Part shown: positions 1 through 64,000 of the stretch, piece by piece
How the letters are laid out: every line of letters starts with the position of its first letter
Numbering within the stretch: the first letter of the stretch is position 1
Assembly: GCA_965637545.1 (NCBI GenBank)
Contig: OZ281495.1
Span: 19,716,001-19,780,000, forward strand
Length of the DNA stretch: 64,000 nucleotides
Direction: 5' to 3'
Source: Phallusia mammillata
Lineage: Eukaryota
Translations under genes and position numbers: made by a program
Notes under the pieces: model-generated
What the model saw: the letters and a program-made list of their open reading frames with translations, nothing else
Told to the model about the DNA's origin: nothing
Database searches by the model: none

Positions 1-271
1 TACTTAAAACCACCGGGATTGTGTTTGGTGTCCCCATTATAACATCAAGTATCAGCATATTATTTTTGATGGTTGTTGTCATTTGCCCATAACATTTATT
101 GCTCGAATAGATAGGCAAAGAACAGTCACGTTATAAAAAAGTAATTTTCTGTACGATATGTGTAATATGACTTGAAGTGTGTTATTTTTTCTAAAACAAT
201 TGAAGCTTGCTACAGAAATATAAAATTAAGCTTCGTTTTTCTCTTTTTAATTCTCGTACTTGTGCTTTCAG

Positions 272-3200
272 GGAGTTGGTGTCAAAGTTAACAGCTTGTA
301 CGGAAAGTGAACTGATCGCAAAAGCTCATCAGATCGTTGATCAAGTTATCAAAGATTCACTGCATTACCTGCAAACGTGAGTTGAAGCCAGTCCGTTTGC
401 GGTTTACGTCACATACCCTACCTAATGCCACTGGGTTCCGGTAATGATGTCTTCGAACGCGTTTCGTTTCACCGAAATCAATATCTCACATCATTTTCAA
501 GCGATTTGCAGATGATGGGTTTGCAAGCGATAAGTGGGCGTTTCCATTTTGTTTTGAGGTCAAGGAAAGTAACACAAACTGTGCTGCTTTGTATATAAGC
601 GTGAAATTTTTCTCAGCAAAGTTATAATGGGCTTGTTATCTTGAATAAGACTATTACTTATGTCATGAGTATTATTGAAATTGGTTTCAAATTTTAGAGA
701 TCGATCAGTTTTTTGTCACCTGAGTTTGAACCACTCTTTCGGTACATTATTTTTATTTCAATTACTCTATACAACTTCAAATGCACACAAACCCAAAAAA
801 CCAGGATTTAAACTTTTCTTCTAGTGGCATCTTAATTTTATCTCATAATTGCGTCCTTTCGGTACTTTTTTTGACGAAACCTGAGTGTCCGTGGTTGTTC
901 ATACTTGAACCTAATCGCCGGTAATTAGAAAACGACTTTTAAACTGCGCGGGTTAAACATGCATTTTCCGGTTGAAAATCTTACTGATAGGTGCCAAATG
1001 TTTTTTAGCTGCATTTCTGGTCATGTAAGAATGACAATACATTTGTACGGATCATTCGATATTTATTGGCTGCCAATAGCTTTCTTATAGGGGCGTTTCC
1101 CTCCACTTCACGTAACATCACGTTCCGGGATATTGCGTGGTGCACGCAGATAGCTCACTGACAGCGGGATGATGCAATCTGCGATGACTCCTAATGTATG
1201 AACTTAAATGTAGATTATTTCCTGCAAATGCACACACTTCCTTATGAAGCGATCTTCGGGCATTCCAAATGTGATATTTTAGTCATTGATGTTCTATATT
1301 TAGAATTTTTCTGCTTTGCTAGGAATCAAGATATTATTGCAACACATACATAAGCTGTTGCTGCCAGGCATAGTATCAAGTTTGTAGAGCTCTTCTGGCA
1401 ATTGTATTTTTATACTAACGTTTCTACAAGTCGCCTTCTTCATGTTATTGCAACAGATTAAGTAATTTACCTATTGAACTAAATAAACGCCATTTTTGCC
1501 CTTCGAACGTGTTGCTTAAAGGCCAATGCCTGCATGGCAGATATAAATGTTTGAAAGGTTCACATGTTTGAAAAAAGTTCATTTTTTTCTACTTTCTAAA
1601 ATGCTACATGTTATCTTGAGTTTGGTTACATTGTCACATCCACCACAACCAACATATTTCAGTTTTCGGCATACGCTTAGCAAAGCTTTTGATACACGAT
1701 TTTTCTATTTTCAACTTTTGTTTTTGTTTTCAGCACAACCTTTGCCAAAACCTGTGAGGAAAAAGGGAAAATTTCGACTGAACAAGTTGATTCTGGTAAA
1801 TCTCAACGCAAAATTTCTCATGACGTGAAGAATCACAAAATTGCTTCACACAGTAATATTCTCTTGTATAAGGTTGGTTTAAATTCGTTTAAGTTTTATT
1901 CTGTTACTGATATTAATACAAATAAAACTATTCTGTTAATAATAGTATGTGAACCACATAATTATATCCACTGTGAACCGAAAAAAAACCTTAATTTTGA
2001 AATGTTTATTAGGCGTTATGTATTATATGGTGAAAAACAATTAACGATTTTAAACAATTTTTTTAATTAAAAATATTTTTTGTAATTATTTAAAAAAAAA
2101 GATTAGACACGTTTTCTCCATTGGTTGAAATTCAACCTATCACGCAATTGGTGACGTAATGTGCTTTAATTCGTTTCCACAGGAATCGTTCGATACTCAT
2201 CGAGTGTTATACGCCTTGCGCTCTATCCTTTCCCTGTTTGAATGCGATCCTCGACTTTTCACATACACCGCTTCCACAACACAAATGTCATCGCACACTT
2301 CATACTTGACTGGCCAATCAGCTATCCAGGTTGGAACTTGATTGTATATGTGTACTAGAAGGTTAAGTTTGAAAGGCCCGAAGGCTACATTTACATTTAG
2401 AACGTACTTTTGACTTTCGCACTGTGTAAAAAAATATGTTTTTGACTACAACGTGACCGTTTAAAGCATTTTAGTGTAATAGTTGTGTATACTCGACCTA
2501 AGTTTTGTTTGTGGCCCTTTTTCATTTTGTAGAATAAAAAAAGCGTTACATTCAGTTTTTTTTTGTTAAATTAAAACCAATCTATGCAAGCATCTGATTA
2601 TGAAACCCTGATTCAAAACGATTTACGATTAAATATTCTGCGGACTTTGTACCCAGGAGCTGTTAGTTCGCCACCAACAATCCATGAGCGGGAATCAGTT
2701 TTACGGCGACATTTCAACCCGGTCGCCAAGCATTATGATTATCGACGTTCTAATCGGGATATGCCTCCGCTATATCAGGTTGGAGTAAGAATTATATCGT
2801 ATCTTCAATTTGCATTGGTCTCAACGACCGCCATTTATCGTTTTTATGTGGCATAACAAATTTTCTAGATTAGATTTGCGTTTGTAGGTAATTTGTCATC
2901 TGCTTGGATATTATTTCGCCATACATGTCGTTTGTTTTTCGAAGCTGAAGCTGCTATCCAAGACTACCTTTTTCGTTTGTGTTAAATAATACCGCAGCGA
3001 TCGGAAAATTACATGTGGTCTAATTAATAGAAAGTGAATCACTGTAATTATGAAGGATATTTACTTACTTTCTTGTTTATTGTAGCCGACAAAGACGGTG
3101 ACAGTCGGATAATTTCGTCGCATTCGTGCATGATTACTGGCGAACCACATCGCAACATTTTACCACAAAATCGTGACAGCTGCAAAAGCCGCACATGCGA

Positions 3201-6200
3201 TAATTCGCTTGTTTAAAAACGAGTTCGTGCGAGGACAAAAGTAAAAAACATTAATAGCTGTACCTGTGGTAGCCATTTTCTTCAAGGAATTTAATGTTGT
3301 TTGCTATGGTGGAACTTTCTGCATTCATATTTAAGCAAACATTACGATGTATCCAGATCTTGGCATCCACCGACCAACCACCTTCCCCATTTTTTGCACG
3401 ATGTAAGGTGCGTTTCATGCAAATTACTCCTCGCCCTACTCAACCAGATGTCGTCACTTACGAAGGACAGTCTGGCGGCGTCCCCAGCGCACATGACGTC
3501 ATCTCCTGCCACGTCATCATCGCAACAGTTCAGTGCTTTCGTGTTGTCGATTCTTTCGAAACATCACGTGCAGGAAACTGCACTACTTGCATTGTCCCAC
3601 ACCGTACAGGCTTTGCACGTAAGTAAATTTAACTGCAATTAAGTTCTACCCACAGAAACACAGTAAACTGCGGAGTTAGTTACAATTCAGCGCATTCCAC
3701 AAACTTTGCCGTTTTACTTGTTTTCTACATTTTAACTATACGATCCACCGTTAAATAAAATTTTGTTTATTTTTGGCCATCTTTGTGTGCGGTTATACAG
3801 ATTAATATCACCAACCTTTAAAGGTTTTTGATATACTAATTGTGGCATTTTTTTAATGACACTTTTTTTGCGGTATACCATATTTAAATTGGCATTTTGC
3901 AAATAACCACCATTTAATTAAACTCACAGTTTACACTTTTTAACATACGAAACAGATTTTAATGTCGTTCTGGTTGTACAAAACCTTTTCCTCGTTGCTA
4001 ATTTATTTTGCTTCAGGCACAAGAAACGAACGTTGAAAGTCCGATTGACTTCTTGGGCATAAGTGGGTAAGCATTAACCTTTTGTTATTAGCCGTGAATT
4101 CCGTGAATTTGTTTTAAGGTCAATCATGTCGTACGACTCGATCGACATTTCAATCAAAGACACTTGCAGGGTTCTTTGCACCAAGATAAATTAAATTGTT
4201 CTTTTTCTGTGATGATCTTGAAGCTCGTAACTTAATCTTAAATCTGTGTTTATGTGAGTCATTTTACCCTTGGGCTTTTGTAATTTTATCTGTTTGGGTT
4301 TGTGTGCAGATCAATGCGTGTAGTGATATAATACACATCGGGTTCTGTAGGCGGCGTACGCAAATATAAATCTGTATTGAAGATAAACATCACAGACTAT
4401 TTTGCGCACATTTTTTAACATTGCTGATTTACCCTAATCACATTCCCAAACTGACAAACAATATGGCCCTTCAAAACTGAAAACTTAAAAAAACAAAACT
4501 TTTTCTAATTTCGACATAACTTACTGTTATAGGTATTACGCTTTCAAGTTAGATGTTTTCGTATTTCTTTACCTTGATAAATTTATGGATTAATGATCGA
4601 AATCCACCATATTTTAGCTGGACGAAAATTAAATGCGTACGAACACACTTTTTATGTATAAACGTACGAAATTTATCATAAAATAACTGAGCTAAAACCT
4701 TGTGGAAAAAAATGATCTGGCGTCAAATAATATTTTATTGCTTTATCAATGAAGGCGCTCTATACCAAGTCTCAGCGACACAGAGTTAGGTTATTGGTGG
4801 TGTGGAAACAATCGTTCATTCATCGTCAGTTTCCAAGCGAACTTGCTTCACCTTGTGCGTTCCATTATCGCCTTCGAACATCGATGTACCGAGATCGATC
4901 CAACACGCTTTCGAGGTAAGCTTTCTGGCGTGCGGCAACTTTTTAACCGAGGTACACTGCTGTTGCTGTCGGATTTTGGTTATTGGCTTTGAAAAAATAG
5001 TCGGGAGGACGAAAAATCGTTGGTAAAAAAATTAATTAATTTCATTTTTTTACATTCGAGGTAGTTTTTGTGGCCATGTGATGGTTACAATTATCTACCA
5101 TACATGAAATGTGCAACATCAAAACCGGGTTTTATAAATAAAACCTAGTAGATTTTTTTCCAGTGTAAAAAGTAGGAACTGTGTAAACAGTCTTGCAGCA
5201 TTTGGTTTTGTAAAAGGTTACATGGGTTTAATTCTATCCTGTTACATAAAACACTTCCTAACCGGCCGCCGGGCATAAACGTTCAGGCAGTTTTTGTGTG
5301 TTTGCATAGATTCCTACCATCTCAAGGCATGGGATTTTACTATCTTACGGATATTATATTTAAATATTTACATCTATACAATAACAGGAGTTCTTCCCTG
5401 TCAGTGGCGCCTTGTTTTAATACGTCGCATCGTTTTAAGCCATCAAAGACTTGAAAGTGTTACACGCTACGAAATCTAGATACGATAATGCGTTGTGCCA
5501 CAAAGACATCCACCAATCTGGAAAGATAATCTTGCAAATCATGACAGCAATTTTCTCCGTGCTGCTGTAATTTTACACCAAAACCGGGGCGTTATGTTTA
5601 TCTTATTTTTCCCGGGCATACTCATTTTGATTTCCATATAAGGCCCCCTTATTTTAAATGTCAAATAGGCAAAACAAGTGTTTCTGATCTTAACCAAGTA
5701 TGGCACAATAATGATGGATATTGAAGGCTTTTGACACGATGAAGTGGTTGACAGCTCGACAAAGTTTACTTGGCTTCTACTTGGTTTTAGACTGTATTAA
5801 AAACCCTAAAAGCCATTTAAACCAGCTGTTTTTACCGTCGTGGTTATCGACAACGAACCATATAATTTAACTTTTTACAAAAAGATAAAGTCGCTTGTAA
5901 GTGCAGTTATGCAGGGAGAACTTCCTTTGTACCCCTAGAGATTGTATCTTACAGCCTCAAATGTAAACTTTTCTCAGCATTTAAGATTCCTGCACTTGGG
6001 TGTCCAGTTCCTAACAATCGCGCTTCTGTGTATTCTCACCTTGTAATGGTAATGGAGACGCAAATGAGAACCGGGTGTAACGGACTTAAGTCTGAAACCA
6101 CATGACATAGCACACCCGAATCGACTTATTTCATGGTTACATGTCTTTGTATTTTAAATTTTGGGAATAAATGCTATGAGTCTTTATTTAGATTTTGATG

Positions 6201-9200
6201 TACAGTCAAACTTCGATACTACGCCACCTTGATATTATGCCACCCTCGCTACTATACCACTTTTGATCGTCACCAACTAAATTCAATAGGAAATATATGT
6301 ACTATGCCACCCCTTACCCTTGATACTATGACACATGAGAGTACAGTATTACTGTATTAACGGCCTGGTTCCGGATTGAAAATTGACAATTTTCGGTTTG
6401 AGCTCATGATAAAACAGAGAAAACATGAAAAACAAATCGTTACCACATTGCAATTAAAATTGAGGCACTGCAAAATAGTTTCCACTTTTGCATCATCTGC
6501 GTTGTTTGCGTTTTTTTAATTTTTAGTCAATTTTTAAGGTTTGAACTAAATGCATTTCGATCAGAAACTAATAAAAATCTAATCGTTTCTTGCATAAATT
6601 TTACGGTACGTTATTTAAATAAGGCAAACTTATAATGTTAACGGTTTCCTTGCGCTAGAAGGAACATGTCATAAGGCAGAATGATGCACAGATACGCTTT
6701 ACAATCCAACATTCCTTGCTGTTGAAATTTCACCGGTCGCTGTAGGCCTTGTTTGCTGCACACACGTCCGCCCTTTTCGTGCCCCAGTTCGCGCTGCAAC
6801 CAAATCTGTGTTGTGCTAACAAACATTGACTAGCAGTCGAAGCATTGCGAAAAGTCCCGGTGCTGTGAGGACGCATAAGGCGCTCATATTTCAATACTGA
6901 TTAGATCTCGATTGATTGAAAACATCCCCAGGCCGCCCGTGTGCTTTTACAATTGTTCTACGATGCCTATCATGTAGATAGTCTTCGTTTGTCTTGACGA
7001 CTTCGATGGAATCCGTGGTTTTGCAGAAGATGGTGCTTGCTGCCGATGTCGCCACATACTTTGTAGTTCACCTTTTATCCCGATACATGTTTTTACAAGA
7101 GCCAGCCCAATTTAGGCGATGTTCTGACCTCCGGTGACAAAAGAAAAGATTTTATCGACAGATGCGTACGTCATAACGAGCCGGTGATTCGTACCAAATT
7201 GTGGGGAAAGTAAAATGACTTTCCACAACATTCTTAAATGGTGAAAGTTTCGTGTTTTTTTTCTTGTAACGGATCGTGACGTTTAAATAAGCCTAGCAGG
7301 AGTATCACCTTTGTTTTGTAATTTAAAAATAGAAGAACAACATTCTTTAGCTTAAAATAGCTGTTGCCTCATTTTTCTTTGGAAATACTGTATGACAGAT
7401 TCGCCAAATTGACTAATCGTGTTTTTTTGCCACAATAAGTTTATCCAAAACATGTCTTATAAGTCTTATATATTTGTGAAAGATAAGCAATCTTTGGTTT
7501 ATATGCAAACTTTTGCAAAACAGTAAGCACACTCTGCACAAGGGGTTGCCTGACACAAAAAATGCAAAATGTACGTTTTATCTCACTTGTTTTACTCGGG
7601 TTTCACGAAACGAGCGCTCCTGCCATTTTTAGGACTTAGTTGCGCATCGATTACGCATGGTTTGGTCATTTGCTGCGGTTGGCTGTTACATGTTAGGGAC
7701 AACTATACCTTTTGACCATCTGTCATTACCTGCAATAACGCTGCCAGTACATTCAACAAACCGCCACACAACACATACATTAAAATTTTACACATTTTCT
7801 GATCGCAATAGGGAGGCTGCTTCGGCATTTGGCCTTTTACAAGTGTTGGGTGTAATAGACAATTATTCTCAGCTGTTGTTTCAAAATTTTGCGTGTTTGC
7901 TGATTTATGCAATGTAATAGATACTGTAAAAACAGGACTCAGTAAGTTCATTGCGTGACAACTGACTTCTTGATATGCCACGAGATTCGAACTTCGTGTT
8001 GTTGCGGTACAAGTTAAGCCGAAAAGCCGAAAAACCATTTGCTCGGTTTACTGAAGGAACGTTTGCTCCCTTAACCAAGTGACATTTTTTATGTTTTGAA
8101 ACCCATAAACATGCTTTTAATTTTTTTATTAATTTTATTTGTTCCAAACCTATAAATATAAATGTAGTTGATCCGATAGAACATGTAAAAATGACTTAAT
8201 AATTAACCTGTAATTTATTTGACGTCAATTGTTAAGTTAGTTTTCGAGTGGAAGGTAAATGAACGAAGTACGCCAATTTATTGCAACACGGGTAATCAAT
8301 TTTGTTTCATACTTTTCGGCTTTGTTGAACAAGCGCCATACGAGCATCAGGTTACTGCTATTAACAATCACTTTGAATCGAAAAAAGCTAACTACAAAGT
8401 AGCAATGAAAATTTTTATTAGGTTGGTCTTCCATACGATTATATAGTAATATTCATGACGACATTTATATTGTCAACGTAAAATATTTTGTTTGAAACCG
8501 CTGAAATATTTTGTTGGAAACCAAAAGGTCCACGCGGGTTTCTTATTTACTTTGCAAATAAATCTGTGGTTTCCCACTAGCCGCTGGGGAAACCGGTTGT
8601 AGATATAGCTTTATTGTAATCCGTGAAAAGTCTTTACACAATTTTATGTGAAGCATAAAAACTGTTTGCCCTGCAAAAGAGCTTTCTGATTACATATTTG
8701 CGCGCAAATCAATGGCACGTAGTTGCTCACAGTTTAGTTGCTGTGTTTAGTATTTGTCTAAAATCAAAATTATGAACGCACTTTTGTAATAGATCAACAT
8801 AATTTGCTTTACAACCAACATCGTCCTGACAGTCCTTGTCTTTTGTAAAGTCAAAGATATTTGAAATAAGTCCGATATCGCATCGTGATGTATTGATGAG
8901 TTTAATTTAATTATCACTGAGCCGTGCTCATGCAACGTCGCTAATCGTTAGTTAAATTATTGCATGTCACGTTCCATCGTGACTGTGACGTTTTGTTCTC
9001 TGACTTAAACGTGTTGTCCGCTTTGATTACTGTTTTTGCCAAATTAGTAATTGTATTTATATTCTAGTGGATTTCTGACTTGAGACAATCAACTTACTTT
9101 GTATAAATCTTTATTCTTCGAAAAAATACATGTTGAAATTAAAGCGCATAGAAACTGTACACAATTAAAAAAAACAGTAAAAAAACATCGAAAAGAAATG

Positions 9201-12200
9201 TGCAGCAACAAATAATGAAAAAGACACGAAGTCGATTGAGTGTTTTCGATCACCACAAAACCGATTAGTTCTTATATCCGCATGTTTTGCTGCGGAAGAA
9301 AATTTTTGCAAGACGATTGCGAAAATTATAACCTCCTGGCACAAAAATCGCCTCAGCCTGCAGGCAAGTTATTAATTTTCATGTTCTGTTTTGTTTTTGC
9401 GAAGATGGCACCACAAACACGGTCGATAAAAGGCCCTTGTTATCTTGCGCTTTTGTTTGTTTTGGGCAATTTTAACAATGCCGTTTTCAAAAAAAAATAT
9501 CGTGTGAATAGAGTTATCTTCATTTGCATTCAAATGTAATTAAAGCGGTATTTCACCACGTTTTCTTTGTTCTACAGCTCGTTTGCTTTCCAACTTTATT
9601 TCATCTTTGTCGCGTTAAAAAAAATCCAAATTTGATGATTGCAAAAAACGAGAAAAATGCACTTCAAGCTTCACGTATGTAAATAAATTATGCGACAAAA
9701 AGTAATTCATCATGATCTTGCAGAAGAAATTTTCGCTTCCACAGTGAACACAAACTATTTCTGTTTCTCTCTTCCGGCGCCTTTGCCTCCATAGTTTTAA
9801 ATCTTTGCAACGTAGCGAGTTCTGATTGGACAATTTACAGAAGCTGGACTCCCCTTGAGCACACGTACTTGAAGCAGTAGCTGCAAAGATACTGGAACAT
9901 CTGGTTCAACCTTGGGATATAACGGTTGCCGTGTTTCACTCCTAAAAATGAAATGAATTATTAAATAAAATGCTCAAACCAAAAGATCTATGTGTACAAC
10001 AAATACCGAAACCAAGATTTATTTGTGATAAATCAAAACTAAAGAAATCTTCAAATGTGCTTACTTAGTGTTCTGCATCCAGCTTCGCGGTCCACCAAGT
10101 GACACATGTTTTGGGTTTGACAGAGACGTTTAACTCTCTGTCTCTTCTGGTGAGCTGTTGACGATTTTCGGATCGCACTTTCCAAAACCGATTTATTTTC
10201 TTCTTTTCCTTCTTTCTTCTCTTCCTGATGTTCGTTGCCGAAAGATCGAAGAATGTCATCAAACTGTAATTGTGAAACAGAAAGTTACGAATTTGTGACT
10301 CACCATGTGCAAAGTCTGACTAATATAAAAAAAACTTACAATTCTTTCATTGTTGGAGCAATCTGGCATCATTCCCTTCCATTTTCCCAGTTCACAAGTC
10401 ATAGAGGTGCTTCTGTGTGGCCCAGATGGGTCCAGAGGACACGAATAGGTAAAGGTGCAAGAGACGCCGTTGGCCACCGCGTCAATGACGTTACCCTTGT
10501 CACCGGTCACCATGTCTGCATCACAAGTCATGTTCGATGCGAAACTCCATTGGTGCGTTGGTTCGGTGATCTCGGCCAGTTTGCATGTCTGCGGCTGTTG
10601 ACCTGTCAATAAAAAATAAGTCCGGTTAGTTATGACCAAACACCTGCCATTCGATGCCATTGTTTACGATATCTGCACGTGTGGTCGCCAAGATCCGTAA
10701 TCGCGCATTGTAGGCTACTATTGTATGGTATGCTTCGGTACTGATACCAAAACGATGTCAATTATTGCGCGTAACTGTAAGAACTTGGAGCCAGATCAAA
10801 TGTCATCTCGCCTACGATGCACTTTGAATCGTCGGAACGTTGTGAGCTAATAAGGCTCAATTGAAACGCGCACCATGTGTCACCATCAGCGCGTGCCATT
10901 CAGCTCAAAGACAAACAAACATCAAAAAACAAAGACCCGTTCGCGGATAAGAACACTTCTATTTACAAACGTTCCGTTCGACCAACCGATTTGCAAATAT
11001 CTTGCGCTATTAGCGATATTGACGCTTGCAACACGGCAGATAAAATATCGCATGTGTTTATCACCTGGAGTCATCCGTACACGGGTTTTTCCAAGTATAA
11101 GGCAGTCGGTGAAGCTAATCATCGCACACAACACGAGGAACACAACTTTGCAAAGTTCCATTTTAATTTTTTCAGTTATCTATAGTCTTTCTAAAGTTAT
11201 AATTTGTACCTGGGAAACAAAGGCAAAAGTAAATAAACCTTCTTTTAACTTAAAACTCCCGCCATTTTGCTCTTTCCAGCTTTTCAAACAATCTTATTTT
11301 CAGCTTAATCATTTGTTGACCCTTGCGCTTATGTGAATTGCCAGTGGGGCAAGGCGAGGTTAATATACCAGCGGCCTTTTTTCATGCGCTTTGCGTTTTC
11401 AGGGCGACGTGGAAATCGGCTCGACTCGCGGTTTCTCATCGACCTCGCAAACTCTGTACTTTCCCGCGTTGCTCTCTTGTCTTACTCATACTTAATTAAG
11501 CATCCATAATTTACACGTTGCCTCATTTCCATCGGGCACTTCAAAGTCACGAATATGCATCACAGGCTCAACTGTATACATGGTAATGAGAAATTCGAAG
11601 TTTGGCCTTGTACGTATTTTGTCGCAGGAAACAATTTGCATTGAATAGAAAGACACAGGAATGCTACTAAGATGTTATTCTAACGCTATTACGTAAGGTT
11701 GAAAGTTTCGCTGGTTCGCTTTGTTTACTGGTAAGCGGATTGCACAGAACGCAGCAGTTTTCGATTTCTTGCTGAGTTTGTAAATGATCTGCGCCAAGTT
11801 TGTAATCGCATCGACATTTACACACCTGTGACGAAAGCGAGATTGAAAAGTATTATTATTATTCAAAGTGCCGCCGGAACTTGGAATGTTAGAACCACTT
11901 TGTTCCAGAACTTTCTACATTCGTTGCATTCGCATTAATTATATCGTTGTTCCATCGAGACAGTTTATTATTTTGAAGTGCCCTTTGTGTGTCCGAAAGG
12001 TGATTTTTTGCTTTTGAATCGTTTGATGTTTCGTATTTAATAATAACTAAACGCAAGTTTGCCTACATGGGCTTCCGTTTATTTCTGTGAAAGTTTGAAT
12101 CATCACGAAGACCAACGCTTGGGTAACATTATCAACCAACATCAAATTTCCTGGTTTCGCAACGTTTTAGTTTTGTTTCTTAATATTATGTTTTTTATTG

Positions 12201-15200
12201 CGCAATCTCGAATTTCGTCATTTTTTTAAATCGGCCTCATTTAACTTAACCGCCATTTCCCACCTCCTATATGTCATGTGAGTTCGAAGCATTGCGTGTC
12301 ATGTAATGCTCTTACAAATTCTTCACCTACAAATCGTGACTTCCATTCCGCAAAAAATTTGGTCACCATTACTGGCATGACGTCAAATCCCTAATTACGT
12401 GTTCCTGCACTTTCCAGCGACAATGGGGGTGACCATTGGTCCAGGTCCCTGTGTGACCTACTTTGAATCGCGCGAAGGCATTTCCATATTCATGCAGTTA
12501 GCGCTTGTAATGCCACGCCCACACAAAATATTGATGTGAAAATTGTGACTGGGCATATTTGGTGGGGCGTGTTCAAGATTCGACAAACAAGCTCTTGCGC
12601 TTTCTCGCACTTTCTCGGGCCCCGAAACTGCTGGTCAGTGTGTGACTTGCCGATAAATGAGTTGGTCGTGGTGACATTTCATGTGCAAGGGGAATGACGC
12701 ATCGGGGTTTGGCAAGCATTTGCTGTTCTTTGTAATTAAAACACAACGTTTGCACGCACCTGCTATCCGCTGCAAGCCTGCGATTTCCACGGGATTTTTT
12801 TGTATTCCTAACGGAAAAATTTTCAGACTGAGAAACTACGTGTAGGTGGACGTGACTAGACATCTTATGACCAATCCCAATAGTGATAAACATCAGTGAC
12901 ATATCTACGTAATTGCGGTCACTGCGTCGCGAAAGCCGATGTTTGAGTCAACACATATTATGACGAAAATACCGCGGAAATAAAAATAATCAAAACACTG
13001 TATTTAGCGAACACTTGTTTGTCGTTGAGTCTATCAAACCAATCGGCGGCAATTTTCCACTCGATGGCGCAATGGATCGAAGATAGTTCTAAAATGGTGT
13101 TTGTTCGGTTTTAAATTAAGTGCTTAAGGCGAAATGGCAAACCGCGCCTCACACAAAACTAAACTGGGAATATTTACAAAAAGCAAGATTCAAAGTCGAC
13201 TATTAAAAAAATCTACAATGAAAAAAAAAAAGCATTTCCGATTTAGAAATGTTTTTTTCTATCTTACAAATTAGCGTTAAAATTAAAAAAAAAAAAAATT
13301 AAAAACGTTTGCGCTATCTACAGGTCTTTGGTTTCCGGAATTTATTGTGTGTCTGTTACAAACAGCCGTCGAAAATATTGACCCCACTCAGCGCAAGTTG
13401 CATAGCTGCCGAAAATATTTATCGTGCATTTGGATAGCGTAAAGCGGTGACATCAAAGTTTTGAAATCGATTTATCGGTCGCTTTCATGCTGCGCTTAAG
13501 TGTTGAACAATTGTTGATAGCCGGTTATCGTTTGTGTAACACAGGTGTTGCGCCTCACTAAAATTACAACCTGCTTTGTCAATTCTTTACAAGACGTTAA
13601 ACATTTTTGCACATATCGGCCGACCATGGCGTAATTGTTATTTCGACACCTGAATTATGCTTTGTGACAACGTTACAATTATCACAGTGATTCAGCGATG
13701 CTCTTCGTTGTGGGACGAAGATTTTTTAAAAGAAATATGTGTATTTTAAGGACTAAAATGAGTCGATACACACGTTCTTAAAGTTTTCGAAAATCGTGAT
13801 TTTATCCTTTGTAACTGTTAAACATGCTACAAGGAGTTATTCAAACCTTTGTCAACAGCTTTTGATAAAAGTTTATTTTTGTTTGCAAATATAAAACCTA
13901 GCAGAAAAAATTAAATAATCTCCTCACCTTTAAGAAGGGCGGCGACGAAAGCCAGTAGCATTCTTTGAAGAGGATTCATTTCTTCTTTTTCTTTTTAAAC
14001 TCAATCAATTCAATATTGAACTCTAATATGATCTTTGCGTAACGTCTACGAACATGTGAATGGTAACCGGTTACTGTTTGAACATTTTATGGTCAGTCAA
14101 ATACGCTATGAATCATGTAACTGAGAAACTAATGACTTCAGCACTTTCCTTCCTGCTCTGATGCTTCGGCGTAGTGACGCATCAAAAATCGTCACCTCCA
14201 AACTAAACTGGGGACATCGAATTCGAATTGGTAAAAAAGAGTTATTATTGGGCGTACTGAAACAGATGTTTCCTGGGAATCAATTTCGCCTCCGGGCCAT
14301 ACGAGTGGTAATTTCGTATCGTTTATCCTTTAACAATCTCACCAAAAATGCCGATTTGCCGGTGTGAAAAAGATCTTTTGCATCTCAGCGGCCTTGTGGT
14401 ATACAGCTACTTGCCTTGCCATTGGACCTGACCTAAAGAATAGTAAAAAAACAGGTTGCTCAACCTCCAAACCTTTTCTTCTTAAACATCCACCGTTTCT
14501 CGATACTATTTTCTGGCAATGGGGTGCTCTTTTTTATTTCAAACAAATTGATTAGAACCACTGCTATTTGTTCCCAACGGCCTTTACCGCTACATAATCA
14601 CTTGTGCAATCCTTCGGCGACTTTTGTCTCTAGCGGGCAGCGGACAATGTTGGCTCGTTTTATACCTGGCACCGCAGCTCTTAATCCGATTTCCAATTGA
14701 ACTATCTCGATGGCCGCGAACCTTCATAACTTCGTCCACTCGCTTGCGTTCATAAATTACTGCTTCGGTATATCCACAACTGGTCTGTAATAATTCATCA
14801 CACATAATATGAAAGGAATACTTTAAATTCGACTTAATATAGAAGTCGGGGAGAGTCGTTATTGTCGTGTCTGGTTAAAATGACGAAAACAAATGAAACA
14901 GTCCGACTATATCTATCAGTTATTTATTTTAGTACGCGCTTGCGTCAGGTTGTGTCTGCCTGTGGCAAATCGTGTAAGATGACCTATACCACGGGTGCGA
15001 CGTTCACCATACATGGAAAGGTTGCCCGTTATACTATACGTTTCTCTTTAGACCAATTTTAACTGGGATTCACCTCGTGGCAACTTTGCAAGGAACTTTA
15101 AAAGGCAGCGCTGTCGATCTGAGCCTGCCTCTAATACGAACCAGGAAGTCTAAAAAAATCATGTCCTGCATCAACCACCACCAACAACAAGACCCACTAT

Positions 15201-18200
15201 GGAAACATGTCATTTCTCGAACAGCTACAAAAATAAATCCCGATCTAAATACAAGCGAGTGACTCTGCTGTGTTGCGATCTAAAAACGGGGACTTTACGA
15301 AGACCGAAAGTTCCTATTCATTGCTGCTGTTTCGTGAACTATACTCCGCTTCTGGTCTATGCAACATGCAACATTAAGTAACAATTTGTGAAAAAGTCCT
15401 CGTTTTAGTGTATTAAATCCAATTGCACCTTCCGGCCCAAACCGACTTAAACCCAACCTTGGGGTGAGGCGGACGGTTTGACTGCTGGATAATGTCTATT
15501 TAATATCCTGTCTCAGTGCAAGCTGACACAGACCTAACCCATGCTTATAATTTGTTTAGTTTGCATTAGACGCCGTAGGCTAGATTATTTTTCGGTGTTC
15601 GCTTACCAAGAACCTTGCAAAATGAAGCGTTTTTGATTTCAAATGCGTTTTTGTAAATGTCAACGAAAGGTGCAAGTAGTGATTTGCCGTCGTTTGAAAT
15701 GTGAAACTTTTCTGGTCTCGGCCATACTACGTGGCAAATGATACAGCATTTTAGGGTAAATGCATTTTCTACAAAGCCATTTTGGTTATTAAAAGATTTT
15801 TTATCACAGAAGCGCCGACGTCACCACAACCGGAAGAAAATCGACGAGGCTATCTTTCGAACCTTCCCTTATCAAAGCAACCTGCTCTGCTGAACTCCAT
15901 CATAAAAGTGCTGCGTTTGCAGGTACATGCACGCAATATAGTTTTAATTAGCCCCTTGAGTTATGCACAGACCTTTTGCAACCTTCAACGGATCTCCACA
16001 TCAGCTATATACAATGTCACAGTTCGATTTAACTATTAAACGTTCTAGCAGTCGACATCATGCAAAGTTTGACTGTTAAATACCAAGGCGCACTTAATTG
16101 AAACGCTTATTATCACCCGGCAGCTTGTGGGAATACGTACGAATATTATTCTCTCTTATTTGTATGGTTGCTCGCAATATACTATTTCACAGACAGTAAA
16201 TGTATGTTTAATTAAAAGTGTCGACATTTTTCAGTATTTTAAGTGTCTTTTTAAATTTTTGGCTTCCGTACCACCAGGGAAGGCTTCCGATAGCTCCCAC
16301 TTTGCACGATTTTACTTAAAAGGCTGTTTGAAGAATTTTTGCTTCAGGCAAAGCCAACCTTGGTACTAGTGTAATTTTGTTTGTTTTCCCTTTCCATTCC
16401 GACATGCGTTTTAGACCGGAAAATTAGGCATGTCACTTGCTATGAACAACTAATTTTTCATATTTCGACTCTCAAGTTTAACCTCAACTAATAAAATCCG
16501 GTGCACCTCGCTCGCCCTTTTCGTCGCCAGTCCATCTCCGCAAAGATCTGATCAACTATGATTTTTGTTTAGCTACGCGCTGATATATTCTCGAGAGTGC
16601 TGACTTCAAGATTTTGCAACACGGTTTAATTCCAGCTGACTAAATGATGCTATTGCGAAATTACTGTGTATTTTTGCCAAACCGCAATTTTCTTTTGAAT
16701 GCTTCCGCCTTGAACACATGTAACTTGTAGCACAGGTTTGTATTTAGCTTCTGCGACGGACAAATTTCTCGGTGGTAATTTTGTCCGGAATTTTAAAGGT
16801 ACTTGAAGGCGACTTTTGGTTAGCAATGGCAATTCACAAGTGGGAACAAAAGCTATGCTAAGCACGGACGACCGCATGACCCGATTTTACTGTTTTGAAT
16901 CTTGTAATTTGCTCGCGACAACAACATTCAACACAATAATTAAAAACCTCAAATGCCTTAATTCCCCTCCTTCGAATTCCTTGCAGTCTGCTCGAGAACT
17001 TCATTCTGATTGGTTGGATTTTGTGACGTCGTCGCTGCCCCACATGTCACGTGCCCTGCCCACTATGCTGACTCCGCTTACGTTACAAATTTGCCGAAAT
17101 TTGGAGAACGCCGCCAACTGTTATGTAACAAGCAACACTAAAGTTCCATCTGGAGAGGTAACGTAAAAATGTTTTTTTACCTTTCGCATAGTGAAATTGC
17201 ATTGTCTAAAATATTTTTACTATTTACGCCACAATAAAATTTGTACCTCAAACGCACTAATGTAAATTTTTACCCCGGTTTAAACCAACTTATATCTGTG
17301 AAAATTGGGTGTCTGTTTGTAAAAATAATACTCGCTGTTTGGACTTTGAGCGTGCCCTTTTTGTACATACTTTATATTTAGAAAGTTAAACTCCAATGCC
17401 TGCAAACATGACGAACCATGATTTGCATTTTCAAAAGTACAATGTACATTATATCAGGACATAGCTTCATGCTTCTGGTTAGATGATGAAATGTTGCACG
17501 GCGGGACGTACGTTTCGTCAGAACATTTTCTTTCTAGAGCAGTGGTTCCCAACCTTTTCGTAGTCACGGACCCCTTTTATAAATTTTATAGGTCCGCGGA
17601 CCCCCAACGTAATTTAGTCTTGTTTTGTTTTTCGTTTCCTGCATTATACGGTATTACTTTTGCCTTTTTAATCAAAATTTAATGAACCTTCACAGTGCTT
17701 GAATCTCAATTAAGTTCTATACTAAAGCAGTCAACGCAACTAAGAGAAAATTTTTCTGGGGTACAAAACCTGTAACAAAGCACTATATGTTTGATTGTTC
17801 TTGTGTGTTGTGATGTCACAATTGAGGTAACAATCACAAAAATGTTAATTTTCCCGAATGTTTAATAAACAGTTTGCACTTGCAAGCAAGATTGTAAAAA
17901 CGGTTCGAAAGCTCACAAATTTTTTATTGTTGGTTAATGGTACTTAGAATGTTTGCCTCCACGGACCCCCTAAAACCATCTCACGGACCCCTTGGGGGTC
18001 CGCGAACCCCAGGTTGGGAACCACTGTTCTAGAGGATCTATGTCTGTTTTTAGTCCTGGAACTTGCACAGCGTAAAAGCGTGTTTGCCTACAACAAAACC
18101 TAGCAAACAATACTTTTTTAAGTTTGCTTATTTTCTCTACGTATGTACACTGAAAAAAGGTTGAAAATTCTATTTTAAAATACAACTATAAACAACTTTT

Positions 18201-21200
18201 CAAACTTAAGTCAAAAACAACTATTCAGTCTGGGCGCTCGACATGTTCGAAAAATCGTTTTTCAGACTATATGTCATTCTTTAATTCTACGAAAATCTTA
18301 TTACTGGGTAAGATAAAATGTGGTTTCAAATTTTCGCTTTATAACTATTATTTATAACTAGTTTTTGGCACGAAATTGCTTTTGGCCCGAAAGTTTTTCT
18401 TATTACCTGCTGATCATTTTTTTCTCTATACAATTACGAATATTTCACTAGTTTAGAAACATGATTCGGCAATTCCAAATTCCATGACAGTCAATTTAGC
18501 CGTTGTCTGTACACAGAATATGAGTAATAATTATGCCGTATAATGTAATTTCTTTAAAGAATGTGATAATTATCTCAACAACCTTTCATTTAAGCTTAAT
18601 TGTTGCAATTGATGACTTGACCAATTTCAATAATGTTTCTTTTTGATTTCAATTTCAAAAGATTGTTTTTTATGTTATGAGCGGTTTGAATTCAAAGACA
18701 CAGGCCAATGAGATATTCCTTTCATTGCCCGCTGTGTTTTGAATGCTGGATCGTACTATTGTTTCTCAATATTTTAGGTCTCGGCCTTTTTTGCCTCGAC
18801 TTGACCACTCGCAACCTAACATGAAACTGTAACCTTAAGAAGAGTATTGAAATAAAAATAATTTTGTTTATCGTGTAGTGGTAGCGAAATCCCGAAAGCC
18901 TTTACGAACAACTTATCGGATTTAAAAACACTTGTTTAGTAGCTAAATTTATTTTTTCGTGTGTTAAAATAGCAAACAAATTTGGATTTGTTCATCCTTG
19001 AGCTGACAACAATCATTACATTCACGGATTCCGTCATTTCAAAAAATCCTTTTTGTTTTCGCTTCTGTCGAGGAATGGCTGAACCTAATGTTGGGCGTTC
19101 CCAATTGGTCACTTGAACGATTGACCCGGCATTAAACTGACCGGAATTTAAATTTGCTGGAACGTTTCTGACCCGCCATTGTAATCCGTCAGTGTCGGTT
19201 TTCAACCGTTTACCACGATTTATCGAATAGCAAGGAGATAAGCTTGGTATTCGCGATAGCAACTAAGACCATTGTTTCGTAACAAAGGACGTCAGAGGTT
19301 TGAATCACTAAGGATAAGATTTAATCGGATAATCGGTATGTGCGACTAAAACACGATGACGTCACAGATTTTGACGTCACTTTCTGTTTGTTGGAAACTT
19401 TTGAACATTTCCTTCGAAACTCTATCGTCGAAATTCATTGTTCGAAAGTTGTTAAGTTCGAAAGTTTAAAAATCTAATAATATATTTGGGTAAAAATAGA
19501 AATTTCGATCCGGAAATATAACCAGTGGACACAAACTGCTTTGAGTCTTTTACTTGTAAGTTACATGGGATTTTGACGGTAATTCGGCACAAGCAAAACG
19601 CAACAGCCGTAAACTTATTTTGACACAGTGTACGTTTCAGAAATCCTGATATTGTACAGAAAAGCATATGTATACGACCAAAGCATGAAGTCTTTTTTAG
19701 TGATGACCTTTTTTAGACTGTTGACATTTTTTTCAAAATCTAAAACTGTATTTGTTACAGCTAAGGTAACTGAAAAAATAGGTAACATACATTGTTTAGA
19801 AATGTCCGTAAATTGCCACGTTTTTGTTTTTCCAGTTTATTGTATTTAATGGTTAAAACCCGGTGATCCCAACAAAAAACATCATTGCCCCGTATAATGC
19901 ACCTTAAGAAAAATATGCCTGACTTGCATATTTTCATTACTTCGAAATCATATTTGTTGGAACTATCGTGCAATCAAACATGCTTCAAAAATGTAAAACA
20001 TTGTTGTTCATTTCTCCTATCAATTCTGAAAACACATCGGGATTTTTTTTCTTCGCGCAAGTTCTTTTCCTGGACTTGTGTATTTACAACGTTGCAATTT
20101 CACAACATTACGTCACACTACTACCGTGTAAATTCGTGACGAAAAAGTGTCGTCACCCAAAACAGATCTCGTGTTTGGTCGTCGAACTCCTTCCTTAAGA
20201 GTTTGCTTGTTTAATAAACACGTTTGTTTGAATAGCCTTACAAGCCTATGAAGTCGAGTCGGGATTAAGCTATAGGATTATGGCGGTTTAAACATTCGCT
20301 AAATTGCCTTTAGCCATCCAAAATTACCATGCAGCTCAAGATTAAGACACACTGTTAAAAAACACCCGAGTATTCGTGCCCACTTGCACAATGGCTGGAT
20401 ATTAATCTATGACTTAACCCTGGAATGTGGCGTTAACCCAGCGTGTAATTTTCCCCATCCTGTGACCATGTAAAGTCTAGCCAGACCTTTCAAGACCCTT
20501 TATCATACTGTTGCTGCTTGCTAATTATCTAAATGATTTGCGTTGGTTGGAAATGTTAAAGCTTTAAACGTCGGTTGGTCTTTCTTATTTCCTAACGTAC
20601 AGACAAAGTGAGAAAGGTGTTTCTCTGTGAAAAATGTGCGACCCTTTTAGCTGTCTGCGCCAAGTCAGCATGAAACATAGTGTAATTAAAGTAAATGCAA
20701 AAATAAAATGAGGCCAACTGAGACATCATGATAATATTTTGGAGAACTATATTTCCTATTTATCTGAATCTATTAGTAAAATTTTCTTCAACTGAACTTG
20801 GGTTTTTGGTACAGTTTTTCGGTTTCGCTTGTCACACAAAGATCGAAATCCCGTGACTTTTGGTACTCTCCCTAATCTATTGTTTTTTGCAGGGTGGGTT
20901 TCCAGTCGACTATGTGACGTCACTACTGCAAAGTCTGCGAACTCTGACGCATTCCTCCTTGTTGTTACCTGCTTCCGGTGCTTCGTCGCTCGTCATAGGT
21001 GTGCGAGAAATCTGAAATGATTTATTTAATATATAGTTTTTGATTCTATATCTTATGTATAAAATATATAAGGTGTGAAGAGTATAGTTTTCACTGTATA
21101 CACAAAATTTTTACCTTGTTATAATTACATTTGGCTATCTGGTACTTGGATTTCTTGACCAAAGTTTATTCAAGGCCGAAAACTAAAAAAAGCTCATCTA

Positions 21201-24200
21201 AACGCAAGACACTTTACATAGATCGTGAAACTGGTTTAACTTATACTATATTTGTTCTGTACGTCGTAACGAAACAGTCATGTTGTTATTGCGTACGTTG
21301 GGCTGTTACGTGGAACACGTTTTTTGAACGTTCGGGCAACTCATGTCGGATTGACGCAAATTCGACAAATTTTAGAAACAAAAAAATGTCAAGGAAACAA
21401 TCTGCAAAAGCAGTATTGCCGCTTGCAAGCGAAGTATTGTAAGCTGACTGTCAAGTCTACGGACACGACTCTTAATCCGGCAGTTTCAGCATGTTTTGTG
21501 ACTCACTCGCTTTTTATTCATATAATTTTTTTATGGACTTACAGACGTTGACGCGTGTGGTGGCATTTGCTGTCAACCAACGTTAAACTATTTTATAATG
21601 CGGTTAAACTTGTCACAACTTTGCGTGCCTTGATTTGTGACTTTTCCCAAATGTTACTTATTTTGGTTTTATCCATTCACCAGCAGGACTGACGAACCCG
21701 TCTGATCGAAAACCGTCGCTAGTGGCAACAGCCAATCCCGCTCAAGCAAGTCAGACTTCGACATCTCTTGGTTTTTCGGCACTCGGAAGTTTGTTTAATG
21801 TTTTCAGCTCAAACAACACACTGCGGGTACTACTTGTTTTTATGTCAGAATTTGTTACATATTTTCTGTAATATTATGTATGTTGTTTATAATGCGACAT
21901 ATTTTTCGACATAAATGTATTTTTCCGGTCTATATCTCCCACCAGCATGTTACGTAAGCGCATAACACTCAAGTAAAAAAGTAATTGTGTATCGTGTTTA
22001 TAAACGCATCTTGTGACAGACCCGCCCAGACGGGTATTTCCTAACCAACCGGTATCTTACCAACTTAAATCTAACCAAACCCACCGCATCGCAGTTAAAC
22101 GCATTCCAATAATCTCTAACGCCGCTTTATTGTTCTCACATAGTTTCCTGCGATAGCATTATAGCAAGAAGTGCCACCAGGCGAAGGTCTCGACAAAAGT
22201 GGATTAAACCGGTCAAACTGTATGCAGATTACTGGGCCTGTGCACGTCCTCTTGTTGCGAGGACATTTTTAAATTATTGTCATTTTTCTTCACTTGACCC
22301 TTGTTGCGTGATTTACGATGCACGTGACCGTCACTCACGATATTAGATAGCCACTTTTATTGCGAGCTAGATTTATGATTTCTACTTTAATGTGGGAAAT
22401 GTAAAGGGTCAACCACGATGACATTTCAGAAAATACCTGTTTATCCATGTAATTTGTCCTGTCGTGCGTCGTTTACCTCGAAATACAACATGGGATTTGT
22501 CCCTTGTTTGTACCTGTACTCCTGAAATCAATTATCCTAATCTGGCGCCCTAAGGCATGTTTCGACCTCAGAAAGCATGCACGCTGTTCGGTTTTATAAT
22601 GTGGACATGGTACTGGATTAAGGTGGCGGTTTTTCGCTGAAAAGTTTGGCCAATTCAAATGCTCTAACCTTTGTGCCGAGTGTGGTGATTTTTTTTCAAC
22701 ATTTTAAATCATGTTCGCAGCCAAAAAAAAGTATACGCCCGTGCTAACCGCAATACTTTAAACTCGTTTGTTTAGTTTTTTTAAATAGCATCTAACTATT
22801 TTTGCGATTCTAGTAGCGTCTATTGAATCTGATCGCCAAAATCTCCTCGAGCGATTCCGGTCGTGCAATAAGCAAGTTTTATCATTTCAGCCGCAACACA
22901 GTGTTGACGATCACGAACTTACGGAGGAGGCGGCTGAGGCGAAGCGAATCTCCCTCAACAATCTGTCAAGGGTTTTATCGTGTCTGGCATCGATATGGAA
23001 CAAGTCGACCAAGACATACCCTTCATCCATACAGGTGAGATTGGGTATTGTGCCAAACAACCAAATATGCCTTGACGAAGAATTTTATAGCGTCCAAACT
23101 CTTAAACCTTGCAAGAAACTTTATTTTTGTTCATTCATTTTCTCGTCAAAACAAATTGACACGACCAAATCGAAGTGTTACAAAGACATTTCGTTTGTAC
23201 CCTAACCAATTTTTAGCAATTGGTTCTGAGAAACTTTGGCAGCAGAATTGAAAAACATGTTAAATTATATTGATACCAATCTTGCAATTTACCCCGCGTA
23301 CTTTTTGTTGGTACGTGACGTCACAAACGCTGTAAATGACGTTGCATTAATGTCTCGTGACTCAGCAAAGTTTTTTCCTTTGAGGTGATTTTGACCTTGT
23401 GTGTTGTCATTTTGACGTCATTATGCCCTGCGGTTCACATTTCGCGTGTCCATTGTTTTCATAAGTGGCAAACTCTTAGCTGTAGCCAATCCAACTGCAA
23501 AAATTTCTCACCAGCTTTACCTGAAATTTTTCATTTTTGTACTCGGGTAACATAAGATTTTAAAGTATGTCGAATTTGAATTGAATAGCGTGTGTTTACA
23601 TTGTTTGCTTGTCACTGCAATACTAGGAATTGTTACATCATATATCGTACATGATGTGCTTGATCTGTCACTTATCACGTTAAGGTTCAATGCAAAGTTT
23701 ATGTTGACAGACTAAGCATTTTCGTAAATCTAATCCCTTTGTCATGAGACACTTTGAAAATATGCTTCAAAACTACTTGCTTCAAGGGATAACTGGTAAT
23801 GAATTACGTCAATGTATTTTAAAGCGCGTTAGTTGATTCATCCGCATTGTTTTGAGAATTATTATTGTTTGATTTTTTACCACTTGTTTACAAAAATACG
23901 AACATTTATGTGATGTGAAACAAACAAAGGAAATTCTTTTCAAATGCATTTTAATTTTTGCTGTTACGTAATCTCGTTTTATGGATTTTCAATTCGCAGG
24001 AATACAGGTGCGCATATCTCACAAGAATGTTGATTAGGGCTAAATTATGCTAAATTAAAACGGAGGGGGTTGGGTTCTTCCGCAAATTGGCGGATGAAAC
24101 TCCTCCTTAAACATGACAGTTTCCGTACCGACCGGGTTTGATCATCTGGGTTCGTCATAAAGTTGAGCCTAAAAAACATACTTTGTAATTTTTTTCGGGT

Positions 24201-27200
24201 ATTCAACAAACTTGCATCATGCTGTTGACATTTTTTAAACCACAAATAATCATTGGTTGGTTGAGTATGGAATAAAAATAGCCGAAGACTGTGTGGAGCT
24301 CGTTATTGGCTCATTTGCGGTGATACGTCAGAACGCATCATTATTATTCCCTCGTACGTGACTTTAAACTGCACATCCATCATGTGTCGTTTAAAAAAAA
24401 CAATTTGGGAGCAATGTCCGGCCAATAAACGTGAAAAGAACGGTGTCCGCAAGTATTGATGCAAAATATAACCAAGATTTGTTTTACCTAACATACAACA
24501 AACTGTTCACTATAAGTGACATCGTCTTTTTGTTACGTAAAAATAAGTATCCAATGTTAGGATAAAATAAACGAGGCTTTTTTTCAATATTTAGTCTGTT
24601 GGATATGTATGTAGTAAAAATCTTAATGGACTTGAATTTGTGTATGCCAACTGTTACGCGAATATTTGTCACAGGGCATGACCACAATTAACTGAAGAAA
24701 TATCCAAAAAAAAAAAATGCGAAAACTTTCAAATGACGAAATGTGCATTATTTTGTCCGAACAAGTAATATTGTTTACACTTTTATGATGTAACAGCTAG
24801 GTTATTGAAGAAAAACTATAAAATTTGACGTTTCAAACACAGGTGGTATGGGCAGTATTAGTGTAGTTCATTTATAACTGTTTATTTCTTTGAGTTTATA
24901 ACTTTGTCTTTCAATCTAGTGATGTATGTTAAACTTGATTGCTGTTTTATTGTGTATTTTTGGGTTTTAAATATTCCTGGTTACATGTGTTACGCGAATA
25001 CTATACGAAGCCCCAGGCGCGGATAGAAAAAGTGCAGGAAATACTGTTTTCAAAAAGGACATAAAACTCTTTGTGTATTTGCAGAACCTCATAGCGCCAC
25101 CTGGCGTCCAAACCACAGTTACCATGGGTGATGAGGATTCAGTTTCACAGGGCGTCCTCCAACTCCTTAACCCGATCGCTCTGCAGGTGACGTATCTTCT
25201 GATAATTCTTTGTCCCCGAAAACACAGGCGTTTTTATTTACATTTGAGACCGGGTGCTTTCCAACCTCACCACTCGTACAGCCTCATGTCGGATTTGAGC
25301 CACTAATCGCTGTCACCACGCCAAAGCCCGTGCTTGACCCAACAAGACGGTGCCGTTTAGTATCAAGGTCTTACGATGTGGAGTGCTCCGTAAATCCGAC
25401 CAACTGTTGTCTGTTGGGCATTGAGCCGGCGAATAAATGCCGTCTTTCATTCTTTTGGGCCATTTGGGAGTTTGTTATGATATGACACATTGGTAAAAGC
25501 AGACACATAACTGTGGTATTGTACCGGACGATGTAGCCGGACTTAATAAAGTCACATAAATCGTGGTCAATTTCACAGATAACAAGCCGCCCAATGCAAA
25601 TTTGCGACTTACAATGGTCATATGTGTCTCCCCGGTCACTTTCTCTCAGATGCGTCCCATTTTGTAACAAATGTAACAACAAGCACATTTGTTTGTATAA
25701 AATAAACTGTTTCAAAATATTTCTGTGACGTTGCTAAAATTCGTCATATTTCCACGTCATGACACCTCATACGTCAACCCACTGCGTTATTTTTTTACCG
25801 AACCGGCACAACCTTCGTATAACCCGCAAAGCCATATCACCTGTCGCGAATATATCCGATCAACATAGTTTTGCGACTTTTGATCATTCCACTAATCGTG
25901 CGCACGCCACCAAATGTTTGCAGTACGGCGAAAATCTCTTCAATGCGCTTGCCATCATCTGGGAACGACGTGGTCGGTCGGCGATGAAACGAAAACACAC
26001 CAACCTTCGTCAACCAAACGATCAACAACTTCAGCTTGTCGACGTCACGTGCAGCATCCGAGCTCTTCATTGTGACGTCGTGCTGGGCTTAGTGAAGCGT
26101 GTCGTCACACTGCCACCTGATTATCCGGCTTTATCCGGTAACACCAAGAGACAAACTCCAAACGAGGTGGGAATTTTCACTCTTCTCAACTTGAGGATTA
26201 TTTGCATCGGAGACGCTGACTAACGATTTTTTTTCACAGGAATGTCTCCTCAACTTTGTCTTGCGTTACATCCAACGTCAAACACCTTCGGTTTTGCGTG
26301 ATTCACGTTCTAGCATGTTAACGTTAGTGCGAGAGTGCCTGGCGCAAGGACCACCTGGCGCGAATTTGGCTACAAATGAAGTTGCCACGTCAGGAAACAC
26401 AGCAGCGCCACCCACTGGCAGGCGGCAGCTTGGTGCAAATTGTCATTTCCTTCTTCTTCAGCTGGTTGCCGAATACGCAAGAAGTGCACACAACAGCGAA
26501 GACAAGAAGGAACTGAAAGAAATGCAGGTAATGACTTGTTTGTTTTGTTTTCCGTAATATTTCTTGTGCTTGGCATTCGCTTTTAGATTCTATTTTCTAT
26601 GAATTGTTTCCTTAAGGTAACATTTTAACACATTTGTTTTCTAATGTGAATCTTGTTTGCATACCCAATCATTTCTGGCTTGGTGTAGCTGTAGGTCAGG
26701 AAATCGACAAAATGTTTACAATTTATGTTTTTTAAGTACAGTTTGACGAACCGGCACTCTAGTTTACAATAAAGCACAGTTTAATTTATTCAGTCGATCA
26801 TATGTAGGCTATAAATTGATTTCGCTTTTTGTTGTTGTTAGGAAGTCACAATTAAATGTATTGAATCATGTAACGCGATCGTTGATTCGTCGCTTGAACA
26901 TGGCGGTTGGTTGGCGAGAAAAGCTCCAACGGTGTTACCGGCGTCACAACACGAAGTTCAGCATCACCTCACTGAATCTGGATCGTCTGTGGATTTACTT
27001 GGTAAGTTGGATATTTGTTGACGAAATATGGCCATGGTATATTATATTGGTTGTGGCTTATTGAGTAAATAGTAAGGGAAAAACGCGGTGCAGTACTGTA
27101 TCCACCTTTTCTTGTTTGTTCTCAATAACTTTTCATTCTAACATGTTTAATACACAGATCCTCATCCTGAAAAGGAAGATTCTGCTTTAAAACTTGCCTC

Positions 27201-42800: not shown

Positions 42801-45800
42801 TATCAACCGAAAGACGGAATCGCAACTTGGATCTAAAAAATCGATCGCAATTCTTTCTCCACAAAAAGAGATATCTTCAGGTTTTGCAGAAGGTTTGCAC
42901 AATTGCCCTAATGAATATATGAATGGATCATTAGGGACAATTTCTTTGACAAATTTAGACAAAAGAATCCAAAATTCTTTTTTAAGGGGGAACGACCACA
43001 AATACTTCACCTGTGTACCTTAAAAAAAGAAGCTTAACAAGAGAGAAATTCGGTTTGGGAAACACGGTATTTTACTACTAAGATACATATGTGGTTATAT
43101 ATATTTTTCTCTTGTTTGCCGGCAAATGTACATAAAAATGTTGTATATTCCAATAAAAAATAATGAAAGACCTTTGTGTTTGCCAGAAACGGACATCGTT
43201 TAAGCCGTCGTTGTCTAAAGTTCGTTCTACTCCGATTGTTTCTATGGGTAATCTTAACAAAATACGAAAGTTTGCTTCTTCATCTGTACGTCGGTTATCA
43301 GTTACAGCAATAGGTTCCAAACTGACGTCACAAGTAAGTAATCCTGTACATCAGAAGTAATGCACCTTTACGCAATTGACGCCCGCATCACAGGTCCTAG
43401 TTCACAACGACCGCGCTCGTCTCCATGTTTTATGTTTTTGAAGGACTGCTGCAAAGAAATAGGATTTATTTCATAATATTCCATCTACTGGTGCTTGAAA
43501 GTCCAGATTGATTTCTAACCTTCTCCGTAGTCTGAAATGGACAATTTGCCATTTAGACTTAACTTTATTTATTACCGTCTATATTGTTGTCATGTTTGTG
43601 TGCTGTTTTGCGCTGTTTATTGCAAATAATTAAGTTAATCGATGTTCAAAAAGTCTGACGCATATTGCAGTAATATACATTCCCAGTCGCACAAAAACCA
43701 TTCTAAACACTTTTGAAGCTGGCAAAAAAGTTTTATTGGATTACCGACTGCCATTATATATTTTAATGTACATGTCGTTAACGGCCGCAAAATTAGTCTC
43801 CGCGGCCCCAGGTTGTGCATCCTTGTTGTAAATGGCATATTTTTGTTGACGTATTCGCCAATTTAAAACCATTTTTGCAGGAAAATGACAATCCGCCATC
43901 CTACAGCAGTATTTCGTACATTCCGAGCTCATCTTTAAATGAAGGTTGGAGAGATCGTCGCAAAGTAAGCTGCATGTTATCTTGTCAACGTCTTTTATTA
44001 ATCCGAATAGCCTTTTTGACATACCGGCAAAGATTGTATTTTCATTTATTATTGTAAGGCCAGCTTGACATCACAAATTCTCTTATTTTAGCATCAGATA
44101 ATGGTTGTTGATATCTTAACATTGAGAATAACTTTTGTGCAGTTAAATACGTTTGTATGCCTTCGTATTTTATCCTGTTTTTTTTGTTATTTTGTCCACG
44201 TTTATTTTGTTGAGTCAGACAAGCACTGGAGAATTTTCACTTGGGCCATCAGATGGACTACCAAGTTATAGTCAAGTGCAGAAGTTGAACACGGCCGGCT
44301 GTTCGTCAAACAAATCAGGTGCTTTTTTTCAAGGTTGGTGTTTTTCATTTGTCTTGGAGTATTTTTTTGAAAACTTATTTCTACATATATGTGCAGTTGG
44401 ATCCAACACGGAAGAGCAAATGAGACAAAGAATTAAGGTAACGAAAGTGCACGTTGTTACAATACAATACTTAAATCTTCTTTCACTGCAGTGTTTCAGT
44501 GAGGTTGATTCGTTGTTTTTTTGTCTTTTGAAAACAAGTATCGCAATACGAAATGCAGAATGTCAAATAAATCAAATGTTTTTTCAGCAGTCACCCATGG
44601 AAAAGAAGTGGACTTCAGACACCTGTCTAAACTTTCAGGACAACTTACATGGAATTTCAGGAGTTGGCAGGTTTCATTACACTGGCGAAGATGGTGGGAT
44701 TCGGGTTGACGTCATGCTTTCTGTGCTTAATTTGGTTGTAAGCAGAAACCCGGGAGTTCGTTTGCTCGATGTCTGTCTGCAAATACTCGACTGTCTTTTC
44801 CAGATGCGTATTTTTGCCAACACTGAGGTCAGTGATAAGAAAAGCAAAGAATACATTTTTGTAACAGTTTAATTTCTTTGTGAACAATGCGGTAGTTTTT
44901 GTGTGGTTTCTCTAATAGTTTCTGTTGAATGTTTAAAATTATTGTTGTCTTTTATTGGCATTATAGGGATCATCTACAGTAAACGTAAAACTTTTACGGA
45001 TTCTTCATGGTCTCACGCGCCAACTTGGATGTCTAAACGGATGCACACGATCGGGCCACAGAAACACATCGAGTGATAAGCTTCGAACAACTGTAAGTTG
45101 CCGAGAAACATAACATGTAATAAACATTGTACCTAGTTATGTATGTGTAAAGCTTCTTGTGTAAAATGGGAAAAGTTACCACCTAAAAACTCCACATTAG
45201 CAACTTCTGTTAAACAAATATATTTGCTTCGGTAAATTTGGGGGATAGTTACAGTATAATGTACACATAATCGTTTTTTGTGTACTGTTGACTTGTTTTT
45301 GATCACGTTTTTATGTTTAGACGCGGCTGATGATTACCAATATATTTTCAATGCAACGCGACGCGTTTTGCAATTATGTAAAAGAAGTTATTAGGAGTCG
45401 ACCTCTCTCAGAAACAATGGATTTCCTACATCCATTGCTTGCTTACTGTAGTATAGATGTTAACAATTGCGAAGTGGGAGGTAACTGACTAACGTTTTTG
45501 TACGAATTTTTGCCTAAGTCCACTTTGTTTATAACATGCAAAAAAGATCTTCACTTTTTTACCAAACTTTCCATTACTGTCATATAGTGCTTCTGCAAAA
45601 ATACGAAGTAATACTATAATGTTATTTTTTTCCTCACAGAAACATCGTGCTTAAATGTTTGATGTGTTTTACTTCTGCTGTTTAGATTTAAATGACGAGA
45701 TCCTTTGTGCAAATGCTGCCGCCAAAACCTTGTTGGAAGATGTTGTTGTGAAAACAACTTTTCGGGATGTCGTGGAAAAATGCATTCAACTTGGTAACAA

Positions 45801-48800
45801 AATGTACAGTAGTGAAAACAAGGTAAAAATGGTCTCTGCTCTCACACTATAGTTATTTTACTTAGTCATTGATGTTTCCATTACCTAACAGAGCTTATAT
45901 GAAGAAGTTCGACATCTCGTACAGTTTGTACGCGTTCGTCATCCATCAGCTTTTAATCAAGTGCTACTCACAGTTATGTCAGTTCCAATGCGAAAGCGCA
46001 GGCAATGGCTAAAGGAACAGGTAGGTTTGTAACTTACAAAGCCATGCGTTTGGTCTTCATTGTTTATTTTTTCTACCTGGTATTTATATTTCGTTGAAAA
46101 TAAGATTTACCGTCTACGCCAAACAGAAAAATGTCCAGTAAACGCTTTTTAAAACTGTCTAGGAACCAAAAAAGACCCAAAGAAATGAATCTATCGATAC
46201 CAACACACCTTTGTCAACACGTGCATTCAGGTACCGCAGCACCATTTGAAAACTATTTTTGTCATTAATCAACGAATGGTGTGTAGGCGTGGCGGAATTG
46301 ATTTGGCTTCAAGTCCGTTGTTGCAAAAACGCCCAGATAAAAGAAACTCAAGCAAAGCCAGTAGCATATTTCGCCTGAGCATGGAATTTCTTGACCGCTC
46401 CCCAATGAGCAGTCATGCTGTTTCCCCTGGAATAACAACATCGAATTTTTCGTAAGTGTTTTTGATGTGCTGTTAGTTTAACATGTGGTTAAATCAGTTT
46501 TTGATCGCAATAAAGATTATTAGTTGAGAACGTTACCTTTTTTTGCTTCGCAGAATGGTTCAGGATTTATCGTCGGATGAAGAAGACCTAAATTTTCGAC
46601 CTTCATTTGACGCTGACAGAAAACGATTTAATAAAATCGGTAGCATTTTTAAAATGAAAACTCAGGTTGGTTGGCTTAAAATCTGCAATAAATATGTAAT
46701 GTTTTGAAAGTAAATGCTTGAAATGCCGAAAACTGTGCAGTTATTTATAAGTTGATGATACCCGGTAGAAGTATAAAGGACGTTTAAAACTATACGAATG
46801 TTTTTCCAAGAGACAGCATGCGGACTTTAAATCGTTATTTTTTTATCTCAGAATCGAACTTTTCTTCAAACAGAAAACGAGGACGACGTGAATTCAACAT
46901 TTTTTTCTCGTATGATTAAAAAGAAAATGACTAAAAAAATGGAAAAAGAGGAAGACATAGAATTCGATTCATTCAGTATGTATTTAATAATTTGCTTTTA
47001 TGCATACGAATGTGACTAGCTTTTCAACAAACAACATTATTGCAGAAGCGCCTCTATTTGCTCAAAAATCGGAAAACAAAGCTGCTGTGAAAGAAAGTGA
47101 ATTTACTGTAGACGAATTTGACATTTCAAATGGTTTACAAATTCTTCGCTTTCTGATGGACTGTTGTCCGCCGGGAACTGTTCCTGAGCCTAATGTACTG
47201 GGATCGGTCATGGGATTGGTACATTGTTTCTCTTTTTTGTTCAGATACTTGACTACAACAAACGAAAACAAAACTATACATGCTTTTAAAGGAATCGCCG
47301 ATTATTTCGCGGGCCGCCGTATTTATGCAGTGTGCCAACTTTGTTGAGAATTGTTCGAACAGCGCCTGGCCCCATTGGATGAAAAATCGGATAATGCAAA
47401 GCAAGCGATGTCACAAAAATGCAAAGTTCTATACTACAGGGGCTAAATTGTTTCATCAATGGGGAGAGGTAACAATATAAATTAGTAATCTGACAAAAAT
47501 ACTTTGAAAATGTACCCATCCACAGCGTACACGTACAAACTATATTAACAAAATCTAAATGCAAATACATACAAGTTACCAAATAACATCACGAAATGCT
47601 GTCAATGAGATGTTGCGGGAAATGCAATATTGACGTGTTGTCATGAGTCTGTGTGTTAACAACAGACCGTGTCTTCCTTTCTGGAGAAAGTTCTGGCCGC
47701 CAACAACGACCCAAAAACGGTTTTAGGCGATGTTCGAAATAAAGAGGATCAACGACGCAACTATGATGAAGATTTGAAGGAAAACTTTCTTTACGACAGT
47801 AAGGATAACTTTACGTAGTATATAGAAAAGTGTTATATATTAGACAATTTTTTTTCTCGATTAACAGTGCGAGTGAACGACACTGGAAAAAAATGTCCGA
47901 TGGCGCTGTCCATGACTGCAACAGACTTGCTTTATCAGATCACTGTCTTTTTACGAGATGTCTATCCTAGATTACCACATCAAGAACAAATTCACGGCAG
48001 GAGCACAGGTGAAAATAAGTTTGTTAGAAACATCAATAAGGTTTTATTTCTTCGTGTAACCGAACAGCGCTTTTTTGTTTTAGCTTTTGACAACTCGTCT
48101 GGTCTCATTGTGGTTCCACAAATTAAACCTTTGGAATCACCGTGTAAAAAAACTATTAAGTTTTCGGATAATCTTGATCAACAGTTTAACATAAGCACTG
48201 AAACATTAAAGGTTCCAGTACAAGGTCAGTTTATTTATTTTTGTTGCGGAAAAACGATCCAGACTTTTTACAATATTGCTTAAGTTATAACATTATGTGT
48301 TGCCTTTTATTTCGGTTGTCGGCCAAGTTTTGATAAATTGTTTGATCAATTGGAGTGATGATTTGTTGGAGGATCCACCCGATGGTTAGCTGTCATTTTA
48401 ACGTTTTTCATATAGCTGATCAGTCCCATGTAGAGTTTGTAGTACATATCCTTGCGAAGTACATCCCATCCAGTAAAAACCTTAATCTATATTGATAATT
48501 AAGACAGGATTATCTTTGAGACAACCTATGGGTCGATTAGTACAATGAATTTTAAGGCAAAACTAATTATTATATTCTTCAGAAATACCACGTGATGTGT
48601 CTGCGGACAGTGGAGTTTTAAAATCTAGCGTAGCAGCAGCAACTCGTCGTACAAGCACTTGTAAAACCGATACAAGTGAAGGTACTTCCAAAGTTCATGC
48701 GTGTGCAACCAGCAGCAGCACATTCAGTGCTAACATGCTTACTGTGCCAACCAACAACCTCTATTTGGGAGGCAATTTCTCGCCGTTTAGCTCTTGCAGT

Positions 48801-51800
48801 CGCCTGTCCTTTGGCAGCACCATGTCGCTTGGCAACAGTTCAACTTTGTCGGAAAACAGGGATTCAAGAGACACTAACGCGTCAGCGATAACACATAGCC
48901 CGACACCAAAGTCTGAGGTCACTTGTGTTGATAATCTACCGTGGGTTAAGGTACGTTGGGTTGCCAACATTTCGAAAAACGTTTTGCCATTTATGACATA
49001 TAAACGTACATTTCCAGGTCATGTTGGCGTTGACCAACCAACAAAATTTTTTGTGTGATCACATGGATTTTTGCCATCCCTTTTGTCACCAGCGTCTCAC
49101 CCGGTCTTGCAACCGATTGATTAACGCCATTCACGAATCTGTTGCGAACTCGGACAAGGTAAATTATAAATAGTGTTTATTGCTATAATGTGTACATGAC
49201 CCAATTTCTTTTGTATTTTGCAGCAAACGGATACTTGGGAACACGCATTTCGCGATGAACAGAGTTCAACCACCGCCTTTACCACGTAAGTTGCTTAAAA
49301 AAACAATACAGACAAGGTAGGCAGTTTTTTTATATTAAGTGAAACCATGTTATACAATTTAGCATCTACGACTGGTGTCATGTAGCTTTTGGTTTCTTCA
49401 GGTATCTTAAAAACCGAGCTTCTGTTTTGACAAAAGTTCCTCTTTCTGTTCTGCTGAAAGCTGTAACACTGCTTACTGATGAGCTTTTGGTTGACACTCA
49501 TGCACTTTGCTGGGAAATTATGTTGGATGGCAGCAAATGCATTACCCAAGTCGCAGGTATTCTGTAACCAGACAATAATTAAGTAATTTGTTTAAACATG
49601 CATCGTTATTTAAAGGCAGGAGAAATCTCATGGGTTTTAACATAAAAATGTACGAAAACATTGTGCTTAATTCAATTTCAATATAGGGGATTTGGCACGC
49701 TTTGAAAGGGAAGGAATTAGTTGCACAAACTACACTATAATAATTGCGTGACCGGTCAGTGGAAGGCCAAGCATTGGCCGTCAAGTCATTAAGATACCCA
49801 ACATTGGCGGAAACATATTTTGGTGCTTGCATTTTTTTGCTTGGTGATTCCATATTTACCATATTTAAAAGAATATGTCCGATGCACAAAGCGAAACGCT
49901 TTCACTGAAAAGTTTAACTTTGAAAAAAATCTCACCTACCATCCCATTTTACATGATGTTTTTGAAGGCTTTAATCGTTCTCCTTATTTGCAGCTTCTCT
50001 CTTTTTACTATCCGCCTACCGTATTCCGGATGAAGTTCAGTCTTGCATTGTGGGAGATCTATATCACATTAACCCGCACAACCGAGTCCGAGCACTTCGC
50101 AAATTGCGAGTTTTGTGGGATTGTCGATATTATGTGTGGAAAAACACCGAAGTAAAAGCTAGACAAACATACAAAGTATTGGATCATTTATTAGTTTGGT
50201 CACACATGCTTCCATTTTTATGACTACTTTTGTTGCAGATGAACGTTCCCTCCGCATCGTTTACTTTGTCTCATAATGACCTGGGGTTAGCGACAGCTGT
50301 GATACCAGATCCACCGTGGGTATCCAACATTATCAACATTGACAAGATTTTGGCTCAAAACAGTTCCTCTGCTCAAGGCGCCGCATTTTTAGCCACAGAT
50401 ACGCTGTAAGTATAAACAGTTTTTTTAAGAAATGAAAAAAATGTTTATCTTTTCAATGTAAATGGATGATCACTTCGTTTTTATGTAAATTGTCCAACAA
50501 ATACTGATTTCTTTTTTGTTGGCGAAATGTTCTTTGAAACGAACATAACTGTGTTTTGTTTATTAGGTCTCATTACAAAGAACAACAACTGAAAAAGTTG
50601 TTGCAGCGAGAAGCTGAGCAACGGACGATTGCACGCAGTAAATTTCACCTGACTGATGTACCACTTACACAAACTATCCTCGCTGAAGTACGGAAGAAAG
50701 TTAACACAGAGGAACTTGAGGATGGTAAACTTCTACAAAAACAAATGTCCAACAATGTTTTAAAGTTTTTGTTCAACCGAGAACCTTTTTTTGAATGAGT
50801 AGAAGCGGGTAATTGCTCAAGTCGACGTTTGTCAGCTCGTCTTCCTAGTCTGGGTTCGAGCACAATGACTGGTGATTCGCGTCGGGAAGATTGGAAACGC
50901 CACAGCAGAACGAGAATTAACAACCTAGAAGAAAGTATGATTACAAATCCAGCCTAATATATACTTTTTAATTGTTTTTAAACCTGTGATTATAAATACC
51001 CACTAATGAATACTTTTCAATGGTTTTCAAACCTGTGAAATTTGCCACAGACAGCCAAGAAAATATCTACAGAGTTGACCACGTGTCCCCTCTCCCGTTT
51101 TCTCCAGCCTATCCACCATGTATTGCTGCTTGCTTACCAACAGTTCTGCAGCTTACGTCGGATGTTTGCATGACGAAAGAAAAACAGTCTGGCAAGTATT
51201 TTGTTGCACAGCGTCAAATTTGACAAATATGAAAAATAAGAAACCATGTTTGTTATTTAGGAAACACAAAAAAAATTTCTGCATAAATTTCTGCAATATG
51301 TTTTGACCATCAAAAATGGAAAATACATTTACACAGCAACTCATGTAAAGCCCAAAACAAGCTAAATATCGATAGGTGGCGCAAAGATTACCTAAACCTA
51401 TTTATAGGGGTATTCCGGTAAAAAAAATGATAAAAGTTGGACTATTTGGGTTAGGGTAAGGTTTTGTAAAAAATATTACATTAAAACCAACTTAAAACTT
51501 ATCAAAATATAGATACTGACACTACCCTTGTGTAACCGCTGAATTAAAAATTCAGCTCTTTGCGCCACCTGTCAAAAGTAGTTCTACACACAATAGTGGC
51601 CTTTGCAATTTAGTTGGAGATATTGCTCGGAACTTGGTGACGTCATGTCTGAGCGAAGATGCGAGTTTGTTTCTACGTGGAGTCTTGGAGAAGATGACAG
51701 CTAAAACAGATCAATTTTATTCGCTTTGGGTTTTACGAAGGCTTCCCAATATACTGCAGGACATTTCTCCACCCATCGCACATGTGCTATTTAGTCATCT

Positions 51801-54800
51801 GGTAAGCTATAATTTTGCGGACGGAACGATATTAGACGTTCGTTTATCATCCATTAAATTTTAAAAGTGTGCATAAATTTCAATCAAAAATCAGGTTCAA
51901 TAGGACGTAAGTCGTGAAGTATAGTTTTGAACTCACTACAAACAGTTGCTTCTATGATTATTTTACAACCGAACAAATCTGACGGATATTACTGATAACA
52001 TAGCATTTTGTTGCTACAAAAATATTTGTGTTTCATTTTCGTTCGTCAAGCAAATGTTTTTTTTACAAGGTTGAAGGCATTCTCCACTATAATCGCTTAG
52101 CAACCACTAACGAAGACCTCATTACATCAGCTCTTCTCGCAATGACGTCACTGATTCCTTCCATCCAAGCGATTGACTTGAAGACACTCAAACTTGCTCT
52201 AAGAAAGGAACAAATTGACACACAGGTGTGTATTTATTTATTTATTTATTTATTAATAGTTGTATGGATTTTTAGTCACATTTTTATAACCGCGCTCTTA
52301 TGCAGATATTGATAACAGCGGGCATACCTGGTGCTAAGAAACTAACCGTTTGGAATCAAGGAGATTATTATATGCCTACCCAGGTGGGTTTTCGGCTACT
52401 GTATCAATAAAATTTGAACTATGTATATCGTAAAAAACTTAGTTTAATGATAAATAGTGAGACTCAAACTTGTTTTTTTGCAGATTGAAGTAACCGACAC
52501 CAGCACATTTGACTCGGTGTTGAGAGAAGCGTTGATTTCAATCGACGTTCCTGAATCGGATCACAGAAAGTACCAGCTGTTTGACCGTCGGAAAAACCAT
52601 ATACTTTGCAGACATTGCTATGTTCGCGACTTTTACCAGTTTCGTAAAGCTGTTTACCCTGAGGTATGCAATATACACGACTTTTTGCGGAAATTAAGCA
52701 AAAATTTTTAGGCTGTGTTGAACAAAAATGCTTTAACAACTTTTTTTGTAACAAATTAAACAATCTTGGTGGAACTCAACACCAACTGCGTTTCGAGCAT
52801 TGAATTGTATTAGTTACGATATCGTGCCTTTGCTCTTCAATGTTGTGGGGTTGTGGGTAAAACATTTATTGTATATATTACCTAAATGTATGGTATGCTT
52901 TTGCAGTTAAACTTAGTGCAAATGGATGAAGATGAAGGCACTGAGTTAATGACGGATCGTGTCATCTCACTGAAACTTGCCGAAATCGCTCGTCTGAAGT
53001 TCGTTATTTCAGCGCTTTGTCACCAGAAGAGCACCGTGGATCAACAACTCAACGCAACTTTTATACAAGATGAGCTTAACAAACTCTGGTCATTTCCCCG
53101 GAAGGTAAAAGTTTGCGGACAGCGCTGCTGAAAATTTCAACATGTTAACTGTAAAATGCTAGCATTCCATCAAATTTAAACTTAATGATCGAATGAGTGC
53201 CTGCATAAACAACAAATAAGATTATTTTTAGGCAATGGACGCAGAATTCTTTTTGTTTGACACGAAGCATGGTGACATCATTCGGCAGCTAGACGTGGTT
53301 CAAAAGTTTTACTGGGTTGATTTTGTCGTCACACTCTTCCTTTCGCTTTCAAGTAAGACGTTTTTTGGCAACTAAATATGCAAAGGATTTCCGAGTATAC
53401 CTGTACTTTACAGTGCATATTCCTGTAAATTTTAGAAGGGATTTTCATGAAACTGTTCGTTCAGGTCTAATATACCCGTATTACTTGTTCACAACATCAA
53501 AAGCCGCTGATTAAAGGAATGATAGACCTTGAAAATGTTTGATGATTTTCAATGCCAAGCGGCAATGACGATCAGGTTTTAAACACACTTTTGAATTGCA
53601 GAGGATTTTCCGTGGGAAGAAGACCTTCTCTGTTTCATGCACGTGCTGAGCGCAAGCCTCGTTGTTCATTGCGAAGAACCTCCACTTCTTCGCCGATTTT
53701 CAGCCGCTGTGATTGATGTCATTGTGCACTTGGCCCACACCTTTACGTTGCCTGGATACAGTCTTATTTTACCATCTATGCTCTGTGTAAGTCAAAGGTT
53801 AAAAATTGAATAAGAGTGGATTTAAACTGTTATAGGACTTTTGATATAAAAAACAGCGAACAGAATGCTAAGTCACATTTACATGCTTTTTGAAAGTATA
53901 GAAGAAGAACTAAACGATAGTAAAGCATTTTAACTAGTAATTTTAAGGTTACAAATATGTTTTGCCTAATTTGTCAGCGTTTCATAAACCTTAAAATTAA
54001 AAGCAAATCTGTTAGAGAGGGTGTGTGTACAAAATTACATCTTTTAGCGCAGATGTTTCAACTATGGCTGTTGTCATCAACAGTGTAGTTTGTAAACTAA
54101 GCTTGAAACACGGGTATATATAAGCACTGTTTGTTTATTTTCTGACTCAAAAGAATTTGGTGTCAAGAAAATATTCATCTAAACATTTTTATTTGTACAG
54201 ATCTACAGCAAACACCATGACAACGATCTTATCAGGTCGTGTTTGGAACTTGTCTTCAAGATGATGTTTAAAGTTCACAGACAACCGTTTATCTTGCAGT
54301 TATTTGCTAATGCTGCTCCACTGCTATCGGTAACTATACATTTCAATCTGCAACTTACTCCTTTACATAACATTATTTCGACTTATTATGCCACCTTTAA
54401 GGAGTTTAACTGGCTAAAGTTAACTGGTGAAAAGGATCCTAATGATCAACTTTCACATGAAGTGTTTTTTCAACTTTTGCTGGCGCTTCAAAATCCGTCT
54501 GAGATTGATCATTTGCAGGTTGGTCAAACGTTGGTTTAATTCAGGACAATACAAGGGTTATCTGTGATCAAACGTACACTCCTCGTTTCAGGTGATGAGT
54601 CTTGTCAAAGCGGAAAAGCCTCTAAAACCGGTTGACGAATGTCTAAGTGGGGTTGATTCAATTACTTTTGGCGACTATTTTCGGTACTTTGTCATTTATG
54701 TCGGTCCATCAAAATATAAACTTAATTGCATTTTAAATTACATATGTTTAAAGTATATCGTAGTATCATAGTCTTTTCAAAGCAAAACAGTTGTAACGCA

Positions 54801-57800
54801 TAAAGATTTTTTACAGGTTGTGTATCACAGTGATAGCTTACCAACCAGAAACCAGCAGAACACTAGAAATGTTGGTTGTGATTAATAGCATTCTTCCCTG
54901 TTATCTCGATCATATGCAATCTACGATAACTCCTATGGAAGGTCAGTTTGATTGTATATTTACTGGTTGCAAACCTTTTTAATCCGGGGATGCTTTTTAG
55001 AGTATATGTCGCTGAATGAATTGTCTGTAAGCATCAGATTCCTGCTAACCAGTGTCGAAGTTCTCACGCGTACAATCATAACTGCATCACAACAACACTC
55101 TGAACAACCACAAGGAAGATCTCTACACGATCTTGGGTACATGCAAGCAAACGATTTGGGTTTTTATTTCCGCAAAAAAATCTTTTACTGTTGCAACATT
55201 TGGTTGAGCCTTGGAGTAGAGATAATTTATCAACTTTTTCATGTCAGGGTGATCGAGGAAGGTGTAGATAAGGAAGACAGTGGTGATGGAGGTCAAACAG
55301 CGGAGGAATTTGTTGCACCACGTGATGTGGTTCTTCAACTGTGCACAACATTTTACACACACACAAGGGGAAGGTATGTTGTAGTACTTCAAGAGTAAGA
55401 AAAAATACATCAGGGCTTCCCTCTGATATTTTGATCTATATGTTGATAAATCTTTCTCGGGCCTTACCTTATCTGTGAAATGTGAGCAAATATTTTTAAA
55501 AACCATATAACAAGCAATGCATAGGTACCAAGGCAAAAAAACGCAGTTTAATATTTTAAGTATATGTATTTGGGTTTCCATCTTTGTTTCTTACGCTCTT
55601 GGATTTGATTTAGCGACGTATTTGCAGTCACAAAATGACGCCCGATATTAAAAAACCCCAACCCCAGGGGTCGGTTACCCCTAACACGCAAGCCACGTTT
55701 GGCACTTCATGACACGCACAGTGATTTTCGAATCTATATTCAACTTGTTAAAATTAAATCTAGTACATCTTGAATTGTTACTGAGTGATCAACTCTCAGT
55801 TAAGTTTCAAATTTGAATTTCCACAGAATACAGATTTTAGAGCCAAGTCAAACCGATATTTCAGTCGCAGTTTGTTATAATTAAACCTATCACATCTATT
55901 GTTTTTGTAATAATTTAATAGTACTGAAAACGCAGTCTATACGTACGAATTTGTCTGCTTCCTGTTTACTGTCCAATTCAGCTGGTATAAATCATTTTTA
56001 TGTCCAAAATTTCGTAACGCAAAGTCATTTTCATTTTGACAAAACTTAGGTACATTGGCAGGCTATGATGTTCGAATAGTTTACGATCACTGTCTTAAAC
56101 TAAGAGGTTGGGCTACTGAGTAAGTTTAAAGTTGAATTTCCACAGAATGCAGATGTTGAAGCCAAGTCAAACCGAGGAATTTCTAAATGTCAAATCCCAC
56201 ATTAGACTTGCTGAAATTGCCAACTCGTTGCTAAAGGTAAAATCATGATATAAATTTGTCAGCAACAACAAGTGGTATTAGAACTTTGCAATTTAGTTAC
56301 TTACTGACGAATCTGTGCCCACCATAAGTCTTGGCTTGGCTTATTACATCAAACGGATGTTACCCATCGTTGATTGGTCAATCGAGGCAGTACGCCCCGC
56401 CCTATTTCTTGTACTGAAACGACTTGATCGATTTTTCGGCAAGATCAGCAAAGTCTATTCGTTCAGGTACCAAGGAGATATTAAAGTGATTTGCTGTTTA
56501 AAAACTGTTTTAGGTAAAACACTACTTTGCATTAAACGTCAATACACAATAAATCTTTTTTGCATAACGCTGCACATTTTTTTCGATTGTAGACGCAATT
56601 TAGATTGGAGGACGGTTTCTATGATGGTTAGTGGTTTATGTGACCTTCTTGCTCGTCAACCAGCTGTATCTCACATCCCACACCTTAAAACATTTGTCAA
56701 TGTAAGTTAATTTCTTATTGGCAGATAACTATTTTGTGGTCTAAATCAGTTAACATAAACGGAACATCAACACTCTTTACACAAAATAAGCAGATTTAGC
56801 AACCATATCATGTTTTTTTTTTAGATAAGCGCAACGATGCAAGCTGGGTCGAACGCTCCAGTGAGCAGCGAGGATTCCTCAATCAATTGTGGCTGCAAAA
56901 CCAAACTAAACATTTCGGCAACTCTTACTCCTAATGTCATCAAACTTATCGGTATAATTAAAGCATTGAATTGCAGCAAATCAGATTTTACTGATTACGA
57001 CATTGTTTGCAGTTCTTCAAGCCCAAGGGTTAGCAGATGGCTTCACTGTACAAGACATCATCAAACCTCTTATCGAGACAGAGAGAAAAATCAATTTGTT
57101 TTTGAACCTCATTATCCCCATCTGCTTTTGCGTAGTTGGGGAAACCCCTGTTCTGCCACACGCAAATGACAGTGACGGAAAAGGTACTTTGTGTTTATCT
57201 GTGATTGTGGGTTTTGTGATGAACATTTTTGGTAAAATTACTTCAGTGAAATGGAAGTTGGAGCTTCCGAAAAGCGACGTTGTGTTCATGATGAACCTTT
57301 GCATCGACGCCGTGACGGGAAAATATCGACGTTCGAGAGGCAATATGGCAGAACTGTTCCTTGCCACTTCTCCCTGTAAGTGTTAATAAAAATACAATGC
57401 AATAAATAATAAGCAAAATTGCTTCTTCTACATATTCCGGCAAGAGTTTCATTTCATAAATTAAAGTAAGCACAGCAAAGTCAAATGAGGAAATATAAAA
57501 AATATATATTGAGAAAAATAATATAAAATCAAAGGACTGAACAGTTTTTTTTCTTAGAAACTATATTTTGCCGTTTTGTAATCATTTTAGTGTCAAAGCG
57601 CCACAACGACACAGAAAACGAAGTGGCTTTGCTGACTCTTCGTGTTGTGATCGCTTGTTTTCATAAACAACTGCAGGGAGAATGGTACAACCTTGCCCAG
57701 AGTGTCAAAAACATAGCGTGCAAATACACAGGTAAATTTGGTTTTATGTAAATGTTTGCAACAAGAAACACTTACTTCACAACATACAATTAGAAATGTG

Positions 57801-60066
57801 TTCAGACGGATCTTCTCTCTGGTCGTTTATGATATTTGTGATGAAGTACAAGACACCTTTGGTTTTACATCTTAAACCATTTGTCCTACGTCAGGTCAGT
57901 CTTTTAAATGTATTTTTCAACAACTGCGCCCATATTAACTGTCACTAAATTAATCTTTGATAATACTTCCTGGAAAAACGGTGCAACTCATTTTCAGACA
58001 CAAAAGTATTGGTTTAGTTTGCAATGTCCAAATGTTGAGTTTACAAATTGATCTTTTTTGTTACTTTTTTGTTCAGTTAAAAAATAAAACGAAGCAATGT
58101 TTACGGGGAAAATCAAATAGTGTGACTTTGTTTAGTTTATGAAGAGGAGGGTGGAATTGGCGGAGGAAGCTGCTCTAAGAAAATGTCTGCAAAACTGTTT
58201 GCAAGCAAGAAAATGTGTTCCTATAGTAATGACAGTGCTCATCGAAGACTTTGTTCGAGAGGCCCAGGAGTTGCGTCAGCTATGTCAACAACCAAAAGGT
58301 ATGATTGTTTTTGCCTCTATATGACAACATTCTTCAAGGTGTTGATATTACAACTTTATGGACCATTTCCAGTGTTATGTTATCAATCGAAGTAGTAAGC
58401 CGACCCATAGTTAGGGCCCGAACCAGGCCGAACCCGATATTTTTGACCGAAGTCAACCCAAAAGTTACATTAAACAACGTAAAATTACGATCGTCAGGCC
58501 AAATCCAAGATTATTTTCTGCAAAATAGAGGCCGAACCTGACCCGAAACCATCCCGAACCCAAACGCGACTTGAAAAGCCCGGCCCGACTTACAACTCTG
58601 CTTTGAACAACCACATGCCTTGACGTGTTGATGTAATGACCGCTGGGCGTATTTAATTCTGTTTGAACTTTTTAAATTTAAATAGGTTTCAAACCACCGG
58701 TGTCTTTTCAAGCTTCGCCAGTTATTTCGCCTACGAATCTGGGCAATCAGGAACAGAACAGTTTTAAAGAACGATCTCGCCTGTCATCATTCCGTTGCGC
58801 AATTTCCTCCCTTCCCAAAAATCAAACTCACAATGATTCGATGGATGAAAATGCGATTGAGACAGACAAACTTCTTGCCAGGTATAAAAAAAATGTTTTG
58901 AAACAAGTGATTGTGTGCGAATGAAATTTAAATCTACTAGTTGCTTTAATTTGATAAAGAAAGTGATGATATTTCTTTAAACAGGCCAAACGAAAAAAAT
59001 TTGCTTCCCAACAATGCTTCTTCAGCTGCTCGGTTATGGTCACAATTGGCAAGTTTCGTTCGTATATTCTCATAATAATCGTTAACTGTGTCTTCCTGTA
59101 GCTGAAAATATTATAGCATTGCATAATACAAGCTGTTGAATAAAGTTATTTTGTATGCATGTAGATGAGAAGTCGTTCAAACCGGGATGAAGCTAGTCAT
59201 GAACCGAGTAACAAACTTGGCAGGTACATTACAACGAATAACACATTTCGGCATGACACTCTCCAATTCAATAATTTAGTTTCAATAAATATTCACTTTG
59301 CCGCAGAGGAAATATGTCGCTCACACCTAGCAAGGAAAAACCTTCGTCATCCAAACCCAACAGCATTCCCAATATCACAGTTGACATGTACGAAACACCG
59401 AAGAAGACATTAAGTGATGTCAGGTTCATGAAGATTTCTGGTTTTCTTTTATATTTTTACAGTTTATAGTTGCACGTAATTTGGAAATAAACTTTGGTTA
59501 ACTTAACAGACAAGTTCCGTTGCCTGAACAAAGTGGTCCAGCTGAAAGTGTTTTGTTACAACAGGAATCTTCGAAGTGTAAGTTTTCTTAAGGAAACAGA
59601 AACTTTCTGTTAATTTGGCAAATTAAATTTTTATTTCTAATTTCACTTTAAATTGGTCTTTAAAGTACATTTGTGTATTCAACTTCCTGAGTGCTTACCA
59701 AAAAGCTATCTACAATAATTTGCATCATATATGCAAAGTACACATTGCATAATCATCATACTCATTGTTCTGTTTTTCTTGGTTTCAGCACCTAAACTAC
59801 CCCAAAAAGAGAATAGCAAATCAAAAGTGGGCAAATTGACCAGTTTCAAAGCTACAAATAGTCTTTGCTCCGATTCATCGTTAGACCAAATGCCAGCTTT
59901 TAATCAGCGTGAAGACAGTGTCGCTGTCGTTAATGAAGAAACACGAAACTTCACATCCCTATCTATTGATGAAACCTTTGTTGAACGGCCACCAAGTGTT
60001 GCTTCATTTGATGATGCTAAACGGACTTTGCATAAACTTGTATTGAGATCTAGCTTTAGACGTTAG
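39817..60066 (+). CDS. UNC80: Protein unc-80 homolog (NALCN channel complex subunit), many exons
   Basis: Exon 1 MPLPIQSFLWRQT (39817-39920), exon 2 PFLRRKIGKLYEASCM (40125-40173), exon 3 SFEHVLVENKLQGLPPSLSGAIESITRCELIDACLPHVMHCAALLISNRNKLG (40245-40401), then TKLLHTLHW...LFVYLFAP...KETDLTFRLA, FDVAVLNCL...WSEDG, LLDVCLQILDCLFQM, HIRLAEIANSLLK. These closely follow the recalled human UNC80 sequence. The probable last exon ends in TAG at 60064-60066; C-terminal exon boundaries are approximate. Confidence 0.95.
51371..51573. mobile_element. Short MITE-like element, ~203 bp, in a UNC80 intron
   Basis: 17-bp inverted repeats GATAGGTGGCGCAAAGA / TCTTTGCGCCACCTGTC (one mismatch); internal GGGTTAGGGTAAGG; no clear TSD. 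Confidence 0.7.
58388..58600. mobile_element. Degenerate MITE remnant with CCGAACCCGA-type subterminal repeats
   Basis: Repeated CCCGAACC/CCGAACCCG/GACCCGA motifs. The right end GCCCGACTTACAACTCTG resembles a hAT terminus and is loosely matched at the left. Confidence 0.5.
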
Positions 60067-60478
60067 CTTATGTGTTATATTTGTCGATCTGTATACATTG
60101 CTTGTCTGCTGCTTTCCACCGTAGGCCTACCTATACGTTTCCGATCATTTCATATTTGTCATATTGTACCGATAATACATCGATCAACACTACGTTTGTT
60201 GTATTTTTGGCAAAAATTTTTTGCTATTCTACAATCTGTCATAAAACCATTTCCTTTTTTATTTAAATCAGACTTATAATAAGTTTTAAGATGTACAAAT
60301 ATTTTTTAATAGTGCAGCAAACATGTCTTGCGTAAAACAAAGAGTCGCGGTAAACAGAAATACAAGTCGATAATTGTTTTGTACATCTTTGCTGAAATAT
60401 ACAAACGTTATGTAAAGTAAATGAACACAAAAAGCGAGATTCAAACTTGTATCCGATTAAAAAAGTATTCATTGCTGT

Positions 60479-63400
60479 TTACGAAAGACATCCATAGATT
60501 TCCAGTCGAAGAGCAATACGACGTCTCCATCTTTGCGGGTGAATTCGAATGTAACGTGAAACAATGGTGGGGTTGATCACTCGTTTAACTACTGATCTGC
60601 CGTTTGAATTTCCGCGAATCTCCGTTCTACGACGCCCCCCACCCCACTCGGGGTTAGTGGGATCATGCCACCACCAGTCTCTGTTGTTGTCGCTAAAAGA
60701 AATCATGAAGGATCGAATGTACCCGAATCCTTGTGAGCCTCGCACACTGATTCCAGTCACGTTAAACGTCCTCCCGAGGTCCACTTTTAACCTAAACATT
60801 GGGCAAAAATCGTTATGTTGTGTTTCGTCATGCAAAATGTATGCTTGTTTTGTCACAACTATTCTGTGAAAGTGTTTTGAAACATGACACTTTTAACAAC
60901 TGTCACCAGTGTTGGAGGTTGCTGGATTTTCTTCCTTTCTTTGGTCGCCAAGCTGATTTTCCATTCAGATGCGCCCAAGGCCCTGATACCCGAGTGTTAC
61001 ACAATTCAAGTGAAAGAGACGTAATTCGACATGTGGCTGTTGTGGTTGTTGTTGTGTTGATTGATCCACCCGTAGAACCCTGTTCAAAAAAGCGCAGTGA
61101 AAATTTAAAACGGCTACAAAGTTGATCAATTTTGACTAAATAAGTTCAATGATAAATTGCCAACCGATTAGTAATGCTAATAAATGGTTCAAACTTTGAT
61201 TAAAACATGAAATGGTAACTTTACATTTTAAAAGCGTTTGTTTTTCTGAAAGATCTCTTTACTTTACATGAACAAGCATGTCTTAATAGACGAGATAACT
61301 TTGATCATAAACTGAAACAATGTTTAAACATCTTGTTTTTACATTGGCAATAAACGTTTTACCTGTAGTATTGGTTGATCGCACATTTCTACGGGACTTG
61401 TGGTTGAAACCTCGGGAAGAGCTGTTGTCGTTGCAACTTTTTCGTCGGTTCTTTCAATCTTACAATTTCCCTCACTTAAGTTTTCGACCACTCTCCAAAC
61501 TGTATCTGTTATCTAGACAAGTGCCTTACACGTTGACTTGTGACTTGTGACTTGTTTGCGTTACTGCTATACGAACCTGAGAGAGGAATTCAATGTTTTC
61601 CTCGGTCACGTGACTCTTATCGTCGCACATAGCGTTGTGACATCGTCGCATGTAACCACGTAAGGCTCCTGATAACAGAGTTTGTTTACTGGGAATATAG
61701 TCCTTATTAATACTATATACGTAGTTGTTTCTGTTGGCCTGGTCGAAATTAAATAACTTTGCATTTAAAAAAAATCGATCAATTGATTTGTTATCTCACG
61801 TTATGGAGATGTTTTACTTGCTGATTGGTACAAAAGTCATTAAATATGTTAGAAATGTTTTTCTCTTTCGGCAACCAAATCTTGTTTTGACACCAAGCAA
61901 ATGGTCGCGGTGTCAGAAAGCATGAAGCAATTATACGACAGCTCGAAAACTTGATGGTGTGACTTTACTTACCTGTATCTGTGAGTGAAATACATGGTAA
62001 TGGGTTCCGTAGACGTCTAAACACCAAGCAGTCGTCATGTTGAGCGAGTTGCTCGCCTTTCATCAAACAAAAAGCTTGTTAAATGGCTTTTAAATCAAAA
62101 GCACAAACACGAGTTTGGCATGTAATGTTTACCGAGTAGCTTGTGTATTTAAAAGTGCTTACCTTGCGGAGTTAAGCGCTGACTGATAAATCCCGCCTCT
62201 GTGTTGCTGTTTTGTGTGTTGGTCCACATCTCCTCTAACTGATCCGCATAGAAAGACACGCGATTGAATGCGGTTTCCATGTCAACGTACGAAGCTAAGA
62301 CCCAATCGCCGGCAAATTTTCTTCTTGATATCTTGCGGAATAATTGCAAAAACACAATCGTGCATTTCTTTTTTAAAAAAAAAAACTTTTTATGTATCCT
62401 GCTAAGCAGCAAATGTATACCTGATTTTCGTACTTTCGAAGAATCCGATTGATTTCAGCATTGGAATTTGTACTCAGTAGTTGATGAAAATTAGGCATAG
62501 ATTGCGATGACGAGCTGCATTGTTTTAGTAGGATTGATGTGGTTTAACTTTTCTAGAGCAATACTAACGGGATTTTACCTTGAATCGAAATTCAGCAGAG
62601 AATCAAGATTCACAGCAAGCTGTAGGCGGGATCCAGTGCGACGAAGATGGGGAAGCAGCCATCCGCATAGAAAGTGAGCTGATCCAGCAAGTCCATCAAA
62701 CTGTTCACCGATATAACAGTTTGTGTATCCACTTCCTGATAAACCGTCGGCAAAGTTCCCTTCCTCCTTGAAGTCGGTGGCAACCAATACAACACTGTAG
62801 TTCCTGTCAATGACAAATGTTTGTTAGTCATTGTGTTATCGAATAAGGTAAAGATAGAGGGACTTATAGCTTTTATTAGAAATGTACTAAATAAACATCA
62901 GTCTTTCATGTAAAACTGAAAAACAAACAAACAGACAAAATAGAGAGTGTACTTCGTTTGACACCGATGCTTACCAAATAGTAAATGCTACACAACCTCA
63001 AAGATTTTCAAATTTTCTACTTTTTAATTTAGAAAGAAAAACAAAACTCGTTAAAATGTTTCAATGGCGAGTTTAAGGTCCAAACGAAGAAGTAGTCTGA
63101 TATAAGAAGTCTGATAAGGAGATAAAAAATTACATGAAACGCGCCGACAATCCTTGTACCTTGTGCAACTTTCATTTCGCGTAAGCAGCCTGGCAATCTC
63201 CAGTAAAGCTGACACTCCCGATCCATTATCGTTTACACCTGGAGTACCGTCTGTATCCGTATCATAGTGGGCAATCAATACAACTATTCTGTCTAGCATG
63301 TTACCGTAGTTGACTCCTCGAATCATAGCAATGACGTTGTAACCTCGGACCACGGTTTTGATGTACTTAAATACATTAACTTTATTTATTTACTTTACAA

Positions 63401-64000
63401 ATACATTAACTTTGTTAAGAACATTTAATAAATCCTGGTAAATTGATTCTGGGAATCATTCCCTGTTCTGTTGCCATTGTTGCAACGATTTCCACCTCCC
63501 ATCTCTATTTCCCAAAACGTGGAACATTTACTAAAGGGAAAACAAATTTTCCGAATAAATTTACCGACTGAAAATTAATTGGGGCTCGATCTTCCTGATG
63601 AACTTGCCAAATCTTAAAAGTGTTCAACTCCGAAACAATCCCAAAGTCAAGAAGCATTTTAGCAATAAACTTTCTTGCCGCCACCTGCATATAGTTCGTA
63701 CAATGACAATGTGTTGAAAGTTTGGAAACTCTATTTTCTTACCTTATTTGATGGATCGGCGGCATGGTGGCGTGGATTTGCCAACACTCCTGTAATCCAC
63801 TTTCGCAAATTTCGACTGCTTGCGCTGTTCGAAGTCTCGTGTCTTTCGGGCACGTGATTGGGAAGTATGTCGTTGCATCTGAAAGAACACAACACATTAA
63901 CACATTCAAAGATGGAAAATATTATAATAATATGATAGGGGACTTACTTGTCTCCGTTACAGCAGTATTTGCATAGATGTGTGTTCTGGTCGGTATGGTA
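60479..64000 (-). CDS. Secreted M28-family peptidase-like protein with an N-terminal Ly6/uPAR-like Cys motif and a C-terminal F5/8 type C (discoidin) domain; 5' end outside window
   Basis: Phase-consistent exons give HLCKYCCNGDKCN (across the 63948/63878 junction), RKWITGVLANPRHHAADP, GYNVIAMIRG...VVLIAHYDT...GVNDNGSGVSALLEIAR, VLVATDFKEEG, AVNLDSLLNF, FAGDWVL, PCISLTDTG, LRGYMRRCHNAMCDD, a Thr/Pro linker, then HLNGKSAWRP...WLKVDLG...SRYIRIHPQRWRRRIALRLEIYGCLS* (stop 60479-60481). Confidence 0.9.

Follow-up and report, generated by a model that had tools for sequence, protein, structure and literature searches.

Gene structure and host gene

The 64,000-nucleotide stretch of Phallusia mammillata DNA analyzed here (the window) carries, on its minus strand, a predicted four-exon gene that lies within one intron of the plus-strand gene DOP1. 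The features of the locus are as follows.

Positions 4753 to 4915, plus strand: exon of DOP1 that precedes the hosting intron, with a GT donor after 4915 and with homologues in Ciona and Clavelina
Positions 9595 to 9600, minus strand: AATAAA, candidate polyadenylation signal recognized from sequence only, 234 nt past the stop codon
Positions 9835 to 9941, minus strand: exon 4, encoding a basic loop, Cys4 to Cys6 (C-x2-C-x4-C), and a hydrophobic end (..LL); stop codon at 9837 to 9835
Positions 10065 to 10263, minus strand: exon 3, encoding a charged spacer, a [KR]KS[SA][ST] motif, KRQRVKR, and then Cys1 to Cys3
Positions 10340 to 10602, minus strand: exon 2, encoding a six-Cys sushi/CCP-like module (87 full codons, 10600 to 10340)
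Positions 10603 to 11064, minus strand: intron 1, GT..AG
Positions 11065 to 11161, minus strand: exon 1, with the ATG at 11161, a hydrophobic, signal-like N-terminus, and a phase-1 end at the GT donor
Positions 15809 to 15937, plus strand: exon of DOP1 that follows the hosting intron, with an AG acceptor before 15809; homologous to positions 5297 to 5449 of the Clavelina contig L012

Joining the four minus-strand exons (97 + 263 + 199 + 107 nt) gives 666 nt, or 221 codons plus a stop. The phases agree, all three introns are GT..AG, and an in-frame stop lies 21 nt upstream of the ATG in exon 1. Exon 3 ends three residues plus 1 nt past Cys3; parts of this exon (10066 to 10188 or 10066 to 10173) served as search queries. 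The KRQRVKR string occupies residues 160 to 166 (window positions 10146 to 10126), with RVKR at residues 163 to 166. When we reread the sequence and joined the exons, the four-exon model of the original prediction and the protein strings quoted with it proved right to the base, and the quoted six-Cys string was located in exon 2. The signal peptide claimed in the same place corresponds to the hydrophobic, signal-like N-terminus of exon 1, with which the 221-aa product would be secreted.

The host was identified as DOP1 by Pfam matches to TPR_DOP1 at 2183 to 2302, 2654 to 2779, and 16981 to 17145 (51 to 53 bits for the last of these exons), to DOP1_C at 27.7 to 28.9 kb, and to Dopey_N 7 to 9 kb before the window. 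The exon at 4753 to 4915 has homologues in Ciona (L011, 15347 to 15496; E = 6e-11) and Clavelina (L012, 18315 to 18482; E = 5e-13). The intron borders, 4915|gt and ag|15809, have the look of a splice donor and acceptor, and DOP1 exons lie on both sides. The nested gene thus sits antisense inside DOP1, and the claim that it does so is borne out by the Pfam matches together with the splice borders.

Relatives and conservation of the nested position

An exhaustive HMMER search with exon 2 recovered eight family-like proteins. Identity between exon 2 and its relatives ranged from 38 to 54%, with a best E value of 9e-24 (P0003, 54% identity), followed by P0004 (E = 9e-18, 46%) and P0006 (E = 5e-11). 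The Ciona intestinalis relative is LOC100181117 (NP_001233155.1 / FAA00715.1 / UniProt F7BCQ0; 215 to 217 aa), which bears the database name “Hypothetical Ciona neural peptide”; the Ciona savignyi relative is H2Z8L1, and that of Clavelina lepadiformis is LOC143445319 (244 to 257 aa). The novelty implied by the original prediction is therefore lost, as the databases already contain the named Ciona counterpart. A word-indexed search with exon 2 returned no relatives, a word search using the family alignment as a profile added no members, and no product of the window animal's own gene was found in the protein collections searched.

Further relatives lie on several ENA/JGI contigs, of which L004, L005, and L006 were examined. 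Here, two more exons follow the sushi exon on its 3′ side, as in the window: the penultimate exon, which encodes C-x5-C-x8-C, stops at a GTAAGT donor three residues and one base past Cys3, and the last exon encodes C-x2-C-x4-C plus a hydrophobic end. A phase-1 donor three residues past Cys3 is shared by the window, L004, L005, L006, and Clavelina, and in Ciona and Clavelina, as in the window, the sushi exon is preceded by a short first exon with a phase-1 end. The gene model goes beyond chance because domain order, Cys spacing, and intron position and phase recur in six other sequences. On these sequence comparisons, the nested antisense gene is real and has four exons that are predicted to encode a small secreted protein.

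In Ciona and Clavelina, the counterparts share the layout of the window gene. They encode proteins of 215 to 257 aa with a signal-like start, a six-Cys sushi-like module (46% identity to window exon 2 in Ciona), a variable charged spacer, and a C-x5-C-x8-C...C-x2-C-x4-C tail ending in ..LL, and they share the intron phases and the site in the DOP1 intron. Unlike the window model, both have two alternative first exons, and the Clavelina protein carries a 29-residue tail beyond Cys6. A search of the window animal's genome for paralogues returned none, and the C8 match (E = 0.5), considered as a paralogue, was attributed to chance. By sequence comparison, then, the predicted gene is the single-copy counterpart of Ciona intestinalis LOC100181117.

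The nested arrangement itself is conserved. In both Ciona (L011) and Clavelina (L012), the gene runs antisense to a DOP1 gene of 2256 or 2280 aa. Local tblastn searches found the DOP1 exons of Ciona, Clavelina, and the window to be collinear, at 38 to 85% identity between the window and the other two, with the nested gene flanked by homologues of window positions 4753 to 4920 on one side and of 15797 to 15937 and 16981 to 17136 on the other. The hosting DOP1 intron is thus identical in the window animal, Ciona, and Clavelina, although the exon identities place the window animal at some distance from the other two. A search of the flanks of contigs L004 to L006 found no DOP1 exons. Antisense residence in one DOP1 intron would predate the split of Ciona, Clavelina, and the window animal, making this locus a case of long-lived gene nesting; as the gene has been kept antisense in one DOP1 intron in three ascidians, it is therefore an easy orthology marker.

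Word shares in sequencing runs

We compared sampled sequence words of the locus with sequencing runs. Sixteen small runs from four studies, 12 of which were guessed to be RNA, contain 0.12 to 0.54 of the sampled words of 9700 to 11300, and two large runs from a further study contain 1.00 of them. Words of intron 1 (10603 to 11064) reach shares of up to 1.00 in DNA runs; among the small runs listed, their share was 0.39 in X1, 0.20 in X4, and 0.00 in X8 and X12. Intron 1 words are missing from most of the small runs, probably of RNA, that contain 0.22 to 0.38 of the words of 9700 to 11300. The word shares of the small runs are compatible with a spliced transcript but are not proof of one.

An open frame arising by chance, or a dead gene, in the DOP1 intron would agree with the absence of the window animal's product from the protein collections searched. 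However, the frame is intact across four exons, at least three named ascidian species share its Cys patterns, intron phases, and genomic position, and the word shares are compatible with spliced RNA. We therefore consider this explanation extremely unlikely.

The sushi-like module

All four consensus CCP Cys are present in the module encoded by exon 2, as is the Trp found between the third and fourth of them, in line with the Sushi/CCP/SCR consensus C...Y.C...C..G.W...P.C. The module differs from a typical CCP in that about 48 residues, rather than roughly 30, separate CCP Cys I from Cys II, and in that this stretch holds an extra Cys pair. In selectin SCRs, too, an extra pair lies in this interval, and we used them as six-Cys comparators together with domain V of beta2-glycoprotein I (PF09014, Sushi_2). 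The disulfide pairing would presumably follow the CCP layout, I-III and II-IV. The window protein has a single CCP module and no lectin, EGF, or membrane part.

Pfam returned no Sushi match on window exon 2 itself. In the relatives, Sushi (PF00084) scored 13.3 to 20.3 bits, below the gathering threshold of 20.7. By language-model features, the closest clusters in the Atlas were Sushi_2 and Sushi (0.93; 181 to 187 features in common). Among the HMMER matches of exon 2, P0007, P0016, and P0017 are multi-sushi proteins by Pfam; P0008, P0011, and P0015 were rejected as relatives, being unrelated repeat proteins by Pfam. When the family profile was compared with PDB sequences, 20 of the 22 chains matched were CCP proteins (E = 0.01 to 1), including beta2-GPI, factor B, DAF, CSMD1, and C2, aligned on ..Y.C...C..G.W..P.C. 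The exon 2 columns ..Y.C..., ..C..GKW, and ..PDC align with beta2-GPI, factor B, and DAF. A phmmer match in the PDB to the designed “Cake” repeats was an artefact, produced by summing eight non-significant repeats.

For structural comparison, we supplied the family alignment to AlphaFold2 and modelled the Ciona protein; the sushi part of the model had block pLDDT values of 81 to 96. The top rows of a VIA-align comparison with residues 25 to 107 of this model were mostly CCP modules, at Z scores of only 4 to 4.9, and included the E-selectin SCR, factor B, factor H, beta2-GPI, CD46, DAF, and sushi 1 of GABA-B R1a. Foldseek with the same model also ranked CCP proteins at the top, yet at E values of 0.3 or worse, and TM scores stayed below 0.5 when the whole model was searched against Atlas folds. 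A single-sequence fold of exon 2 reached a pLDDT of only 56, and its Foldseek list was discarded as meaningless. Although these tests are individually weak, they agree, and we consider it very probable that the exon 2 module is sushi-like. The six-Cys CCP module of the original prediction is thus supported by the sub-threshold Pfam scores, the language-model neighbors, the multi-sushi HMMER matches, and the CCP fold matches.

The C-terminal six-cysteine module

The tail of the window protein comprises about 55 residues with the spacing C-x5-C-x8-C-x22-C-x2-C-x4-C. Its general form, C-x5-C-x8-C-(x16-27)-C-x2-C-x4-C with a hydrophobic end, was found in all seven sequences compared, so the Cys pattern is conserved among related species. 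In the AlphaFold2 model of the whole Ciona protein, the corresponding module (residues 153 to 212) is helical at moderate confidence, with block pLDDT values of 61 to 82 and helices at 153 to 163, 166 to 169, 173 to 177, 179 to 182, and 190 to 212. The Cys of the C-x2-C-x4-C part all fall within the last long helix, 190 to 212. The model suggests that the C-terminal module may adopt a helical fold.

Neither Pfam, nor the PDB profile, nor Atlas features assigned the module to a known family; the Atlas feature search with the Ciona module gave no usable match. This agrees with the first reading of the sequence, in which the Cys spacing was not recognized as that of insulin, ShK, defensin, or a cystine knot. 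Weak Pfam matches of exon 4 to DUF7562, zf-MYST, and B-box were rejected as due to the CxxC spacing, and ribosomal protein bL32, a zinc ribbon and the sole PDB match to the part of the family profile that covers this module, was taken as chance.

A loose resemblance of the terminal ring to that of urotensin II, also raised in the original prediction, did not withstand comparison. The rings of the seven sequences are CFKYVC, CYKSYC, CFKTFC, CYDKHC, CYYKYC, CFKNYC, and CFTYVC, giving the consensus C-[FY]-x-x-x-C. Trp occurs in none of these rings, so that the Trp-Lys-Tyr of urotensin II is missing; moreover, the ring lies inside a modelled helix, a third Cys stands two residues upstream of it, and a tail of 7 to 29 residues follows.

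The modelled helix bears on another explanation, in which the C-terminal tail is an assembly domain that forms disulfide-linked dimers or oligomers and so presents several CCP modules, as in C4b-binding protein. The tail of C4b-binding protein has two Cys and serves in oligomerization. The likeness is an analogy of layout only, in that both proteins end in a short helical piece that contains Cys and comes after CCP sequence; the window protein differs in having no sequence match to C4b-binding protein, a single CCP, and six tail Cys. Within the long modelled helix 190 to 212, the Cys at i, i+3, and i+8 would lie roughly on one face, and the hydrophobic C-terminal end is present in all relatives. 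However, six Cys are an even number that could be satisfied within one chain, and Pfam gave no match to oligomerization domains. We regard an assembly role for the tail as very unlikely.

The spacer and its basic sites

The residues up to Cys1 differ among the seven sequences, as follows.

Window: KRQRVKR-L-C
L005: KSLRR-L-C
L004: ALDR-L-C
L006: KRQAKLKID-L-C
Ciona intestinalis: NKVRNY-C
Ciona savignyi: AKLGRY-C
Clavelina: SLGNR-C

The window RVKR is a full R-x-K-R consensus, one residue ahead of Cys1, and the furin site of the original prediction is present to that extent. Judged by the refuting condition set with that prediction, the site fails where the Cys pattern holds, because a motif of the form R-x-[KR]-R directly before Cys1 occurs only in the window, one of the seven sequences. 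In Ciona intestinalis, a run of basic residues (RTRRRR) lies instead within the Cys3-Cys4 loop. From this comparison, RVKR appears to be lineage specific, and cleavage may take place here. Dibasic pairs occur 3 to 32 residues before Cys1 in every sequence, at distances that differ from one to the next, and five of the seven share a [KR]KS[SA][ST] motif. Such pairs are expected by chance, because the spacer is rich in Lys and Arg; we estimate about 1.2 dibasic pairs per 30 residues at 20% K+R. In the Ciona model, the spacer (133 to 151) has pLDDT values below 50. Convertase processing somewhere in the spacer may nonetheless occur, because of the dibasic pairs in all seven sequences and the [KR]KS[SA][ST] motif in five.

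These features could be read as those of a prohormone- or defence-peptide-like precursor, in which the sushi module is a folded pro-region and a convertase cut at RVKR frees an active 55-aa six-Cys peptide. The position of the full consensus site, one residue before Cys1, would suit such a precursor, as would the modelled disorder of the spacer ahead of it, the dibasic pairs and shared motif, and the database name of the Ciona counterpart. However, the motif is missing at the Cys1 position in six of the seven sequences, and the dibasic pairs, at their varying distances, are what chance would place in a Lys/Arg-rich spacer. In addition, the sushi module is conserved at least as well as the tail, an uncommon feature if it were just a pro-region. 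Precursors of the urotensin II type share with the window protein a signal peptide, a long N-terminal part, a basic site, and a Cys-containing C-terminal piece. The window protein differs from them in that its site is not conserved, a conserved folded domain makes up its N-terminal part, and its ring lacks W-K-Y and lies within a six-Cys helical module with 7 to 29 residues after it. On balance, a precursor of this kind is possible but rather unlikely.

Proposed organization and function

In the reading that we favor, and consider moderately probable, the gene product is secreted and has two conserved modules, one sushi-like and the other helical with six Cys, with RVKR as a lineage-specific addition and a possible cleavage point in this animal. 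The N-terminal module, with its four canonical CCP Cys, Trp, and extra Cys pair, would form a disulfide-rich fold, and a charged spacer that is poorly conserved and probably disordered would link it to the C-terminal module of about 55 residues and six Cys, which is modelled as helical. Together, the two modules may make up an extracellular binding or signaling protein, perhaps with a neural role if the Ciona name is a guide. RVKR would have been added in the window lineage, where a cut in the secretory pathway may well separate the modules; cleavage at this position is probably not what the family relies on. Both this function and any cleavage are our interpretation.

A more specific proposal, which we regard as unlikely, is that the six-Cys helical module represents a new class of tunicate signaling peptide, freed by convertases at basic sites of the spacer and acting in the nervous system. 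The cuts would then fall at the shared [KR]KS[SA][ST] motif, at other dibasic pairs, and, in the window species, at RVKR, and the sushi module might serve as a chaperone or co-ligand. For searches aimed at tunicate hormones, the module and the [KR]KS[SA][ST] motif are worth testing, the furin site being peculiar to the window species.

Overall, the gene is an unannotated addition to a small, apparently tunicate-only family of predicted secreted proteins that bears a speculative database name, and the family contributes a conserved, modelled-helical six-Cys module that has no match in Pfam or in the solved structures compared. Our literature search found no paper that uses the name or the accessions of the Ciona counterpart and no tested function for the Ciona and Clavelina relatives. 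The name presumably originates from Hamada et al. 2011 (Dev Biol 352:202), which, according to papers citing it, reportedly concerns 565 brain-enriched genes; its link to FAA00715 is our guess. The wording of the name shows that earlier annotators, too, had a peptide precursor in mind.

Conserved and variable motifs of the nested gene

Of the seven sequences compared (the window's nested gene and six relatives), five retain the short [KR]KS[SA][ST] motif, namely, the window's gene, the Ciona intestinalis counterpart P0004, two further relatives recovered by protein search (P0018 and P0006), and the relative carried on contig L005. The motif lies in the charged spacer, 12 to 19 residues upstream of the first cysteine (Cys1) of the C-terminal module, and the rest of the spacer is unconserved.

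Window about 10173-10159, minus strand: [KR]KS[SA][ST] motif of the nested gene, at an alignment column common to P0004, P0018, P0006, and L005

The spacer around this motif is probably disordered, and the motif itself could be a site of processing or modification.

Within the C-terminal module, the loop between Cys3 and Cys4 is basic in most relatives, and in P0004 it contains RTRRRR (residues 188 to 193), a motif that is not itself common to them. If P0004 were cleaved at RTRRRR, its C-terminal module would consist of two disulfide-linked chains.

Both in Ciona and in Clavelina, the counterpart of this gene has isoforms X1 and X2, which arise from alternative first exons and thus differ in their signal-like N termini.

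L011 (Ciona locus) 10001-10069 and 11896-11958: two alternative first exons
L012 (Clavelina locus) 10001-10051 and 12839-12928: two alternative first exons

Translation of the strand opposite the sushi exon (window 10329-10445, plus strand) also yielded matches to L011 (E = 2e-5) and L012 (E = 2e-4). A second gene at this position was rejected, as these matches are a mirror effect of coding sequence conserved on the other strand.

Host gene and adjoining possible repeat

The host gene, DOP1, occupies almost half of the window's length, and its exons correspond one to one and collinearly with those in L011 and L012, at 38 to 85% identity.

Window 2183-28957, plus strand: DOP1 gene, from exon-by-exon comparison with Ciona (L011) and Clavelina (L012)
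Window 28954-29335, minus strand: two adjoining ORFs with near-identical translations

This ORF pair, directly beyond the last DOP1_C match, has the appearance of a tandem repeat or of a remnant of a mobile element; both ORFs encode almost the same string of 60 to 70 residues.
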